From positions 11,497 to 75,496 of IMG/VR virus record IMGVR_UViG_3300033075_001053: 64,000 bases of DNA; one strand, written 5' to 3'. The notes below the pieces were generated by a model, which was not told the DNA's origin, did not search any database, and was given only the letters and a program-made list of their open reading frames with translations. How positions within the stretch are numbered: position 1 is the first letter of the stretch; every line of letters starts with the position of its first letter. This document shows, piece after piece, positions 1 through 64,000 of this stretch. The DNA is from a virus (Duplodnaviria; Caudoviricetes). The position numbers were made by a program, and so were the translations under genes.

Positions 1-804
1 ATCCTTCGTAGTAGTCATTGGGACCGAGATAAAATTGAGAGGTTGATTCCTGGAGTGGATGTTGACTCTTGTATTATCCGGCACCGCAGCCGCCGACAGG
101 ACGAGGGTTACAGGCACAGGTTTTACGAACTATGGAGAGGCAAGAGTATGTATATCGGTAGACCACGGGTAGAAATCAAGAGTCCCATGGCTGGTTATAT
201 TGAGGAGTGGAAGCACGAGTACCAATCGAGCGTTCTCGAAGGGCTTCGGAAGGCTCGGACAGAGCCATTCAAGACCCTGAATGTTCAGCAGATTGTTCAG
301 CTCGCCACTTCAAGATCGCGGGTGACTCCTATTCCATGGATACGTCAGGCTCTTTGTTACTTTTTGGTTGTAAAGCAGAAGTGGAGCTACAGCAACGTAG
401 CCAGATTCATCGGTCTGGATCACACTACTGTCTTATACTCGGTCCGCTCACACCGACCGGAGATTGAAGATTTGTACGGGAAGTACTGTACATGGATAGC
501 GAGTGTACTCGAAACGTGGCCCGAAGAATACTGGAGAGAACTGTATAGAGTCTATTGGGACGATACTGTTATAGTCAGCGAGCCGGTACGGGAATTGTTT
601 CAGATTGTGGCTGAGGCGAAGAATTACATAACCCCTGATGTCAGCGTAGCCAAAGAGCAGAAGCCGACATATTGGATTAAGGTTCCACAGGATGTGCTTG
701 CTGGTGGGCTTCGAGCATCGATATCGACACGTCGGTATCAGGGGAATGTTTATGTATGGGGTGCGTATGCTTATCTCAAGAGGCTCGCGTGGATGACAGA
801 TTAA
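1..804 (+). CDS. 5'-truncated protein with DnaA C-terminal (domain IV)-like helix-turn-helix
   Basis: Frame is open from base 1. RQALCYFL...SYSNVARFIGLDHTTVLYSVR matches the DnaA domain IV signature (DHTTV). No AAA+ domain is visible. Confidence 0.65.
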   Translation: MLRSSHWDRDKIERLIPGVDVDSCIIRHRSRRQDEGYRHRFYELWRGKSMYIGRPRVEIKSPMAGYIEEWKHEYQSSVLEGLRKARTEPFKTLNVQQIVQLATSRSRVTPIPWIRQALCYFLVVKQKWSYSNVARFIGLDHTTVLYSVRSHRPEIEDLYGKYCTWIASVLETWPEEYWRELYRVYWDDTVIVSEPVRELFQIVAEAKNYITPDVSVAKEQKPTYWIKVPQDVLAGGLRASISTRRYQGNVYVWGAYAYLKRLAWMTD

Positions 805-1565
805 TCATAGACGAGTTTGAGCTGATCCGCGATGAGCTTAGGTTGTACCTTGATCCGTCGACGCCGATCATCAAGAGATTTACCGCGGCCTATAACGCTG
901 GGGCGAAGGTGGTTGATCTTATGAAGCGATACAACTACTCTTCTGTTGCTCGTATCGCTACAGCGCTGAAGGTTCCAGGAATCACTGCGGACATTCTTCG
1001 AAAGATTCTCGACTTTTGTGAGAAGATTTCTCTGGACGTTTACCTGGACCGCGTTCACTCTGAGCAGCCAAAATCGATAGAAGAAATGTGGGCCTCAGAG
1101 AGGTACCGGGTCAAGACTGATGAGACCTACAAGGACTCTCCGGCTGAAGTCAACATCAGAATTATCAACGAGTTGGCCAAAGGACTTGAGAAAATGAAGA
1201 CGTACGATTTCTCGCTGAAGGAGCTCAAGAAGATATCGGCCTATCTCACAGGTAAATTCCCGGCGATTACCCGTCAGAGTATGATCCGCGACCCATGGTT
1301 CTTTGCTATGCAGCCGTGTGTGGGCTGCGGCGAAGAGGTGGATATTGTGAAGTACCCTGATGGGTATGATGTTCTTGACTATCAGCTCGGGATTGTCGCG
1401 TTCCTGGTACCCATGTGCGAGACCTGCAAGAAGACAGGAAAGGTCGATCACACTCTGGCTCTGACTCTATACGCCCGGTACGCCAAACGGCTTGAGGAGG
1501 AGATACTGGACGCGCTCACTGACTTTGATTCAATGGAAGTAGATGATATAATTATAGGTGACTAA
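789..1565 (+). CDS. Hypothetical protein with C-terminal Zn-binding CxxC...CxxC (DUF968/HNHc-like) region
   Basis: PCVGCG...PMCETC motifs. GTG at 789 overlaps the upstream gene end and is a more plausible start than 756. Confidence 0.5.
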   Translation: MDDRLIIDEFELIRDELRLYLDPSTPIIKRFTAAYNAGAKVVDLMKRYNYSSVARIATALKVPGITADILRKILDFCEKISLDVYLDRVHSEQPKSIEEMWASERYRVKTDETYKDSPAEVNIRIINELAKGLEKMKTYDFSLKELKKISAYLTGKFPAITRQSMIRDPWFFAMQPCVGCGEEVDIVKYPDGYDVLDYQLGIVAFLVPMCETCKKTGKVDHTLALTLYARYAKRLEEEILDALTDFDSMEVDDIIIGD

Positions 1566-2266
1566 TGACAGCCTCACATGCAGGAAACATAGGTGATATT
1601 ATTTATTCTTTGCCAACCTTTCGTGAGCTCGGAGGAGGAACTATTTCTCTTAGAGTGTCGCGTCTTTTGCCAAGAAAGTTTGCTGATGATCTTCGCCCGC
1701 TCTTGGAGTCACAGCCTTACGTCAAGCGAGTTATCGTGGACGAGAACGGCAACGTCCCAATTGATGTGGAGCTTGACGCCTTTCGGCGACGCGACATTCA
1801 GCTTGTAGGAGGACACATAGGGATGTGGTATAATCACACCTCCGGAGTCTTTCCGGATCTGTCTCAGAAGTGGATCTATGCCAACAAAAACACAAAGTTC
1901 TTCAATGCGATTATCATCAATCGCACCAAGAGGTATCGTGAAGATACGATCAGCTATGAGTTACTGAACAAAGTCAACAGACCGAAATACTTTTGGGGTA
2001 ATGACGCAGAATATGAGCAGTTTTCGTACTACGTCCCATGTGAAAGACTTATTTTTGAGAATTACATGGAGCTTGCCGAGGCCATTGCTGGGTGTTACTG
2101 TTTCATAGGGAATACGTCGTTTGCTTACTCTCTGGCTGAGGCGATGAAGGTCAAGCGCATAGTGGAGGTTCCGAGGTTCTCTCCTAACGCCTTTCCAATA
2201 GGAGCAAAAGGATATCAGTTTTCCTTTCAGGATATGTTCGACAAAATATTAGCTACGTATTTATGA
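1565..2266 (+). CDS. Glycosyltransferase family 9 (heptosyltransferase-like)
   Basis: N-terminal GNIGDIIYSLP and C-terminal AIAGCYCFIGNTSFAYSLAEAM resemble the GT9 motifs GDxxxxxP and FIGNDSGPxHLAAA. Confidence 0.7.
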   Translation: MTASHAGNIGDIIYSLPTFRELGGGTISLRVSRLLPRKFADDLRPLLESQPYVKRVIVDENGNVPIDVELDAFRRRDIQLVGGHIGMWYNHTSGVFPDLSQKWIYANKNTKFFNAIIINRTKRYREDTISYELLNKVNRPKYFWGNDAEYEQFSYYVPCERLIFENYMELAEAIAGCYCFIGNTSFAYSLAEAMKVKRIVEVPRFSPNAFPIGAKGYQFSFQDMFDKILATYL

Positions 2267-2526
2267 GCAAGTGGGAAGACGATCTAATGGAATTTATGAC
2301 CAACAGGGTGTTTGCACATAATCCAAAGCCGAAGCCCCCGGTGTATGCAGGAGGGAAGCTTTTACAAGAGATTGCAAAAGTCAATCCCAACCTTGCTCGT
2401 GATATTGCAAAAGAAATCCTTGCCGGTAGAACTATGACCGACGAGGAGGGTGTCAATTTTTCACAACAATACATGGAGAAAGCTATGAAGAAAAAAGGCA
2501 AGGGCGGCACCAAGAAGGGTTGCTAA
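2263..2526 (+). CDS. Hypothetical protein (87 aa)
   Basis: ATGA overlap with the GT9 stop; basic C-terminus. Confidence 0.6.
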   Translation: MSKWEDDLMEFMTNRVFAHNPKPKPPVYAGGKLLQEIAKVNPNLARDIAKEILAGRTMTDEEGVNFSQQYMEKAMKKKGKGGTKKGC

Positions 2527-2532
2527 CCTTAA

Positions 2533-2579
2533 AACGGGGGCCGTTTCAAGCTGTTACTTTCCGGCCCCTATTTATTCAT
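2533..2579 (+). promoter_or_regulatory. GC-rich hairpin plus TTTATTCAT, copy 1 of a repeated intergenic element
   Basis: GGGGCCG (2537-2543) pairs with CGGCCCC (2562-2568), followed by TTTATTCAT. A similar element lies at 19122-19172. Confidence 0.5.
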
Positions 2580-2592
2580 TAATGGAGGTATT

Positions 2593-2772
2593 ATGGACGA
2601 AAACATTTTTCCAGTTGAAGGTGATCCAATACTCAACGCTTATCGTGTTGTAGCGCAGGATAGAATTTTCCGAATGGAACAGTTCAACATTGAAGTTAAA
2701 GCCCTGATGGAGAAGTGGGGCATGGAGCAGACTGACCGCGGTATCGTGGTAAAGGATCCTGTTACAAATTGA
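2593..2772 (+). CDS. Hypothetical protein (59 aa, absent from ORF track)
   Basis: GGAGG ribosome-binding site, then ATG at 2593; MDENIFPVEGDP...KDPVTN-stop. Confidence 0.65.
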   Translation: MDENIFPVEGDPILNAYRVVAQDRIFRMEQFNIEVKALMEKWGMEQTDRGIVVKDPVTN

Positions 2773-2777
2773 TTCCC

Positions 2778-2839
2778 GTTCGGCGAGCTACTTCTTCCGT
2801 GTCAATTCCCTGGCCCGCAATCCCCCCGGCTCGCCGAAC
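2778..2839. terminator. 11-bp inverted repeat between convergent genes; putative bidirectional terminator or processing stem
   Basis: GTTCGGCGAGC (2778-2788) and GCTCGCCGAAC (2829-2839) with a 40-nt loop. Confidence 0.5.
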
Positions 2840-2841
2840 TT

Positions 2842-4863
2842 TTATGCTGCAGTAGTCCATTCTAAATAACTACCTGCATGGACAGTAGTGTTTGTTCCGT
2901 TGCTTGTGGCTTGAGCCCATTGGAAGCCAAACGTAGCGGCATTCGAGCCGTTCTGCCAACTTATTTCAAACTCCACCCATCCACCAGTTGTTCCTGTTCC
3001 GGCAGCCAGTGTTGTAGATCCGGTAATTGCAGCCTCAGACGTAGTAATCAGAGTAGTAAGGTTCGTAGGGTCAATGTGCTTACGAACAATGCGAACCTTA
3101 GTAGGGCTCGATGGTCCAGTTAGTGCATACTTAAAGTCACCAGAAGCACCAGTAGTAAAGAACACTCGAATACGAACGATATAGTTCGTGTTTGCTGCCA
3201 TCGAAAACGCGAGTGTATTGTCAGTAAACAACGTGTTGTTGTTCGTGACATTTTGATCGGCAGTCTTGACAACAACATTCCACCCCTTGCCATACAGACC
3301 ATCCCCCTTCCAAACCTTTGTGTTGTCATTGGGGGCTTTGACCATAAACCCGTGCTTGGTAATCGACACGTCATTTGTGGCGTTGTCGGCCAGTGTCATC
3401 TTGGCTTCTGTGACCGCTCCATTGGCTATAGTGGCCGCGAAGCTTCCTGTTCCCGTTCCTGTTACGTCGCCTGTAAGCGTAATGGTTTGATCGCCTGTAT
3501 TGGTACCGGCGACTGTAGCCGCGGAAGAAACGGTAAGATTCCCCGATAGGGCAATAGTTCTATCGGCGTCAGCGATCTGGATTTTTAGCGTTCGATTGCC
3601 GGTCAGAGTGTTATCATTCTGAATTGTCAAAAGCTTGGTCGCTGTGTCTTGAAGTTTAAACCCTGTGGCCGTTGCCTTGAGTGTCGTCAGAACGCTGGTT
3701 ATCGAAGTAATATCCCCGTTGGCTCCCGAGGCGGCTCCGCCTAAGCTCGCAAGAGTAATGGTGACGTCAGAACTTAAGGCGTTCCCATTGACCGTTCTGG
3801 TGTTTGGGACGACATTGGCTGCGACTGCGTACGAAGATAGATCTTGGTCCCCGGTGTTAGTCCCGGCGACAGTGGCCGCGGAGGAGACAGTGAGATCTCC
3901 GGAAAGATTAACGGTTCGACTTGCGTCGTTAACCAGAACGTTGAGGATCCTACCTGCCGTTAGTGTCTCGTTAGGTTTAATCGTGAGAGCATTAGAGTCT
4001 CCTCCCTTAACCACGAGTCCTGTCTGATTCAACAGTACAGAAGTAATGTCTGTGTTTGCTCCCGAGGCTGCTCCTCCCAGAGATGCGAGGGTAATCGTGA
4101 CATTCGACGACAGAGCATTACCATTGACTGTACGAGTATTGGGGACGACATTGGCAGTAAGGGCGTACGAGGATAAGTCCTGATCGCCCGTATTTGTTCC
4201 GGCGACAGTGGCCGCCGAGGATACAGTGAGATTCCCACCAAGGTCAATAGTTCTACTTGCGTCATTGACGATAAAGTTCAAGACTCGGCCAGCCGTCAGC
4301 GTTTCATTCGGTTTTATCGTCAGTGCGTTGGCGTCCCCGCCCTTGACTACAAGGCCGGATTGGTTAAGGAGAACAGAGGTAAGATCTGTGTTGGCTCCCG
4401 ACGCTGCCCCTCCCAGAGAGGCAAGAGTAATGGTGACGTTAGAGCTTAGTGCATTGCCATTAACCGTCCGAGTATTCGGCACGACGTTAGCAGTAAGAGC
4501 GTAGCCGGAAAGATCTTGATCCCCCGTATTAACCCCGGAAGTATTCCCGATCACTACAAGTTGAGCGTCGGTGACGTATCGTTTGTCGGCGGAGCTGGCA
4601 ATATCTGCCGTGGTCGCAAGCATCCCTGAGATGACCAACCCGTAATCGTCAACCAGAAATTTTGTGTACGTCCCAGAAATTGTCGGACGATTCATTCGCA
4701 CTATCCCATAGTGCTTTACGTAATCCACCGCCTCGTAGCCATCGGCTACAAGATTTACTGGTACATAATAATCCTGCCCGCTATCAACGTCTTGAACGCG
4801 ATAGGTATGTGGTCCGCCTTCTGACGAAAGGTCGATTTCTTCTATGTAATCAAAGGTGTACAT
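2842..4863 (-). CDS. Tail fibre-like protein with internal 112-aa tandem repeats (673 aa)
   Basis: Gly/Ala/Thr/Asn-rich. Repeated NTGDQDLS...VPNTRTVNGNALSSNVTIT...LTVSSAATVAGT units; VPxTRTVNGxAL is a common phage fibre motif. Confidence 0.75.
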   Translation of the reverse strand: MYTFDYIEEIDLSSEGGPHTYRVQDVDSGQDYYVPVNLVADGYEAVDYVKHYGIVRMNRPTISGTYTKFLVDDYGLVISGMLATTADIASSADKRYVTDAQLVVIGNTSGVNTGDQDLSGYALTANVVPNTRTVNGNALSSNVTITLASLGGAASGANTDLTSVLLNQSGLVVKGGDANALTIKPNETLTAGRVLNFIVNDASRTIDLGGNLTVSSAATVAGTNTGDQDLSSYALTANVVPNTRTVNGNALSSNVTITLASLGGAASGANTDITSVLLNQTGLVVKGGDSNALTIKPNETLTAGRILNVLVNDASRTVNLSGDLTVSSAATVAGTNTGDQDLSSYAVAANVVPNTRTVNGNALSSDVTITLASLGGAASGANGDITSITSVLTTLKATATGFKLQDTATKLLTIQNDNTLTGNRTLKIQIADADRTIALSGNLTVSSAATVAGTNTGDQTITLTGDVTGTGTGSFAATIANGAVTEAKMTLADNATNDVSITKHGFMVKAPNDNTKVWKGDGLYGKGWNVVVKTADQNVTNNNTLFTDNTLAFSMAANTNYIVRIRVFFTTGASGDFKYALTGPSSPTKVRIVRKHIDPTNLTTLITTSEAAITGSTTLAAGTGTTGGWVEFEISWQNGSNAATFGFQWAQATSNGTNTTVHAGSYLEWTTAA
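3480..4530 (-). repeat. Three 336-357-bp coding repeats
   Basis: The GDQ anchor recurs at 4517, 4181, 3845 (336-bp spacing) and 3488 (357 bp). Confidence 0.85.
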
Positions 4864-7800
4864 TATGTTTGGTCGTATGATATTGGAAGCGTCGGGTGGG
4901 TTCCTGCAGATCCCTTGACTCCAACTTTAGTTACGCTAACTGATCCTTCTTTGATCTTGATGTATCGGTCTGATCCGGTTTCGTGACGGAAGCGAATGTT
5001 GAGCTTATCTACTCCACTTGTGAGTTTGATAATATCTGTGCCGGTAATAAAGAACTTGGACCCCGATTCAGGAACTTCGGTGGCGCTTATGACGCCGTTA
5101 TTCAGAAGTGCCTGGCGTTCGGTTGCTGCAAGCTCAAGATCGGTATTAACATTTAAGGTTCGGTAGTGTGTGTCTCCAATAAACAGCGCAATCTGTGGAT
5201 ACCACACATCGGCTGCAAGTGTATTGCTTGTTGGGTAGCGCCCAAGTCCAAACATCCGAACAGATACAGAGAGAATTATGTCTTCTGTTTCGTCGTGCAT
5301 GACATACCACGGAGGGTCGGTAGCCTCTGTCTCGTCAGCGAAGACCCACCCCGCATCGTCATTGATATTCTGAACATGGTAGTACAACTTCTCCCAGGTT
5401 CCGGTAGCTATAGTTTTGTCGGTCGACCGCGCCCCGGATATTGTGAAGAAGTTTGAATCCCAAGAAGTATTCCAGTTGTAATTGACCAGAGATATCTTGC
5501 TGGTGTGAGCTGTGGCCGTGTCGTGAATGGCAACGATGCCAAACTGATTGTCGACAAACTCCAAGTCAGTGACTTCGGGTTGGTCCAACCCCATCGCCGT
5601 TACGGTCAATGTTGTGCCGGAAATCATCAGTAAGTCATTGACGCCGACGTAGGTACGAACAGAGCCAATTCCAGAAAGCGTTCGAAGGCCAAATGTATAA
5701 GGGTCGCTATAGGTTCCCGACCCTGTCATGATCTTGTAGATCGGGGTTCCGGATCCAAGATTATCAATGTCGTAATAAATCTCGGTACCGGAGGCGAACA
5801 GCTCAATCTCATCGGCATGAATGGTCATTCCAAGACCTGTGCCGGCGATGATTGATTTGAAGTTGACTTGGTATGGAGAGGCCAGCGTTCCTGCGCCTGT
5901 GGTGTTTTTATAGACTGCTCCACCGGTGCCAACGCTATTAAACTCCCACATACGGTTATTGTAGATTTCAATGTCATCGGCGCTAACATTGAAAGCAATT
6001 CCGCTTCCTGGGATCAAGGATTTGAGATGAGCAACAAACGGATCGGCCTCTGTTCCCGTCCCTGTGGTGTCGCGCCATATTCCTGACCCGGTACCCACGT
6101 TGTCGACCTCAAAGTAATTCGATCCTGAGACGAGGATTGTGTCCGATACGGTAGAGACAGAGATCCCTCCAGTCCCACTTATTCGTTTGATGTTGAAAGT
6201 AAACGGGTCACCAACTGATCCATCCCCTGATGTATCACGGTAAATATCCTCTCCGGTTCCAACGCCACTTGCGGCGTAGTAGAGAGTAAGCCCGGTTCCT
6301 GAGACAATGATTTCGTTATCGTCTTCTGAGGCATAGATTGAGATTCCTCCAGCTCCGGTGAAGGATCTAAAGTTGAGATAAGAATTGGTTCCGTCATACG
6401 CAATCTTTCCTTGATAAACTCCCATGCCACCGCCGACATTGGCTCCGAGCACAGAGACGTTGAGCATATACGCCCCACCCGAGCAAGCAAGAAGTCCGAG
6501 ATCATTTGATACTCCAAAGTTCCTGAACGCGAACAGAGAATTTGTGCCACTCGCTTCGGTCTTCCAATACCAGTTATAGGGGGTGTCCAGAGCCACGCAA
6601 TAACCAGAAGCAACAGCCTCATACCCAGAGGCCGAGATCATGATCTCATCAGCAAGGTCGTCGACTATAATACCGGGCCCGGCTAATATAGTTTTGAGAT
6701 GGAAAGTATTATTGACGCCTGACACAGTCGTGTCTCTCCATACATGACCGCTGCCCACGCCGACGTTATCCATATCATAGGTACTTCCTTCTCCGGCTGT
6801 TCCTGAGATCGTCAGGAAGTTTGTCCCTGATATTACGGTGATGGTTCCAGCCCCTACCAGACCTTTGAAGAACAGAGTAACGTCGCCGTTAGATGAGGTC
6901 TTGTGGTCGTAGACCGGAGTTCCGCCAAGGTTACTTCCGGTAACAGTATGATGGAAGGTGATGTGGTAGTCGTCCTGCTGAACGAATAGGTCTCCGGTTA
7001 CAGAAAGTGTCTTGAGTTGGACAACGTGATCGCTTGCGTTGATCGATCCGATTCGCCCTTGCCAATCGTCCGCCCCAACGCCGATAAACGTCACCCATTC
7101 TCCAACTACGTACCCCGCTCCGCCGTCGGCAATAATGGCTGTTGGTAGTCCGCCAGCAATGGTAACCACCACCGTCATGTCGGCGCCGCTGCCACCGGTT
7201 GTTGTACAGTAGTAAGTTCCGTCTGCATCGGCTGTCCCTGGGGTGACAATATCGAAGGTTAAAGCTACGCCGCCGGTTCTTGTGTTGAGGTAGACTTCGC
7301 CCGTATCACCGCCGATGTTCCTGAAGGTGTACTCTGTCGGAACGAATTCCGTTCCAGAAACAATAATATTATCCCCGTCCTCGTAGACCGTGACATTTCC
7401 AACCCCGGAGATTGTCCGCAGATTGAAAACGAATGGATCTGAGATCGTTCCTGATCCTGTAATGTCACGATAAACTCTGGATGCTCCACCAACATTCTCC
7501 ATGTCGTAGTAGAGCTGAGGCCAGAGATTGTTGATGATGATTTCTTCGTCTGTGTCTGAGTACAGAACCTCTATTCCACTACCGGCAACAATCGTTCTAA
7601 AGTGAAGGACAGATCCACTATAGGTTTTGTGTGAGTACCACTCAAGACCGGAGCCAAGATTATCCGCTTCAATATCAACGTCAAGGATGTAGGCTCCGCC
7701 AGCGCATTCGCTAATAGTAAGATCGTGGGCGCCTCTGAAGTTTCTAAAGACAAACGACTTTGTATGAGTCCCGCTATTGGTTACGGTCTGCCAGTAGAAG

Positions 7801-10800
7801 TTATAGGGAGTTGAGACCGAGGCACAGACCCCGGATGCGATGGCCTCGTAATTCCAGGCATCGGAGTCAATACGAATTTCATCAGCAAGATCAGTGACAA
7901 TAATCCCGCTACCGGCCAGAATTGTCTTAAGATGGAACGTGCTGGTAAGCCCGGATGTGGTATTTCTCCATACATGACCCTCGCCTGTTCCGACGTTATC
8001 CATGTCGTAGAGGTGATCATTGTCCGTTCCGGAGACCATGATAAGATCCCCGTCTTCATAGACGACGACACTCCCTATACCGGATATGGTTCTGAGATGG
8101 AAGACGTACGGATCCCCGACGTCGCCTGTGCCCGTGGTGTTTTTGTAAACCCTGGACGCCCCGCCAACATTGTCCTCGTCATAGTACAGAGCGGGCATTC
8201 CGGAGATCAGAATCTCATTATCGGTTGCTGAGTAATAAGTTCTGACCGTTCCAATTCCAGATACGGTTCTGAAGTTGAAGACTTCAGGATCCGACCCGGT
8301 TGTATTCTTGTACCAATTAAGACCGGAACCGACATTGCTCACATCGTAGGTGTGATCAGTTCCACTAATCGTCACCTCATCGGTCCCGGTTGTGATAGTC
8401 ACACTTCCGGCTTGCTTTAATGTTCTGAAGTAGAACATATTTGGAGCACCGGAGACGAGGGTTTGGTAAACCTCTCCTTCGCCCGATCCTACGTTATCGG
8501 CGTCATACACCATTCCGGATGCAGGGACAAGGATCCCCTCTGTCCCCGAAATAAGGATTCTGTCGCCATCGTAGAACAGGTGAACCGATCCGGTCCCAGA
8601 AAGAGTTCTGAGGTTGAATTCTTCGGGGCTGGTTCCAGTAGTATCCCGGTATACCTCGTAGGCTCCGCCGACGTTATTGACGGTGTAGGTGTGATCTGTC
8701 CCACTAACGATCAACGTGTTGTCGGAGAGACTTACATTGACCGACCCTACTCCGCTGATGCTATGCAGATTTTCTGTATGACTACTACCGGCGTCCGTGG
8801 TATCTCGCCAAACTGGATAACCGTGCCCAACGTTGGCCACGTAGTACAGATCATTGGTATCGGTGCCCGAGACAATTAGGGTATTGTCACTGATCGATAC
8901 AGTTGTCGACCCAACCCCCGATATAGTCCTGAGATTAAAGGTGTGTGCGCTTCCTGCATCCGTGGTGTCCTTCCACACCCCGAAGCCGTGACCGATGTTC
9001 GACACACTATAGGTGTCATTTGTGTCGGTGTACACCGTCCCGGAGATAATAATCTCATCCCCGCCCGGTGAGTACTGAACACTGACCGATCCTACTCCAG
9101 ATACGGTTCTGAAGCGCAAGGTTTCGGCAACGTTGTCTTTGTACCACTCGAGGCCCGACCCTACATTTTCGCCGACAAACTGCGTCCCGCTGATGTAAAT
9201 CTCATTGCCAGATGTTGTAACGTAGACGTAGTCGCCCTGCTTAATGGTTCTGAGGTTGACGATGTTTGGCGACCCAGACGTGGTGCTCTCCCACACTTGA
9301 CCTTCTCCGGAGCCGATGTTCACGAAGTCGTAAAAAGCTCCGTCTCCGCCACCGCTGGCTGTTGAGGAAATGCGAATATCATCACCAAGATCCTCAACGA
9401 GAATGTTGCTGCCGGCCAGAATGCCTTTAAGATTGAAGGTAAATGGTCCACTGCCAGTCGTGTCCCTATACACTCCTATTCCTGATCCAACGTTGTCGGT
9501 CTCGTATATGGCCCCACCGGTACCCGAAATCGTAACGATGTCTCCATCGAGTCCTACGACCACACTCCCTACTCCGCTGATCGTTCGAAGGTGAAGCGTG
9601 GTGTCTCCTCCAACTCCGGAAGTGGTGTTTCTCCAGATAAGGCCAACGGCGTCGCCAACGTTATCAGCGCTGACAATAGGATTGTAGAAGCTTATGGTAA
9701 TGTAGTCTTCATCTTCCGAAAGGAAGAGATCACCTTCAACCTGTAACCGCCGGAACCAGTATACACCTCCCGAATAGGTTTTATACACCTCTCCCACGTT
9801 AACCCCGGAGGCCCCGAGGTTATCAAGCGTAAAGCAGTCTCGATTGATCTCAAACCAGACTTTTGCTGCGTAGGTTCGAGGATCTATCCCATCCGGATAG
9901 AGCAGGTTTGGCACGGGGTCATCAACGGAAACGTGCGGGATGATACAGTCCGATTCCTTGAAGAAGATTCTTGTGGTGTGAGGCGACGAGTGGACAGTTT
10001 CATCCGGGTCGTAGAGCTGCAGAACAGGAGTAACCCGGTGACGTATGAAGACCGTTTCTGTCCCACTGACGTAAGGATATTCGTTTGTAGTGAGCCACGT
10101 CGCGTTTGCCTTCTTGATGATCGGCGTGACCCACGCAGTCGGAAGATCATGGTGGGTGCCCGAGACGTTTGGCCACACGCCTTCAAAGTTGTACGAGTCT
10201 CCGAAGAAGTACAAAAGAGAAGTGTCGTCATCAACAATGTAGCCAGGATCGCCATTGAACTGTGGAGCGTCCGTTCCTCCATTGATCCACTTGTATCCTA
10301 CATACAGACGATTGTTCGTGAGGCCCTTGATGCTGATCCGATCAGTAGACTCATTGGCAATTTCCCAATCTATACCATGTGTTCCCGATGCGGTGGTGTC
10401 GATAAAGTCAAGAAGCTTTACCGTGTCGTAGGCCGTCGGGCGGGCCGGAACGGACACTCCATTCTCTTGGACGGTCAGCGGAGCAAACGCCTCTACGTTG
10501 GCTTTGATCCCGTCGCGAGTGACGCGCCAGGTAACGTAGTCGTTGTCGACGAAATTGAGCTTTAGCGTTGGATGAACGATCTGAACGTTGTTGTGCAGGG
10601 TAGCCAGATACTCAAACTTCGGAGGGAGTTTGTCTGGTTGTCTCTTAACAACTGTTTCAGTAGTGGGGGCCTCGGGGGCTTTTGCTGGTTCCTGATCTGC
10701 CTTTTTTGCAAGCTGATCGGACAGTGCGTTAAACGCAATTTCTATACGACGATGCTCATCGTCATGCTTGGCCGTGCCACGCTTTGTGTCATTCTCGGGT

Positions 10801-10865
10801 ATGGCAGATAGCGCGAGCTTTTTTCCAAACTCAGGCTTCTTGCCAAATGGGTGTTGCTTGGCCAT
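4863..10865 (-). CDS. Giant fibre/spike-like virion protein (2000 aa) with about 24 repeats of ~45-55 aa
   Basis: Recurrent N(V/L/I)GxG..(V/W)(Y/W)..T.G...F.(L/F)(R/K)T(I/L).(G/A)G...V......I.(I/V)SGT units; Ser/Thr/Gly-rich. Confidence 0.75.
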   Translation of the reverse strand: MAKQHPFGKKPEFGKKLALSAIPENDTKRGTAKHDDEHRRIEIAFNALSDQLAKKADQEPAKAPEAPTTETVVKRQPDKLPPKFEYLATLHNNVQIVHPTLKLNFVDNDYVTWRVTRDGIKANVEAFAPLTVQENGVSVPARPTAYDTVKLLDFIDTTASGTHGIDWEIANESTDRISIKGLTNNRLYVGYKWINGGTDAPQFNGDPGYIVDDDTSLLYFFGDSYNFEGVWPNVSGTHHDLPTAWVTPIIKKANATWLTTNEYPYVSGTETVFIRHRVTPVLQLYDPDETVHSSPHTTRIFFKESDCIIPHVSVDDPVPNLLYPDGIDPRTYAAKVWFEINRDCFTLDNLGASGVNVGEVYKTYSGGVYWFRRLQVEGDLFLSEDEDYITISFYNPIVSADNVGDAVGLIWRNTTSGVGGDTTLHLRTISGVGSVVVGLDGDIVTISGTGGAIYETDNVGSGIGVYRDTTGSGPFTFNLKGILAGSNILVEDLGDDIRISSTASGGGDGAFYDFVNIGSGEGQVWESTTSGSPNIVNLRTIKQGDYVYVTTSGNEIYISGTQFVGENVGSGLEWYKDNVAETLRFRTVSGVGSVSVQYSPGGDEIIISGTVYTDTNDTYSVSNIGHGFGVWKDTTDAGSAHTFNLRTISGVGSTTVSISDNTLIVSGTDTNDLYYVANVGHGYPVWRDTTDAGSSHTENLHSISGVGSVNVSLSDNTLIVSGTDHTYTVNNVGGAYEVYRDTTGTSPEEFNLRTLSGTGSVHLFYDGDRILISGTEGILVPASGMVYDADNVGSGEGEVYQTLVSGAPNMFYFRTLKQAGSVTITTGTDEVTISGTDHTYDVSNVGSGLNWYKNTTGSDPEVFNFRTVSGIGTVRTYYSATDNEILISGMPALYYDEDNVGGASRVYKNTTGTGDVGDPYVFHLRTISGIGSVVVYEDGDLIMVSGTDNDHLYDMDNVGTGEGHVWRNTTSGLTSTFHLKTILAGSGIIVTDLADEIRIDSDAWNYEAIASGVCASVSTPYNFYWQTVTNSGTHTKSFVFRNFRGAHDLTISECAGGAYILDVDIEADNLGSGLEWYSHKTYSGSVLHFRTIVAGSGIEVLYSDTDEEIIINNLWPQLYYDMENVGGASRVYRDITGSGTISDPFVFNLRTISGVGNVTVYEDGDNIIVSGTEFVPTEYTFRNIGGDTGEVYLNTRTGGVALTFDIVTPGTADADGTYYCTTTGGSGADMTVVVTIAGGLPTAIIADGGAGYVVGEWVTFIGVGADDWQGRIGSINASDHVVQLKTLSVTGDLFVQQDDYHITFHHTVTGSNLGGTPVYDHKTSSNGDVTLFFKGLVGAGTITVISGTNFLTISGTAGEGSTYDMDNVGVGSGHVWRDTTVSGVNNTFHLKTILAGPGIIVDDLADEIMISASGYEAVASGYCVALDTPYNWYWKTEASGTNSLFAFRNFGVSNDLGLLACSGGAYMLNVSVLGANVGGGMGVYQGKIAYDGTNSYLNFRSFTGAGGISIYASEDDNEIIVSGTGLTLYYAASGVGTGEDIYRDTSGDGSVGDPFTFNIKRISGTGGISVSTVSDTILVSGSNYFEVDNVGTGSGIWRDTTGTGTEADPFVAHLKSLIPGSGIAFNVSADDIEIYNNRMWEFNSVGTGGAVYKNTTGAGTLASPYQVNFKSIIAGTGLGMTIHADEIELFASGTEIYYDIDNLGSGTPIYKIMTGSGTYSDPYTFGLRTLSGIGSVRTYVGVNDLLMISGTTLTVTAMGLDQPEVTDLEFVDNQFGIVAIHDTATAHTSKISLVNYNWNTSWDSNFFTISGARSTDKTIATGTWEKLYYHVQNINDDAGWVFADETEATDPPWYVMHDETEDIILSVSVRMFGLGRYPTSNTLAADVWYPQIALFIGDTHYRTLNVNTDLELAATERQALLNNGVISATEVPESGSKFFITGTDIIKLTSGVDKLNIRFRHETGSDRYIKIKEGSVSVTKVGVKGSAGTHPTLPISYDQT
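5615..9830 (-). repeat. Array of about 24 degenerate coding repeats with higher-order duplication
   Basis: Hand count of NVG/NLG-type starts. The block YDMDNVG...HVWR...FHLKTILAG...YEA(I/V)ASG(V/Y)C...TPYN...FRNF...C(A/S)GGAY occurs twice. Confidence 0.75.
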
Positions 10866-10878
10866 CGCATTGGGTTAC

Positions 10879-11280
10879 TTACTTTCCTTGAGGATCTTCG
10901 TTAAGGTATTTGCCGAAGGAGTTTCGGAAGGGATTGCCACTGGTCCCTCCTCCCTGAACGTTGGCTTTTGTTGATACTTGGGCGCCTTGCGGCATAGTGC
11001 TTGGCAGATAGCCGCCAACTCTTTCCTGATTCCCTTTGTACACGTTACTGACCTCATTGATGTTCTTGTGTCTCCAATCGGTATTGAGTGGATCAAAAGT
11101 TCGAGGATTGAGGCCAAGGTTGAGCATTTGATTCTGATAGAAGTTCTGCTGCGCTGCCAACAGCATATTGTTGGTGTTGCGAGAGCTTTGGATTAAAGCC
11201 TCCATCAGTCCGTTATGCGCGTTGCGAGCGTCTTGTCCGGCTTCACTAAAGCCAAGGAGTACAGGGTTTGAGTATTCCAT
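10879..11280 (-). CDS. Hypothetical Asn/Gln-rich protein, possibly internal virion/ejection protein
   Basis: 133 aa, low complexity; 1-bp overlap with the upstream gene. Confidence 0.45.
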   Translation of the reverse strand: MEYSNPVLLGFSEAGQDARNAHNGLMEALIQSSRNTNNMLLAAQQNFYQNQMLNLGLNPRTFDPLNTDWRHKNINEVSNVYKGNQERVGGYLPSTMPQGAQVSTKANVQGGGTSGNPFRNSFGKYLNEDPQGK

Positions 11281-12131
11281 TATCCTTCCTTACGTGTACC
11301 GTATAACATTTTTGCTATGTCGAATTGTTGATTCATCAGACCTTGAGCCTGACCAAATGCCTGATTGTTCCATGGACTCGCTTGCATCTGACGGCCTTCG
11401 TATCCGAGGCCAGCGGCGAATCCTGCCAGTGGGTTGGTGGCCGACTTACCTTGTGACCCGGCAACCATCGTCCCTGGGATCGAGTTCACCATTGCGTTGC
11501 CAAGCCCTGAACTTTGGGCTTCGAATGGCTTGACAAAGAGATTGTACTGAGTGGCCAGATCTTGATTGCGACCCTGCTCGGCTTGGGACATAATTCCGGC
11601 AGCTTGACCAGCGGCTTGTCCGGCAAAAGCATTTTGTTGTACCGCTTGTTGTCCGATGTTCGAAGAGTTCAGCGCCCCCATCTTATTGGCTACAGCCATC
11701 ATTACTGCCGGGCTCGCTCCTTGCTTCTTGAGCTCATCAAGCATGGCCGAAGTCTGTGTGTTTGTGGATCTCTCGGCTGTCCGGGCTGCCGAATCCATGT
11801 TCCCTTGTGCTGCCCCCATGACGTTCTGAGCGATCATATTCTGATTGTTGTACGCCAGACGTCCTTCAGCCGAAGGGCCGAAGTTATTGTACTTCTGCAT
11901 GTAGGTCTTGTTGACGGCGGCGCCCTTAAACCCAGCAGCGTTAAACATGTTGGCGTTCGCAAATTTGTCGGCGTCCTGCAAGAACCCCGATCCGGCCTCG
12001 CGGGTTTGACTGGACGTGGCGTCAGTCAGAAGCTTAAGGCCCATCGACCCAACGATCCCACCGATCCCGCCAAAAGCCATACCACCTAATCCGGAGAGTA
12101 TTCCTTCGAGACTGAATGGTCCATCTGCCAT
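11280..12131 (-). CDS. Gly/Ala/Gln-rich putative DNA ejection (pilot-like) protein
   Basis: N-terminal GLGGMAFGGIGGIVGSMG hydrophobic stretch followed by Q/A/N-rich helices, as seen in podovirus ejection proteins. Confidence 0.5.
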   Translation of the reverse strand: MADGPFSLEGILSGLGGMAFGGIGGIVGSMGLKLLTDATSSQTREAGSGFLQDADKFANANMFNAAGFKGAAVNKTYMQKYNNFGPSAEGRLAYNNQNMIAQNVMGAAQGNMDSAARTAERSTNTQTSAMLDELKKQGASPAVMMAVANKMGALNSSNIGQQAVQQNAFAGQAAGQAAGIMSQAEQGRNQDLATQYNLFVKPFEAQSSGLGNAMVNSIPGTMVAGSQGKSATNPLAGFAAGLGYEGRQMQASPWNNQAFGQAQGLMNQQFDIAKMLYGTRKEG

Positions 12132-12217
12132 AGTGGTAATAAGTTGTCGTTGTAACTCAATTGGTTCGTGCTAATTTAGCAAAGTTGCAATGAACTTCTA
12201 TAAGTCGTTGAAAAACA

Positions 12218-12421
12218 ATGTCCCATAAAGATAAGATTGCGCCGGAAGTCGTTACAGAACTCACAAAATTGATGGCTGAGAAGTGTGACGGATTCCAATG
12301 GGCGTTCGTTGTTCTCGATAAAGAGTCACCATTGATAAGCTGTAGGGCGACTATCTCAGGTTTATTCACAATGTCGGGAATTCTTCATGAAGAAGGACTC
12401 TATTACGCCAAGAAAAACTAA
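12218..12421 (+). CDS. Hypothetical protein (67 aa)
   Basis: First + strand ORF after the divergent gap at 12132-12217. Confidence 0.5.
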   Translation: MSHKDKIAPEVVTELTKLMAEKCDGFQWAFVVLDKESPLISCRATISGLFTMSGILHEEGLYYAKKN

Positions 12422-12428
12422 TAGTCCG

Positions 12429-12779
12429 ATGACGCGGACCGAGCAGAACATTGTTATCTCTGCCCCTCTCGGATTGCCAGAAAATGACGAGGTTGGTCGT
12501 ATTAAGAGAAGCGTACAAACGCTTGATACTTATGCGGTTATTGCTCTCGATTCGTTGACGGAGATTACGCAAAACCGAGAAGTGGACGAAGAAGGGAAGC
12601 CCCTTGTGCGGCCAGAGGTTCGTGTCAATGCAGCCAAAGGAATTCTCACCGCCGGCTCGGAGTACGTCGCTCGCAGGTTCAAGATGTTAGACGTAGTTCA
12701 AAGGGAAGAAACGAAAGAGGTTATGACCTTCGATGAATCGAATCGTATCGCCGTTTATGATCAGGAGGCCGACGAGTGA
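12429..12779 (+). CDS. Putative terminase small subunit
   Basis: Immediately upstream of the large terminase (GTGA overlap); helical VRVNAAKGIL motif. Confidence 0.55.
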   Translation: MTRTEQNIVISAPLGLPENDEVGRIKRSVQTLDTYAVIALDSLTEITQNREVDEEGKPLVRPEVRVNAAKGILTAGSEYVARRFKMLDVVQREETKEVMTFDESNRIAVYDQEADE

Positions 12780-14236
12780 AATTCGAAGATTACTTCACGT
12801 TCCAGCCAAAGCAATACGAGTGCTTTCAATGGATTAACAGAAAGAGCTACATCTACTACGGTGGTGCCCGTGGTGGAGGTAAGACCTACGCTGCCATTGG
12901 GATTGCCATGGCTGTTGCTTTGCAGTTCCCTGGAATTCAGATTGTAATTCTTCGTAAGTCGTTGGAAGAGCTCAAGCAGTACATCATCAAGAAGTTCAAA
13001 GCTACCTTCCCACAAGGTCCGCTCTACCGATACAAGGCCTCTGAGAAGACCGTGTATGTATACAATGGATCGCAGATTGCCTTTCGTCCGATGAGAGATA
13101 TTAATGATGCAGAGAAAGAGCAGGGGGTGGGGCGTCACATGTACATCATTGATGAGGCAAATCTTATCAACGAAGACATCCTGATCATGCTTCGTGGATC
13201 GCTTCGAAACGGTGAAATCAAAGGGTGGAAGACTTGTACTCTATACACCGGGAACCCTGGCGGGGTCTCTGATTTGTGGTTTAAGGATCGATTCATTTAT
13301 CCTCGTCACGAGAAATGGCTTCCGGAGGAGTTGGATGAAGCAGATGAATACGTCTTTATCCAAGCCTACTTGAAGCACAATCAGATTCTTCTTGATAATG
13401 ATAAAAACTACATCAAGAAACTGATGAGCCAGCCCGAGCACCGACGCAAAGCGTGGCTCGATGGTGACTGGAATACATTTGCCGGACAGTTTTTTGAGTC
13501 GTGGAACGAAGAGCGGCACGTCGTCCCAGACTTTGATCCTCCGCCTGAATGGGCGCGCTGGCGATCTGTCGACTTGGGAAAAGGGACGCACCCGTCGGTC
13601 TGTCTATGGTTCGCACAGGATCCGCAGACGGGGATTGTGTATTGCTACCGAGAGGAATCAAACTTTGAAACACCAGCGGAATTTGCTCACGCAATTAATC
13701 GCAGGTCATTTGAAGGAGAGAGCTTTATTGCTACGTTCGCCGATCCTAATATCTGGGCGGAGAATAATGTTGTTTATGATAACGAACAATACTTCCGGCA
13801 GAACAATATCTTTCTGACTAAAAGCAGCAACAAAAGAAGCGTTGGGTGGGCTTCGTTAAAGCAGTGGCTTAATTGGAAAAAAGATGTGGCCACGAATAAA
13901 ATTGTCGAGCCATATCTAAAGGTATGTAAAGGTTGTACTGGAGTAATTGAGACAATGCCAATTCTTCAGTACGCAGGACAGAACAAAGAAGATTGCAACA
14001 CGAATCAGCTTGACGATTACGCCGATACACTCAGATACTTTGTCATGGGCATTCAGTATGGGTGGGTGTACAATGGTAGAGGAATGACAATAGCAGAATT
14101 TAACGAAGCCGAGCGCCGCGCAAAGCTGGAGCAGCAGGATCTTGTTGTGCTTTCTACCGAGAGAGTCGAAGACTACTACGAAGAAGAAGTCATGAGCGAT
14201 TTTAATTATGCCGATTTTGGATTAGATAATTATTGA
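12776..14236 (+). CDS. terL: Terminase large subunit
   Basis: Walker A YGGARGGGKT, Walker B YIIDEA, coupling motif TGNPGG, RNase H-like nuclease acidic residues (SVDLG, DDYADTLRY). Confidence 0.95.
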   Translation: MKFEDYFTFQPKQYECFQWINRKSYIYYGGARGGGKTYAAIGIAMAVALQFPGIQIVILRKSLEELKQYIIKKFKATFPQGPLYRYKASEKTVYVYNGSQIAFRPMRDINDAEKEQGVGRHMYIIDEANLINEDILIMLRGSLRNGEIKGWKTCTLYTGNPGGVSDLWFKDRFIYPRHEKWLPEELDEADEYVFIQAYLKHNQILLDNDKNYIKKLMSQPEHRRKAWLDGDWNTFAGQFFESWNEERHVVPDFDPPPEWARWRSVDLGKGTHPSVCLWFAQDPQTGIVYCYREESNFETPAEFAHAINRRSFEGESFIATFADPNIWAENNVVYDNEQYFRQNNIFLTKSSNKRSVGWASLKQWLNWKKDVATNKIVEPYLKVCKGCTGVIETMPILQYAGQNKEDCNTNQLDDYADTLRYFVMGIQYGWVYNGRGMTIAEFNEAERRAKLEQQDLVVLSTERVEDYYEEEVMSDFNYADFGLDNY

Positions 14237-14243
14237 GGTTGTT

Positions 14244-16202
14244 ATGAACAACATTGAGTTTGATATATCAACGCCTAAGTATGCAACTGAGTCAAAGCGG
14301 CTGGATGCCAGAGTTTCCAGTCGTGTCTTGCGTGACCTCGATACGGTCTACCCGCACTTCGAACAACTGTGGCGACGTGCCAGACGCAACGTTCGCTATG
14401 TGGCCAATGACCAGTGGGATGAGGTAGAAAAGGCTGCACTGCGACGTCAGCGACGGTACCCGTTTGTGTGGAATAAAATCAAACCCATTGTTGACTCTCT
14501 TTGTGGGACTCAGGTGCAGACCCGAATGGATGTCCACGTACTACCGGTTGAAATGGGAGATGAAAAGGACGCTGCGCTTCTCAACCGATTGGTTAAGTGG
14601 GCAGAGCAGATTAATAATTTGCCCGACATTGAAGCTCAGGTATTTGAAAATGGAGTTATTCAAGGGCTTGGTGTTACTCAGGTTCGTTGGGTGTTTGAGG
14701 ACTTTGAATCCGGATATCCAAAGATTGAGCGCCTTCCAATGAATCAGTTTGTGTGGGACCTTAACGCCACGCAAATGAGTCTGGAGGACGCCCGTTGGCA
14801 AGCGAGAATAATTCCAATGATGCGTCTTGATGCGATTGAGTTGTTGCCTCAGTATAAGAATATCATTAACGAATCTCCACTGGTGGGAGAGCGATATGGT
14901 ATTTGGGAGAATCTGACGAAAGCTCAGAGAGATATGAATACTACTCAGCACCGAGACTTTGATCGTAATCTGATCTTTCTGACAGAGCATTACGAGAAGA
15001 AGAGAGTGGTGAAGTATTTGGTCGTCGACACACTCAATGACAGCCAGGATGTGTTTGAAGCAAAGCTTGATGCCGAAGCGTTCTTAGAAGGATTGTTGGC
15101 CGTTCATACAAACAACGGCGATCCGCTGACCGACACCGAAGGCAATGAGACGGTTTTCATGCAGCCACTACAACAGGATGTTTTTGTTCAAACGATTCTT
15201 GTCGGCAACGACGCCGTTCAGCAGGTCACGACAGATCTTCCGTGCTTTCCGTACCAACCCTTCTTCTCTAACTTTATCGATGGGGAGTGCTGGGCGTATG
15301 TCGATGGAATGATTTCTCCGCAGAAGTTCTTAAACAGAATGATCTCAGAGCAAGACAACCTTATCGCTCGTGGCAACAAGCAACTTATGACGGTGATTGA
15401 AGGTCTGTTGCCAAAGGGATGGGACGCTGCCCGTGTGCAAAGAGAGCGCGGAGTTCCCGGAAAGGTCATCCCTATTCAGCGCGATGGAGCTATCAATGCA
15501 ATTGATCACAAGCCAATCCCCTTTGAGTACGGGCAACTGGCCGCCTCTACCGCGCAGCACATCTTGGAGATGGGTGGCGGGGCCAACATCATGGGACTTC
15601 AGGAGAACGCCGCCGAATCCGGAAAGACCGTCAAGGCTCGGCAGGCTGCCGCCGGTCTATCGCGGGTAAAACTTTTTGCCAACCTTCGTTCATGGAGAAA
15701 GCAAGTAACCGAGATGATGCTTTGGCAGATGAAGGAGTACTTGAACGACCGTCAGATTATCCGAGTAGTCGGGACGGATCAGGACGTGAACTACTACAAA
15801 CTCAAGAAAGACGATCTGGACAGAATTAAGGATATGCGAACCGATATTTCCATTGAGCCAACGGTGGAGTCGGATATCGCCCGTGAGGAGACGTACAATC
15901 AAATCCTCCAATTCCTGCAGACCGGCGCTGGCGCGGCTCTGGATCCAATGACGCAAACGATGTTACTCCTGGAGTCTAACCCGTCGATGCCGCGAGAGAT
16001 CAAGAACAAAATCATTAGCATGAGTCAGCAATTCCAAGCATTCCAGCAATGGCAATCCGAGCAGTCTAAGATTCAGAAGAACGTTCAATCCGTCGAGCAG
16101 ACGCTTGAGAAGAGTGGTATTAAAGGTATGATGGAAGGCGCCATTGCTCAGTATGTAGGGACAATGAATACGGTGGCCGAGCCACAAGAAGAACCTGTGT
16201 AA
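14244..16202 (+). CDS. Portal protein (P22-like/podovirus type)
   Basis: 652 aa directly after terL; DQW..., NKIKPIVDSLCG, SGK...RQ motifs and a Q-rich C-terminal barrel helix. Confidence 0.88.
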   Translation: MNNIEFDISTPKYATESKRLDARVSSRVLRDLDTVYPHFEQLWRRARRNVRYVANDQWDEVEKAALRRQRRYPFVWNKIKPIVDSLCGTQVQTRMDVHVLPVEMGDEKDAALLNRLVKWAEQINNLPDIEAQVFENGVIQGLGVTQVRWVFEDFESGYPKIERLPMNQFVWDLNATQMSLEDARWQARIIPMMRLDAIELLPQYKNIINESPLVGERYGIWENLTKAQRDMNTTQHRDFDRNLIFLTEHYEKKRVVKYLVVDTLNDSQDVFEAKLDAEAFLEGLLAVHTNNGDPLTDTEGNETVFMQPLQQDVFVQTILVGNDAVQQVTTDLPCFPYQPFFSNFIDGECWAYVDGMISPQKFLNRMISEQDNLIARGNKQLMTVIEGLLPKGWDAARVQRERGVPGKVIPIQRDGAINAIDHKPIPFEYGQLAASTAQHILEMGGGANIMGLQENAAESGKTVKARQAAAGLSRVKLFANLRSWRKQVTEMMLWQMKEYLNDRQIIRVVGTDQDVNYYKLKKDDLDRIKDMRTDISIEPTVESDIAREETYNQILQFLQTGAGAALDPMTQTMLLLESNPSMPREIKNKIISMSQQFQAFQQWQSEQSKIQKNVQSVEQTLEKSGIKGMMEGAIAQYVGTMNTVAEPQEEPV

Positions 16203-16269
16203 AATTTTTTGTTATACATCCTTAGTGTTTTCAATAATTTGCATCTAACACTTAACAAGGGAACCATTT

Positions 16270-17181
16270 ATGAGTGACACAACACTTCCGCCGGTCGAGG
16301 ATCTTGTAGCAGATCCCGGGTTGCCGGTAGAAATACCAACGGATACTGTTGACGATCAACAAGATCCGCCGATTGAGCCAGTAGCCGATCCGGTTGAAGA
16401 TGCTTTTATCGTCGATTACCAAGGCCGTGAGGTCGAAGTATCAGTAAACGATCTGCCTGAGCTCATCGCCTTGCGCGAGAACCGGGCGGCAGAATTGGCT
16501 TCTCTGGAAGCCGAACGTAATGAAGTGCTGAAATACAAAGACTTGCTGAATTTCATTAACAACGACGACTTTGCCCAACGGGTACTCAGTTATCGAATGG
16601 ACCAAGGCAACGACCCAAGAAAGATTGCGGAGTTTTTGTATAACCACTACACCAAAGAACCTGAAATGGACCCGAACGAACTTCCAGAAGTCCGCGAAGT
16701 AAAGACGCAACTTTCTCAGCTCGAGAAGAAACTGCAGGCGCAAGAACAGGCCTCAGCGATTCAGGCGATGACCAACGAAAACTCACGAGTGATCAACGAA
16801 GCTTGGAATGGCCTCGGTCTGGCAGCGAAAGAAGGCGACTATCCGAAGGTTGTGGAGGCCATCAACGCCGTTGGTTCAAGACTCTACAATGTTCCGAACT
16901 TCAACATTGCTTCTGTCAGACTAAACAAGGATATGGTCGAGGCGATTCTGGAGCGAGCACAAAAGGCTTACCCGGGTCTGATTCAGACCGCCAATCCGAG
17001 TCAAGTCAAGAACAACGCGGTTCCTGGCGTTCGCCGGGTTCTCAAGCAAAAGTCACCGGTTCAACAACTCCCCGGCTCTGCTGGTGGAGGAGCCAACAGG
17101 GTCGCACCTGCTGATAATACGCCCGTAGAAGCGTATTCACCGCGGGCAGCCCGAGAGAAGTACGCAAAAATCTTTGGATGA
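16270..17181 (+). CDS. Capsid scaffolding protein
   Basis: Between portal and MCP; acidic Pro-rich N-terminus, coiled coils, basic C-terminal helix. Confidence 0.7.
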   Translation: MSDTTLPPVEDLVADPGLPVEIPTDTVDDQQDPPIEPVADPVEDAFIVDYQGREVEVSVNDLPELIALRENRAAELASLEAERNEVLKYKDLLNFINNDDFAQRVLSYRMDQGNDPRKIAEFLYNHYTKEPEMDPNELPEVREVKTQLSQLEKKLQAQEQASAIQAMTNENSRVINEAWNGLGLAAKEGDYPKVVEAINAVGSRLYNVPNFNIASVRLNKDMVEAILERAQKAYPGLIQTANPSQVKNNAVPGVRRVLKQKSPVQQLPGSAGGGANRVAPADNTPVEAYSPRAAREKYAKIFG

Positions 17182-17245
17182 TCTACTTGTAGCGGGTTAG
17201 AGAAAGAATCCAAACTCCATGTAATAAACTTTTGAGGATATTCCT

Positions 17246-18547
17246 ATGCCAAGTACAGGATCAACCACCAGATTAGGGACGCGGACAACGCAGAACCATA
17301 ATCCGCAAGATCTACTTCCGGATGTCGACGAAATGCTTCGTCGCGTAGATCCTACTTTGCTGCAGTTTACGACTCTGCTCGACAAAATGCCGAAAGGCAA
17401 AAAGCCCCGCACGAATCGTATCGACTGTCGCGAGTACCGTCCCTTCGACTACCTCGACCAGATTACTGGTATGACGGTAGGCATTAGTGGTAACAATGAA
17501 ACCCGCTATGCGAACATTACCGTCGCGCAGCGCTCGCTCATCGCGACCACTCCAACCGACATGATTTACCAACCGGGCGACCGTCTCGTTATTGTCGAGA
17601 CCGGCCAGGTTGTTGAAGTCATGGCGACTCCGACTGAGAACATCAGCGGCCTTCCTTCCTTCTCTGCCGCCCTTGTTGGCAACGGCACCCAGCTCCCGAA
17701 CCCGGGGCACATCATTGTTCGCAACATCCAGCCTGTTGCAATTATCGATCTTTCCAGCGCTCTTCCATGCTTCTTGAAGTTCATGGGTCACGGCTTCTAT
17801 GAAGGTCAGCCGATGGAGTCAAAGTCATGGATGCGCGATCCTGTGTACAATTACAACTGGCTCGGCAACACCGAAAAGGTTATTGAGTACACGGAGGAAG
17901 AGACAGATCTGATCATGACCCGCGGGTCAATCAGAGACATTGACTTCCAGAAGGAAGAATCCTATCAGGAAATCAAGACCGACGTTGAACTCATGCACAT
18001 GGACGGCAAGGGTGCTTTTGATGCGGTTGTTCGCAACAAGCCCAAGCTGCACATGCGCGGACTTCTGGACTTTGTAAACACGAACCAAATGGTTTACAAT
18101 CCTCTGGCAGCCAACCTCAACTTCGAGCAATTGATTCGTACGTGGATGACCAACCAACTTTTCCGCTACTGTCCCGATGGTATGCGTAAGCTGGTTCTGG
18201 TCGGCGAACGTCTTTCTGATGCGTTTATGCAAGTGTTTGATGTCTATCGCCGCAAGGATATTTCCGGTGGACAGCAAGCGAATCTTGCGGGTGTGAGCTT
18301 TACGTCGTATGAATTTAACGGTCGCGTGATCGACCTTCTGACATATCGTCACTTCCGGATTGAAACCCCTCAGGCATGGTGGGCACTTGGCGTCAATCTG
18401 CCACAGATTGAAGCTCGTCCGCACACCGAGTATCGCTTCCGCGATGCGACGCTTGCTGATCAACGTATCATCAAGCACGTCATCGAGTGGAAGGGTTCAA
18501 TGGCTGTTCACCTGGAAGAAACACACGCATTACTTCGTACTGCATAA
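17246..18547 (+). CDS. Major capsid protein (HK97 fold, SU10/DUF5309-like)
   Basis: 433 aa after the scaffold; N-terminal QDLLPDVDEML...PT and mid-region MRGLLDFV patterns typical of this MCP group. Confidence 0.8.
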   Translation: MPSTGSTTRLGTRTTQNHNPQDLLPDVDEMLRRVDPTLLQFTTLLDKMPKGKKPRTNRIDCREYRPFDYLDQITGMTVGISGNNETRYANITVAQRSLIATTPTDMIYQPGDRLVIVETGQVVEVMATPTENISGLPSFSAALVGNGTQLPNPGHIIVRNIQPVAIIDLSSALPCFLKFMGHGFYEGQPMESKSWMRDPVYNYNWLGNTEKVIEYTEEETDLIMTRGSIRDIDFQKEESYQEIKTDVELMHMDGKGAFDAVVRNKPKLHMRGLLDFVNTNQMVYNPLAANLNFEQLIRTWMTNQLFRYCPDGMRKLVLVGERLSDAFMQVFDVYRRKDISGGQQANLAGVSFTSYEFNGRVIDLLTYRHFRIETPQAWWALGVNLPQIEARPHTEYRFRDATLADQRIIKHVIEWKGSMAVHLEETHALLRTA

Positions 18548-18561
18548 CAAGGAGAACATTC

Positions 18562-19113
18562 ATGAGATACATTAGTAAAAATCAAGACTTCACACTCTTG
18601 TTCGACACCGGGGATGTTACGCCTCCGGTTAACGATCCGCAACCAAAGGCGGCATATAAGTTCTTCCGAGGAGAGCTTATTGTCGGCGACCCAACCACAG
18701 ACGGCGGTAACGACGAGATCGATTTTGACGCGCTCATGACGATCATCCCGACCGCTTCTGGTAACGACAGTAAGGGTCTGAACTCTTACTTCTGGGAAGC
18801 CCCGTACTTGGATGAGAACGGAACTCTCGAAGTTGGCAAGTACTACAAGGTTATTCTTGCTCCAGTTACCTACGACAGCAATGAGCTGGAGGAGCACGAT
18901 GTATTCCTTTGCGTATCCGGCACGACCAGCTTTACCGGTAGCGGTACGGTTGCTCTCGAGCTCGATCCGGTGTACTGGCCAACCATAGAGTTGAACCAAC
19001 GTGCCAATGCTTACCGTCTGGCCAATCTTTCGTCGGCTCAAGACGAGGCATCATGGAACGACAAGACCTGGCAACAGGACCTCCCGTCGGATCCATACGG
19101 CTGGACTCGATAA
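18562..19113 (+). CDS. Capsid-adjacent hypothetical protein (183 aa)
   Basis: GGAG ribosome-binding site then ATG at 18562 (track start 18487 overlaps the MCP). Confidence 0.6.
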   Translation: MRYISKNQDFTLLFDTGDVTPPVNDPQPKAAYKFFRGELIVGDPTTDGGNDEIDFDALMTIIPTASGNDSKGLNSYFWEAPYLDENGTLEVGKYYKVILAPVTYDSNELEEHDVFLCVSGTTSFTGSGTVALELDPVYWPTIELNQRANAYRLANLSSAQDEASWNDKTWQQDLPSDPYGWTR

Positions 19114-19121
19114 CATATACC

Positions 19122-19172
19122 AACGGGCCGGGTTCGCTTTTCCCAGATCCCCGGCCCTGAGGTTTTATTCAT
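19122..19172 (+). promoter_or_regulatory. GC-rich hairpin plus TTTATTCAT, copy 2
   Basis: GGGCCGGG (19125-19132) pairs with CCCGGCCC (19150-19157), then TTTATTCAT (19164-19172). Confidence 0.5.
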
Positions 19173-19189
19173 AACCATAGGAACCAGTT

Positions 19190-19786
19190 ATGCCTCCACG
19201 TAAAAAGTCGGTAGCTGAACAAATGCTTCAGCCAGATCCGGTGCTCCTCAATCCTGAGCACTATGACGACGCCCTAACCTATACTTCCGAAAAGTCCGTT
19301 GTTGCAAAAGAGGCGGTCGCAACTGCGGAGTATTCGAATCTGATTGAGAAGGGCGACAAGATTTTGACAGAGTCGGTGTTGGACGCCGATGATGATGCAG
19401 CCAAGCTGTATGAGCTTGAAGAAAAGATGCGAGCATCTGATCGCTCGGTTACGTTTGTCTCGGCCAACCGCGGTCTTCACGTAATGGCAGAGATCATACG
19501 CCGCAATCACAGAAACGAAGTTGTGCGTGTCAGTAAGGTCATTGAGTTCAGAGGTGGTCTTGCCACAATTACTGATCCCTATGAAATTACTGCGATGCGA
19601 AAGCACAAGTCATTTGGTGGTGATGGTTCGAAAGACCCTGATGTATCTCCCAACGGGGGAGAGCCGCTGTTCTGGGAGAATGCTTTCCCGAAGTGGAAGG
19701 CAGAGATGATCAAGCAGCACGAGGCTCAACTTCGATCAACCCGATGGGAGCCGCCGGAATACGATAGTATTTCAGCTACGGTGTAG
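19190..19786 (+). CDS. Hypothetical protein (198 aa)
   Basis: TFVSAN...IEFRGGLATITDP...MRKHKSF pattern often found in genes following podovirus MCPs. Confidence 0.6.
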   Translation: MPPRKKSVAEQMLQPDPVLLNPEHYDDALTYTSEKSVVAKEAVATAEYSNLIEKGDKILTESVLDADDDAAKLYELEEKMRASDRSVTFVSANRGLHVMAEIIRRNHRNEVVRVSKVIEFRGGLATITDPYEITAMRKHKSFGGDGSKDPDVSPNGGEPLFWENAFPKWKAEMIKQHEAQLRSTRWEPPEYDSISATV

Positions 19787-19809
19787 TGTTGCAGTACTCT
19801 GTAACAATA

Positions 19810-19835
19810 AGGGCTGCTAAAAGGTGGCCTTTTTT
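19810..19835 (+). terminator. Rho-independent terminator
   Basis: GGCTGC/GTGGCC stem with G-U pairs followed by a T6 run. Confidence 0.6.
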
Positions 19836-19855
19836 ATTATAGAAAAGGAGGAGGC

Positions 19856-20122
19856 ATGTCGGAGCTTATTACGCCATTGGCGCAATACGGAGCACTTGGG
19901 ATACTGTCTGGGATACTGGTGTTCTTTTTGATTAAGATTGACAAGAATCACCGTGAGGACAGAAAAGAAGCGATGTTGATGGTGCAAAAGCAATATGAAA
20001 AGATGAACGAGAATCAAGAGTCACACCACAAGTTGCTCAAAGAAATGGATGAACGGCGCCATAAAGAAACGCTGGATTTGACGGAGGTGCTGTCAGACAT
20101 TAAACACTTGATACGACAATGA
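19856..20122 (+). CDS. Putative holin/antiholin (N-terminal TM plus coiled coil)
   Basis: QYGALGILSGILVFFLI transmembrane segment; first gene of the lysis cluster; strong AGGAGG site. Confidence 0.55.
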   Translation: MSELITPLAQYGALGILSGILVFFLIKIDKNHREDRKEAMLMVQKQYEKMNENQESHHKLLKEMDERRHKETLDLTEVLSDIKHLIRQ

Positions 20123-20403
20123 GCTATGTTTTTGCAATTGGTATTTACGGCGTGTTGTTCGTCTGTTCGTGTTTTTTGACTTATGGGTTTTGGAAGTCAA
20201 AGAACGGTCATTTGCGGAAGCTTTTGATTGCGCTCTTTGCTTCAACGGCTTGGCGATGCTTTGTAGAGTTCACTCAGTACTTCTGGCTTATGCAGGGCCG
20301 TCAACTCTTGGACTGGAATACGCACAGAATTCTTGCGAATGTTCCGCTTGTAGTTACCATGTTCATTTTTTTAGTCTACGTATTGGAGAGAGACAATGAA
20401 TGA
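20119..20403 (+). CDS. Small multi-pass membrane protein (holin candidate)
   Basis: 94 aa with three hydrophobic segments. Confidence 0.5.
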   Translation: MSYVFAIGIYGVLFVCSCFLTYGFWKSKNGHLRKLLIALFASTAWRCFVEFTQYFWLMQGRQLLDWNTHRILANVPLVVTMFIFLVYVLERDNE

Positions 20404-20716
20404 AACAGACTTCGAGTACGGGCATCATGTTCTCATTAATGTGGTTTTGTCGTTTCTTGCAGTGGTTGTGGTGGATATGAACCATTGGATCAACTATCAG
20501 TTTGTGTCGATCATGTGGTTCATCCCGTCATTTGGGATGACGATGCTTTGGTATGTAGACAAATACATTCTTAAAAGCTCAAACACCTATGTTGAAATCG
20601 TTGTCAACAGGAATGTGGCCTATGCTATCTGGATGCTTTGCTTCACGCTTCTTATTGTCATTGGGGTTGCTGCTGCTTTCATGCTCTATTTCAGCCTCAA
20701 GACAGGAAGTGCCTAA
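20396..20716 (+). CDS. Small multi-pass membrane protein (holin candidate)
   Basis: 106 aa with three hydrophobic segments, directly upstream of the endolysin. Confidence 0.5.
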   Translation: MNETDFEYGHHVLINVVLSFLAVVVVDMNHWINYQFVSIMWFIPSFGMTMLWYVDKYILKSSNTYVEIVVNRNVAYAIWMLCFTLLIVIGVAAAFMLYFSLKTGSA

Positions 20717-21188
20717 GCACTTGTGGATCATGCGTGGATGGGTTGGCTTGCGGGAGCACGGGCAGAACAGAGGCTACCCATTCGACGAATCCAATAAGTT
20801 CGTCGGCAACCCTCCGGGGGCGCCGTGCTGCGCTTCCGTTGGATCGAGAGCTTTGTACCTCGGCGGGCGGTTAAAGCCGAAGTCGGGACTGGCTCGGAAC
20901 ATGCGGACGCAGGAAACTTTTTCAGCATGGGATGTCATCAATGGGCGCAAGGAAATTTATGAGGGTGACGGACTTATCTGGCAGAAGGGCAAAACAGTTT
21001 TTGGGCACTTTGGATTCGCCGATGAACATTGGAAGAGATTTTCCGGGCGGACGGTTGAGGCCAATACTTCATCTGGAACAAGAGGCAGTCAATCGAATGG
21101 AGATGGAATTTATCGTAGGACGAGAGCGATTTCCCCTACGGCGTATTTCAGAATTGTAGCGGTAACGCCACTGCATGAAAAACATTAA
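20709..21188 (+). CDS. Endolysin, CHAP/NlpC-like cysteine amidase/peptidase
   Basis: VGLRE..QNRG, APCCAS (catalytic Cys; usual form PWCA), GHFG (catalytic His), TVEANTS. Confidence 0.75.
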   Translation: MPKHLWIMRGWVGLREHGQNRGYPFDESNKFVGNPPGAPCCASVGSRALYLGGRLKPKSGLARNMRTQETFSAWDVINGRKEIYEGDGLIWQKGKTVFGHFGFADEHWKRFSGRTVEANTSSGTRGSQSNGDGIYRRTRAISPTAYFRIVAVTPLHEKH

Positions 21189-21486
21189 TCGAGATACCGC
21201 CCTTCTAATAGTCGTTGCAATGGCGTTTACCTTTGCTATGTCGTCATGGTTGCAGAACTGCAAGCAAGACGAGATGGGAGTTGAGCTGGCAATGCTGCAA
21301 AGATCCATTGAGATTCGTGACAGCGTTCACGCGGAGAACCGTCGGCAGGATTCGATCTTGATTGACTCTATCAAGAACATCAAAGCGGCGGCGACCTACT
21401 ACCGCGAGAAGCAACGTCATCCGAAAGTTGACTCAGTAAGAAGTGGTGCAAAGAAGATTCTCATTGATATGTTTATCCCGCAATGA
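21175..21486 (+). CDS. Putative inner-membrane spanin-like protein
   Basis: N-terminal TM (ALLIVVAMAFTFAMSSWL) plus coiled coil, right after the endolysin. Confidence 0.5.
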   Translation: MKNINRDTALLIVVAMAFTFAMSSWLQNCKQDEMGVELAMLQRSIEIRDSVHAENRRQDSILIDSIKNIKAAATYYREKQRHPKVDSVRSGAKKILIDMFIPQ

Positions 21487-21833
21487 AGTATCTGGTTATC
21501 ATATTGGCTCTGTCCTTCTCTGCACTGGCGCAGGATACGTGCTTTACCAAAGCGCAGCTTGACGCAATCGCAACCGGGGCGCTGGCTCTTAAGTGGAAGT
21601 ATACCTACTGTGACTCGGCCAGCGTGAAGGACAGTATCACAATTGCTCTGCAGGACTCGTTGCTCAAAAAGCGACTTGATGACATTAAACTTCTCGAGCA
21701 ACAAAGGGTGGATGAGGCCAAAGCTCATGCCATCATTGTCAAGAAGTTAGAGGCGCAGCGTAGTACGTTCTGGGATAAGCTCCTATATGCCTTGGCCGGA
21801 TTCGGTGCAGGGTATATTATTATTCACAAATAG
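21483..21833 (+). CDS. Exported coiled-coil protein with C-terminal TM anchor (spanin-like)
   Basis: Signal peptide MKYLVIILALSFSALAQ with no lipobox Cys; C-terminal LLYALAGFGAGYIII. Confidence 0.5.
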   Translation: MKYLVIILALSFSALAQDTCFTKAQLDAIATGALALKWKYTYCDSASVKDSITIALQDSLLKKRLDDIKLLEQQRVDEAKAHAIIVKKLEAQRSTFWDKLLYALAGFGAGYIIIHK

Positions 21834-21841
21834 GGAGAGTT

Positions 21842-22390
21842 ATGAAGTATTTGGCCATGCTATTGTGTTGTGTTACACTTAGCGCACAAGGAAAGGCTAT
21901 TACCGAGCTTGGGATTACCTTTCCAATTAAAAGCAGCGTGATCAAGAACTACGTTTCGACTAACGGGGTCAGCGCACTTCCACTGACCTCAGGATATTCG
22001 AGTGGAGTGGAGATTGGCCGGCACGGCGTCATCTCAAATCAGGCGACGGTTGGTGTCTTGGCCAATGCCAATATGTTCCTTGCCTCTGACTCTACGTGGA
22101 TGAATCAGATATATCAATTGGATGTCTTCTTGACCGGTAGACTGTACTTCGATGAATCCTGGAGGGGAGGCGTTTACGCAGAACTTGGCGCAGGCCCGGA
22201 GTTTTCTGCAGCGAAATTCAAAGGTGCTCCACTTGTGTATCAGATCAACATTGGAGCCCGGTTTGGTGTAGGATATAATTACAAATTCACAGATGATGTA
22301 ACAATAGGAATCGCGCTTGTGGCCGCCCCATCTCTGACCATGTCTGATTTCATGGATGGAGTGAAGGTGAGAGCAAGTATGCTTTGGTAG
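21842..22390 (+). CDS. Outer-membrane beta-barrel protein (about 8 strands; OmpA/Ail/Lom-like fold)
   Basis: Signal peptide, alternating amphipathic strands (VFLTGRLYF, VYAELGAG, ARFGVGYNYKF, VTIGIAL) and terminal aromatic residue (VKVRASMLW). Confidence 0.7.
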   Translation: MKYLAMLLCCVTLSAQGKAITELGITFPIKSSVIKNYVSTNGVSALPLTSGYSSGVEIGRHGVISNQATVGVLANANMFLASDSTWMNQIYQLDVFLTGRLYFDESWRGGVYAELGAGPEFSAAKFKGAPLVYQINIGARFGVGYNYKFTDDVTIGIALVAAPSLTMSDFMDGVKVRASMLW

Positions 22391-22415
22391 TCATACCCGC
22401 TACAAGGTATGGTCC

Positions 22416-22455
22416 GCCGCACTGAGCATGGTTCCTGTAAGGTGCGGCAATTTTT
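22416..22455 (+). terminator. Putative terminator after the OMP gene
   Basis: GCCGCAC (22416-22422)/GTGCGGC (22442-22448) followed by AATTTTT. Confidence 0.45.
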
Positions 22456-22458
22456 ACA

Positions 22459-22854
22459 ATGAAACACTTCAACGCCACAGCCGACACAACAATAAGCACT
22501 GGATCCGGTGTTCTACTTGGCCGTCGCTGGGCGCCCCCCGGATACATTATTCCTACCGCTGCCGGGGTTGTCAATGATGATTACACAGAAATCCGAATCG
22601 AGTCCGAAAACGGTCTTGATTGGGAGGTGACGGAGACCAGTATTACAGTCTCCGGTAGCGACGTGTACTACAATCGTGATGGTGATTTCATTACCTCTTC
22701 GACCGGTGATCGGATTAACTTTCGAGCGGGGACGAAGAAGATCATTTTTACTATCAGTGAGAAGTGGCTGAACAAGCCCGATTGGGATGATATCCTTCTT
22801 GATTCGAACGGAAACATTCTGATTGACTCTAACGAACTAATCCTTACCCGGTAA
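22459..22854 (+). CDS. Hypothetical virion protein (131 aa)
   Basis: Beta-rich; C-terminal DILLDSNGNILID motif. Confidence 0.55.
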   Translation: MKHFNATADTTISTGSGVLLGRRWAPPGYIIPTAAGVVNDDYTEIRIESENGLDWEVTETSITVSGSDVYYNRDGDFITSSTGDRINFRAGTKKIIFTISEKWLNKPDWDDILLDSNGNILIDSNELILTR

Positions 22855-24758
22855 TGCTACACGTTGTCTTTGAAACTGACGCCCCAACCACTGCCCCGAC
22901 CGAGATCGGGCAGCACTGGTTTGATGTAACAAACAAGAAGTCGTACATATCCGTTGGGACGGACGACGTGGACGACTGGAAGGAAACGACAAGCTCCGGA
23001 ATTACCGGATCCGAATATACTGGCAGCAATCTTGGTTCAGGTGTGGCCGTGTTCGCACAGTTAGATGGGACAGACTTTCAGTTTAGAACCATTGAGGCCG
23101 GGCCGAATATTGGAATTGAAGTTGTTGGCGACACGATTCTTATTTCTGGGACGGCGTCGGTTTCTGGAACGGTCTCTGGGACAGGGTCGGACGTAGGAGC
23201 GCTTGGAGTATTTGGTAACAACCCCTCATCAGAAGTCACAGCAGAGGGATGGGTAAAGGCAGACGGCAGCACGGTTGATGGGTCTCTATATCCCGATGCC
23301 GTTCGGCGCAGAGTTCTGACGATGTTAGACAGCGGAAGATGGGCGGCTAATCTTGCGACGACGACGTATGACTTGAATCGAGATAGATTTATTGCGTGCG
23401 ATTATCAAGAGAAGTTAGCTTATAGTGATGATCGCGGTCAGACATGGACTCTGCTTAATGAAGGTACTGTATACCTAAACGGGTTTAAGGTTATTGTTCT
23501 TCCGAATGGAGATTACCTTGCGGTTGGCTTCTCGGTTGAAGGTGACGGGAGATGCGCTATGTACTCTCTCGACGGAGGGGATAGCTGGTCGGAATGTGCG
23601 GCCTTTGATCCCACGGTTTATTTCCTTTCTTACCCTTCAAGTCATGTTATTATTGGTGACCAGCTTCTTGTTTGTGGTGTAGAGGGTAATATGGCCCGTG
23701 TTTTTTATTATGATATATCCGGGGGAGACTATACTGGAGCATGGACAAGTATAGCTTTGCCTGACTTCCCAAATGCACTTGCCGGACAGGCCAATGTTAT
23801 TTTATACGATGTTACTCATGCCAGGCTCATGGCTATAGGTCGAACCAACAGGAATTCTGGGGCATATTGGACCGCGCCAATCTCCGATATTACGGCATGG
23901 ACAGCAGGCGACGATCCGTTAATTCAAGGAACTCCAGCAACTATTACGGTAAGTTGTACTGATAATTTTGTAGATGGAGAATCAATACAACTTTGGAATC
24001 CTCTTACGTTTATGGATTCACCGTCGGATCCGTTCCATGTTCAAATAGGAGCAACGCTCGAGGATACGCTAAATAATCTTGCCGCAATGATTCAAGACGG
24101 GATACTATATGACAGTGGATTTTATACATCAACACACGACGCGACTTCAATAACGCTTGAGACGTGGAACGCCAGTTATGCTGAATCATATACAGGCATT
24201 ACGGTCAATGCTGCAAACGCTACGGCAGGTCCAACTGTTGGTGGATCGGGTCCTTATGAGTTATATGATGCAGTATTTGACTTGAACCAGGGAGCAATTG
24301 TTATTACAAATCTTAGATACAATCAAGCTCAAGATCGTAATTGGCTTGTAGTATATTATTCTACAGGATCAAGCTTTTCCTCTGTAGAAACACCGCAACT
24401 GATAGATGAGAATTATAGAGACAATGGCTTCTGGCTGGTTGATGGAAGATATTACTTTCGACTTAGAGACAATTCTGATTTGTTCCTAAAATTGACAAGT
24501 ACAACTTTTGGGAATTTTGATAACTGGACCGTTCATGATTTTGACTTTTTTAGTTATGCAGACCCAGATGCCGTTGACTCAGCTTATCCCATATCGCTCA
24601 TGAACACAGGATTAGAAAAGTATTTTTACGCATCTTATGGTAAGGGATTTGTTGCCGAGGATCTAACAGGATCATTCGAAGTGTTGCCTCATATTGGAGT
24701 GCCAGCAACGTATGGAGTCCCTAATATGGGCGGTAATTTTTACATTAAACTACTCTAA
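22854..24758 (+). CDS. Receptor-binding/tail appendage protein with BNR/Asp-box beta-propeller-like region
   Basis: Asp-box motifs YSDDRGQTW and YSLDGGDSW; N-terminal module shared with the next two genes. Confidence 0.7.
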   Translation: MLHVVFETDAPTTAPTEIGQHWFDVTNKKSYISVGTDDVDDWKETTSSGITGSEYTGSNLGSGVAVFAQLDGTDFQFRTIEAGPNIGIEVVGDTILISGTASVSGTVSGTGSDVGALGVFGNNPSSEVTAEGWVKADGSTVDGSLYPDAVRRRVLTMLDSGRWAANLATTTYDLNRDRFIACDYQEKLAYSDDRGQTWTLLNEGTVYLNGFKVIVLPNGDYLAVGFSVEGDGRCAMYSLDGGDSWSECAAFDPTVYFLSYPSSHVIIGDQLLVCGVEGNMARVFYYDISGGDYTGAWTSIALPDFPNALAGQANVILYDVTHARLMAIGRTNRNSGAYWTAPISDITAWTAGDDPLIQGTPATITVSCTDNFVDGESIQLWNPLTFMDSPSDPFHVQIGATLEDTLNNLAAMIQDGILYDSGFYTSTHDATSITLETWNASYAESYTGITVNAANATAGPTVGGSGPYELYDAVFDLNQGAIVITNLRYNQAQDRNWLVVYYSTGSSFSSVETPQLIDENYRDNGFWLVDGRYYFRLRDNSDLFLKLTSTTFGNFDNWTVHDFDFFSYADPDAVDSAYPISLMNTGLEKYFYASYGKGFVAEDLTGSFEVLPHIGVPATYGVPNMGGNFYIKLL

Positions 24759-25009
24759 TGGTACACGTCAAATACGCAACAGCACCGCCGACAACGGCTC
24801 CTCTTAGAGCTGGTCAGCACTACATTGATACAGTCAATAAAGTCAACTATCTCTCAATCGGAACATCTTCGGTTGATGATTGGGTTGAAGTCGGGTCAAG
24901 TTCGATCTCAAATATGTCTGAGATCAAAGCAGCAGTTATTAATAGTATTCTTACCGACGGGACGGACGTCTTGGTCGGAGAGGATGGAAATGTAATCTAC
25001 GAGGACTAA
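24758..25009 (+). CDS. Small adaptor-like protein made of the shared N-terminal module (83 aa)
   Basis: PTTAPLRAGQHYIDTVNKVNYLSIGTSSVDDW plus C-terminal ILTDGTDVLVGEDGNVIY. Confidence 0.6.
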   Translation: MVHVKYATAPPTTAPLRAGQHYIDTVNKVNYLSIGTSSVDDWVEVGSSSISNMSEIKAAVINSILTDGTDVLVGEDGNVIYED

Positions 25010-25010
25010 C

Positions 25011-27032
25011 ATGGCACAGCATACCTTTTCGGCATCTGGCGTTCCGAGTTCGGCGCCGTCAAAAGTAAATCAGCACTACTGTAACCTGACAACGGGCGAC
25101 CTGTATATTTCCAAAGGAACGTCCAGCGTGGACGATTGGGTGTTGCTTGGCGAAAGCGTTCCGGGCTCCGGGCTTGCTATAGTCCAGCAGACGAACGCCG
25201 ACTGGCAGTCGGATATGACAGTGTACGATCTTGGTACACTTATGGTCGATACCGACAATCCTACGGCGCTGAAGTTCGCCGATGGAGTGATGGTTTACAC
25301 AGATATCACTTTTATCAATCACCCGTTTAACCAGATACCCGGTGGGATTGCTGGAGACTTTTACGATTATCCTGCGAACGATCAGATTCACATTCGCCTT
25401 CGTTCGGATACGGCGGCAAATTGGACGTCAGAGAATCCAACTCTGATGTTGGGAGAGGTTGGGGTTGAGACTGATACTTTGAAGGCAAAGTTCGGCGATG
25501 ATACTACTCCGTGGAACTCTCTTGGCTATTGGTATGATCCAACGGTAACGGCAAGCGGGGCGCTTTTAGCCGCAAACAATCTTTCTGACCTTGATGACCC
25601 GGCCACGGCCAGAACAAACCTTGGTCTCGGTGATGTGGCTGAGATTAACAGAGGTGGGTCGAGCACGAGTCTTTACCTGCGCCAGGATGGTACGTGGTTC
25701 ACTCCGGCCACTGATGTCGGAGGAGTGGCGTGGGGAGCGATCAGCGGAACGATTGGTGATCAGACGGATCTTATTGCGGCAATTGCAGCCGCCGGTACAA
25801 ACCCAGCGAAGTACTTTTTGATGAGTGCTTATGCTACCAGCGGTACCGGTACTCAAGGAGACCCGTACACTGGTTGGGAATCAGTTATCGACAATACTAC
25901 CTCAGGCAACTACAACCATTATCACTTCGATGAAGGAATGTGGTTCCGCACCGATGTAGGCATCGAGCTCGGTCAGACAACCCGTGGTGTTCACATTAGC
26001 GGTCGTGGAAGAATTGTGTACGAAGGCGTGTCAAATGTGCCGGTGCTATCCTTCCACAATGTAGGCGGATCAACGGACGCCGATTGGTCAGAGTTCAACA
26101 TCATCGAACAGGTAATCCTTGACGGTGGTGATAACGCAAGTCACGGATTCTACGCTACGCAATTCCACAGAAACCTCCTTCGCGATGTAGTTGTCGTCAA
26201 TGCACCGATTGGGTTCTATACAAGTTGGGCTGTGTGTGCCTATCACATTGGCCCGGCGTGTTCGCACGGATACGAAGTATCAAGTCGTCAGGATATTGTC
26301 ACGGGTATGTACCTTGATGGAGCATCAAACTCGGCGGTAATCATCAATCCGTTTATGGAGTCAACGACCGGTACTGCAATTTCTATTAACAATACCAATA
26401 ATATTTCCATTATTGGCGGAAGTTTAGAAAATGGGAATGTTGGGTTGGCCACTTCAAACTCCAAGTGGATTACCTTGATGAATCAAGACGACGAGGTAAA
26501 TGGTGGGGGCGATGTTCAGGTTGGCGGCAGTTGTGATTATATTGTAATTCAGAATTGTCAACTCCAGGACGGCGTCCGGTTCCAGAGTGGTAGCAACAAT
26601 AAGATTGTTGATAGCAATATATGGGGCACACTTACGATTGACAGTGGGGTTACGGTGGTCAGTGATAACTCGGTTATTGCGACACTTTCAAACTCTGGTA
26701 CATTTATTGACCGCGATCAAGGAAATATCCGAATTAATACCCAGACCTCGGACTATACACTTGTCGCTGCCGATGCCGGAAAGATGGTGTTGATTTCATC
26801 AAGTTCCCCACATGCGCTTACTGTTCCTCCGAATTCATCTGTCGCCTTCTTAATTGGAACTGCGATAGACGTAGCTCAAACCGGGACCGGAGCAGTGACC
26901 TTAACGCCGGGGTCAGGGGTTACGATTAATTCAGCCTCAGGGAATCTTGTTACCAATGGTCAGTATACTGCTTGCACGCTCTACAAAACTGGAACAAATA
27001 CATGGCTTGCGGTAGGAAACTTAACAACCTAA
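25011..27032 (+). CDS. Tailspike: Mtd_N/hyaluronidase-N-like domains, right-handed beta-helix (pectin-lyase-like), small C-terminal domain
   Basis: IRLRSDTAANWTSENPTLMLGEVGVETDTLKAKFGDDTTPWNSLGY; Asn/Ile ladder beta-helix; C-terminal TSDYTLVAADAGKMV...VAQTGTGAVTL. Confidence 0.8.
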   Translation: MAQHTFSASGVPSSAPSKVNQHYCNLTTGDLYISKGTSSVDDWVLLGESVPGSGLAIVQQTNADWQSDMTVYDLGTLMVDTDNPTALKFADGVMVYTDITFINHPFNQIPGGIAGDFYDYPANDQIHIRLRSDTAANWTSENPTLMLGEVGVETDTLKAKFGDDTTPWNSLGYWYDPTVTASGALLAANNLSDLDDPATARTNLGLGDVAEINRGGSSTSLYLRQDGTWFTPATDVGGVAWGAISGTIGDQTDLIAAIAAAGTNPAKYFLMSAYATSGTGTQGDPYTGWESVIDNTTSGNYNHYHFDEGMWFRTDVGIELGQTTRGVHISGRGRIVYEGVSNVPVLSFHNVGGSTDADWSEFNIIEQVILDGGDNASHGFYATQFHRNLLRDVVVVNAPIGFYTSWAVCAYHIGPACSHGYEVSSRQDIVTGMYLDGASNSAVIINPFMESTTGTAISINNTNNISIIGGSLENGNVGLATSNSKWITLMNQDDEVNGGGDVQVGGSCDYIVIQNCQLQDGVRFQSGSNNKIVDSNIWGTLTIDSGVTVVSDNSVIATLSNSGTFIDRDQGNIRINTQTSDYTLVAADAGKMVLISSSSPHALTVPPNSSVAFLIGTAIDVAQTGTGAVTLTPGSGVTINSASGNLVTNGQYTACTLYKTGTNTWLAVGNLTT

Positions 27033-27036
27033 GATT

Positions 27037-27891
27037 ATGTTTAGATCAGGAATTATATCAAGTACTGGAGTTGCTGGATCGAGTGGTGGAGGTGGGTCGG
27101 ATGCTGATGCTGACGCATTTCTGGCGGCAGCAGGGATTTCCGACGCAACAATCTCCGGAGCAATAACACAGTTTTGTTTAGATCTGAAATCTGCAAGTAT
27201 TTGGACTAAGTTTGTTGCAGTGTATCCGTTTGTCGGAGGAACATCATCGACCCATAAGTACAATCTAAAAGATCCAAACGACACCGATGGTGCCTATCGT
27301 CTTACGTTCGGTGGCGGTTGGACGCACGACAGTACGGGCGTCACTCCCAATGGTACGACCGGATACGCTGATACTCATATCAACGCTTCGACAGATCTTG
27401 ACTTTCACGACGTGAGTCTTTCGGTGTACTTTGGCAGCGATACTGGTCCAGGGAATAAGTGCTGGTCTGGTATTCACGATCATGGCTTGGGTGACCCAGG
27501 TTGGCAACACATGGGCCATGTTGATTACTTTGGCGGAAGTAAGTACTTGGCCGATACTGGCGACTTTGGTTCTGCTCGACTATATGCTGATTTGACCGGT
27601 GGCACATGTGATGAACAAATGCTTACGACAAGCAAGATCGGTACCGGGGCGAGCAACCACAAGCTCTATCAGGAAGGTGTCGAAATTGGAAGTATTAGCT
27701 CTGATTCTGGCTCATTTCCGAATGATACTGTATACATCGGCTGCACTCACACAGTAGGAGCCGGGACCGAAGCAGGAACATTCGATGACAACCAGTACAA
27801 GTTCATTGCATTTGGATTGGGATTAAACGGGACAGAGGCGGGTGCACTAAGTACTGCGGTTCATGCGCTTCAGTCGACTTTAGGAAGGTAG
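27037..27891 (+). CDS. Virion-associated protein, lectin/ConA-like C-terminus (tentative)
   Basis: DADAFLAAAGISD...LKSASIWTKFVAVYPFVGG..HKYNLKDP N-terminal pattern next to fibre genes. Confidence 0.5.
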   Translation: MFRSGIISSTGVAGSSGGGGSDADADAFLAAAGISDATISGAITQFCLDLKSASIWTKFVAVYPFVGGTSSTHKYNLKDPNDTDGAYRLTFGGGWTHDSTGVTPNGTTGYADTHINASTDLDFHDVSLSVYFGSDTGPGNKCWSGIHDHGLGDPGWQHMGHVDYFGGSKYLADTGDFGSARLYADLTGGTCDEQMLTTSKIGTGASNHKLYQEGVEIGSISSDSGSFPNDTVYIGCTHTVGAGTEAGTFDDNQYKFIAFGLGLNGTEAGALSTAVHALQSTLGR

Positions 27892-27893
27892 TA

Positions 27894-28139
27894 ATGCTCG
27901 GTCATCACGGCATAGCAGTAGCAGGCATCACGAATTATCCTCTTGGCCCAACCGGAGGACGGCTTCCGGGGCTTCGCTATAAGACTCGGGAGAAGATGAT
28001 TCTCTCGGTGGCTGCAGAGCGCCGCCGGGTTCAGTTCGTGACGCGTGAGAAGCAGAAGGCAGAGGCCGCCACGGAGAGAAGAAAGGTCCGCTATAAGACA
28101 CGGGAGAAACGTGTTTCATACAGGGCTAATGTACGATAA
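27894..28139 (+). CDS. Small basic protein with three xxxTREK repeats
   Basis: RYKTREK, QFVTREK, RYKTREK at about 19-aa spacing; tightly packed between neighbours. Confidence 0.5.
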   Translation: MLGHHGIAVAGITNYPLGPTGGRLPGLRYKTREKMILSVAAERRRVQFVTREKQKAEAATERRKVRYKTREKRVSYRANVR

Positions 28140-28161
28140 CTTCTTGATGTATTTTTGAGAC

Positions 28162-28542
28162 ATGAGAGAATTAGACGACTATCCAATGCGCGAGGTGATT
28201 CGCGGAGACAGACTTGAAATCAATCTTCAGGTTGTGAAAGTCGTTGATTATGAAGAGGTTGTGCCGGACATTACAAACTACACCTTCATCTTCTCAATCA
28301 AAGAAACCATTGAAGATTCGATGTACATTTACCGGGACGTCTATGATGGTCTGGTGGTGGGAGGGATAACCCTTACGGATCCAACAAACGGGTGGATGAG
28401 AATTGTTGTTGAGGGTGGGTTAACGACATCCTGGGATCTCAAGGATTACGTCGCCGACGTGCAAATGCTTGATGATCAAGGGGATGGGCCGTACACAGTC
28501 AGAAAAGAAATCATTAGAGTCAAATCAGATATAACGAGGTAG
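28162..28542 (+). CDS. BppU N-terminal-like Ig-fold structural protein
   Basis: IRGDRLEINL...DITNYTFIFSIK...ITLTDPTNG...YVADVQM pattern. Confidence 0.55.
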   Translation: MRELDDYPMREVIRGDRLEINLQVVKVVDYEEVVPDITNYTFIFSIKETIEDSMYIYRDVYDGLVVGGITLTDPTNGWMRIVVEGGLTTSWDLKDYVADVQMLDDQGDGPYTVRKEIIRVKSDITR

Positions 28543-28544
28543 CC

Positions 28545-28868
28545 ATGAACGAACTATTTTCTCCGCCGACCGCGGTACCCGACGACTTCACCTTGGGCGT
28601 GTCCAAGAAGAAGGACAAGAATAGCATTATGGATCGCAAGGCGTTTCGTCTTGGCGTTCAGACGGCTATCAACGCACAGACTCAGCAAAGTTTGAATCAA
28701 CAACAGTCCCAACTCCAGAACGCAACCATGCAGTTTCTTCAGATCCAGGCTCAAGCGGCCTTGGGTCAACAGGCTCTTGCTAATCAGCACATGCAGCAGA
28801 GCCAGGGCGGCGGACCTCAGGAGATGGTACATTATCACACAGCCTTGCCTAACCAGATGCCTCAGTGA
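28545..28868 (+). CDS. Gln-rich hypothetical protein
   Basis: QTQQSLNQQQSQLQ...QIQAQAALGQQ; ATG 3 bp after the upstream stop; GTGA overlap downstream. Confidence 0.55.
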   Translation: MNELFSPPTAVPDDFTLGVSKKKDKNSIMDRKAFRLGVQTAINAQTQQSLNQQQSQLQNATMQFLQIQAQAALGQQALANQHMQQSQGGGPQEMVHYHTALPNQMPQ

Positions 28869-29497
28869 CCACTTATCAAATGATAGATCGGTTGAGGGAC
28901 ATGCTCGACGATCCAAAAGGTGGGCCAAGGAAAGTCGGTGAAAGTTACTCAGACCTTGAAATAATCAGCCAGCTCGACATTTCGACTCTGGATGTGACCC
29001 GTTTTTTCTATGAGAACCGGGCGATCTTTCGTTTGCAGCGCCTTGTCAAGGTCGAACAACTACAGATCTTAGGCGATCCCTATACCTATTCCAACTTCAC
29101 AGACGGGCTCTTTGTACTTCGGTGTACCTTTGGCCGTGTTCCGGCGCGGATTTATACCGGAGGACTCGGGGATATCTTTGAAGCGCCGGATCATTACGCG
29201 GTGATGGTCGAAGGGTCAGACCTGGTTTTTGTTGGCGGACTCAATCTTGATGCGTGGTTTTGGTACATCAAAAAGCCAAGATTGTGGGGAGGAAACTTTT
29301 CTCTGGATCACACAGACTTCGAGCGGTCGGTCTATAACGCTATTGCTTATCACGCCGCCGGAACGCTGGCCATTAAGAACGAAGGAACAGAAGACGCAAG
29401 AACAGCCAATCGATACTTGTCCTACTACGGGCAACTTATCGGCAAGCTCGCGGAGGCCTCGTCTATGCAAATCATTATGGACGAGGTGGTGATGTGA
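28865..29497 (+). CDS. Head-tail adaptor/ring protein, paralog 1
   Basis: N-terminal helix MTTYQMIDRLRDML, C-terminal helix IAYHAAGTL; P22 gp4/T7 gp11-like layout. Confidence 0.6.
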   Translation: MTTYQMIDRLRDMLDDPKGGPRKVGESYSDLEIISQLDISTLDVTRFFYENRAIFRLQRLVKVEQLQILGDPYTYSNFTDGLFVLRCTFGRVPARIYTGGLGDIFEAPDHYAVMVEGSDLVFVGGLNLDAWFWYIKKPRLWGGNFSLDHTDFERSVYNAIAYHAAGTLAIKNEGTEDARTANRYLSYYGQLIGKLAEASSMQIIMDEVVM

Positions 29498-30117
29498 CCG
29501 TACGGCAAGCAGTCAATATCGTTCGAACAATGCTCGACCAAAGCGGGGAGGAGTTTTACCCAATTGTGGAAATCCTCATTGCGCTTGAAGACGCTCAGAT
29601 CGAGAAGGCGCGGGAGTATTATCGCAGTGGTCGGCGGGAGTACATTCAAAGTCTCTATGTCGGAGAGTCAATGGTAAACGGCGGGCTCACGGCCAGAGGT
29701 GACGTAAGTCATGTTTTGACCTATGACCCAATGTTTTTCGAGGCGTGTTTTGTTCGGATGTATCCGGATGAATCTTCCGCTCGAAGATTTGCTATCTACA
29801 TGGACCCGGCCAGATATGCTGAGTATCAGTTTTCGAACCAGGGTGTAGATGGAATTCGAACAGGGAAGCTACAGTATACTTTTGCCGGTAATGTCCTTCG
29901 TCATAACGGTGCGGACGACGGCGCAGGGGTTTACGCAGCCAGAGCGGTGTATTACCGCGAGCCTACGATCCCCTCGATCTCAACGGCATTCTTGCTACCG
30001 GACTATACCCATGGCGATATCGTGGACCGGGCGGCCAAAATGCTCAATGAGAAGAACCCAATTAACGATCATGAAGCAGTAGGTTTAACAAGTGACATTA
30101 TTCAAAGGAAACAGTAA
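29494..30117 (+). CDS. Head-tail adaptor/ring protein, paralog 2
   Basis: MTVRQAVNIVRTML ... LLPDYTHGDIVDRAAKML. Confidence 0.6.
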   Translation: MTVRQAVNIVRTMLDQSGEEFYPIVEILIALEDAQIEKAREYYRSGRREYIQSLYVGESMVNGGLTARGDVSHVLTYDPMFFEACFVRMYPDESSARRFAIYMDPARYAEYQFSNQGVDGIRTGKLQYTFAGNVLRHNGADDGAGVYAARAVYYREPTIPSISTAFLLPDYTHGDIVDRAAKMLNEKNPINDHEAVGLTSDIIQRKQ

Positions 30118-30188
30118 TGGCAGGAAGCACAACAAGACTCGGCGTGAGAACAACACAAACTCACAATCCTCAGGATCTTAAACGGTGA
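30117..30188 (+). CDS. 23-aa peptide paralogous to the MCP N-terminal arm (absent from ORF track)
   Basis: MAGSTTRLGVRTTQTHNPQDLKR; TAATG coupling to the upstream gene; 17 of 19 residues identical to MCP residues 5-23. Confidence 0.75.
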   Translation: MAGSTTRLGVRTTQTHNPQDLKR

Positions 30189-30202
30189 GAGAACATTCCT
30201 CC

Positions 30203-30967
30203 ATGTTGGTTCGTGAGGTGATTGATATCATCCAGGATCAGCTTTCTTTGTACGAAGACCGAACAAAGGTCGACGGCAAAACAATCTGGCGCTTTCTTAA
30301 CAACGCCAGAAGGGAGGTGTTTTCTCGAATGATACCAGTGAAGGAGCAGGGATTTACCAAGGTGGTTCAGCTTGGACACGGTAGTCCATTGCCGGCGGAT
30401 TACTCGCGAACAATTCGCGTGTATGCTACAACTTCAGTAGGAATAGTCGAGTGCCGGCAGGCTGATCCTCGTGAGTGGTGGGACGTTACCAACCCGACCC
30501 GACAAAAGACCTTTACCTCTGGTAATGCCAGAAGCCCGGTGTATTGTCTGTGGGGAGAGATCTTAACGGGCGGGCGGGTGAGTCGGCTGGATAATACCTT
30601 AGGGATATTGCCACTAACACTCACTGACCCGAATCGTGACAAGGTGTTTTTCTACATTTCTCCATCGGTCTCTGCGACTATGGAGTACAATGGGAATTAT
30701 GGCGACCTTCCGGTGGACGTCAATGGGAATCCTGATCTTGGAGTATCGATACAAGTTCCCTATGAGTATGAGGAGCTGGTTCTACTTCTAACCAAGTGGA
30801 GATGCTTTCTCAAGATCATGGATAAGTCTAAGTGGATTTCACTTAATCAAACAATGATGAGCGAGGAACAGAGACTACGAAAAGCCTTTATTGCCCGGGA
30901 GCAGACCAAGAGTCAAGAGTTGTTGACCTTGATTGCCCCGCAACCATCAGTAACCCCTGATCTATAA
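30203..30967 (+). CDS. Head-tail adaptor/ring protein, paralog 3
   Basis: MLVREVIDIIQDQL ... VPYEYEELVLLLTKWRCF; ATG 30203 aligns with the paralog N-termini. Confidence 0.6.
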   Translation: MLVREVIDIIQDQLSLYEDRTKVDGKTIWRFLNNARREVFSRMIPVKEQGFTKVVQLGHGSPLPADYSRTIRVYATTSVGIVECRQADPREWWDVTNPTRQKTFTSGNARSPVYCLWGEILTGGRVSRLDNTLGILPLTLTDPNRDKVFFYISPSVSATMEYNGNYGDLPVDVNGNPDLGVSIQVPYEYEELVLLLTKWRCFLKIMDKSKWISLNQTMMSEEQRLRKAFIAREQTKSQELLTLIAPQPSVTPDL

Positions 30968-31806
30968 TGCCGCATACTTGCAAGACATACATGGAAGAGG
31001 CGATGCTGAGGCTTAACCGGTACGAAGTTCAGGCCGAGCTCGACGACGGTTCAGCAGAGATGCTGGTCAATCTTGCGCGCCGGGATGTGCAACTGGCCAC
31101 GATAGGTCTGTTCCCCGAACGCTACGCAGGCATTCACCGTCTTGACTTGGAGAACAATTTTCTCACAAGTGAGCTGCAGGAGTTCCGTCAAGTGATTACC
31201 AGAGGAGGCCTCCCGGATACTATTCGCTGGTATGGTTATCAACTCCCGGACGACTTCATTGAAGAGGTGGCTGTTTACGTAAAGTCAGAGGCCAATGGAG
31301 ATTGGTGGCGAGCCCGAAAGACCACAAAGCAAGAGATGTGGGCGGTCTCTCGTAGCTCAACGCTGGCTCCGACAGTAAGAGAGCCAATGTATTTCGTGGA
31401 GAAAGACACTGATTCTGATGCTTATCGAATTGCCTGTAGTCACGGAGGAACGCCGATCATTGCTTCTGAGTGGATTGAGGTTTGGTACAAGAAAGCCCTG
31501 CGCTGGCTTCAGATGTTCAACAGCGACTACCAAGGGAATCCTGATGAGTCGGACATTGAGGTGGCGATGAATTATGAGTTCGAGGAATGGGTGGTCTACC
31601 GGCTTATGATCCGGGTTCTGGAGAAGCTTAATTGGGCAGACCAAAACATCAAACAAATCATTGATTTGGATATTCAGCGAATTGTATCTTTATCGAGTTC
31701 AAACTTTAGTACAAGTATCGACGAAGTTGGGATATTGGTGCCGAGCAAGAGACAGACCTGGCCGGTCCCAACGTACGAAGTACCACATGAGGCTCCGCAA
31801 CAATGA
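30967..31806 (+). CDS. Head-tail adaptor/ring protein, paralog 4
   Basis: LVNLARRDVQ, YQLPDDFIE, MNYEFEEWVVYRLMIRVL. Confidence 0.6.
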   Translation: MPHTCKTYMEEAMLRLNRYEVQAELDDGSAEMLVNLARRDVQLATIGLFPERYAGIHRLDLENNFLTSELQEFRQVITRGGLPDTIRWYGYQLPDDFIEEVAVYVKSEANGDWWRARKTTKQEMWAVSRSSTLAPTVREPMYFVEKDTDSDAYRIACSHGGTPIIASEWIEVWYKKALRWLQMFNSDYQGNPDESDIEVAMNYEFEEWVVYRLMIRVLEKLNWADQNIKQIIDLDIQRIVSLSSSNFSTSIDEVGILVPSKRQTWPVPTYEVPHEAPQQ

Positions 31807-32558
31807 CAACCTGGCACGAATACTACGACGACTTCGAGCAGAAGATCCGGCTCTACCAACAGCGACTTCCAATGACGGAAGTTTCTTTCATGCGTCTGGC
31901 CTCAGAAGCACTGCAGGCCGCAGAGCGTCGGACGGTTGTTGTCGATAACACTAAGACGATTTCCGGTACGGACGGGATTACCTTTGACCTTACGACAGCG
32001 GGTGAAGGGTATGATGTGCTGATTCTTCAAAAAGTTATCGATCCCTATGGTGCAGAGATAGTGCCTCAGTCTGTCAGTCAGAAGCAAGACAGCATGGAAC
32101 TGGCATACTATGGGCTTAACGAACCTCCGCACCGATTCTCTCGCGGGAAAGTAGGGACCACGATTGGCACTACGTCTGGGTACGAACACCGAATCTACGA
32201 TTCGAATGGTTCGCAGATCAGAGTCTATCCGGCGCTCAGACCCAGTGATGTTCTAACGATACAGTACTTTGTTGAGATCCACAAGTTCTCCGCAAACTCC
32301 CCGCAGTGGGCGGCGTTCTTTCCGCTTAACACCGCCTTCGGTACGGCCTTCGAGCTGGCTCCGCCACTGGAATGGCAGCAACTCGACGACTGCATGATGG
32401 CTTATTGTGTGATGGAGTACCTGATTAATATCGGTAATCCGAATTTTGTTGTTTGGCAGCAACGCTACGAACAGGCTTTGCAGACAGTGAAAGACAATCA
32501 GCAGACATTCTTCACAGAGGGCGCGACCCCGTATACAACTACGCCTCATGGCTTCTAA
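31803..32558 (+). CDS. Head-tail adaptor/ring protein, paralog 5
   Basis: IRVYPA, PLEWQQLDDCMMAYCVMEYL...WQQRYEQAL. Confidence 0.6.
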   Translation: MTTWHEYYDDFEQKIRLYQQRLPMTEVSFMRLASEALQAAERRTVVVDNTKTISGTDGITFDLTTAGEGYDVLILQKVIDPYGAEIVPQSVSQKQDSMELAYYGLNEPPHRFSRGKVGTTIGTTSGYEHRIYDSNGSQIRVYPALRPSDVLTIQYFVEIHKFSANSPQWAAFFPLNTAFGTAFELAPPLEWQQLDDCMMAYCVMEYLINIGNPNFVVWQQRYEQALQTVKDNQQTFFTEGATPYTTTPHGF

Positions 32559-35500
32559 CAAACAGGTCATATTTCCCAACCTGGGACTTGCGATGAATCC
32601 TCAGCCTGATGCCATTCAGGATGGACAGGCCTCTGATATGTTGAACCTGCGCTTTAACAAGCTCGGGTATATGGTCAACCGCAATGGAGTGAAGGCATTT
32701 GACTTTGTGGAAGAAGTGATCCCGGTTGCCTCGTCTCTTACAGAAAAGACACACGGGGCTATGCAGGTCGGTGAGTTTATTCTGTCTCATAAGGTGATTG
32801 ATTACGTGACTTTTACCTGGGCGCATGATCTTTCGGACAATCAACTTCGTGCTGGTGCGGTTCGAATTGAAGATCACGATGAGACGGCAGAAATCTCCTA
32901 TCCGGAATTCGACAGATTTATGGTCTTTGCTCTTCGCAACGAAGGCAATCTGATGAATCTGTATCTCGTTCCCTTGGTTCCGTTCGAGCCGGGGAATTAT
33001 TTATCGAATCAGAAGTCAGACATACGAGTTTCGATCTATGCCAACAACAATGACATTGCATTCTTCTGTGCTCCTGAAACGCCGGAAGGTAACGCTAAAG
33101 GTCCCATGCTCGCTCCGTCGCGCAGACTCAGTCGCAGCATTGACGGAAGTTGGATTGACGAGAACGGTACGATAGATGATCTTAATTGGATTGATCACTA
33201 CATTGATTTCATTCAGTACAACAAGTCCTTTATCATCTGCGACCGGACTAACGGTGATATGATCATTCGCGACCGGTGGGATGACACGGAAACAGGAAAT
33301 GAAAAGACTCACGACCTGCGACTTCAAGAAAACACAAAGGCATTCTTTGATATTGACTGTGTTCGTTTCGACCCACGAGTGGGGGAGGGAGAACAGAACG
33401 CTTCAGGAGTAGAACACGGAATGGCTTTGTATCACTTCTACCTCAAGCGCAAGCGAGCTCTGACGACCGTTGATAATGTTACCGATGGATTTATTAATCA
33501 GAGCGGAGACAAGCCGTCGTTTACAGAGGTTGACGACGGGACGGACAAGTACTTTGATATCGGGACAGAAATGACCCAACGTCTGCATAGATCAAATGCG
33601 TTTGCTCGTGGGTTTACGTCTGATGTGAAAAACAATGACGGCAATCATTTTGATGGACTGTTCAAAGCTTTACTTGTCAACAAGCAAAAAGACTATGTAT
33701 TCTCAAGCTACAAAGAAGAAACTGAAATAGACAGTCTTTTAGATGCTGCAACTCTTTACAACCCAGAGAATCCTCGCAAGTTCGACGAGAACGGAGCCGA
33801 GATAATTAATATTGCTTCTGATGTTTATATCTGGAATGATTTAAGACTGACGTATTATCCGTGCTCCGGCAAAGACGAGGGCGAAATCTATCTTCGAGAC
33901 TACGACAGAGAGTTCAGTAAGAAGGTTCCAATCAACCCGAGAATTGTAAAGCTCAAAACCAGACTCGGCATAGAACAGACCATTCCTCTTGGTGTGTGGG
34001 GCTACCGGTTTGTGTGGGATATGGGCAACGGAGAGTACTCGGCTCCGTCGACCGTCATGCAGATCCCCGATAAACTGTGGTCTGCAATTCCTGATGATGA
34101 AATTTTAGATTACGGTGACGAGTATCATCGTTACTACACCTACTCTGGAACCGGAGGGGAGAGCGGCTGGGAGGAAAGATCCTCTGCCGATGGGAATTGG
34201 AGCCCGGGGATTTCCAATTTGACTGCCAATGCTATCTATACGGCAGCCTACAACAAGATCCGCCAGAAGCTTTACAATCAGCCGTTTGGCTACTCTACCA
34301 ATACAGCGATTGAGCAAACCCTAATTACGGTTTATCATCATTCTGATGAGTTAATACTTGATGGGGTAATTGCCGAGAGTGCGTATCTGTCAATGGAGTG
34401 TGATGAAGATAATTGGAAGCTCAATAAAGTATCAATCGATTGGACTTTCCAACACAAACTTGCCATTCCGTTGGTTACACAAGATGGTTCGGACTATACA
34501 CTAAATCCAATATTTAATGCACGACAGAGCCTAACTTTCGATAGCAATGGGTTTATGCGGCGGTCTCTTAGTCCACAAGACACAATTGATTTTGAAATAA
34601 TCCTGCCGGGCGACAGTATGAATTTCGGCCCAGGGATGGGAGATGTTGGGTATGACCTTCTTACGGGATATTGCGAGGTTCAAAGTACAAATGTTTGGTC
34701 TGATACTCCGTTCGGAGATGATGGCGAGTCTTTGTGGATGGATCCAGAAGGGATTCGCAGTCATGAGCCCGAGCGCACACGGCACCTTCAGGCTATTTCT
34801 CTGCAAAGCAACTTCTACTTTAATCTTGTTAGGAACAAAAGCACAGACTTCAATGGCAACAGTGCTATAGAACAGCCAACTATCTGCCGTTTTGTGAAAG
34901 AGCAAGACAAACGATTGTCATGGACAAAGATCGATGCCGATCCAGATGTGGTGTCAAGACTGATTAATACCGGAGTTGCAGAGTTTATCCTTGCTCAGAA
35001 TGGCGATAAGGGTGTTTTAGCTAATGAGGTATGGTGGAGAGATTTGGTAGCGGGAGTAAGTCAAAGACAATATCGGGACCTATTGCAGTACGGATATGAT
35101 CGTGAGTGGTCATTGACCGGAACGAATGATGGCGCTTTGGACCGCGGGCAAATTGTGAATATTACCAGCGGATCATACAAGCCTCATACTGCAGGAGTTC
35201 TTTGTTTGTACGACAGTTTTATCCAGCGGTTTTTCAAAAGAGATACCGGAAGCTTTACAGCCGACTATAACATGCGGGCTGGAAACGCATACACAATCAA
35301 TGTTGAGCACATTCCTCAGCCGCCTCCCGATCCTCCTAAACACCCGGAGGATCCTACGATTGACAACCTTACGGTTGCCATGTATTTGCCGGGCGAACGC
35401 CTGATGATCCCTGAACAGCTCACGGCGTACTTCCCGTCGTCGCACTTGTTCAACGCTCCGAAGGCATACTTCAAAATTGACGGGAAGGACATTCCTTCTC

Positions 35501-38121
35501 GCGCTAAACGGCTCTTGATCTACCGTACGCTTTGTTCGCACGACAATCAGTGGCAGCCGGATAGTTTTGGGTACGTTGACGCGGTCGCAGTCAATCGCGA
35601 GGAGACGTTAGACTTTGTTGCTTCTGGTATTCCGTCAAAGGTATCGGTTCTGAAGACCAATGTTGCTGAGGATCTGACGTACTTTGATGAGAAGAAAGAT
35701 ACAGATCTTGACTTCACCAAGAACCCTAATGATCACGATGGTTTAATTCACCCATTGCAAAGCCGGTTCGGACTCCCGCTGAACGAGCGGATGTACTACG
35801 CGCACTTCAAGGAGACCTATCAACCCTACTCTCCGAGAGCGTTTGTTGTCAATGACTATCAGGACAACACAGCAGGGTCGGGTACGCTACAGCCGTCTTC
35901 TCCGGCGACCTCTCTTCACCCGCAATCACTCATTCCTATGCCAATGGAGATTGTGGTCAATGTTCAAAGTGGAACATTCGTAGAAGGAGAAACGATTACT
36001 GGAGCTACGAGTGGGGCCACGGCTACCATTTGGAAGATCTACGGCAATTTGTTTCAACTCAAGGATATTGTTGGAGCCTTTAAGGACGATGGGTCGGTCG
36101 AAGTCATCAACGGCGGGACATCTGGAGCTCAAGGGTGGATTGCCAACACTGACCAAACTCTAAGTGGGTTCAAGTACTACTATCACCGCTGGCCTCAGCT
36201 TTCCTTCAACAGTGTTTGGAGGGAGCTTAAAGCTCATGATACGGAAGACAATCGTAAGGCCGGGTACTCCCCGATGTTCCAAGGGAAGATTTTCCAGTAC
36301 TTTGTTGTATTCAAGGACAAGATCGGAGAATTCTCTGCGATTAAGGGGGACAACGACGATCCTCTTACCGCCTCTCCTCTTCTTGGTTATCCTGATTACG
36401 AAGGACAGGTGCCAACGCATTTCATTCAAGCGGACTTTTCTGCCGTGACCTCTGGTACTTTAGGAGCTGTGGCGTTTTGTTTAACCGGATATCCGTATCA
36501 GGACATTTACGAAGAGTGTGAAATCTACCGCTCGGATGTAACTAATGGCCCTGGGACAAACAAGTACTACAAGATCGGTCACATCAAAGCCAGCGACGAA
36601 GGGATTTTCATCGACACCGGAATACCAAATGGTTTACCGTGGGACAAGTATGATCCTGATCTTGCAAACTATCCTATTAGTCCGCCGATGATAGAGGACT
36701 ACCGTGACTCTGTCAGATGGAGCGAGGTTTATAGTCCGTCGGAAATCAAACTTGAATCCGTGGAATCTTTTCTTATCGGTAACGGAGACGGGATTACCGG
36801 TATTGCTCCGATTGATGGCTCTCTTCTGATCTTCAAGGAACGGTCGGTAATTCGCGCTATGACCGGTGGAGGGGTGGATATCACCCGCCGGGATATCATA
36901 TCGAATCAGTATGGATGTATCGCGCCGGAGACCATTGTCCCCTACAACGAGCACGTCTACTTTCTCTCGTGGTTTGGTCTGATGAGATACAACAACAATG
37001 AGATTGTCAAAGCCGATGGAGCCTTCTCCTACGAGCTTGACCGGCGTCTGAGAAACCAGATCGACGGTATCCGCGACCCGGCTATTCGAGACGCTTCGTG
37101 TACCCTTAACCCGGTGTACAAGGAATTGTATCTCAATATCCCTACTGCTCCCGATCCTACGTATGATGTAGAGAACAAGGGAACGAAAGGACATATCTAC
37201 GTCATCAATCTTGAAACGAATCTTGTAACAAAGTTTGGCTATGAAACAGGAGACACAGACCGGCCTCGTACCGGGAATCCGGAGTATTGGTCGGAAGGAC
37301 CGATCCCGAGATATCAAGCCGGCGAAACAGTTGACCCTACGACTGGAACGTGGCCTCGCTCCCAGGGACGTTTATATTACGCAAACTCATACGGACAGCT
37401 CTGGAGTGCAGATATTCTTCCGCGCAATCAAAAGTCTCTTATTTGGATTACCGATCTCATTTTTCAAACGGGTGGTCCGGGTCTTCAAGTCGGAGAAATT
37501 GTAGACGGGCTTGTTTCTGCAGCCGTCGGGAAAGTTTATGATGTAACAGGCAATGACATTGACGGATACAAGGTTCACGTTCTGATTCTCAACAAGAAGT
37601 TCAACACTACAGGCGTGGAAAGACTTCGCGGACGTACGACTCAGGCAGAAGTTGATGTCAACTTTCTTGGCGATATCGATTACACCGAAGGAACTTCAAG
37701 CTATGTATACCTGGAGGCTCCGACTGATCTGGAGACTGACGACTACCAACCTGGAATTGATATTGATGGGACTCCAATGCCGGGACCGTTGCTGGTGCGG
37801 GGGCTTATCCAAACGTGGTTTAGAACCAAAGCCTTTAACATGGGTGATCCTTCACAACTCAAACGAGTGTGGAAGGTTTATGCTGAGGTGGTGGCCGGGA
37901 AGAACATTCGCATCACCATGGAGGCTGATAACAGTGAGTATGACAATGATCAAAGAAGCGGTGGTGGCTTTGGAGATGTTGGTAAGTTGGAGTTTGTTCC
38001 GCCGTTCAAGGAGGGCGTAGATCGTGGCGAAAGGATTACTTTTGAAGTTGCTTCTCGTGGCATCACTGAGATCCAGAACATGTCGTTCATTTGGAAAACA
38101 CCTAATCCGTATTACAGATAA
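32548..38121 (+). CDS. Large tail nozzle/stabilisation protein (P22 gp10/T7 gp12-like with insertions, 1857 aa)
   Basis: N-terminal GLAMNPQPDAIQDGQASDMLNLRF; C-terminal GDGITGIAPIDGSLLIFKERSV...YGCIAPETIV...HVYFLSWFG propeller; follows the ring genes. Confidence 0.7.
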   Translation: MASNKQVIFPNLGLAMNPQPDAIQDGQASDMLNLRFNKLGYMVNRNGVKAFDFVEEVIPVASSLTEKTHGAMQVGEFILSHKVIDYVTFTWAHDLSDNQLRAGAVRIEDHDETAEISYPEFDRFMVFALRNEGNLMNLYLVPLVPFEPGNYLSNQKSDIRVSIYANNNDIAFFCAPETPEGNAKGPMLAPSRRLSRSIDGSWIDENGTIDDLNWIDHYIDFIQYNKSFIICDRTNGDMIIRDRWDDTETGNEKTHDLRLQENTKAFFDIDCVRFDPRVGEGEQNASGVEHGMALYHFYLKRKRALTTVDNVTDGFINQSGDKPSFTEVDDGTDKYFDIGTEMTQRLHRSNAFARGFTSDVKNNDGNHFDGLFKALLVNKQKDYVFSSYKEETEIDSLLDAATLYNPENPRKFDENGAEIINIASDVYIWNDLRLTYYPCSGKDEGEIYLRDYDREFSKKVPINPRIVKLKTRLGIEQTIPLGVWGYRFVWDMGNGEYSAPSTVMQIPDKLWSAIPDDEILDYGDEYHRYYTYSGTGGESGWEERSSADGNWSPGISNLTANAIYTAAYNKIRQKLYNQPFGYSTNTAIEQTLITVYHHSDELILDGVIAESAYLSMECDEDNWKLNKVSIDWTFQHKLAIPLVTQDGSDYTLNPIFNARQSLTFDSNGFMRRSLSPQDTIDFEIILPGDSMNFGPGMGDVGYDLLTGYCEVQSTNVWSDTPFGDDGESLWMDPEGIRSHEPERTRHLQAISLQSNFYFNLVRNKSTDFNGNSAIEQPTICRFVKEQDKRLSWTKIDADPDVVSRLINTGVAEFILAQNGDKGVLANEVWWRDLVAGVSQRQYRDLLQYGYDREWSLTGTNDGALDRGQIVNITSGSYKPHTAGVLCLYDSFIQRFFKRDTGSFTADYNMRAGNAYTINVEHIPQPPPDPPKHPEDPTIDNLTVAMYLPGERLMIPEQLTAYFPSSHLFNAPKAYFKIDGKDIPSRAKRLLIYRTLCSHDNQWQPDSFGYVDAVAVNREETLDFVASGIPSKVSVLKTNVAEDLTYFDEKKDTDLDFTKNPNDHDGLIHPLQSRFGLPLNERMYYAHFKETYQPYSPRAFVVNDYQDNTAGSGTLQPSSPATSLHPQSLIPMPMEIVVNVQSGTFVEGETITGATSGATATIWKIYGNLFQLKDIVGAFKDDGSVEVINGGTSGAQGWIANTDQTLSGFKYYYHRWPQLSFNSVWRELKAHDTEDNRKAGYSPMFQGKIFQYFVVFKDKIGEFSAIKGDNDDPLTASPLLGYPDYEGQVPTHFIQADFSAVTSGTLGAVAFCLTGYPYQDIYEECEIYRSDVTNGPGTNKYYKIGHIKASDEGIFIDTGIPNGLPWDKYDPDLANYPISPPMIEDYRDSVRWSEVYSPSEIKLESVESFLIGNGDGITGIAPIDGSLLIFKERSVIRAMTGGGVDITRRDIISNQYGCIAPETIVPYNEHVYFLSWFGLMRYNNNEIVKADGAFSYELDRRLRNQIDGIRDPAIRDASCTLNPVYKELYLNIPTAPDPTYDVENKGTKGHIYVINLETNLVTKFGYETGDTDRPRTGNPEYWSEGPIPRYQAGETVDPTTGTWPRSQGRLYYANSYGQLWSADILPRNQKSLIWITDLIFQTGGPGLQVGEIVDGLVSAAVGKVYDVTGNDIDGYKVHVLILNKKFNTTGVERLRGRTTQAEVDVNFLGDIDYTEGTSSYVYLEAPTDLETDDYQPGIDIDGTPMPGPLLVRGLIQTWFRTKAFNMGDPSQLKRVWKVYAEVVAGKNIRITMEADNSEYDNDQRSGGGFGDVGKLEFVPPFKEGVDRGERITFEVASRGITEIQNMSFIWKTPNPYYR

Positions 38122-38669
38122 TGGCTGAAACCCAGAAACTAAAAGCAAGATGGCTTCGAGATGGCCTCTACGACCAGATCATCAAAGGGTACGGAATAGA
38201 TATTGGCTGTGGCAGAATTGATGCTTTTGACGGGGCGGATCCGATTGCCCTGGAGAACTGTGTTCACCACGATAAGGATATTTGCGACGCGCACACGATG
38301 TCGGTCTTTGAGGACAATACCTTTGATTACGTATACGCAAGTCACGTCATCGAGCACCTGAAGGATCCACGCAAGGCGGTAAAGAATTGGGTTCGCATCT
38401 GCAAACCAGGAGGGAAGATTATCATCTACGCTCCTCACAGAGATTTGTACGAAGGGAAGAAGACTCTTCCGAGTGTGTGGAATGCTGATCACAAATACTT
38501 CTTTCTCCCTGACAAGTCTGAGATGCCGTGCACGCTTTCGCTTGCCGACGTTCTGAAGGACTGCGGGGCTACAGTTGATTGGATCAAGGAGTGTAGTGAA
38601 GGCTGGTCTAAGGAAGAAGGACAACATGCAACAGGTGAATATTCAATCGAGGCTGTGCTAACGAAATGA
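38121..38669 (+). CDS. Class I SAM-dependent methyltransferase (Methyltransf_11-like)
   Basis: GIDIGCG motif I; FEDNTFDYVYASHVIEHL; RICKPGG. Confidence 0.85.
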   Translation: MAETQKLKARWLRDGLYDQIIKGYGIDIGCGRIDAFDGADPIALENCVHHDKDICDAHTMSVFEDNTFDYVYASHVIEHLKDPRKAVKNWVRICKPGGKIIIYAPHRDLYEGKKTLPSVWNADHKYFFLPDKSEMPCTLSLADVLKDCGATVDWIKECSEGWSKEEGQHATGEYSIEAVLTK

Positions 38670-39004
38670 GACTATCCCCAGGAGACAGAATCGTACTTTA
38701 TCTGGCAGACAAACCTTTAATAAGGGCGACGATTTTGCGTACCAACTATGAGTACGCCTATGCAAACGGGCTGCGGTTTGACTCTCAGATTCACGAGGGG
38801 GGGGTGCTTCGGATGCACAACAAGCCTGGACAAAACGAAACCATTCGTCGAAGCTGGAGGATTTACAAAGACAATCCCTCCTATCAGTGGCGAAAAGACG
38901 ATGGGGTGGACACCATGGTAGCCTCACGCGAACAGTATGTCTCTGTCCTTAACGCAGTTATGGAGGAACGTCGTCAAAAACTCATGGACTCAGATCTCTT
39001 GTAA
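38666..39004 (+). CDS. Hypothetical protein (112 aa)
   Basis: ATGA overlap with the methyltransferase stop. Confidence 0.55.
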   Translation: MRLSPGDRIVLYLADKPLIRATILRTNYEYAYANGLRFDSQIHEGGVLRMHNKPGQNETIRRSWRIYKDNPSYQWRKDDGVDTMVASREQYVSVLNAVMEERRQKLMDSDLL

Positions 39005-39040
39005 GCGACGTATTTTTGGTATAACTATTTGGGATATCCT

Positions 39041-41320
39041 ATGTTGCCAGAAGTAATGCCACCGCCAGAAAAGAAAACCCCGGTTGATCCACTCAACTTG
39101 TGGGCAGAGCACTATGATCAGAATCTTGCTCTGATGGATCAAAACAATCCCGACAAGAAGGTTCCGCAGTCAGCCAAACAAAATGTGCCCGATGGTACCA
39201 ACATGTCCGCTACAGAATGGAAACCGGAAGTTGCCCCGACCCCGGACGTTGTGTACGACCCGAAGACCAACCAAACATCGAAGCCGGCGGAAGTTACTCA
39301 AGCACAAGGAAGTCTTCTCAAAAAGATTAACGACGGAGAGTACAAGACACCCTACGGATACACAATCTTTCGTAAAGCTGATGGGAATGTGTACTATAGA
39401 GATGATAATGGAGAAGAATTTCGTCCTGGTGACACGCCGGAAAATGACGAGATTATTGCAGCTTTTGAAAAAGCCAATCCTCTAAAACCCCTGGCCGTTC
39501 CGAAAGGCCGGGACGGGGCACTATACACTCCGGTTAAAATCGGCGATAAAGAACAGCACTTACGTTACAGTGATGGGAATCTTATTTCCTACGACCCCGC
39601 CAGAGGGCCTGTTGTGCTGAACGGATCTTCTATTATGTCCGCCGATCCTAAGATCAAAGAGATGTACGCCGCTGGTCTTAAAGAAGACGATAAGAAATAT
39701 GGGTATGAGGGGACTAATTGGGAGGACTATACAGCAGATCACGTTGACTGGACGAAGTATCAGACCAACCCTGATTATGCAAAGAAACTCATTGGGCAGA
39801 CATTAGGCAACCCGATGACTTGGGAAGAGAATTATAATGCGATGGTCGATCACGTCTATGAAAATGTCTTCAAGCCACAAGTAGACGAGCAGATTAAACT
39901 CAATGAAAGACTGGTCGCTGAGGCCAATAATACCACTTCGGGAGTGCAGGACCCAAATCCTACTCCTGGGGTATTAAAATCCGGGCAGTCTATCAGCAAC
40001 ACAACATCCGAGAAGGAAGCCAACACCTTACAGGAAAAGAAGCTCTCTTATTTTCAAGCTCGTCAGAATGCAGAGATGCAAGTAATGGCTGACTTTGCTG
40101 CGAATAATATGGGCAAAGAGCAGCTCGGAGAAAAAGGAAAAGAAGTTGCTGCCGATGTTATGAAGAAGTGGAACACAGACACCTTTCTTAATACACTAAA
40201 TGGTGTGGCCCAAAGCGACTTAAACCCACAAGAGAAAAAAGCTTTACTTAATCAGCTTAATCAGAAGTTCAAACCAAATGTAATTCGGCAAGAATTCATG
40301 ATGAACGGCGGGAAGTCGCCCGATCCGGAGGCGTGGAATAAGTTTGTAGACGACAAGCTCGGCCCGATTGCGAAATTAATGGGATATGACCCTGAAGATC
40401 TGCGGATGAAGGTAAGAGGAACTGATGTAGGATCCAGCGTTCCGGACGCCTTTGTGATGAACCGACATTTCTCGAACGAAGGCTACCGGTCGTTCTCCAA
40501 CAGCAAACAGCTACAAAATGCGACGTCGAAAAATCCAGGTGTAGCGGGTGCGTGGAACGGCTACACCGGAACCCATGCTTTGCTTAAGACGGCGCTCGAT
40601 GATATCTCTACCGCAAGGGTCAATCCTCGCGAACAACAAGGTTTAATTATTGGTCTTCTTGGCCGAGTTACTGATAACAAGGTTGACCCCGTTATGGCTT
40701 CAACGAAAATAGGAATGGCTATTCGTCAAAATTGGATGAGCCAACCGGAGGCCGAGCGTGAGCAGAGAGCAAAGACCATTATGACTAATGTTGCGATTAA
40801 TGCGTACAATAGTGCAAAGAAGCTCATGGATGAAGGCAAGATGACCACGACCGAAGGACAGACGGTGATACAAGGAATGCTTGGTCCTGATTTCAAGCTT
40901 TCGACCGCTGATCCCAAGAATGCAGCTATAATGCACAAGAACCCTGTAACCCAAGATTATGAGGTAGTAACCGCCGATCATCTTGGCCAAACGATTAACG
41001 ATCTGTATCGAACAACCGCCAACGGATCACACAATACAGGAGCCGTAATTGCCAGAGCGGCCCAGATGTTCGCTAAGACAGGAGATATTGACGACGGCTT
41101 TATTCAAAGTGGTGGGCACTTGATTCTCAAACCACTTGCTGCGGAGTTCAAAGAGGTAGTTAAAAACACTCCGGAGATGAAACAAATCGGCAGCAAGATC
41201 AGCGCCGGAGCCTTGACCAATTACGGCGGCGATAGAGTTTTGCTCCAACAACAAGCCGAAGAGGCGGCGGCGCAGGCAGCTCTCGGACAGATGTCTAAAG
41301 TATCTATGGTTCGACCTTAA
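39041..41320 (+). CDS. Putative internal virion/ejection protein (759 aa)
   Basis: Helical, Q/N/K-rich, between tail genes and the giant protein; ATG 39041 preferred over TTG 39029. Confidence 0.5.
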   Translation: MLPEVMPPPEKKTPVDPLNLWAEHYDQNLALMDQNNPDKKVPQSAKQNVPDGTNMSATEWKPEVAPTPDVVYDPKTNQTSKPAEVTQAQGSLLKKINDGEYKTPYGYTIFRKADGNVYYRDDNGEEFRPGDTPENDEIIAAFEKANPLKPLAVPKGRDGALYTPVKIGDKEQHLRYSDGNLISYDPARGPVVLNGSSIMSADPKIKEMYAAGLKEDDKKYGYEGTNWEDYTADHVDWTKYQTNPDYAKKLIGQTLGNPMTWEENYNAMVDHVYENVFKPQVDEQIKLNERLVAEANNTTSGVQDPNPTPGVLKSGQSISNTTSEKEANTLQEKKLSYFQARQNAEMQVMADFAANNMGKEQLGEKGKEVAADVMKKWNTDTFLNTLNGVAQSDLNPQEKKALLNQLNQKFKPNVIRQEFMMNGGKSPDPEAWNKFVDDKLGPIAKLMGYDPEDLRMKVRGTDVGSSVPDAFVMNRHFSNEGYRSFSNSKQLQNATSKNPGVAGAWNGYTGTHALLKTALDDISTARVNPREQQGLIIGLLGRVTDNKVDPVMASTKIGMAIRQNWMSQPEAEREQRAKTIMTNVAINAYNSAKKLMDEGKMTTTEGQTVIQGMLGPDFKLSTADPKNAAIMHKNPVTQDYEVVTADHLGQTINDLYRTTANGSHNTGAVIARAAQMFAKTGDIDDGFIQSGGHLILKPLAAEFKEVVKNTPEMKQIGSKISAGALTNYGGDRVLLQQQAEEAAAQAALGQMSKVSMVRP

Positions 41321-44300
41321 TGATAGGTGATTATCTCACAGCGGCGTTTCTTGAACAGGTCAAACCAGGTCTGTCCGGGTGGGATGTGCCTAAACAAACC
41401 GATGGTTTCGGTGGTTTCAACGTAAACTCAATTCTTGGCAATCAACAGGACGAGCAGAGAATCCTCGGTACACAGAAAAAGACCGACACTCTTGGCAATA
41501 TTGGCTACGGACTTCTTGACGTTCCGCGTAAGGTCGCTGAAGTCGCTGCCGATATTCAGAAGATCCCTTACTTCGGACCGATAGCTTCAGTTCTTTTGGC
41601 CTCTACAGGAGCGGCTGGCCTTACACAATCAGAGAGAGCCTCATCGTTAATCCGCCGCGCCCAGGACGAAGGTGGGGCAGACAGAAACTCTATTGCCTTT
41701 AAGGTTGGAGAGATGGCTGGTAACGCCACCCTCTTTGCTCTGACAGCCGGAGTGGGAGGCGCGATTGCGGGGTCGGCCTTAGCGGGATCGGCGGCAGCAG
41801 AAACAATCGGAACAGCAGCTCTCGGGACAAGACTTGGGGGGTACCTCTTCGAAGGATTGGGCGGGGCCGAGTTGACGGCTCACGCTCTGGCCTCTGCAGG
41901 GGCAGGCATGGCCACTACTTCTCTTGGTAATTATGAGGCCGTGAAGTCAGGACAGATGGGACTCGGGGAATTCGCGGCTCAAGCTGCGCTTTCGGCTCCG
42001 TTTGCTATGGTTGGGAACGTCGGAGTAAAGGCTTTCAACGCCGGAGTGGGACTTGGCAATAGACTTGCTTTCATGGGCAAGAACGCTCTTGCAGGAAGTA
42101 TCGCCGGTGCAGGCCAGGCGGCCTCAGCCACAGCTCTTTCGGACGTCATTCACGATCAGTCGTTCAGCAATGTTCCTGGTGCAGCGCTTGAAGGCGCGGT
42201 CTTTGGTGCGGCGGGCGGCGGGCTTCTCTCGGCCTTCGGTCGTCGTAATCCACTTCCGGACAAAATCCCTGATGCTGATATTACTCAAGAACCTCCGACA
42301 GGAATTGCTCCGACTGAAGCTCCGACGCAGCCCAAGGCTCCACAAACGGTCGAGAAGACATTGACCCACGGGGAGGTTGCCGACAAGTTCAACAAGACCT
42401 ATGACATCCTCGGACAGATCGACAAGATGGAATCTGCACCGGAGGGTAATGGTCGGTCGGACAAATTTGTCAAGGGAGTCGAAGATGAGTATGGAGTAAA
42501 GAGAGCTCAAGACGAACCGATCAATGACTGGATGCAGCGTGTGGCCGATAAGTCGGCAGCAGAAGGGGAGACTCCTGAGCTGTTCGGAAGTCGTGTCATG
42601 GAGATCGCTAAGGGTGTGGCTCCGGCTAAGGAAGCTCCTATTCCTACGGAAGAGCCGATCAAAGGCGAGCCGGTTCAAAAGCCAATTGAAGAGCCAGTTC
42701 CAGTCGAAGAACCTATTAAAGGCGAGCCGGTAAAGCCAGAAGAACCGATTGTCCCGCCGGAACAAATCAAGCCGGTCGAAGAACCAGTCAAGGCCGAGCC
42801 GAGAGATATTGCGGACGTTCTCACGGACATCACTAAAGACGTTGATGATTTAATGTACGGCGGTGGTAGAGAAGAGGTCAACAAGCTTCCAAGTGATCCG
42901 GACTTCATGAAGAAGATGGACGAGGCTCGTAGTATTCTCGATGCTATGCCTGATGGAGTTCGAAAGGAACACTACCGCAAGACGCTTGCTGACATTGAGG
43001 AATATATTTCAAGACCTCCTAAACCAGTTCAAGAACCAAAGTCGTACGATCCAGAAGAACAGATCCGCAAGGAGCTTAACAATCCTGAGAAGCTAAACTT
43101 GCCCGAACATGAGTTTACCGGAACAAAGGATAACGCCGGCAATCATCACTATGATGATGTGTATGATTTGGCTAAAGACCTTGGTCTTACAGAGACCGGC
43201 TACGCTCCGCTATTCGAGTGGTTGAAAGGCAAGGAAGTAAGAGGAACCGTACTTGGCAAAGCCAAGGGCAGTGTTCGTGGTCAGTACATTATGGGGTGGA
43301 CCGGAAGGTACGTGAAGGATCAATTGCCAAGAGGCAGTAATGGATATTTTGAACCCGAACCAAGTAGATCTATTTCTGTTGACAGAGCTACCCCGGCAAG
43401 TACTCTTGTTCATGAGGCCATTCACGCGATTATCGATTTATCAGGAGCAAAGCAAAAGTCAGAATTTCGCCACGAGCTCACCAGAGTCAGATCGGAAGTA
43501 ACTGAGGCTATTACCAATAGTCTGAAAAAACTCAAAAATCTTCCAGAACATCCGATTATGGGTTTGGAAGAAGCCGCTCGTATTCGGGCCGAACTACACA
43601 TGGATCCGGAGCTGGCTGCCCATATCCGCGATCAGCTACACGCAAATCCGGAAGAGCTGGTGGCCTGGGTGTTCTCTAACAAAGAGTTTGCCCAATACTT
43701 AGATACTATTCCGTCGGACGTTCTTAATCCACAAGGAATGACCGAGACTTTGTGGGGCAGAATCAAGCGAGTCGTTCTTTCCTTCATCGGAAAGGAAACC
43801 GGACTTAGCGGAACGAAGCTTGACGAGATTATGCTGATCATGGACAAATACGCTGGCATTGACAAAGGTGCCGAAGGTGAGCCATGGAAGTTTGCGACAG
43901 TTTCAGATATGTTAAAGGATTATGGAGTCACAGATGCAGGGACGCAGTACGCAGCAAAGTACAGAAAGAAAGGACCAGATGAAACAGCAGTTGAAGAATG
44001 GAACAGAAAAGTTAGAGCTGGACAGGCTGACGATGAAGCAAATGCAGGCGGGACTACCGTACCGCCACGCCCGGAAGATAGCCCTGCAGCAGCTAAAACC
44101 ATCGATGAAATTGCCAAGCAGTACGGACTCACAAGAAAAGATGTTCGAGACTTTTTAGACTCGGAAGGGATTCCTTATCCAAAAAGAAAACTCGCCGAGC
44201 TTGACCCGGAGACTATTGCTAAGATCGCCGACAGATTCGCCGGTAAGGAAAAGACTATTACCGATGATGACATTCTTCCGTACTACGAGGACTTTCAATC

Positions 44301-47300
44301 CAGAGTAGATGCTGGCGAGGACTACGATAAAGTCTTCTCTGAGATTAAAGGGAAGGTAAAGAAGGATCTTGGTGACAAGTACAGTGAGTTTTTTGCCGAC
44401 AAAATTAATCGCGATGCTCTTGGTATTGATACTTATGGCAATCACCCTGATCTTGGTGGCGGGGAGCCGGAGGAGTCTACTACAGAGGGAATTGCTACAG
44501 GTCCGACCGAGAAGCCAAAATACATTTCACAAGAGAGACCAAAAGAAAATCTCACCACTCGTGACCTACTTACAAAGGCAGCCAAAGGTGTGGCCGAGAG
44601 AACTGAGCTGGTCAAGAAGTTAGTAGACGTCCGCCAGACCCCTTATAATTCCGCAGAGTATAAGGCGAAAATCCTCGAGTTGCAGAAACACGCTTCTACA
44701 CTGAAGGGCGAGGCCCGTGATGCGCTCAATCAAATTCTCGATGACAGAATACAGCGCGATTACATTGGCAATCTTGCCAACGGTCTAAGCGAGGCGGACA
44801 TTCTACGTGGTGTAGAAAAGGACTGGAGAAACGAAGCTCGAAGAATCAACCGGGAAACGGGAGCCCCTCCTGGATCCTTTGAACACGTTACCGAGCGAGC
44901 TCCGATAAAGGGCGGTGCGCTTCGGGATCTTCCGGAGAACTGGGAGAAGATGAGCGCCGAGGAGTTAAGCGGAGTGATTGGAAAGACCAAGGAAGTAGCG
45001 GAGCTCATTAAAAAGACCGCCCCGAATCTTTACTCTGATGCCTTCCTCTTTGGTCCGATGAAGGAGATCTGGAAGAAGTATCCTCAGACTCGCATGATGA
45101 TCGGATCGGCGGCGGCGCGTCTTGGTACAGAGTTCATGGACGATGACGAGACGTACTTCGGACATAAAGGACGAGAGTGGAAGCGTCTGGCTGATATGGG
45201 CGTCTTAGCAGGAGCGGCCTTTGCCGGTGGAGTTTCAGCCTACAGCAAAATCGCAAAGTGGGCCAACCCCTATTCTCCTCTTGACGTCTTGACTGACGCC
45301 ATTAAACCTAATTTCTGGAAGAAGGGTGGGGACACTAAAGCTTCTTCTGCGTTGCGGATTGCTGCGTACGTCAAGAAGGAAATGGAAGGCTTTGCCGGGA
45401 CTGACGCCGAACGTGAGGCTATGGCCGCAGCTCTTACCAAGAGAGCTCGTGAGATCATGAAGTCGGATAGGGTTTCAAAGGCCGGGGATCTGACCATTAC
45501 CGAGGTAGAGAATCCCGATTTTGCAAAGTTCATGACCATCAGAGACAAGGTCGTCGACCCGACGTCACAGCGACTCAACGCCGACATGAAGGATGATTGG
45601 GACGCCGTTCACGGTAAGCTTGGAGGTCAACAGGTGGCCGCGATTAAAGACGGGCTTGAGAGATTCAATGCTCTTCAAAAGGGTGGGGCCACACAAGACG
45701 AGGCCAGAGCTACTGTATTAAAGGAGCTTGGAGCCAAGTGGGGCCCTGGAGTGACTCGAGAATTTACCAAGGCATCCAAAGGTGAGAAGTGGAACGTCGC
45801 CCCGAAGCCAGAGGATATGGAGCGGGTGGCTCTCACGGTTGCAAAGGTTCGCTCTGACCTGGATAAGATCAGAACCCAAGTCTCGAAAATGTACGAAGGG
45901 ATGAAGAAGGACTTCATCATTGCCATGGATGACTACAACAAAACCGGTGTAGCAAATTCCATGGTCAAGAACATTGTCGACTTCATTAATCAAACGAAGC
46001 TTCAGGCAATGAAGGATGATCCAATCCTTTCACTCTTCCCTCAATTACACAAGAACGGCCCTATTTCACGAGAGGAATGGGAGCCGGTGTTTGATGCGTG
46101 GGCTTCCGATAATCTCCGTGAGCGGACGGCAGATTATGTTTCTCGCATTCGGAAGAACTACTTCGAGGATAGGCCGGATCTTTTTGACAAGTACAACGAA
46201 GTCAGAGACGCTATCAACTTTCAGTCTGAAAAGGGAATTCGTCTGGCTCAAGGGAAGATTATCGGGATGGAGAATCCTGATCCGAATCAAGTACCTGCGG
46301 CCTTTAACGAATTCTACCATACCTATTCCAAGAACAAGGCTGAGTATGATGATCTTGTCAAACAAGCCAAGGTCATGGATAAGAACAGCGATGAGTACCT
46401 GGCTGCCAAAGCTCAAATCAAAGTCATGGCTGCCTCACTTCGCACGATGGCCGGCAAGATCAAAGCCTACAGTAATCTTGACAACATCCGTCAAATGTCT
46501 CCGGAGATTCAGTATCTAAATACTGAACTCGGACACGGACGAGGAGAATTCGTAGTACGGTGGGGGAAGACCGATGAAGATCCAGGCTCAATGAAGAGAT
46601 TCGAGTCGGCCCGCGCTCGGGCGTCGTGGCTGGCTTCGCCCGAAGGAGCTCAAGCCCGTGAGTGGCTGAAGGCAACAGGCACCACGCTTGACACCCCGGT
46701 ACCCAAGAAGATGTCGGAGTACTGGAGAAGATCCGATGAGGACGTTGAGAACATTGTAAAGATGAGCGAGATGATCGCCGGGGGAGATATGCCGGTCGAC
46801 GTCAAGCTTCAAACAATTATCGATGCAGTGAACTCTTCTCCTCGGACTGTCCGAGAAGCTTTCAAGGAATGGATGGCCCGCGCACAAGAGGTCAAAGACA
46901 GAACAACCTTAATCCCACGAAACAAGGACAAGGTTTTAAGCGACATCAATGGAGTAGTGGCTGATGGTATTGCTATCTGGAATGGATACGGTCCGACCAA
47001 ACACTTCATGGGAAGAACCGGTGTTAAGGGATGGATGCCAAAGACCGGACAAGAAGCCTTAATGTTCCTGGATGAAACCCACGCTATGATGCAGCATGAG
47101 ATAGCCGATGGGTACGGAAAGACTGCGCTGCAGAATTACTACGTTAAGGAACTTCGCCGAGTAAGAGAGCTTGGACTTCAGCCTGAGTATCAGAAATTCC
47201 TCGAGAGAAAGTTAGACATGACCGTCTCTCCGCGAAACATGGAGTCTTCCAATGCTTTAGGCTGGAAGGTGTCTAATTCTGTTCGAAGCTTTCTTTCCTC

Positions 47301-49038
47301 TACTTTGATGGGACTGCCGAACTTTACCGCTCCGGTGAAGAACCTAATCGAAGGTGGCGGGAACGCCTCGGCAGAGCTGGCCCGGCTTCAGTCAGAAATT
47401 AACGGAAGCTCCCCGACGTTTTGGTCGGCTCCGAATATCGTTGATAAGGTAATCAAGAGTCACATCAACAATTACAGTGGTGATCTTAAGACGGTCTTTG
47501 ATACCCTTTCGGGTCAGCACTTCTGGGACGCACAGTTTACCAAGCACACTACTCAAGGCAACAGAAGTGGTGAGCGGGCAATGAAGATTCTGGATAAGTC
47601 TTTGATCCTTCAGTCGTGGGTCGAATCGAATAACCGTATGATGAGTGCTATGGCAGCCGCGGACGTGTGGCTCAAGGCTCACAAGGGTGATGTTGAGGGA
47701 GCTTTGCAAGTAGCCCGTCGGACCACAAGAAGAAGCCAAGGATACTTTACTTCTGATGCCATGCTCACGCCGGAGTATATCCTGAATTCTAATCCAGTGA
47801 CGAGCATGCTCATGCCACTGTTCGCGGCAGCGGCCAGAGCTACGATGCACTACATGTCATTCCCGGTTGAGTTCTACCGCTCTCCCTCTGCCGCGGCCTT
47901 GCGTCCGATGATGTCAGCGGTGGCCACAATGGTGGCTTTAGGAGGCGCGGCCAATGTAGCTTTGACCGGCGACGCACTGAATCTTCTCAAAGGGGCTCAG
48001 CTACTATCGGCGTGGGTTTCCGGGGAGGACCCCCAAGCGATCTTAAACGAATCTCCACAAGAAGACTGGAAGCGGACTGCCCAAGGGTGGGCTAAGTCAC
48101 TCGGAGTCGGAGAGGAATTAGGGGGGCTAATCTACGACAACACCATGGATGGCCTGGTGTCAACGGCAACAGGAAAGAATCTGCAGCTCGGTAAGACCTT
48201 GACAGGAATGGTTCCTTCTGTTCTGGTGAACAGAATTTCCGACTACGCTCGGGGAGTGAAGGGAGACGCTACGACAGAAGAGAAAGTAATGCGGTGGGCT
48301 AATATTCTGGGAGGTCCGGGTTGGCAGCGCTTCGCCCGTGTTACGATGGAACTTGATAAGGGTAGCTACGTTGATTCGAAAGGTGGGACACTTGACCGCC
48401 CGTATTCTTCGGGTGACGCAATCATGGAGCTCTTACTTGGTCGGGACTTAAAAGATTTCAAAGCTTCGGAGAGAGACTACCAAAAAGGTGGGTATATGTA
48501 CGGGCAGATGGACGTCAAGAAGTTCGTCAGCCGACTCGAAGGAATTCCTGGAATTAAACTCAACCCTCGCTTCAATGCGTACATGATAGGTGACGTAAAG
48601 GCCGCCAATGATTTTCGTTACTCAATGCTGCGCTCGGCTCCAGGGTATGCTGATCAAGCTGAGCACGACAAACAAAGAGTAGAAGAGTGGCTTGCTTCAC
48701 CAAATGGGCAGAAGTTTGTGGCCCTGCGGTCTAAGTCAATGGGTCCTGACGGACAACCATTGACTCAGTACGGCAAGGCTGGTGGTGGAGAGGAGAAGGT
48801 GAAGAAGGAGGCTCTTAGCTTAATCGACAAATACTACGCTGCGGTGACATTCCTTGATGCCAGCGATAACTTACGACGGGCGGGTTACAATGACATCCCT
48901 GGTGTTTTTCACGGCGCTTCTACTGCCGCTGAGGCGAAGCAGTTTGACCGGCAAATGATTCTTGGGAAGTGGATCGTGTCTCAACTTCGTTCTGAACAGA
49001 GCGATGTGAAACATGGGCTGGATTACCTACCTCGGTAG
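41320..49038 (+). CDS. Giant ejection/cargo protein (2572 aa) with zincin-like HExxH motif
   Basis: Gly/Ala amphipathic N-terminus, Pro/Glu linker repeats, TLVHEAIHAII...NPEELVAW, C-terminal helical region; last gene of the structural operon. Confidence 0.7.
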   Translation: MIGDYLTAAFLEQVKPGLSGWDVPKQTDGFGGFNVNSILGNQQDEQRILGTQKKTDTLGNIGYGLLDVPRKVAEVAADIQKIPYFGPIASVLLASTGAAGLTQSERASSLIRRAQDEGGADRNSIAFKVGEMAGNATLFALTAGVGGAIAGSALAGSAAAETIGTAALGTRLGGYLFEGLGGAELTAHALASAGAGMATTSLGNYEAVKSGQMGLGEFAAQAALSAPFAMVGNVGVKAFNAGVGLGNRLAFMGKNALAGSIAGAGQAASATALSDVIHDQSFSNVPGAALEGAVFGAAGGGLLSAFGRRNPLPDKIPDADITQEPPTGIAPTEAPTQPKAPQTVEKTLTHGEVADKFNKTYDILGQIDKMESAPEGNGRSDKFVKGVEDEYGVKRAQDEPINDWMQRVADKSAAEGETPELFGSRVMEIAKGVAPAKEAPIPTEEPIKGEPVQKPIEEPVPVEEPIKGEPVKPEEPIVPPEQIKPVEEPVKAEPRDIADVLTDITKDVDDLMYGGGREEVNKLPSDPDFMKKMDEARSILDAMPDGVRKEHYRKTLADIEEYISRPPKPVQEPKSYDPEEQIRKELNNPEKLNLPEHEFTGTKDNAGNHHYDDVYDLAKDLGLTETGYAPLFEWLKGKEVRGTVLGKAKGSVRGQYIMGWTGRYVKDQLPRGSNGYFEPEPSRSISVDRATPASTLVHEAIHAIIDLSGAKQKSEFRHELTRVRSEVTEAITNSLKKLKNLPEHPIMGLEEAARIRAELHMDPELAAHIRDQLHANPEELVAWVFSNKEFAQYLDTIPSDVLNPQGMTETLWGRIKRVVLSFIGKETGLSGTKLDEIMLIMDKYAGIDKGAEGEPWKFATVSDMLKDYGVTDAGTQYAAKYRKKGPDETAVEEWNRKVRAGQADDEANAGGTTVPPRPEDSPAAAKTIDEIAKQYGLTRKDVRDFLDSEGIPYPKRKLAELDPETIAKIADRFAGKEKTITDDDILPYYEDFQSRVDAGEDYDKVFSEIKGKVKKDLGDKYSEFFADKINRDALGIDTYGNHPDLGGGEPEESTTEGIATGPTEKPKYISQERPKENLTTRDLLTKAAKGVAERTELVKKLVDVRQTPYNSAEYKAKILELQKHASTLKGEARDALNQILDDRIQRDYIGNLANGLSEADILRGVEKDWRNEARRINRETGAPPGSFEHVTERAPIKGGALRDLPENWEKMSAEELSGVIGKTKEVAELIKKTAPNLYSDAFLFGPMKEIWKKYPQTRMMIGSAAARLGTEFMDDDETYFGHKGREWKRLADMGVLAGAAFAGGVSAYSKIAKWANPYSPLDVLTDAIKPNFWKKGGDTKASSALRIAAYVKKEMEGFAGTDAEREAMAAALTKRAREIMKSDRVSKAGDLTITEVENPDFAKFMTIRDKVVDPTSQRLNADMKDDWDAVHGKLGGQQVAAIKDGLERFNALQKGGATQDEARATVLKELGAKWGPGVTREFTKASKGEKWNVAPKPEDMERVALTVAKVRSDLDKIRTQVSKMYEGMKKDFIIAMDDYNKTGVANSMVKNIVDFINQTKLQAMKDDPILSLFPQLHKNGPISREEWEPVFDAWASDNLRERTADYVSRIRKNYFEDRPDLFDKYNEVRDAINFQSEKGIRLAQGKIIGMENPDPNQVPAAFNEFYHTYSKNKAEYDDLVKQAKVMDKNSDEYLAAKAQIKVMAASLRTMAGKIKAYSNLDNIRQMSPEIQYLNTELGHGRGEFVVRWGKTDEDPGSMKRFESARARASWLASPEGAQAREWLKATGTTLDTPVPKKMSEYWRRSDEDVENIVKMSEMIAGGDMPVDVKLQTIIDAVNSSPRTVREAFKEWMARAQEVKDRTTLIPRNKDKVLSDINGVVADGIAIWNGYGPTKHFMGRTGVKGWMPKTGQEALMFLDETHAMMQHEIADGYGKTALQNYYVKELRRVRELGLQPEYQKFLERKLDMTVSPRNMESSNALGWKVSNSVRSFLSSTLMGLPNFTAPVKNLIEGGGNASAELARLQSEINGSSPTFWSAPNIVDKVIKSHINNYSGDLKTVFDTLSGQHFWDAQFTKHTTQGNRSGERAMKILDKSLILQSWVESNNRMMSAMAAADVWLKAHKGDVEGALQVARRTTRRSQGYFTSDAMLTPEYILNSNPVTSMLMPLFAAAARATMHYMSFPVEFYRSPSAAALRPMMSAVATMVALGGAANVALTGDALNLLKGAQLLSAWVSGEDPQAILNESPQEDWKRTAQGWAKSLGVGEELGGLIYDNTMDGLVSTATGKNLQLGKTLTGMVPSVLVNRISDYARGVKGDATTEEKVMRWANILGGPGWQRFARVTMELDKGSYVDSKGGTLDRPYSSGDAIMELLLGRDLKDFKASERDYQKGGYMYGQMDVKKFVSRLEGIPGIKLNPRFNAYMIGDVKAANDFRYSMLRSAPGYADQAEHDKQRVEEWLASPNGQKFVALRSKSMGPDGQPLTQYGKAGGGEEKVKKEALSLIDKYYAAVTFLDASDNLRRAGYNDIPGVFHGASTAAEAKQFDRQMILGKWIVSQLRSEQSDVKHGLDYLPR

Positions 49039-49930
49039 ACCACGCGTCTGAAATGATTTTCTCTGTGTGATTGATAAGTTGTACGTACTTCTGACTCACG
49101 GCCAGTGAGGAGTGATCCAGAAGTGTGGCCACCGCTACAATAGACCCGGTGCGTTGAGCTACCCGTGTGGCGGCGGTGTGCCGGAACATGTGGGGGTGAA
49201 CGCCATAACGGTCATACAAAGAGTTAATCGCAAAGCGGGAGATCTTTACGTTGGGCTCACTATAGAAGAGTAGTTCTCCCACTCTATAGGGATAGTGGAT
49301 GTAGGAGATGTAGCAATCATAAAACAATACTCCATGCGGAAGACAAACTGATTTCGGAATAAATTTTTGTACACGAACTTTCTGATTTTTTTGTCGGGTG
49401 AATTCAACCACAACAGCAGTCGGAGTTTCATATATGTCCTCCTCCTTGAGTGATAGAATTTGATCGAGTCGTCCTCCGGTGAGAAGCATAATAGCAGCAA
49501 GTAAGACATCTCGACGACGGATAAACTCTGCGTGTACCGGACCCCCTGATACGCGTCGAGTGCTAAGGCTGGTAAATATTCTCCCCAGAAGATCATCGTC
49601 GATGGATTTCTGAGAAAAATTCTGGACAGGCCGTCGATACTTCTTGACGATAGCCTCGGCCCGGCTGGTAGTAACCCCCATGAATTTAAAAATTCCCAAG
49701 CAAGAGTCCAGGACGGATCTCGTAGTTGAAATTTTTCGATGATTTCCCCTGGTCCATTGCACAATAATTTTGTCGAGGCCTTCAATCTCATCGTCATCTT
49801 TGAGTGGCTCCAGTAGTTCTTTGATAATAATGGTTGTGTATTCTATGTGCGCTTGGCTGTAGGGCTGCCCGTACTTATTAGGCTGAGACCAATACAGAGG
49901 GAGCTCGTTTAATAGTTCTCTTTTGGTCAT
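48920..49930 (-). CDS. int: Tyrosine recombinase/integrase (XerC/D-like)
   Basis: Catalytic R (LLTGGR), HxxRH (HMFRH), LDH and Y (SQKY). Confidence 0.9.
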   Translation of the reverse strand: MTKRELLNELPLYWSQPNKYGQPYSQAHIEYTTIIIKELLEPLKDDDEIEGLDKIIVQWTRGNHRKISTTRSVLDSCLGIFKFMGVTTSRAEAIVKKYRRPVQNFSQKSIDDDLLGRIFTSLSTRRVSGGPVHAEFIRRRDVLLAAIMLLTGGRLDQILSLKEEDIYETPTAVVVEFTRQKNQKVRVQKFIPKSVCLPHGVLFYDCYISYIHYPYRVGELLFYSEPNVKISRFAINSLYDRYGVHPHMFRHTAATRVAQRTGSIVAVATLLDHSSLAVSQKYVQLINHTEKIISDAWSTEVGNPAHVSHRSVQNEVETRSTSQESFAGQTASPQRQ

Positions 49931-50930
49931 TGGTTTTCCCTGAATTCATTATGAGATAACGTCGTTTCAAAATATCCGCCGATGAACACGCCAGCTCTGT
50001 CTTCACTCCACAGAGCGAAGCGCCTATCTCTCTGCCCATTTGCTGCAGGGTTGATATCCAGCAGAAGCCAGCAGGCAAATTGTGTTACTCTAAGGCGTTT
50101 CAGTCTCATGTAACGTCTTCCCTATTAGGTTTCTTATGGAGCGTGCTACGAATCTTCGGTCACAACTTAACGCCATAGTATTTGGTACAGACTCAAGAGA
50201 CATCAGTTTAACTACCAAATGAACCCAATCATTTCTTTCTAATTCATTCAGTCTCATGTATGTTCCTAAAAATCTGCCCTCGTTCTGCGCTAAAGGATCC
50301 GAATTCTTTAAGCTGCATCATCTTGATAGCGTACAGAAAATTAAACTTTTCGACTTGGAAATATGGCTCTGTTGGAGCGTCAAAAAATGCTTCAAGTTTT
50401 ATCTTCTTGGGCGATGGTTCTAAATTAGTAAGCTTCATACTTCCTCATGCAGAACGTGATAGCACAGTTCCAGCAGTAGATTGAGGTGGCCTTTCGATTC
50501 AATACCGAAGAGTTCTGCAGGGTGCGTACCTTTCGCGAAGATAATAACGCGGTCGCCGTATAAGAATGGCCCCGATGTCAGGGGACGAGCTCTTTGTATG
50601 AACATATCACGTTCTTTCAGTTTCATTGTCCCTCCTGTTCGATGTGCGCCGCAATCTCCTCGCCTACTACGAACATATCCCATATCATTGCATCGTAAAC
50701 ATAAGGCATCGGAATAGATTGAATGATGACCCCCGCACCTTGAATCACGGGTTGGTACTCGTTGTTTAGTATGGGGTTTAGACACATGGATCCACAATCC
50801 TAATCCGTGCAGCGTTCAGGCAGGGCATTACGATGGGATTCTCTGGTGGCCATGTCAACCCAACACAATAAACCGGATGGCTATTGAAAGGGGCGCTTTC
50901 CTTTATGTGCTTTGTTAACTGCAATCTCAT
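49927..50930 (-). other. Six translationally coupled short ORFs: 49927-50109, 50090-50257, 50244-50438, 50435-50626, 50623-50787, 50778-50930
   Basis: Translated by hand; 50-64 aa each with overlapping stop/start junctions. Three are absent from the ORF track; the track start at 50797 is better placed at 50626. Confidence 0.55.
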
Positions 50931-50960
50931 AGATTACCACCCATATAAAAATTGGATAGA

Positions 50961-51001
50961 GAAAAAAAAGGGCAAGAAGCATTTTGAGATACTTCTTGCC
51001 C
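50961..51001 (-). terminator. Rho-independent terminator
   Basis: 10-bp stem GGGCAAGAAG/CTTCTTGCCC followed on the minus strand by T9. Confidence 0.85.
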
Positions 51002-51019
51002 GTTCGTGTGCGAAGGATA

Positions 51020-51346
51020 TTAATCTCCCGCTTTGCGAATTGCTTTGGCATACGGGTCGTACTCTTGTTGAATGATGACCCGGTAGTATCCTTCTTCTAC
51101 CACAATCTCATCGTGCTCGGCCTTTGTGTCGGTGCCAGTATTAACGTGACGAAGTGACGACCCTTTCGGGGCTTTCACGTAGAGAACCCCATCCTTATCC
51201 TCGAAGAGCTCTGCGTTGTCACTCATGACATGAGCGTGGTTCTGCGACTCTCCGACGGCCACGACGTTTGTGTCGAGCTTTTTAACTGCCAGTGGAAGCT
51301 CATCCACTCTTTCAAAGGCGACGTCGCCTTGACGGTACTGTACCAT
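51020..51346 (-). CDS. Conserved RQGDV-motif small protein (usual partner of DUF6745)
   Basis: YRQGDV...VGESQNHAH...EHDEI...GYYRVIIQQEYDP. Confidence 0.7.
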   Translation of the reverse strand: MVQYRQGDVAFERVDELPLAVKKLDTNVVAVGESQNHAHVMSDNAELFEDKDGVLYVKAPKGSSLRHVNTGTDTKAEHDEIVVEEGYYRVIIQQEYDPYAKAIRKAGD

Positions 51347-52279
51347 TTAGGTCTCCTGTGTTGGTTGAAACTCAGCGGTTTGTTTTCCGAACGTCCATGC
51401 TTTAGCCTCCCATACATTCTTTCCGGGAGGAACGATCAGTAAGTATTCTCTCATTGAAGAGGGACACTTACAACTGTAAAAATAAATATGTTCTCCGGCC
51501 AAGGTGTCAACATCTTTTGTACGAAGAAGTTGCATAAGATTCCCTTGGTTGTCGGTGTCCTCGTCCACCGTTTCTGTGTCGAGGATCTTGAGTAATCGAG
51601 CAGCCCCGAGACGTTCCCTATAGGCTCGGCGAACTTCAACGTTTGTAAGGCCGACAAATTCCTCTCGGGTAATTGAATCAGGGGTCATGATCAGTTTCTT
51701 CGGGACCTTAACCCCTCTCCAGTAATATCCTCCGGTGTTATCGTGAAAGGTAAGAGCCGGGCCGCTGTCCGAGTGAAGCCGGCGAACTCCGTTTAATTCG
51801 ATCCAGTCTATGTGTTTGGGCATATCACAAACAATACAGAGGAAGTCGAACTGGAGTGTAGCAAAGATACCTTTCTGAATGAAGTCTTTGTACCGGTCGA
51901 ACTTCTCGTTGTTGAGTTTCCCTATTTGTGTCTGGTGATCGTAGTAAGACACCCACCCGTAGTCGGCCACATCGATATACCACGCCCATACATGAGGTTC
52001 ATACTCGGCTTCCTGGGCCATGAGCACAAGAGCTTTTCTGTAGTACTCCTCTGGGTCGTGAGTAGCGATCTCCTGTTCTGAATCACAAATAGATTCCACA
52101 GCCATAGCAATGTACTGACAATGCCGTGGGCTTATTCCGAAGAGAACAAGCGGCTTCGGAAGCTTGGAAAGCTCATACACCCATTCAACCCCCTGGCGGA
52201 CCGCGTCCTTGTCTGTCCTGGTTTTACAGTCATAGACAAGATTGACGTACTTCTCGCGTACTTCATCGAGTGTTATCAT
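51347..52279 (-). CDS. DUF6745-like domain protein
   Basis: RLHSDSGPALTFHD..GGYYWRGVKVP...NVEVRRAY..RLG and KCPSSMREYLLIVPP...EAKAWTFG. Confidence 0.7.
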   Translation of the reverse strand: MITLDEVREKYVNLVYDCKTRTDKDAVRQGVEWVYELSKLPKPLVLFGISPRHCQYIAMAVESICDSEQEIATHDPEEYYRKALVLMAQEAEYEPHVWAWYIDVADYGWVSYYDHQTQIGKLNNEKFDRYKDFIQKGIFATLQFDFLCIVCDMPKHIDWIELNGVRRLHSDSGPALTFHDNTGGYYWRGVKVPKKLIMTPDSITREEFVGLTNVEVRRAYRERLGAARLLKILDTETVDEDTDNQGNLMQLLRTKDVDTLAGEHIYFYSCKCPSSMREYLLIVPPGKNVWEAKAWTFGKQTAEFQPTQET

Positions 52280-52787
52280 TTGAATAGTAGAATAATCATA
52301 GTAACAAAAAGGCCAGCCACGACAATGATTGGCACCAACTTAAAATCAGTGCTGAGCAGCTTTTCGAATCCATCTATAAGAGCAGCCCTTTCCCGTCGGC
52401 GGTACTCCTGCATGGCAATGTGCCTATCCCGCCACTTTTCGTGCAGCTCTTGAGTAGCGTCCTGGTACCCGTCAAACGTGAGCTTTTCCATCGGCAAATA
52501 TACAATATTGTTGAACAAGTTGCAAAATTATTTTAAGAATTGCGGTCTCTTTCCCAGACTTTCAGGTTGTTGATGAGGTAATAATCCAGCACCAGCATCG
52601 GGATCATGATGATCAGCTTGAATTTGATGAGGTAATACAGAAGAACCCCATCGGCAACCAGACGAATGTAGGACCATCCTCGAGCGAAGAACAGGAGCCC
52701 AAGGCGAATAAGCGTGGGCTCCAGTCCTTGTGCGGCGTAGATAATGAGCGCAATTACGAAACCCGCATCGGCATCAGCAGCGCCCAT
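52276..52787 (-). other. Two small membrane proteins (52276-52518; 52533-52787)
   Basis: C-terminal TM in the first; several hydrophobic segments in the second. Confidence 0.45.
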
Positions 52788-54013
52788 TTCTTCCCTTCTA
52801 TGATGATGGCTCTTGTTGGAGACTCAATGGCCAGGGTGACTTGAGATTCTTTGTTAAGACAACGCTTTAAGTAGTTGACATTAAAGCCGATAACATCATC
52901 GAAGGTTGACTTCACCGGGATTTCGAACATTGAATCCGGCCCATCGTGTTGTTTGAATGTAAGGTGACACTTTCCTGGAATCAGGCGGAAGTTCATGATG
53001 ACTTGGAAGTACTTCTTGCCGACGGCTCTAATGGCCTCAAGTACCGTAGTGGCATCCAGCTCTACGTTGGCTTTGTAGTCTTTGGGAATGACGTTGTTGT
53101 ACAACGGGAACCTCTCATCGATGAACCGAACGGAGTAGGTACTGTTACCGCACTCAAAGATCAACCTTTCGTTGGTGTAGGAAACCTTCGCCCACTTAAG
53201 GAGCTTGATGATCTTGGTAGGGATGATGAATTCCTTGTCGGTTTTGAACTCGAATGGGTGTTTGCACAGAGTATATCCATCGGTGGCCGCAGCTTCGGTG
53301 CCGTTGATTAAGATTCCTGTCATGGCCGGGCGGTGCTCTTCTTTGCTCACGAAGTCCGTGAGGTGATGAATCTCTTCGAAGTTTTTCGCGCAAAGATACT
53401 CGCCTGTAAGTGGGACGTTAGTAGGGAAGTCTGAGTCCAGACTGACATTAAACTCATTTCGACCGGAGGAGTGGGTGACAACCGCCAGCCAAGATCCATC
53501 ATTGGCAATTTGCTGGAACTCAAAGACCACATTCCCTTTAAGCCTGGACAAGATCTCCAGATCTGAGTAGTGAATGAGGAATGACCCCGCTCCGGAGGTA
53601 AAGACCGGGACGTCGACGTGAGCGTAAAGCTCCAGGTCAAAGGTAATCAGTCGGGCTGTTCGGGCCCCGACCACCACGCGAACGTTCTCAAGCACCGAGA
53701 GGGCGTTAGACTTCACCTTTGGCAGTTGGGACAGGGCAGACTTGATTGTCGTTGCCTGAATAGAAAAAGTTCCAGGGATAACCCCGGTAGGCGCGGCTTC
53801 TGTTTGAAGGTTCTCTTCCTCTGTTTGAAGATCCTCAAAGTCCTCGGTTTCTTCTGCTTGCAAGTCCTCCAATTCTTCCGCTTGAAAATCTTCGTTGATC
53901 TCAGGCTCAAGAGTCTCAACCGGCGGAGCAAAAACACTCGAGACATCAGGTTCGCTGAAAGCTCGCACAAGTGACCGGCTAAGTCCGGTCAGGTCAATAG
54001 TGATATTATTCAT
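52754..54013 (-). CDS. dnaN: DNA polymerase III beta subunit (sliding clamp) with acidic N-terminal extension
   Basis: RPAMTGI, ATDGYTL, RFPLYNNVIP, IGFNVNYL and C-terminal ALLMPMR are beta-clamp signatures. Confidence 0.9.
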   Translation of the reverse strand: MNNITIDLTGLSRSLVRAFSEPDVSSVFAPPVETLEPEINEDFQAEELEDLQAEETEDFEDLQTEEENLQTEAAPTGVIPGTFSIQATTIKSALSQLPKVKSNALSVLENVRVVVGARTARLITFDLELYAHVDVPVFTSGAGSFLIHYSDLEILSRLKGNVVFEFQQIANDGSWLAVVTHSSGRNEFNVSLDSDFPTNVPLTGEYLCAKNFEEIHHLTDFVSKEEHRPAMTGILINGTEAAATDGYTLCKHPFEFKTDKEFIIPTKIIKLLKWAKVSYTNERLIFECGNSTYSVRFIDERFPLYNNVIPKDYKANVELDATTVLEAIRAVGKKYFQVIMNFRLIPGKCHLTFKQHDGPDSMFEIPVKSTFDDVIGFNVNYLKRCLNKESQVTLAIESPTRAIIIEGKKWALLMPMRVS

Positions 54014-54038
54014 AACCTCTTCAAATATGTTGATAAAA

Positions 54039-54673
54039 CTAAATGTACCTATCTAATACTTCAAACTCTTTTGCCTTCAGCCACACAACGGAGTCCATCC
54101 ACCACGAAGAACTTCCATTGGTATACATAGGAACGGGAGGATTGATCTCACTCAATAGCCTCCCGTTTGGATAAAAGTCTTTGACGGCTCTATGGACAAA
54201 ACTCATAGAGTCAATCCCGTCAGGTACCTGGAGCACCATCGGGATTGTCCTCAGGCGGTCCGTCTTCTCCCGTATGTATATCAGTGCGTATCGCATATTG
54301 TGTTCCTATGTGTGCTACTGCGTCAAGATGTTCTCCTGCGATGTTCGACTCAAACGTTGAGTCGGCCAATGTCCTGTAACATTCGTCCTTGACCTTCTGC
54401 ATGGCGCCAAGAAGAGCCAGCCGGACTGAGCTGTAGGACAATTCAGTCGGTGTAAGTTCATCTGCCCATTGTTCAAGCTGAGTCATGTTAATCCTTGATA
54501 TAAGCATTAACACCAATGGTCACTTGCTTTCCGTTGACCATAGCCGTGCTCGGTTGATTGCCGCGGGTCGAGGCCACGACAATTGACTTACCTGACTTTG
54601 AGCGCGATGGCTCGATTGGAAGTGTAATAACCAAGTAATTTTGGTTATCGCGGGTTTCTACTGATGCCTTCAT
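54039..54673 (-). other. Three short hypothetical ORFs (54039-54296; 54220-54486; 54488-54673)
   Basis: ORF track plus ribosome-binding sites; the last contains the SKSGKSIVVASTRGN motif seen in small phage proteins. Confidence 0.5.
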
Positions 54674-54712
54674 AACAACTCCTATAAGTTAAATTACTGG
54701 CAATATCGCCAG

Positions 54713-54778
54713 TTGCGCCGCCGGTGGGAGTCGAACCCACACAGTAAGTGGATGAGACTTGCTGCTCCTTGCAGCGGC
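54713..54778 (-). ncRNA. tRNA-like element lacking a D-stem, CAT anticodon (pseudo-tRNA or tRNA mimic)
   Basis: Acceptor GCCGCTG/CGGCGGC; T-arm GTGGG-TTCGACT-CCCAC; anticodon arm AAGT-CTCATCC-ACTT; only 10 nt in place of the D-arm; ends G-CAA. Confidence 0.6.
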
Positions 54779-54827
54779 AATCAGAAAGGGAAAAGCCACA
54801 CCCTTTCTGGGGTTGATCGTAACGAGC

Positions 54828-55776
54828 TCACACGCCCGGTGGCCTACCCATCATATCTCTTACTCTCACACAAAGTTCAGGTTCTTCCATGTCAATGTCA
54901 GCGCAGAATCCTTCAACTCCTGCAGTGGGCTCCATAGAATACACTGCCCACTCTTCTTCTTCGTTGTCCTGGTCTCTATCTACCACGATGACGTCGTCAC
55001 CGTAGACGTTCTGGACTATGCCTCCTTCAATCACGACGATTGTCATTTCACCCTCCCACATACCATCCATTCAGAGTCAGGGGCAAAAGGATCGGGGGAG
55101 TGGAGGAATTGTTCAAACAACACCCCAAGCTTGTACGGCTGCCCACCTAATAGTATGTGCTCTGTCCAAACTCCAAAGATTCTGTACTTCTCCCCATTAG
55201 GATGAAATTTATACCAATCCCCCAGCGGCACTTCCTTAATATCCGTCCACTGTTCATAGACTGGTGGAGTAGGTTTAGGGGTGATGCGGAGTTTTACGCG
55301 ACTGTCAAATAAAGTCACCATCCATGCAACGTTTGTTACTTTTAACCATTCGTTTTCTGAAACTTCATACTCCAACTCCGTTCTATCAAACGCATCGCAG
55401 AACTCACGGATTTGTGTTGTTGTGTAGGTCATGCCTTCTCCTCCTCATTAGTTAATAAATCTGGGTATTCGTTTAGGATGGTGTCGATGATCTCGTGCAC
55501 ATCAAAATCATTGACTCCGTATCTAAGCGCAGAGATGCCGTTAATGGCTAAATGCGTTGGTTCTTTGCTTTTCAAATCAATTGCACTCTTTACTTTCTCC
55601 AAAATCTCCCTCACCGTCTTATTCGTCTGGGCTTGGGCGATGTCTTTGAGTTCTGTTATCTGACCTATCAGCTTCGCATTGTCCACGCTTGCTTGATACG
55701 CCTGACGTTCGAGGTCATGGATCATCGCCAGTAATTCTTCTCGTGTCATTTCTCTTCCCGGTGCTTCATTGCTCAT
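54828..55776 (-). other. Three hypothetical ORFs (54828-55046; 55043-55432; 55429-55776)
   Basis: Starts reassigned to the ATGA-overlap positions; the third is a coiled coil. Confidence 0.55.
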
Positions 55777-56273
55777 TGTAGTTGTTCCTGTGTTGTGATA
55801 ATATTCAATCTTGCAAATTCGCCGTGACATATTTGAGCCATTCGGTTGTATGCCAGTGCCGCTTCTATCTCTGTATCGTAGAGTCCAATGTGAGTCTTTT
55901 TGCCATTCTGCCTTATCTGTGCCCGCCATCGACCCTTAAAGAGACATACACCCAAATACATGGACATAGACGACCGCGCCGATCTGCGATTAGCGTTGTT
56001 TTGCGCACGAGAGCATATTCGAAGATTCGCTCTTGTATTGTTCAGCCCATTCCCATCTATGTGATCTACAAAAAGTCCGGCAGGACACTGCATGATGAGC
56101 CTATGCATAGCAATGCGCTGCTGTTTTTGTGTTTCCTTGCTATAGATGTTCGCAAAGGCATACCCACACGTACCACCAATTCGCGCATAATAATGCCACT
56201 TGTATCTTGATATAAGCTCAAGATCACAGTCGTCAATTACGCAGATTTTATTTTGACTTATAGCGATGTTCAT
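55773..56273 (-). CDS. HNH-AP2 homing endonuclease
   Basis: MHRLIM...VDHIDGNGLNNTRANLR (HNH) plus YLGV...WRAQIR..GK..HIGLYDTEIEAALAYN (AP2). Confidence 0.9.
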   Translation of the reverse strand: MNIAISQNKICVIDDCDLELISRYKWHYYARIGGTCGYAFANIYSKETQKQQRIAMHRLIMQCPAGLFVDHIDGNGLNNTRANLRICSRAQNNANRRSARSSMSMYLGVCLFKGRWRAQIRQNGKKTHIGLYDTEIEAALAYNRMAQICHGEFARLNIITTQEQLQ

Positions 56274-56539
56274 TGTAACCGATCCTTGATAGTTTGAATC
56301 TTGTCTTCAAATGGGTCTGGCGATACTATGTTAATCCCATATCTACATTGCCAATCATATTGTTGCGCCTTCAACACAGCCAACTTCACCATAAGCTCTA
56401 CGCGGTCGGCTCTTATGTACTTGATACGGTTGTATGTATTCATGTCATGTCCGCCGATGGTTGCCCTGTATGGAGAGTTGTATGAGTTTGCCTCAGAGGT
56501 ACTTAGATACACTTCCTTCGGCGCTTGTTCAGGTGTCAT
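56270..56539 (-). CDS. Hypothetical protein (89 aa)
   Basis: APKEVYL...IKYIRAD pattern; shares its first 20 bp with the upstream gene. Confidence 0.55.
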   Translation of the reverse strand: MTPEQAPKEVYLSTSEANSYNSPYRATIGGHDMNTYNRIKYIRADRVELMVKLAVLKAQQYDWQCRYGINIVSPDPFEDKIQTIKDRLQ

Positions 56540-56928
56540 ATCGCATATTCTCCAAATGATAGTATGTTGTTATTCACAATGAGTATGACTGGTTTGTTTT
56601 GCTCTTGGCAAATACTCAGAGTCATGAACGTACCCCTGCTCTTGCCGTCCCAGAACGCCATTACAACGTCAGAGTCTTGCACGATGAGAGAGTTACGATG
56701 ATACGCTGCACTCTTGCCGTACTTGTCCCATTCTGGTTTGTGGATGATTGTCGGAATGCCCTGCGCTATTGCGTACTGTTCTGCGTCCGTATCGACACCT
56801 CTTGCACCTCCACTCACGAGAGTCACAATGCCGTACTTCTGAAAGAACGAGTACAAAAAGTGCTTGATGTCGTACTTGTACTCACGAGAGCCGACTACTC
56901 CGAGACGAGGCGCTTGTTCAGGTGTCAT
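56536..56928 (-). CDS. SLOG-family protein (DUF2493/YspA-like)
   Basis: GVVGSR, VSGGARGVD, EWDKYGKSAAYHRN, MAFWDGKSRGT. Confidence 0.85.
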   Translation of the reverse strand: MTPEQAPRLGVVGSREYKYDIKHFLYSFFQKYGIVTLVSGGARGVDTDAEQYAIAQGIPTIIHKPEWDKYGKSAAYHRNSLIVQDSDVVMAFWDGKSRGTFMTLSICQEQNKPVILIVNNNILSFGEYAI

Positions 56929-57898
56929 GATTGAATCCTCTCAAAGAATCTTCGCGTCAATCTCATTCCCTTGTTACCTATGAATATGTAATCATCGCTC
57001 CATCCTGTTTTAGGATGCACCCAATACATAAAGCACCATCCGTATTTGCCACGCGGCTTGTCGTTGCCGAAGTATTCGTCGTAGGATTTCGTTAACCGAA
57101 CGAAAATCCATTGAAAAAACACTCTGTTTACAAATTCGAGTTTGGTCATGATAGTAGTACCTCATTGTGCTGTTTGACGTACTCTACGTTCTTAACCTCC
57201 GAGTACCTTGCACCAATCCAACGGTTTCCGCTCTCGCTTTCGTAAGCTACCACCGCATCATCCGGCACATCAGCCAGTAGTTTTATGAGTTCGATCTTGG
57301 TCATGGGTTCATTTGGTTTGAGTTCACAGTATCGTTGTTAGTAAGAAACAGCGCGAGCGTTGCATCGTCAATCTTGCGAGACACCAACTTCTTATCCGGC
57401 ATGGATCGCTTAAGTTTTGCTCTGATATTCGAGAGCAATGTGTGTCTTTGAGCCTTAGTACAAGGGACAACTATTGCTTTGCCATCAGGTACGAGGAGCA
57501 ATTCTCGAAATACATCCATAGTATAACTATGCGTTATGCCACCCTTAGGTGCGGGTTCATCAATAATTTGGAATTTATTCATTTGTAGTTGGTTCACCCC
57601 AAGAAATTCTATAGGCACTCTCACCTGAACTAATTGGTTCTACTTTGTACCCAAGCCCCCTTAATTTCTTAACAGTCTCATCATAGTAGATTCGGGCGTA
57701 GACTTGCGGAACAGATGATGATCGTGCTACTCGACCGATGAGATCGGTAGTGCAGGTAAACTCCTCTTGCATCTGTCTCTGTTTAAGCACAATCTCTGAT
57801 TCAATATTTGCGCGGCTTAGTTCTCTGGCTTCTTCGGCTGTCAGGGGTTGTTCTTGTGTGTTTGTTGGGATAACTCGACCTGGATTCCATAGTTTCAT
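56925..57898 (-). other. Four short ORFs (56925-57149; 57146-57304; 57301-57582; 57575-57898)
   Basis: Overlapping start/stop chain; 57146-57304 (52 aa) found by hand translation. Confidence 0.55.
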
Positions 57899-57899
57899 A

Positions 57900-58301
57900 T
57901 TAGTCTTTCGTGATTAAAAATTCAAACCTTTGTTGCATTTGCTCTAAATCGCGTATTCTGTGTGTCTTTGAATGGCAAGAATCGCAAAGGGAAACCAGAA
58001 GTGACAAGTTTTGATGTTCGGTACCTCGGGTCGTATACTCAATATGATGGACTTGAATGTTCAGCACAGAGCCGCATTCCTTACAGATGTTGTTGTCTCT
58101 TTTGAGAACCAATCTTCGAATCTTTTTCCAGTATGGGGTTTGCAGAAACTCAGAGTAATCGCGAGGGAGATTTTGAGCTAATTTTTCAAAATCATCCCTC
58201 TTTTTATTTTTCTTGCTCTTCTTCTTACTCAGGTGCTTACGGGTCGCTTGCTCGGCTCGCTGCTTCGTCAGTCTAATCCTACGTTCCAGGTCCTTATCCA
58301 T
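57900..58301 (-). CDS. Small HNH endonuclease with Arg/Lys-rich N-terminal helix
   Basis: YWKKIRRLVLKRD..CKECG...QVHHIEY...LVSLCDSCH..H; N-terminus RRIRLTKQR...SKKKSKKNKKR. Confidence 0.85.
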   Translation of the reverse strand: MDKDLERRIRLTKQRAEQATRKHLSKKKSKKNKKRDDFEKLAQNLPRDYSEFLQTPYWKKIRRLVLKRDNNICKECGSVLNIQVHHIEYTTRGTEHQNLSLLVSLCDSCHSKTHRIRDLEQMQQRFEFLITKD

Positions 58302-58337
58302 GTGTATTCTCTGGTGAGCGTGAACTGAGGACACAGC

Positions 58338-58673
58338 GATAGAGACCCACCCTTTTGCAAGGATGGTGGTCGCCTATCTCGAAGTATTCTCCGGAGCCGC
58401 GAGTTACCTCGGACAGTCTACGTAGTCGTGCCGCTCGTAGACATGCAGAGTCCTTTGGATCTTGGCACAGATCCCCAGCTTACACTAATCTGCTTTGCGC
58501 TCGTGCTGTCCATACGCTTCCCTTGAGGACGTCGGCCATGCACAGGTGGGTCAAGGTGTCTTGCATAGTAGAAAAACAAATGCCTCTGATTCGAAGGGCG
58601 GGTGCGATAGCGGCAATCGGCAAGATTTACGCTATGTGTCTTTCGACACGTCCACCCTCCTAATCAGAGGCAC
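58338..58673 (-). ncRNA. Putative large structured non-coding RNA of unknown class
   Basis: Gap of more than 390 bp with no credible gene; at least 10 stems paired by hand, four GNRA tetraloops on the minus strand and a 5-bp loop-loop complementarity. Confidence 0.65.
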
Positions 58674-58724
58674 TCTTAAATTGTCTTTGTACTGACCGAT
58701 TGCTATTTTCGCTGGTCAAAATTA

Positions 58725-61700
58725 TCAATTCTCCTCTATAACAGTCAAGCCTAAGTTTTCCACAGCGTTAATTGCTTTGGTGAGCCAGTCTGTTGTGGTG
58801 ACACCGACAACGTCATCCTCTCGGTAGAGAAGGACTGCCTCATCGGTCGTCACAGCGACCGGCACCGGACAGACGACAAACTGATCCATCTCAAATCCCG
58901 TACAGTGCCAGTCGTCGACCGGCACCCCGGTCAAATTCTCCAACTCCTCACACACCTTCTGATTGAACTCCTTCCGGGTGATCTTGAATGGATCGTCGAC
59001 CGGGTAGAAGCCGGATTCTTTGTCGAGCTTGAACGAATCTTTGACGGGACTGCCAACAAATGACGGGATTCCTAAAATTGCGGTAGCCTCTGCTTCCTTC
59101 AATGATTCAGCCTGAATATAGGTAGTCCCGCTCATCTGCCATGTGCAGGGTAGTTTGTAGGTTTTCATATTCCCTCCGGATAGTCATCGTAAGCAATATC
59201 TTGATTAACCTCAAACGATCCATCAACAAAGTTTCCTTCTGGAAGCGGAGTGTCTGGGCCTTCACACTTCTCGATTGCCTCCTCTAAAGATTCTGCTTCG
59301 ATTTCGAAGATGCTTGACATCATCCAGACCGCAAACGGTTTGTAGGTTTTCATTATGCCTCCTCGCCATCAATGAACCATCTGTTGCCAGCGTAAGAATC
59401 CTTCGTGCTGCATTCTGTAATCTCAGAACAAAGCATTCTCATCGAAGTAACGACGGTTCGAGGCAAGTGCGCACTACGCTGCACCGCTATCTGGTGTCCG
59501 GCCAACTTTGCGTTGACAAGGTTTATGATTAACTGCTCTTTCACTCTTCCTCCTGTTCATAAATTCCAACAAGTCTGTAAACGTCCTGCCAGGTCTTATC
59601 ACAGCTAATACAGCAGATCGGCTGGGTGCCCAAGGTTCCGTCGACGTCAACCCCACCTACGGCCTCCACATCACTGCCACAGTACGGGCACTTTGATGGA
59701 TTGTCGAGGTATTTGGTCTTTTGTTCGTCTGTGAGTTTCATATCCTCTTCTCCTTAATCATTATTTCATTCGCCATACCACAGGCAAAGCCAAGAGCGAA
59801 GTAAAAGAACCCCGCGATCTGTCTATTGTCGATGGTGTCAATTGCTACACATCCAACGAACGCAACGAGTCCGAGAATTAGGAATTTCATGCTTCCTCCA
59901 TACCAGCGTTAAGAATTCTGTTTTCGTCATGTGTTGACTGAACCGTGTGAGGGTAGCGTTCGGCGTGGAATTTTGTAAACTCGTTCGTACAGTGTTCCGC
60001 CTGCCACTCCATCGCCTCCAAAATATCCCTACACCCTGGGAACTGCAGCACCAAGCGTCTTGCCTCATCTGGCGGCAGACTTGTGTGGATCTTGTTGGTT
60101 CGGGTGTAGATCTCAATGGCCTTCTGTTCTCTTGCTGTCATACCTTCTCCTTAAATCTAACGTAAGACTCACTACTCATACTTGGGCCAATCGGGATACC
60201 CTTAAATTTGGCCTCTTTTCCTGGGGTAATGTCCTTTGGACTCTCACCCGATTCCACGACAAAAAACTCCCAATCGGACGTCGAAAGGAGAATTCTTTCC
60301 GGCTCGAGTCCAATTCGTCGACCCGTGTCAAGGACGTCAAGAATGCGATTTTTTACCCCTGGGCGCTGCAATTGAATATTCACACCGCCTCCCATCCACG
60401 AGACCACTGATGCTCATACTCATCCTGGCAAAGCTCCTTACCTCGGCGCAAGTAACAGGGCTTGTACTTCTCCCAATACTTCACTCCATCTCTGTAGAAG
60501 ACATGGAAGGTCGGGACCATCTTCCCATCCACCCAGATGTGATTATGGGGTTCGCTAATAGCAAAGCCGGGCTTCCCACCCACTGTGCAGAAGATCGGCG
60601 GCAAACAGCCCAAATTGATGTCCCACTCTTCTTCTGTGATTTCGACGTCTACATCTAAGGCGTCGATGTTAGGTAAGGTCATAACGTCTCCTTCTGTAAG
60701 TCTAACAAGTTGCATTTCATTCCTAAATCACTCACGTAAGGCATAATGTTCTCCCACGACTCTCGCCACCAATTACCACAGAACCGGCAGCCGACGATAG
60801 GAAACAGCCCTTCTTTTGTGTTTTTAATCCTCACCAGTTCAAAAGCGTAACTTTTCCCGTTCCAATGAGAATAGTAGTCATCGGTCTTTTCCTGCAGTTT
60901 CAGGCCGTGGTAACACTTTACATTCAAAAGAAGCCCAGATTCGTGCTTCATCTGAAATGATCCGGGCTCAATCTCAAATCCAGGTTTATAGTCTTCACCA
61001 TAACCCGGCAATTCAGAGGCTTTGTGCAGTCGGTAAGTAGCCTTCCCTTCGTAACCCCCTGGAAGAACATCGTTCTCCTCTGGGACAGGGATTCTCCAGA
61101 AGCAATTAATGACATCACTTGGGTCCAGTGAGCCGCGGACTTTCTCCACCTTATTTCTGTCGGTGTACCTCAGATTCCTGATGTCTTCACAACAGCCAAG
61201 ATAGATCTCCGTCCGGTCGCTCTTTCTCAGTGCGTATTCGCTCATGATTTCTCCTAATTCTTTGGAATTCGACCAGTACGTTGAAATTCTTCGTAATTCT
61301 TCATGTACGACTCCTCTATGGCAATGCGCTTTTCGTACTCAGCCATAGTCTCACTTCGTACGCGATTGATGCGCAAATGGATAGAGGTAATATCGTCATC
61401 TTCCTCTATTTCGAAGTAGAAGTTCTCACCACGGGCCACATACTTTTCAAGATCAGCCAGTGTGAACATATCACCGGTCAGATCGACGCTATCAATGTAG
61501 GCTATCTTCTGAAATCTCCGATCAATCTTAATCGGATACATATACGCGCTCATGATTTCTCCACTTTGGCAAATCCAACATCTTTGTTATCAAGGTTCCG
61601 AATTGGCATTGTGTCTTCTCGGTCGAGGTTTATGTACCTCAGAGCGTAGGAAACAGCATCTCGCACATCTTCGTTAATAGTGGTCTGATCAAATCGATTC

Positions 61701-62165
61701 AGATCCACTTCAATCAATAGTTTCATCTCAAAACCTCCTCCAAATGTGAAGCCGACAACTTCGCCAGTGCGCGCGCCACAAACTCATCACAAGGGAAGTC
61801 TCGCTCAACCTCATAGATGAACTGAGCCACGATCTCTCGGACAGATACAGTCGTGTCTCTTCCTTCCAATTCAATTCCAACGGCCTCTTTTAGCCCTTTT
61901 TGGAGCAATTCACTCATTTGATACCTCTCAAGTGTTTGTACGAATCCAGCCAGACATGAGCCATTTCAGTTGCTTCCTCTCGTGATCGATTTTTGTTGAT
62001 CCCGAATATCTTCAGCCTCCGAGCGCCTTCAAAAGCAATAGCTTGTCGAGGGTAAATCCCTACTCTATAGAGACCCTTCTGGCAGCCGAAAGGCGAATCG
62101 TCAATTTTAGGATGAGGCCGACGGCGGATCTTGTCCAGCTCTTCCTCTGTGTATATGTGCTTCAT
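58725..62165 (-). other. Array of short early-type ORFs: 58725-59168, 59165-59353, 59353-59544, 59541-59741 (CPYC/CISC Zn ribbon), 59738-59890 (membrane), 59887-60141, 60138-60383, 60380-60682, 60679-61245, 61254-61553, 61550-61726, 61723-61917, 61914-62165
   Basis: Near-continuous ATGA/TGATG coupling and GGAG(G) sites; no recognisable domain except the Zn ribbon. Confidence 0.6.
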
Positions 62166-62181
62166 CGTTCCACGTGAAACG

Positions 62182-62613
62182 TTAAACAAGTCCTCTCTCT
62201 GAGAGAGCGGTGTAGTTATCGCTTGTGAGAATCAAATGATCCAAGAGCTTGATTTCGAAAAGCTTAAGTCCTTCACCAAGGCTCTTAGTAACCGCGATGT
62301 CTTCCCTTGACGGTTCTGCGTTCCCAGAGGGGTGATTGTGAACTAATACGGCGGCGCGAGCGTTCGAGAGAATCAAGAATTGCGCGATCTGCTTCGGGTC
62401 GAAGATCGAGGCGTTCAATCCGCCTTTTGAGTGCAGATACGACGCAAAGACTCTACTGGCACTATTGAGCGCGAAGATCCTCATTTCCTCATGATGATCC
62501 ATACAGTGCTCAAAGTACGGCTTCGAGACCTCGTGCATATCGGCGGGGGCTCTAATCACCTTCGAGGCTTCACTTCCTCTTTTGTAGAGGATTTCAGCTT
62601 CTTTAATGTTCAT
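62182..62613 (-). CDS. RadC-like JAB domain protein
   Basis: EEMRIFALN...VLVHNHPSGNAEPSREDIAVT...LLDHLIL. Confidence 0.9.
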   Translation of the reverse strand: MNIKEAEILYKRGSEASKVIRAPADMHEVSKPYFEHCMDHHEEMRIFALNSASRVFASYLHSKGGLNASIFDPKQIAQFLILSNARAAVLVHNHPSGNAEPSREDIAVTKSLGEGLKLFEIKLLDHLILTSDNYTALSERGLV

Positions 62614-63207
62614 TTCAGCACGGTGATAACCTCACCGAATAGGTTAGTAATAATGATTGAAGTAATCTCATGGTCAAACAGAAAAAGAGAAGCTCTTTCC
62701 AGAGCTTCGGAATAACTCTCTTTCGGCTCAACTCTTTCTCCCAGCTTCAAGAGAATCATAAATGTCCCATGTAATCAACAACTTGGATTTTCTGCGTAGC
62801 TTCGCCCAAAATCTTCCCAGAATCGTCACATTCGTACCACTTCCCATCAACGAGCGTGAAAAGCTGCCCGATGATGCTTTCGTAATACTGATGTTCGGGC
62901 GGTAGCTTCCTAAGAGCGTGAACCAGAATCATACAACCTCCATAAATGAACTTTGGAAGGCTCTTTCGTAAAAGAGCCCGCAAAACTCACCCCAAATACT
63001 GAATCTCGGCACGTATGCCATATTCGGTCAAGAATCGCTCCTGAGTATCAAGAGCGTGCTCTTCGTCAGTCATTTCGACGACGTGACCCGAAACCACTAC
63101 TAAACACATAACTCCTCCGTGAATAGATCATGCCCAATATCGGGCTATCTTCTTGGCACCAAAATCAAGAAGACGACACAAACGAAAATCACAAAACCAT
63201 ATTCCAT
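62610..63207 (-). other. Four very short ORFs (62610-62759; 62756-62943; 62987-63109; 63145-63207, a 20-aa hydrophobic peptide)
   Basis: Hand translation; three have GGAG(G)/GAAGGAAG sites or an ATGA overlap. Confidence 0.5.
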
Positions 63208-63229
63208 ATCTTCCTTCTCCGATAGGTAT

Positions 63230-63252
63230 AAAAAAAGGGGCTAAAAAGCCCC
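63230..63252 (-). terminator. Rho-independent terminator
   Basis: GGGGCT/AGCCCC stem followed on the minus strand by T7. Confidence 0.75.
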
Positions 63253-63271
63253 TGAAGTTGCGAAAATTGCA

Positions 63272-63655
63272 CTATTCAATACTGTCAATTCTACCACTTA
63301 GTCCAGTAATTACAATTACTTGTGGTTTGTCAGTTATCATACGTTTGAGTGAAGCACACTCTTGTAAGAAACCTACACGTTTCTTCTGTGGTTTGTCTCG
63401 TACTTTGTGACGCGTGGGCTTATTGTGTTCCAGATCGTCTAAGAACGTAGCCAGATCGAAGCCGTCGAAATTTGCCGATAATGTCAGACTGTCAGCAATT
63501 TTGCGCGCCTTTGCTTCGCTTGTCAGAAACGACGGTTTGCCTAATCGCGTCCAGCCAGTCTGTATTTTTCGCCCAGACTCGGAGAGAACAGAGTATAACC
63601 GTACTTTTCTGTTCCCCCTGTCATATTTAGCGAATTCTACTCTAAATGTAGTCAT
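63272..63655 (-). CDS. Hypothetical protein (127 aa)
   Basis: ORF track; basic, no recognised motif. Confidence 0.5.
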   Translation of the reverse strand: MTTFRVEFAKYDRGNRKVRLYSVLSESGRKIQTGWTRLGKPSFLTSEAKARKIADSLTLSANFDGFDLATFLDDLEHNKPTRHKVRDKPQKKRVGFLQECASLKRMITDKPQVIVITGLSGRIDSIE

Positions 63656-63735
63656 AAAGTATCCTAATAGAACTCATTTAGGGGCTAATAGTGTGTGAAA
63701 AAATCAATTTTGACCGAAACGAAAATCAGCCAGCT

Positions 63736-64000
63736 CTACGCTGGCTCTTCTACTGTGTTTTGTACTGTGTTTTGTGGAAGTTGTTTTCTCATGCTTGAAT
63801 ATGACAAGTCCATCCCTCCAATTCGCTGAGTGTGACCAATGGACGGCTGAACCGCGATCAAGCCGTTAGCCCCAGTTAGGACAATTTCACCCGCTTGTTC
63901 TTTTCTCTTCATTTTGTGAAGGATAGAAGACAAGCAGTAATCGTTCCCAGCCAGAGCCGCTAAACTTGCTGCGTGAATGTCAACGTAAGATTTGCCAGAC
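63736..64000 (-). CDS. 5'-truncated hypothetical protein
   Basis: The frame stays open to the window end (SGKSYVDIHAAS...). Confidence 0.5.
   Translation of the reverse strand, partial: SGKSYVDIHAASLAALAGNDYCLSSILHKMKRKEQAGEIVLTGANGLIAVQPSIGHTQRIGGMDLSYSSMRKQLPQNTVQNTVEEPA

Follow-up and report, generated by a model that had tools for sequence, protein, structure and literature searches.

The window analyzed here, a stretch of 64,000 nucleotides (11497-75496) from a 75.5-kb IMG/VR virus record whose completeness is estimated at 97%, carries on its + strand a very small ORF (30117..30188; 23 codons followed by TGA) whose basic product copies residues 5-23 of the major capsid protein (MCP) of the same phage and ends in Lys-Arg. 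At the level of sequence, our comparisons with independent assemblies, with a sister strain and with more distant relatives show that this mini-ORF exists, that it is conserved in frame, that its amino acids are under purifying selection and that it constitutes a separate cistron. A real and selected peptide gene is therefore very probably located at 30117-30188. As for its role, we lean, with modest confidence, towards a translated micropeptide that would mimic the N-terminal arm of the MCP in trans by means of an arm-socket mechanism, and that would act during head assembly or in the virion.

The mini-ORF is located within a series of tail-ring genes. The upstream tail gene, named ring 2 (29494..30117, + strand, 207 aa), ends with a TAA (30115-30117) whose last base is the first base of the mini-ORF ATG (30117-30119), generating a TAATG overlap. 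Likewise, the TGA of the mini-ORF overlaps the GTG at 30185 that opens the next gene, ring 3, generating a GTGA motif and a 4-nt overlap of the two ORFs. The initial annotation had pointed out the TAATG coupling, a distance of about 13 kb from the MCP gene and the location of the next ORF in the -1 frame, and all are as it described them (distance of 12.9 kb; start at GTG 30185). Direct reading reveals a Shine-Dalgarno-like AAGGAA (30105..30110, + strand) located 6 nt 5′ of the mini-ORF ATG, with AAGGAG at the same position in the sister strain described below. It also reveals, inside the mini-ORF, an AGGA (30172..30175, + strand) located 9 nt 5′ of GTG 30185 that is retained in the sister strain and is likely the ribosome-binding site of ring 3. 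The encoded peptide is rich in Thr, Val/Ile and Arg, and its net charge is at least about +3. No Rfam family matched the region 29800-30500 at E values up to 1, and scans for promoters and terminators detected nothing near the mini-ORF on the + strand. An imperfect 9-nt direct repeat (7/9 identities; 30109-30117 and 30180-30188) flanks the mini-ORF, each copy ending in an in-frame stop. This repeat may be the footprint of an insertion event or may be due to chance; it hints, weakly, that the Lys-Arg-stop end of the mini-ORF could derive from the old ring 2/ring 3 junction.

The MCP gene (17246..18547, + strand) encodes a protein of 433 aa that belongs to the SU10_MCP family (Pfam PF17236; 33.6 bits for a cutoff of 24.1, residues 215-431 being covered). 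Codons 3-21 of the mini-ORF align with MCP codons 5-23 (17258..17314, + strand), which encode the N-terminal strand of the capsid protein. The codon-by-codon comparison shows that 17 of the 19 residues are identical, with 5 identical codons, 12 synonymous differences and 2 replacements (37 identical bases out of 57); the residue identity and the 12 synonymous codons out of 17 that had been claimed initially are thus exact. The divergence between the two copies amounts to saturation and matches that of MCP genes whose products share only 57-63% identity. When the start of the shared peptide was back-translated in degenerate form, the only matches in the window were the mini-ORF and the MCP gene, and none was obtained in 100 shuffles; furthermore, no third copy of the arm was found anywhere in the 75.5-kb genome. 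The copied arm begins at residue 3 of the mini-peptide, with neither a leader nor a cleavage motif ahead of it. According to an AF2 model of the MCP that has a low confidence (pLDDT 47; 9 sequences), the copied segment is N-terminal and passes from unstructured to strand ahead of helices at residues 27-45. Searches by sequence found no solved structural relative of the MCP, and PHROGs contained no family for the MCP or the ring genes. A putative scaffold gene (16270..17181, + strand) was assigned by its position alone, between the portal and MCP genes. The gap between this gene and the MCP gene of the window (17182-17245) does not contain any mini-ORF, and the window phage shows no prohead protease.

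A single-base assembly error, which the initial annotation had considered as an alternative explanation of the frame break between the mini-ORF and ring 3, was rejected since four independent assemblies (the IMG/VR record and the Logan contigs from SRR27448546, SRR27448548 and SRR27448536) agree on both the ORF and the frame break. The three Logan contigs belong to a diverged sister strain, whose DNA identity to the window is about 85% over 7 kb, and the mini-ORF that they carry in frame (L002:323-394, L009:5915-5986 and L010:5339-5410) does not differ from that of the window in its length, its stop or the frame break behind it. Over the mini-ORF, the window and L009 differ by seven bases, corresponding to five synonymous and two replacement changes (pN/pS 0.13); with 17 synonymous and 52 non-synonymous sites, the binomial probability of at least five synonymous changes out of seven is about 0.01. 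In the two other frames, the ratios of synonymous to replacement changes are 0.5:6.5 and 1:6. Since the synonymous bias is found only in frame 0, this is the frame in which the mini-ORF is read, and its product is under constraint. For comparison, the flanking genes of the same two strains have pN/pS values of 0.02-0.12 and pS values of 0.3-0.6. The proposal that the peptide is under selection and does not result from a recent DNA duplication is therefore supported, both by the pN/pS observed in the sister strain and by the constrained mini-ORFs that were found in relatives.

Ring 3 (30185..30967, + strand, 260 aa from GTG 30185) encodes an adaptor/ring protein according to Pfam (SU10_adaptor, PF24175; 28.5 bits for a cutoff of 27), an AF2 model (pLDDT 88) and Foldseek. 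The latter retrieved with a probability of 1.0 the SU10 tail (7z47_A/B), Pa223, the phicrAss001 tail-barrel (7qoj_D/E) and the GP4 and N4 adaptors, with an E value of 1.6e-7 and a TM of 0.49-0.55 for 7z47_B. This profile score and this fold match constitute the likeness of ring 3 to the gp11 adaptor of SU10 and to the tail-ring proteins of phicrAss001. In contrast to these phages, the window phage has five tandem genes, one junction of which holds the mini-ORF. A search in 5.8 billion proteins revealed a single cluster closely related to ring 3 (97% identical), and an exhaustive HMMER search in 1.8 billion representatives revealed 78 homologues. Among the 73 aligned homologues, 60 have exactly six residues ahead of the first conserved column, matching a start at GTG 30185, and none has an N-terminal extension of about 20 residues. 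No fusion of the mini-ORF with ring 3 was found among the 78 HMMER matches or in the 5.8-billion-protein search. Whether the two are fused in related phages had been asked in the initial annotation. Because most of the aligned ring 3 homologues start at the position of GTG 30185 and none is extended, the mini-ORF is a cistron of its own and probably not the N-terminus of ring 3. The alignments also indicate that ring 3 probably starts at GTG 30185, and that the start proposed by gene callers, ATG 30203 (254 aa, as in the public clusters), is probably six codons too short.

Two further adaptor-like paralogs (30967-31806 and 31803-32558, + strand) complete the tandem ring-gene block (30967..32558). 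Ring 3 and ring 4 are related according to BLASTP (E 1e-6), and ring 5, the second of these paralogs, reaches 26.7 bits with SU10_adaptor, the cutoff used for ring 3 being 27. Overall, five tandem genes encoding proteins of 207-279 aa (28865-32558), at least three of which are adaptor-like, precede the gene of a protein of 1857 aa. The tandem block is conserved in all the relatives whose contigs were fetched. In these relatives, the ring 2 and ring 3 genes overlap by ATGA (L004 and L027/L029), by 11 nt (L026) or by 32 nt (L007), leaving no space for a small ORF. Since these two genes directly overlap in relatives, the mini-ORF of the window is an insertion of about 70 nt that is specific to its lineage.

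The relatives of the MCP form eight clusters (56-99% identity), whose contigs were fetched and scanned in all six frames. The best-conserved part of the MCP among these relatives is its first 40 residues or so. The scan revealed copies of the MCP N-terminus, 17-22 codons in length and located between the scaffold and MCP genes, in five related lineages: L007:9702-9770 (also in L008), L015:3245-3301 (minus strand), L030:8634-8690, L031:4597-4653 (also in L032) and L034:1668-1721 (also in L035). These mini-ORFs start 1-4 nt past the scaffold stop in L007, L030 and L031, and they end 3-27 nt ahead of the MCP start. Four out of five have their own Shine-Dalgarno sequence, the one from L034 being devoid of it, and the MCP genes of the relatives have their own strong Shine-Dalgarno sites past the mini-ORF stop. 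The peptides from L007 and L015 are identical for all 18 aligned residues while 11 of their codons are different; similarly, those from L030 and L031 share 16 of 18 residues with 10 synonymous codon differences. The excess of synonymous changes estimated by the Nei-Gojobori method among the mini-ORFs of relatives has a P value of about 0.001-0.004 in six of the ten pairs and of 0.03-0.3 in the other four. As in the window, the mini-ORF of L007 largely differs from its own MCP gene in codon usage, with a different codon at 12 of the 14 positions where the residues are identical.

Whatever their genomic position, all the mini-ORFs stop at the codon homologous to that of the Asp in the "LPD" of the MCP, and in all of them the two residues ahead of the stop are basic and replace the MCP residues found there. 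No mini-ORF was found near the MCP gene in L003, in L004 or in the distant L033, nor at the ring 2/ring 3 junction in L004. Since L003 lacks a copy at the first of these positions and L004 at both, the mini-gene is dispensable or replaceable. In every case seen, a genome carries the arm copy in one of the two positions and never in both. It should also be emphasized that these mini-genes were overlooked by the gene calls on every fetched contig because they are so small (17-23 codons). Outside this set, blastn and tblastn searches found no related cultured phage in INPHARED. IMG/VR yielded only one distant contig, GTDB genomes yielded nothing, and JGI metagenomes yielded one MCP besides chance matches.

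In the MCP tree, the five lineages with a mini-ORF between the scaffold and MCP genes form a single clade (support 100/99), and the window lineage groups with L003 (93/91) apart from this clade. The contig of the L003 lineage ends 2.3 kb past the MCP gene, short of the ring 2/ring 3 junction. On the basis of this tree, two independent origins, at the MCP gene in one case and within the tail-ring genes in the other, would be more parsimonious than a single origin, since they would involve fewer events than one origin followed by losses and a move. The mini-ORF of the window and its own MCP also have in common two lineage-specific residues, Thr instead of His and His instead of Val. That all the mini-ORFs have the same end point and a basic cap argues either for descent from a common ancestor or for convergence imposed by a shared function. 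The nucleotide identities in these comparisons (0.5-0.65) are saturated and uninformative as to the origin of the window mini-ORF.

The N-terminal arm of HK97-fold capsid proteins reaches onto neighbouring subunits and contacts the scaffold in procapsids. Because its sequence reproduces that of the most N-terminal strand of the MCP, the peptide is expected to bind the partners of this strand, whatever they are. It would occupy the socket of the N-terminal strand on a neighbouring MCP subunit, on the scaffold or on the portal. Such an arm provided in trans could fill the sockets that are left empty where the portal replaces a penton; alternatively, the peptide might cap sockets on unassembled MCP or compete at the scaffold. 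In phage SU10, the N-arm differs between pentamer and hexamer subunits (PMC9509320). From the TAATG and GTGA chaining, the peptide would be made together with the tail-ring proteins, and ribosomes would be passed on to the GTG start of ring 3. The mini-genes are found within late structural operons and always belong to a translationally coupled series. With five lineages carrying it between the scaffold and MCP genes, a role in the head rather than in the tail is suggested, and the location of the window copy among ring genes would be compatible with a low-copy expression near the portal. The idea of a filler of the portal vertex is however somewhat weakened by the fact that the mini-genes of relatives lie between the scaffold and MCP genes and not among tail genes. 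A role in translation alone would also be consistent with the location of the mini-ORF, which in all six lineages immediately precedes a major structural gene.

Taken together, these data can be read more broadly, although only tentatively and with less confidence than we give to the arm mimicry itself. A clade of uncultured SU10-like podophages would encode copies of the MCP N-terminal strand of 17-23 residues, each with a basic cap. Acting as "arms" supplied in trans, these copies would plug the N-arm sockets of the assembling head or of the virion, for example around the portal, where five arms are missing. They would have arisen twice, as is more parsimonious, and together with gp61.1 of phage T4 they might represent a widespread type of capsid-arm mimic that has escaped notice.

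A purely translational role would make the mini-ORF a leader cistron only, derived from the strong initiation region of the MCP gene, that loads ribosomes on the next structural gene (ring 3 in the window, the MCP gene in relatives) and opens its mRNA, and whose peptide has no function. The setting recalls known leader cistrons and translational coupling by its TAATG and GTGA overlaps and by its site directly 5′ of a highly expressed structural gene. The position immediately 5′ of such a gene in the six lineages (out of six) that have a mini-ORF, the ring 3 ribosome-binding site inside the mini-ORF, whose stop overlaps the ring 3 GTG, and the short distances to the scaffold stop (three lineages) and to the MCP start in relatives are all consistent with this explanation. 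However, a leader would only need to stay open and the amino acids of a coupling-only leader peptide are not expected to be conserved, yet the peptide was kept while codons drifted, as shown by the comparison of L007 with L015 and by that of the window with the sister strain. Moreover, the MCP genes of relatives already have strong Shine-Dalgarno sites past the mini-ORF stop, and L003, L004 and L033 have these genes without any leader. A leader devoid of any peptide function is therefore unlikely in our opinion. Another explanation is a free decoy that would titrate a host factor (defence sensor, protease or chaperone) recognizing the MCP N-terminus and that would protect or regulate the MCP rather than enter the capsid. 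Indirectly in its favour, the peptide tracks its own MCP, the two substitutions of the window lineage (His to Thr and Val to His) being common to both, and some lineages do without the gene, as is often the case for accessory counter-defence genes. Nevertheless, we consider such a decoy to be quite improbable, since the mini-genes are located in late structural operons and not among early or accessory genes, and no defence-related family or neighbour was seen.

The initial annotation had also considered that a -1 shift joins the peptide to ring 3. According to this hypothesis, a programmed frameshift near AAA-CGG-TGA would provide some adaptor subunits with an N-terminal extension derived from the capsid arm. 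Ring 3 is indeed in the -1 frame and shares 4 nt with the mini-ORF, the sister strain has the same junction, and both strains retain a hairpin starting about 20 nt downstream (z of -2.23 in L009). However, the downstream fold of the window is not significant (z -0.74), and a TAA in the -1 frame (30179-30181) leaves only 30182-30188 (AAA CGG TGA) for the shift, where there is no X XXY YYZ heptamer and where re-pairing would be poor. In addition, GTG 30185 is where most homologues of ring 3 begin, with no extension in any of those aligned. In relatives, the mini-ORFs terminate at the codon where that of the window does, there being no ORF to which they could be joined, and their frames with respect to the MCP gene vary between lineages. 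Overall, this joining is very improbable. The last explanation, that the mini-ORF is a decaying MCP fragment resulting from recombination, or an artefact due to an assembly indel, could invoke its lineage-specific presence at the ring 2/ring 3 junction, the imperfect repeat (30109-30117 and 30180-30188) flanking the insertion, and the possibility that the synonymous differences predate the transfer, having accumulated inside the donor MCP gene. It is already largely refuted by the concordance of the four assemblies and by the maintenance of the start, frame, stop and peptide since the strains split, with the synonymous bias (P of about 0.01) mentioned above, and we give it hardly any credit.

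An independent analogue of this mini-gene is gp61.1 from phage T4 (NP_049649), a 54-aa "hypothetical protein" whose residues 2-38 are 46% identical (E 1e-9) to residues 57-93 of gp23 (L036:3967-4131, - strand, for gp61.1; L037:4946-5395, + strand, for the gp23 region). Like the window peptide, gp61.1 is encoded by a short separate ORF and is a copy of the N-terminal region of its own phage's HK97-fold MCP. However, gp61.1 is more than twice as long and has a charged tail past the copy, and its gene is located among early replication genes whereas the copy of the window belongs to a structural operon. Comparison by eye shows no sequence in common between gp61.1 and the window peptide, and the copy of the window starts at the extreme N-terminus of the MCP. 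The copy carried by gp61.1 presumably spans the site of gp23 that is cleaved by the gp21 protease. By analogy, the window peptide may work like the gp61.1 class without being a member of it by descent. A literature search found no study of the function of T4 gp61.1, and full-text literature searches did not reveal any account of small ORFs that copy a capsid N-arm.

Several other systems resemble this peptide in one respect or another. Small proteins that act in trans on capsids or their assembly include cement proteins and inner-capsid proteins such as "Arstotzka" from phage P68, and the C-termini of the scaffolds of P22 and 80alpha bind the MCP N-arm. Like the peptide proposed here, these are small polypeptides from head or late operons that bind the HK97-fold lattice or N-arm sites. 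To our knowledge, none of these proteins duplicates part of the MCP, and with 17-23 residues the mini-peptides are several times shorter than any of them. The window peptide may also be likened to eukaryotic microProteins, or dominant-negative domain mimics, as a tiny homologue of a single interaction element that presumably occupies the site of this element. MicroProteins are however known from plant and animal transcription factors and not from virus capsids, making this likeness an analogy only.

If the arm mimicry that we favour is true, this would be a new kind of phage assembly factor, in which a fragment of the capsid protein is made separately and used in trans. It would provide a handle on how HK97-fold lattices cope with empty arm sockets at the portal vertex and on how premature polymerisation of the capsid is restrained. 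With T4 gp61.1 as an unrelated analogue, a general principle may have been overlooked. At its soberest, this work reveals that gene finders overlook selected micro-ORFs in structural operons, besides correcting the start codon of the neighbouring adaptor gene.

Some mini-ORFs of relatives have additional features. In L034 and L035 (L034:1650-1725), the mini-ORF is located 5 nt past a TATAAT and has no Shine-Dalgarno sequence, and the transcript from which it is translated may be leaderless. Over its first five codons, Pro codon included, this mini-ORF is identical to its MCP gene, which suggests a recent gene conversion of the 5′ part. The mini-ORF is in frame with the MCP gene, from which it is separated only by one or two stops and a short spacer, in L007 (9702-9788), L015 (minus strand) and L034 (1668-1727). 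It is out of frame with the MCP gene in L030 and L031, and therefore read-through of the stop is not a common feature of these elements. Finally, a short ORF located around L007:20963 (also L008:20927), in another frame inside a gene encoding 2227 aa, begins with a Met and a stretch of seven residues resembling the MCP arm, followed by a basic run; about 0.1 such regex match is expected by chance.

Follow-up and report, generated by a model that had tools for sequence, protein, structure and literature searches.

The phage studied here is uncultured, with a virus record of 75.5 kb for which CheckV estimates a completeness of 97%; the window is the whole stretch of that record that was analysed, 64 kb in length, and all positions given below refer to it. 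The phage carries a P22-type portal, an SU10-type capsid protein, a terminase and a tyrosine integrase (48920-49930), and cultured phages are distant from it, with a portal identity of 34% at most. Between 48.9 kb and about 63 kb (14 kb), the minus-strand early genes overlap or abut, and one of the very few gaps, of 154 nt, is the largest non-coding stretch of this early region save the one at 58335-58724. The gap separates two minus-strand open reading frames (ORFs), i.e., an upstream early ORF (54828-55070) that encodes 80 aa (a 72-aa form is on record), ends with the stop codon TGA at 54830-54828 and has no family match, and a downstream early ORF (54488-54673) of 61 aa, which belongs to a widespread family of small phage proteins that neither Pfam nor PHROGs matches.

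Read on the minus strand, the stop codon is followed by 18 nt, a first hairpin, the trinucleotide AUU, a tRNA-like element, a second hairpin, 12 nt, the sequence AGGAG, 5 nt and the ATG. Hairpin 1 (54782-54809, minus strand) has a 9-bp stem, CAGAAAGGG/CCCTTTCTG, and a 10-nt loop; it stops 3 nt (the AUU) 5′ of the tRNA-like element and has no U-tract. The element itself spans 63 nt (54716-54778, minus strand). Two unpaired nucleotides, C54715 and A54714, separate its discriminator from A54713, the first paired base of hairpin 2 (54696-54713, minus strand), so that both flanking hairpins are located 2-3 nt from the ends of the element. Hairpin 2 has a 4-nt loop, is followed by AAUUUAACUU and was flagged as weakly terminator-like. 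The spacer that completes the gap (54674-54695, minus strand) carries the ribosome-binding site (RBS) AGGAG at 54683-54679 and leads to the ATG at 54673. The first-pass annotation had described this arrangement as a D-armless tRNA-like element with a CAU anticodon bracketed by a 9-bp and a 6-bp hairpin. Re-reading of the minus strand finds all of its coordinates correct, as well as the 9-bp stem, while hairpin 2 reaches 7 bp once its inner G.U pair is counted.

A tRNA-like fold is thereby found at a cistron border, on the coding strand, with an RBS downstream. A search of the gap detected no sigma-70-like promoter, so that the downstream gene probably shares a transcript with the genes that precede it. 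The other sizeable early non-coding stretch (58335-58724, minus strand) is located beside a small HNH gene (57900-58334) and has no Rfam match at E up to 1.

Likeness to tRNA

The 7-bp acceptor stem and the canonical T-arm reported by the first-pass annotation are both present in the element. The acceptor stem, GCCGCTG (54778-54772)/CGGCGGC (54723-54717), includes one G.U pair and directly abuts the stem of the T-arm, GTGGG-TTCGACT-CCCAC (54740-54724), the loop of which is of the UUCRANY type. In place of a D-arm with its 3-4 bp stem and GG loop, the element has a linker of 10 nt, CAAGGAGCAG (54771-54762), in which GG occurs without a stem; counting the C that follows, the acceptor and anticodon stems are 10-11 nt apart, compared to the 18-22 nt of a usual D-arm. 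The anticodon-like arm consists of a short stem, AAGT/ACTT, and the loop CTCATCC (54756-54750), with CAT at 54754-54752. U33 is present, position 37 is occupied by C instead of a purine, and the stem counts 4 bp plus a C.A mismatch. The sequence ACUGU then leads from this stem to the T-arm. The discriminator is G54716, followed by CAA, and the element starts with G at +1 (54778), preceded by U at -1 (54779). The stemless 10-nt D region with its GG, C37, the G discriminator and the CAA end had all been listed earlier and are all seen in the sequence. The parts that a decoder would need are missing or atypical: there is no D-arm, position 37 is C, and G73 accompanies a CAU anticodon.

A search of the whole virus record with RF00005 returns a single match, which is the element over its full length, with a score of 24.9 bits and an E value of 2.3e-4; the gathering cut-off of this model is 29 bits, and the same search finds no other tRNA in the phage. 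Rfam at gathering thresholds has no match in the window, and no Rfam 15 family takes in the element at threshold. At default settings, ARAGORN calls no tRNA for the element or anywhere in the window, and no tmRNA either; it calls the element only with its threshold lowered to 80%. The ARWEN mode draws the structure of the first-pass annotation, as a 'D-loop mtRNA-Met(cat)' of 64 nt, but returns 17 calls in the 64-kb window and was discarded as evidence, since such a call carries no weight. Chance was estimated by a motif scan that requires a 7-bp acceptor stem abutting a 5-bp T-stem with a TTCRANY T-loop. With G.U pairs allowed anywhere, the motif was matched in 17 of 300 dinucleotide shuffles; limited to one G.U pair at most, as in the element, it would occur about 0.003 times per window by our calculation. 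The element is a real, although sub-threshold, tRNA look-alike beyond chance, and the D-armless, CAU-carrying element first described is confirmed. A second acceptor and T-arm motif (62362-62432, plus strand; T-loop TTCAATC), which has four G.U acceptor pairs and lies antisense inside a minus-strand ORF, was rejected as likely due to chance.

The minimum free energy (MFE) fold (-25.3 kcal/mol) keeps the acceptor stem, with a probability above 0.94, but not the T-arm, and pairs the interior otherwise. An alternative tRNA-like fold lies 1.6 kcal/mol above it, at -23.7 kcal/mol. Here, GCAG (54765-54762) pairs with CUGU (54744-54741) and lengthens the anticodon-like stem to 8 pairs plus the C.A mismatch; in this extended form, the anticodon-like arm covers 54765-54741, the linker is reduced to the 6 nt CAAGGA, which retains the GG, and there is no variable loop. 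The plain D-armless cloverleaf is predicted at -18.5 kcal/mol. A shifted four-arm register is weaker (-17.5 kcal/mol) and obtains a D-like hairpin only by borrowing acceptor bases. Because nearest-neighbour energies leave out the tertiary structure of the T-loop, they do not decide between these folds.

Among Rfam models, a local cmscan over 301 nt places mascRNA-menRNA (RF01684) first, with 23.6 bits, an E value of 0.011 and a match to the full 56-position model. This is the best Rfam alignment of the element, and the two have in common a length of about 60 nt, a reduced D region, a position downstream of an end-stabilising structure and release by RNase P, which is predicted in the case of the element. 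The score remains below the gathering score of 42.5 bits, the family is vertebrate and nuclear, and the resemblance is an analogy of architecture and not homology. As for the tRNA-like domain of tmRNA, its G3.U70 identity pair is absent from the element, in which pair 3-70 is C-G.

Canonical phage tRNA-Met and tRNA-Ile2 (RF00005) share with the element the acceptor stem, the T-arm, the CAU loop and the position at an operon boundary, a frequent one for phage tRNA genes, such as the tRNA-Met near the 61-aa homolog of L075; they differ from it in that the element has no D-arm, scores 24.9 against 29 bits, carries C37 and G73 and is rejected by ARAGORN. One could nevertheless conceive of the element as a decoding D-armless tRNA, specific for Met, or for Ile2 after lysidine formation, that would be CCA-tailed, charged and used on host ribosomes. 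The 7-nt loop with U33 and CAU, the canonical T-loop, the GG of the linker and Y48 are consistent with such a function, as is the D-loop tRNA-Met drawn by ARWEN, in a phage that has no other tRNA and in which ATA represents 11% of the Ile codons. The C in place of the near-universal purine 37, the C.A stem mismatch and the RF00005 score below the cut-off speak against it, together with G73, given that Met and Ile tRNAs have A73. To our knowledge, the identity set of the element fits no synthetase. An engineered tRNA-His without a D-arm does become charged, and unadapted EF-Tu and ribosomes of E. coli make use of it (PMC11551756). The element resembles this mini HisT and the D-armless mitochondrial tRNA-Ser(AGY) in its preserved T-arm and its short acceptor-anticodon linker (6-10 nt, compared to 4-5 nt in these tRNAs), but they have been shown to decode, whereas the element has C37 (PMC11551756). 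Two statements of the same study also weigh against decoding, namely that engineered D-armless tRNAs are degraded in vivo by PNPase, which is their main limit, and that natural armless tRNAs are known from mitochondria only (PMC11551756). A decoding role is highly unlikely, although not far-fetched in view of the engineered tRNA-His; if true, it would make the element the first natural armless tRNA outside mitochondria, phage-encoded and selected, and would overturn the latter statement.

Conservation in a related lineage

The upstream 80-aa ORF gives access to a related lineage through its one homolog, P0167, which has 85% identity and is found on eight Logan contigs from one sample series. 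The related contigs (L040-L043 and L126) are syntenic with the window, with a 71-aa gene, a gap of exactly 154 nt, a 61-aa gene, small genes and a clamp gene in succession, and nucleotide identity to the window amounts to 79-81% over 2 kb. Of the four-fold degenerate sites, 86/204 (42%) have changed, with 17/59 for the two flanking genes alone, while the tRNA-like element has 0/63 changes (Fisher test, p = 4e-13 and p = 1e-6, respectively). Taken together, the element, hairpin 2 and the RBS have 0/105 changes, and the gap outside hairpin 1 has 0/126. The gap has five differences, all located within hairpin 1: three of its ten loop bases have changed from T to C (0/63 against 3/10, p = 0.002), and the closing pair C54809-G54782 is replaced by A-U in the relative, which is a compensatory change. 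Hairpin 2, the spacer and the RBS are invariant, the spacing between the hairpins and the predicted cleavage sites is kept, and no change affects the 23 unpaired bases of the element (p = 0.002 compared to local four-fold sites). The element, hairpin 2 and the RBS form the centre of the longest run of identity in the 2-kb alignment, which extends over 143 nt (54781-54639).

It could be argued that this conservation is only apparent, and that the element is the relic of a non-functional phage tRNA gene deprived of its D-arm, which a recent exchange or homogenisation between the two lineages would have made identical. Phage genomes are mosaic, high identity reaches about 45 nt into the upstream gene and about 35 nt into the downstream gene, and a score below tRNA thresholds, C37 and the coexistence of G73 with a CAU anticodon are consistent with a dead gene. 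However, recent exchange of the block is a poor explanation, because the loop of hairpin 1 behaves as near-neutral (3/10, with a compensatory pair, against 0/126 elsewhere in the gap) and because synonymous changes with 3-nt periodicity return on both sides of the conserved block. The drift of this loop and the compensated closing pair rather indicate that the block and its flanks are of equal age and that hairpin 1 is kept as a structure. The D-armless state is common to both lineages, and no relative with a full D-arm at the locus was found. The decay of a tRNA gene had been considered by the first-pass annotation, with such a relative as the preset test, and the outcome goes against it, with 0/63 changes where 42% of the four-fold sites have changed. 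A relic is therefore improbable, if somewhat less so than a decoding tRNA. As judged from the alignment, the D-armless state is older than the split of the two lineages and has been maintained since, and the element is probably a working look-alike kept by selection rather than a dying tRNA gene.

The check for conservation and covariation suggested earlier has given a mixed outcome: conservation is strong in one relative, while no covariation was seen for the tRNA-like helices, for which the two distinct sequences have no power. Cluster look-ups yielded no third lineage, a blastn search of the phage database with the 700-bp region gave no match, and IMG/VR pattern scans found no relatives of the clamp, the portal or the upstream ORF. 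Among 5.8 billion proteins, the clamp is without a close homolog, and in a HMMER search of 1.84 billion representatives its matches did not exceed about 30% identity and came from unrelated contexts. Scans of IMG/VR and JGI metagenomes for exact copies of pieces of the element returned 0 matches.

The conserved gap is set in a mosaic early region. In particular, an HNH endonuclease gene (55773-56273, minus strand) and much of 55.1-56.5 kb are without counterpart in L040, in which only short patches align.

Comparison with tRNA-derived attachment sites

The first-pass annotation had also proposed an attP-bearing tRNA fragment, i.e., that the tRNA-like stretch would be the core through which the tyrosine integrase recombines with a host tRNA gene. 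The phage does encode such an integrase, beside whose gene there is no free intergenic DNA, and the 24-mer formed by the T-arm and the acceptor 3′ strand is identical to tRNA-Leu(CAA) genes in 22 bacterial loci; a core obliged to match a host site would, moreover, likewise stay conserved. The bacterial loci that contain the 24-mer are mostly tRNA-Leu, with one tRNA-Lys among those checked, and include tRNA-Thr genes, none of which resembles the element otherwise; the 24-mer is also present in the tRNA-Leu(CAA)-type genes of three IMG/VR contigs (L002-L004). Extending it by G73, however, gives a 25-mer that occurs in 0 of 185,579 species genomes, which leaves the suggested search for an attB core in bacterial genomes without a match. 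tRNA-Leu has A73, and its variable arm is without counterpart in the element. Descent from tRNA-Leu was rejected on the ground that nothing aligns beyond the T-arm and the acceptor 3′ strand. Three further features argue against an attachment core: a perfectly complementary 5′ acceptor strand is present, for which we estimate a chance of about 0.007, the integrase is 4.8 kb distant from the element, and no arm-type repeats were found around it.

True attP fragments, such as the unannotated ones of Gordonia and Rhodococcus phages, comprise the 3′ half only and are located within about 200 bp of the integrase; the Trax sequence has arm-type repeats around its fragment and no 5′ acceptor strand. 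The T-arm and acceptor 3′ strand of the element are 86-93% identical over 29 nt to those of Gordonia phage Trax and Rhodococcus phage REQ2, but the latter are 3′ halves beside an integrase, among arm-type repeats. An attP function of the element is accordingly very remote, more so than decoding, and this part of the first-pass annotation is not supported. Lacking what would characterise a tRNA, a mascRNA, the tRNA-like domain of tmRNA or an attP fragment, the element is placed outside all four.

Two further observations concern tRNA sequences elsewhere. L002-L004 encode three tandem tRNAs of 76-77 nt that ARAGORN calls tRNA-Leu (GAG, CAG and CAA), of class-I size and without a long variable arm, and it is the CAA copy that has the 24-nt T-arm and acceptor 3′ end of the element. 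In an Armatimonadota MAG, an intact tRNA-Thr(UGU) is followed, after about 130 nt, by an orphan tRNA 3′ fragment (L008:7300-7345) composed of the T-arm, the acceptor 3′ strand, a U and CCA, which resembles the scar or attachment repeat of an integrated element.

A possible processing signal between early genes

The explanation that we tentatively favour is that the element, derived from a tRNA and devoid of a D-arm, would serve RNase P and 3′ nucleases as a processing signal at which the early transcript is cut, with the hairpins capping the resulting ends. The acceptor/T-arm stack and the T-loop are recognised by RNase P, RNase Z and the CCA-adding enzyme; RNase P accepts acceptor/T-arm minihelices as substrates, and a molecular-ruler view of RNase P has reportedly been proposed. 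A 3′ hairpin with a very short tail withstands PNPase and RNase II, and a 5′ hairpin a few nucleotides from the end withstands 5′-end-dependent attack by RNase E. In the proposed mechanism, the element would be transcribed within the minus-strand early message and would present to the tRNA-maturation enzymes a coaxial acceptor/T-arm helix of 12 bp with a canonical T-loop. Because this helix is present together with U(-1) and G(+1), host RNase P and either RNase Z or 3′ exonucleases would be expected to sever the polycistronic RNA on either side of the element. Hairpin 1 plus 3 nt would then form the end of the upstream mRNA, the start of the downstream mRNA would lie 2-3 nt ahead of hairpin 2, and both hairpins would shield the new ends from exonucleases and from 5′-end-dependent RNase E. 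The 63-nt tRNA look-alike would be released in the process. The parts of the fold, their place between cistrons and their conservation are observed, while transcription, cleavage, protection of the ends and a function of the released RNA are inferred. Two features of the element count against a processing signal, i.e., its 3′ trailer, which is GCAA and not RCCA, and the lack of the T-arm in the MFE fold.

Such processing has precedents in other systems. In E. coli, the secG-leuU transcript is separated by RNase P (PMC2241853). Plant mitochondrial t-elements, an instance of tRNA punctuation, are cut by RNase P/Z (Forner et al. 2007, PMC1920247). Like the element, they are non-decoding tRNA shapes at cistron borders that keep the acceptor stem and the T-arm, and they are presumed to act in cis as signals for RNase P/RNase Z in the making of mRNA ends. 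In contrast to the t-elements, the element is located in a phage early operon, has tight hairpins 2-3 nt away and an anticodon-like loop, and its cleavage is a prediction. By analogy, the element would be most like a t-element in its working and mascRNA-like in its architecture.

A pure cutting signal would need neither the linker nor the anticodon-like loop, and their invariance is a hint that the released RNA itself may matter; it is only a hint because the spacers around the RBS are equally invariant. This leads to another explanation, in which the released 63-nt RNA would be a trans-acting mimic that binds or titrates a tRNA-recognising protein, e.g., an anticodon nuclease or toxin, a modification enzyme or a synthetase, with processing as its route of maturation only. 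The whole element, including the CUCAUCC loop and the CAAGGA linker, is invariant (0/23 unpaired bases, p = 0.002), and an anticodon-like arm of 8 pairs together with the GG linker could give the RNA back the dimensions of a tRNA. It has been proposed that some phage tRNAs evade tRNA-targeting defences through changes in their anticodon loops, which may be counted in favour of a mimic. On the other hand, we know of no example of such a decoy. Searches with Pfam and PHROGs detected no tRNA-related enzyme in the 41 early ORFs, the larger ORFs tested or the first 11.6 kb, nor was a partner protein found in these early ORFs or the first 11.6 kb. The spacers and the RBS being as invariant as the loop, conservation is not specific to the loop. 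A trans-acting mimic is unlikely, although it is a better candidate than a relic. With regard to the tRNA mimic proposed by the first-pass annotation, the idea of a conserved non-decoding look-alike holds, while its specific form, a decoy for anticodon nucleases, is unsupported, and a processing role suits the hairpins better.

The usual view of phage tRNA genes is that they supplement the codon supply or replace tRNAs that host defences have cut. The element is not easily either of these, yet it has remained invariant while about 40% of the neighbouring synonymous sites turned over. If it is indeed a processing signal, some phages would order their early messages through the tRNA-maturation enzymes of the host, as organelles do, with hairpin caps in addition, and the annotation and engineering of phage operons would be affected. 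If the released RNA is active, it would represent a new class of small RNAs missed by standard tRNA finders and Rfam 15.

The family of the downstream gene offers some context for a separator at this position. The 61-aa protein family, recognised by the motifs SKSGK(S/T)xV(V/I)A and (I/V)GVNAY, is present at at least 128 IMG/VR loci, and the gene of the homolog usually opens a transcription unit, preceded by a terminator and a promoter. In four other phages, the 61-aa homolog comes first behind a terminator and/or a strong promoter, at a unit boundary, which makes this a natural place for a unit separator; in the present phage, the boundary appears to be marked post-transcriptionally. The association of the family with tRNA or tRNA-like genes is rare, with 2/80 IMG/VR loci (L045-L124) in addition to the window, and this rarity also weighs against a processing signal. 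One of the two loci, L077:1370-1438 (IMGVR_UViG_3300014204_000930), holds a tRNA-shaped element that scores 48.1 bits with RF00005 and from which the 7-nt anticodon loop is precisely missing, leaving a stem GCCAA/UUGGU without a loop; ARAGORN does not call it. It lies 15 nt past the 61-aa homolog and 2 nt before the AGGAG of the next gene, and the parts that it has in common with the element of the window are the acceptor stem and the T-arm. The other, L075:1261-1334, is a canonical tRNA-Met(CAU) with a score of 67.7 bits, located about 290 nt downstream of the 61-aa homolog.

Follow-up and report, generated by a model that had tools for sequence, protein, structure and literature searches.

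The early region of this virus genome carries a compact Y-shaped RNA (about 145 nt, ~58713-58567 on the minus strand) that, judged from the comparison of two related phages, is a genuine folded element under very strong selection, and it is an RNA that has not been described previously. In this element, a stalk of about 32 bp, composed of a basal helix, a 12-bp helix (P2) and a 9-bp helix (P3), leads into a three-way junction from which a GAAA-capped hairpin (P4) and a further hairpin (P5) emerge. Pairing between the 5' leader and the loop of P5, as read from the two sequences, defines a pseudoknot that is absent from an earlier note on this DNA. If our model holds, the Y RNA represents an undescribed RNA family in which about a hundred positions, helices included, are frozen, whereas a helix of nine pairs has been almost completely rewritten and still pairs. 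This pattern separates what must only pair from what must be read, and it thus points to a specific RNA-protein interface, possibly one with RNA polymerase, where two early gene blocks meet. Since the Y RNA is known so far from two uncultivated phage lineages only, its wider significance is limited for as long as further members or a host are lacking.

The window, that is, the whole stretch of 64,000 nucleotides that was analysed, forms the final part of an IMG/VR virus record of 75.5 kb, for which a completeness of 97% is estimated. It codes for a terminase, a portal protein, an SU10-type major capsid protein and an integrase, and from the integrase we judge that the phage may be temperate. 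From ~64000 down to ~49000, nearly all of the genes are small, closely packed and on the minus strand, and the sole large gene-free stretch of this early region lies at 58302-58724 (423 nt, minus strand). The proteins neighbouring this gap are nearly all singletons in exact-protein cluster look-ups. The gap is made up of two different parts, the ~145-nt RNA element at its 5' end and the remaining 265 nt, and the features of both are listed in Table 1.

Table 1. Features of the RNA element and of its flanks, with identities between the window and contig L011 of the related phage
Feature	Coordinates in the window	Strand	Remarks
147-aa gene	58725..59168	-	Upstream of the RNA; protein 57% identical to P0160; anchor that gave the only relative; 58% DNA identity to L011
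Last 52 nt of the 147-aa gene, including the -35 hexamer and ~40 nt upstream of the hexamer	58736..58787	-	49/52 identical to L011 (94%), synonymous sites too
Sigma-70-like promoter match, TTGACT-16 nt-GATAAT	58721..58748	-	TTGACT at 58748-58743, GATAAT at 58726-58721
-10 and discriminator region (22 nt before the leader)		-	73% identical to L011
Invariant 5' leader, AGCGAAAAUAG	58703..58713	-	11/11 identical to L011; begins at the predicted start
Leader patch, 9 nt after AGCGAAAAUAG		-	2/9 identical to L011
Pseudoknot strand 1, GCAAUCGGU	58695..58703	-	Pairs with 58613-58621
Aligned segment	58694-58630	-	64/65 identical to L011
Basal helix, 5' strand, GUACAAAGACAA	58681..58692	-	Invariant; pairs with 58567-58579
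P2, 5' strand, 12-bp helix	58662..58673	-	Pairs with 58580-58591; in the MFE and centroid folds; invariant in L011
P3, 5' strand, 9-bp helix	58652..58660	-	Pairs with 58593-58601; contains AGGAGG; two G-U pairs
P4 hairpin, GUGUC-GAAA-GACAC	58636..58649	-	Invariant in L011
P5 hairpin, AUAGCG/CGCUAU	58607..58635	-	Stem invariant; the 17-nt apex is the second variable patch
17-nt P5 apex		-	5/17 identical to L011
Pseudoknot strand 2, GCCGAUUGC	58613..58621	-	Directly abuts the P5 3' strand
Aligned segment	58612-58578	-	35/35 identical to L011
P2, 3' strand, then U-rich tract, UUUGUUUUU	58567..58591	-	Tract doubles as the 3' strand of the basal helix, as read from the sequence
All sequence 3' of 58578		-	37% identity to L011, random level
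Variable spacer with the second domain and three GNRA hairpins	58302..58566	-	No homologue found; no Rfam match
Free-standing HNH endonuclease gene	57900..58301	-	133 aa from ATG; 144 aa from the GTG at 58334 chosen by the gene caller
107-aa gene	57575..57898	-	Homologue directly after the spacer in L011 (L011 6190-6522), 30% identity, E 2e-11

On the minus strand, the whole gap folds at -157 kcal/mol, with a z-score of -5.85 against shuffles, and the plus strand has a z-score of -1.51. Nearly the whole of this signal comes from the 5' domain: the minus strand of positions 58567-58692 alone reaches -58.0 kcal/mol (z -7.84), a value that none of the shuffles equalled, and a sliding-window scan agrees. 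For the 265 nt at 58302-58566, the minus strand has a z-score of -1.68, and 12 of 200 shuffles fold equally well; the plus-strand value is +0.93. The antisense strand of the element also folds (z -5.6), 10 kcal/mol more weakly. On these features of the sequence, the minus strand is favoured as the sense strand because its fold is better by 10 kcal/mol, because it bears the GAAA loop and G-U pairs, which occur in P2, P3 and the pseudoknot of the minus-strand RNA, and because the neighbouring genes run in the same direction.

The 147-aa protein encoded just upstream of the element has a single relative, P0160 (57% identical), which is found on four Logan contigs (L011-L014). These contigs are identical across the element, so that two independent lineages are available in total. 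The 8.5-kb contig L011 is syntenic with positions 63064-56800 of the window, at ~74-89% DNA identity in the shared genes, and in it the homologous upstream gene is followed by a 418-nt gene-free gap and then by a 110-aa gene, which is a homologue of the window gene at 57575-57898 (30% identity, E 2e-11) and not an HNH gene. All four contigs carry the RNA, with 167 bits in a search with R1, a model that was built from the window and L011 sequences. The matches to R1 amount to exactly one copy per genome, with none in other loci or in two terminase relatives; a second copy of the RNA within a genome was looked for with this model and none was found. Pairwise alignment of the window with L011 gave the identities by segment. 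Across the Y core, 99 of 100 positions are kept, compared with the 58% DNA identity of the adjacent upstream gene, and only two patches of the RNA vary between the phages, one in the leader and the other at the apex of P5. Similarity to L011 stops at 58578. The L011 copy of the Y RNA folds with a z-score of -7.74.

In both phages, the two variable patches are mutually complementary. The window has GCAAUCGGU (58703-58695) paired with GCCGAUUGC (58621-58613) over 9 bp, and in L011, GUGUGUUGGUAG (5793-5804) pairs with UUGCCAGCACAC (5871-5882) over 10-12 bp in the same register. Nine aligned pairs form in both phages; six of these are changed on both sides, one carries a single change and two are unchanged. 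This covariation is that of one pairwise comparison, the window against L011 (alignment A3), in which P2 (12 bp), P3 (9 bp), P4 (5 bp) and P5 (6 bp) show zero variation. When the pseudoknot partners were slid by 1-3 columns, pairing fell to ~40%, and of 200,000 trials with shuffled patches, a single one gave both phages a helix of 9 bp or more in a shared register. Since the 3' partner abuts the 3' strand of P5, the new helix can stack on P5.

The basal helix is a second, weaker sign of selection for structure, as it is preserved with unrelated 3' strands. In the window, GUACAAAGACAA pairs with UUGUUUUU-C-UAC, and in L011, the same GUACAAAGACAA pairs with a displaced strand, UCUUUGUAC, which sits past the end of the conserved block and beyond the U tract. 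Such a position of the 3' strand in L011 is more easily reconciled with a longer transcript that reads through than with a small RNA that is terminated. Helices that do not vary at all are atypical for RNA families, and the invariance might also reflect a role at the DNA level.

These results bear on several claims of the earlier note. It had held that no credible gene lies in 58302-58724, and this was borne out, as the ORFs in the gap are all short and none of them matches Pfam or PHROG; a hidden protein gene is ruled out on the same grounds. All of the stems and loops that it listed are present where it placed them, and its 5' domain, with the 12-bp and 9-bp stems, the GAAA hairpin and the 6-bp stem, is kept in the second phage. 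Its observation of four GNRA-capped hairpins on one strand is correct as well and represents a real enrichment: the 423 nt hold four on the minus strand and the plus strand has none, where windows of this size average 0.28 across the genome. The remainder of its fold fared less well: neither the second domain closed by GGACAG/CUGUCC, which lies in the unconserved 265 nt, nor the kissing loop GUGCC/GGCAC has a counterpart in L011, and the same is true of the proposed UCUUGC/GCAAGA pairing; the hairpin loop pairs with the 5' leader instead. Its label of an unrecognised ncRNA suits the 5' domain, with no Rfam 15 match, extreme conservation and a covarying helix; the remaining 265 nt are unconserved and fold with a z-score of -1.68.

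Nothing in Rfam detracts from the novelty of the element: Rfam 15 gave nothing at the gathering score for the whole window, a 1.1-kb piece or pieces of 161 nt and 301 nt, and lax filters with E up to 10 on the short pieces gave only noise far below the threshold. No match to the core sequence was found in the literature. Among known RNAs, phi29 pRNA, retron msr/msd and the riboswitch classes are ruled out by the lack of an Rfam match and by the wrong context, and a hammerhead-like reading of CUGAUUA...GAA was rejected because the segments are the two strands of P2. A search of the gap against 50,697 phage records (blastn, distant mode) returned nothing, as did tblastn of both flanking genes against phages, and no RNA homologue came from exact and degenerate word scans of viral, metagenome and genome contigs or from scans of viral and metagenome contigs anchored on the HNH, the 147-aa and the clamp-like gene. 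A profile search started from the two upstream-gene homologues added no further relative, and two IMG/VR terminase relatives (47% and 29% identity) carry no RNA on the fragments examined. On contigs L006-L008, which have the SLOG gene in common with the window, the similarity breaks off precisely on the upstream side of this gene, and these contigs contain no RNA.

The 265 nt that follow the element could be a fast-evolving spacer or sequence that arrived with the HNH gene. They are 37% identical to the 251-nt spacer of L011, which is the random level. The window spacer has three GNRA hairpins against ~0.2 expected; the L011 spacer has no GNRA hairpin and folds mildly and symmetrically on its strands (z about -2.2 on both).

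Signals resembling a promoter and a terminator frame the Y RNA. The sequence TTGACT-16-GATAAT is the only 10-of-12 sigma-70-like match within 50000-64000, and TTGACT-16-GATAGT occupies the corresponding position in L011; shuffled sequence yields promoter-like matches as often as this region does. From a distance of 7 nt to the -10 hexamer, we infer that transcription starts at A58713, the first base of AGCGAAAAUAG. Sense-strand promoter-like sites were found in neither spacer, that of the window or that of L011. Directly after P2 comes UUUGUUUUU in the window and UUUUUCAU in L011, and in both phages the transcribed strand thus has the GC-rich helix followed by a U tract that marks an intrinsic terminator or attenuator. 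From its sequence, P2 with the U tract looks like an intrinsic terminator that closes the branched domain. A simple terminator scan did not call this site, because its 'loop' is a branched domain; a branched structure of 90 nt is an unusual terminator.

The best explanation that we can offer, and one that we would put at about an even chance, is that the Y RNA is a promoter-proximal regulatory RNA or attenuator located between two early gene blocks. Transcription would begin at the sigma-70-like promoter inside the end of the upstream gene, at the first base of AGCGAAAAUAG, and the GC-rich P2 and the U tract would terminate or attenuate it, giving an RNA product of ~140 nt. The element would in this way set the read-through from the first early block into the next, which comprises the HNH gene, the 107-aa gene and the genes onward, and the fact that no promoter-like site was found in the spacer for the downstream genes supports gating by read-through. 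The helix positions are invariant while the pseudoknot covaries, which suggests that a protein reads the Y body, for example RNA polymerase or a factor of the phage or the host, and that the pseudoknot needs pairing only. A more far-reaching proposal, which we regard as rather unlikely, is that the Y RNA is a new protein-independent controller of early transcription, either a polymerase-binding antiterminator or attenuator unrelated to put or an RNA-only heteroimmunity switch acting through the exchanged patches, and that, separately, the 265 nt are an unrecognised RNA travelling with the HNH gene.

The HNH gene itself stands apart from the RNA. Its protein belongs with two HNH families of phages, PHROG 144 and PHROG 119 (matches at E 1e-15 to 1e-14), and matches the Pfam HNH family weakly, just under the cut-off; its best solved relative is a phage HNH of 130 aa (5h0m), and an IscB chain in the PDB matches only the HNH core (E 1.8e-3), more weakly than the phage HNH does. 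An exhaustive search returned 22,022 homologues, none of them close, the best being 38-53% identical over the core, and the alignments with stand-alone HNH proteins of 120-130 aa begin at residue 10-15 of the window protein. The two closest small homologues examined (P0004 and P0008) have upstream gaps of 60-80 nt with no match to R1. No HNH gene was found on L011-L014 by tblastn, which covered the 8.5 kb of L011. In the window, the HNH gene sits between the spacer and the 107-aa gene, and at this place L011 has none, so that two related genomes differ in the presence of an HNH gene at a locus that is not within an intron. From its relatives and its absence from L011, we consider that it is a free-standing and probably mobile gene that probably came to lie beside the RNA by insertion; on the alignment of the two phages, it is an insertion/deletion difference between them that lies outside the RNA element. 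Elsewhere in the window, an HNH_3-AP2 gene (55773-56273) is also missing from a related contig, L008, whose flanks are up to 99% identical.

The earlier note had proposed a minimal RNA-HNH ribonucleoprotein, and this idea is unsupported, since the RNA occurs without the HNH in L011-L014 and the HNH homologues examined occur without the RNA. The HEARO/omega-RNA model matched neither the whole window nor 1.1 kb nor the 161- and 301-nt pieces, whether the gathering score was applied or E values up to 10 were admitted; no PLMP motif was seen in the 133-aa HNH sequence, whose only match in Pfam and PHROG is a generic HNH; and joint inheritance of RNA and nuclease, as in OMEGA systems, was not seen in L011-L014 or with P0004 and P0008. 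The suggestion of a ribozyme or an intron relic is likewise unsupported, because the flanking genes are complete and the Intron_gpI, group II and ribozyme models gave no match at E up to 10, even with lax filters; in an attempt by hand, no group I P3-P7-P8 core could be assembled. An intron interrupting a host gene was rejected because L011, which lacks the HNH, has an upstream gene with an identical end point and the same conserved C-terminus, and a split gene with an ORF-less intron (stop at 58727 and ATG at 58301 in frame) was rejected because both genes are complete on their own. A structured gap beside a small HNH gene is not evidence for an RNA-guided nuclease.

In falling order, the rivals to a promoter-proximal regulatory RNA or attenuator are an immunity RNA, a put-like antiterminator, an RNase III stalk, a DNA site and an RNA-HNH particle or intron. 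We think it unlikely that the Y RNA is a trans-acting specificity or immunity RNA working in the manner of the P4 CI RNA and the P1/P7 c4 RNA, which would be released by termination or processing and whose P5 loop would pair with the leader patch on nascent transcripts of its own promoter, the covarying patches being specificity determinants that prevent cross-regulation between related phages. The sole variable positions are indeed two complementary patches, almost fully exchanged (2/9 and 5/17 identical), the phage has an integrase and may be temperate, and the ~32-bp stalk is of the helix type cut by RNase III and hence a presumed substrate. However, a pseudoknot formed within one molecule is the simpler account of these observations, and diversifying selection on the patches is not needed because unconstrained sequence has fully diverged anyway (37% in the spacer); no second target was found above chance near a ribosome-binding site or elsewhere, and candidate trans targets of the P5 loop elsewhere in the phage and in L011 were limited to 8-10-mers at the chance level. 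A processive antiterminator or polymerase-binding leader like HK022 put, whose nascent RNA would let polymerase pass downstream terminators, seems doubtful to us: the promoter-like site that the element adjoins and the extreme constraint, which includes the helices as would be expected if polymerase reads the RNA surface, would agree with it, but the element is twice the size of put, has a stalk and a pseudoknot and no sequence likeness, is present in one copy per genome rather than the two of HK022, and ends in a terminator-like helix.

We find it just as doubtful that the element serves only as a processing or stability signal, with the stalk as an RNase III site for cutting the early polycistronic RNA and the fold as a protection of the ends. 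The near-perfect helix of 12 + 9 bp, the basal extension kept through different sequences in both phages and the location between two gene blocks would suit such a role, yet RNase III sites tolerate change and covary, and the 99/100 core, the junction, the GAAA hairpin and the pseudoknot would be left unexplained. An element that acts as DNA and not as RNA, such as a protein-binding palindrome, an origin or a recombination site, is most improbable. Both long inverted-repeat arms are invariant and the antisense strand folds well too (z -5.6), but the G-U pairs become A-C mismatches on that strand, which is 10 kcal/mol weaker, the GAAA loop is on the transcribed strand, the arms are ~60 nt apart, and RNA is where one typically meets compensatory change of the kind seen in the 9-bp pairing, whose partners are 75 nt apart. 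Very little credence can likewise be given to an RNA-HNH ribonucleoprotein (an omega-RNA-like guide with a minimal HNH of the IshB kind), to a ribozyme or intron that moves together with the HNH, or to the weak form of this idea, which involves the 265 nt and the HNH only. HNH-only OMEGA proteins do exist, namely IshB of ~180 aa (PMC11610941). The weak form can point to the absence of both the 265 nt and the HNH from L011 and to three GNRA hairpins where ~0.2 are expected; against it, the 265 nt fold only marginally better than shuffles and have no homologue. For the conserved RNA, a particle or intron of this kind is refuted, as the RNA is conserved without the HNH, HNH homologues lack the RNA, HEARO, group I/II and ribozyme matches are absent, and the HNH is of a generic phage type among 22,022 homologues.

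Each of the known systems shares some features with the Y RNA. The early RNA of T7 and the rRNA operons have RNase III processing stalks, which are long helices that covary freely. Similarly, the Y RNA has a long and nearly perfect helix formed by flanking sequences between polycistronic genes; unlike the Y RNA, those stalks have no conserved branched domain or pseudoknot. The P4 CI RNA (seqA/seqB/seqC) and the c4 RNA of P1/P7 are leader-encoded antisense immunity RNAs of ~70-77 nt, and their targets include downstream sites at or near the regulated genes. Like them, the Y RNA is a small folded leader RNA of an early operon whose loop can pair with a patch of its own transcript, the complementary patches account for most of the difference between related phages, and the complementarity of loop and leader covaries between relatives. 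In contrast, P4 CI and c4 have no stalk or three-way junction and no similarity to the Y RNA in sequence or model, a further downstream target at regulated genes or ribosome-binding sites was represented here only by chance-level 8-10-mers, and the pairing in the Y RNA may simply be an intramolecular pseudoknot. The OMEGA systems (IscB/IsrB/IshB; HEARO, RF02033) likewise place a large structured RNA directly upstream of a small HNH gene on the same strand, but the window locus lacks a HEARO match, PLMP, RuvC, an IS200/605 context and co-inheritance.

The put RNAs of HK022 lie downstream of early promoters, putL immediately and putR ~270 nt from the start, and act without a protein; they are ~70 nt long, comprise a triplex and two stem-loops arranged as a V, and there are two per genome (PMC9378689). 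The Y RNA resembles them as a promoter-proximal folded early RNA of a phage with strong sequence constraint, as would suit an RNA read directly by a protein machine, and it differs from them in its ~145 nt, its stalk, junction and pseudoknot, its single copy and its own U tract, so that the put pattern of ~70 nt, two stem-loops and two copies behind early promoters is not seen in it. With intrinsic terminators and attenuators, the Y RNA shares an A-rich 5' flank, a GC-rich helix with a U tract immediately behind it, and a location between a promoter and the genes it would serve; unlike them, it encloses a branched and pseudoknotted domain of 90 nt that is conserved at every core nucleotide, which goes far beyond what termination needs.

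The spacer that follows the conserved RNA is nearly equal in length in the window and in L011, the related contig that carries the RNA without the HNH gene (265 and 251 nt), and the two sequences are unrelated. Neither spacer contains an ORF or a promoter-like site. That phages with such compact genomes keep about 250 nt of seemingly free sequence suggests that it has a function not yet recognised.

Upstream of the RNA lie two paralogous genes, both present in L011, whose products each begin with MKTYK and whose start regions share a repeated 16-bp word. The 147-aa copy has a C-terminal extension that ends in 17 codons overlapping the promoter-like region; this overlap accounts for their conservation, which extends to synonymous sites.

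Features of the region in the window and their counterparts in L011
Feature	Window	Strand	L011	Remark
Upstream MKTYK paralogue	59165-59353	-	5128-5316	
147-aa MKTYK paralogue	58725-59168	-	5313-5771	
Leader AUAG with P5 3' strand CUAU	58704-58706 with 58607-58610	-		candidate alternative pairing
AGGAGG, 6-nt spacer, GUG, five-codon frame MSKDT-stop	58632-58661	-		inside P3/P4
Spacer 3' of RNA	58302-58566	-	5939-6189	
SLOG/DprA-like gene	56536-56928			similarity to L006-L008 ends at start codon
HNH_3-AP2 gene	55773-56273	-		second of its type in window

Within the RNA, the leader AUAG directly 5' of the pseudoknot strand recurs in the 5' strand of P5 (AUAGCG). By pairing with CUAU it could displace that strand and give an alternative fold; both segments are invariant, showing no covariation. 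P3/P4 also contains a perfect AGGAGG (58661-58656) with a GUG at 58649; this stretch, through the MSKDT frame to its stop, is invariant in L011 and wholly buried in helices. It may have arisen by chance, the strand being rich in G, or may be a feature connected with the ribosome.

Compared with the contigs sharing the SLOG/DprA-like gene but not the RNA (L006, L007 and L008), similarity ends exactly at the start codon of that gene (56928-56932), upstream of which all three carry another set of small genes; the gene start is thus a sharp mosaic boundary. The free-standing homing-endonuclease-type gene of 166 aa (HNH_3 and AP2) is missing from L008, whose flanks match the window at ~99% (55458-55790) and ~87-95% (56516-56932), a clean presence/absence polymorphism.
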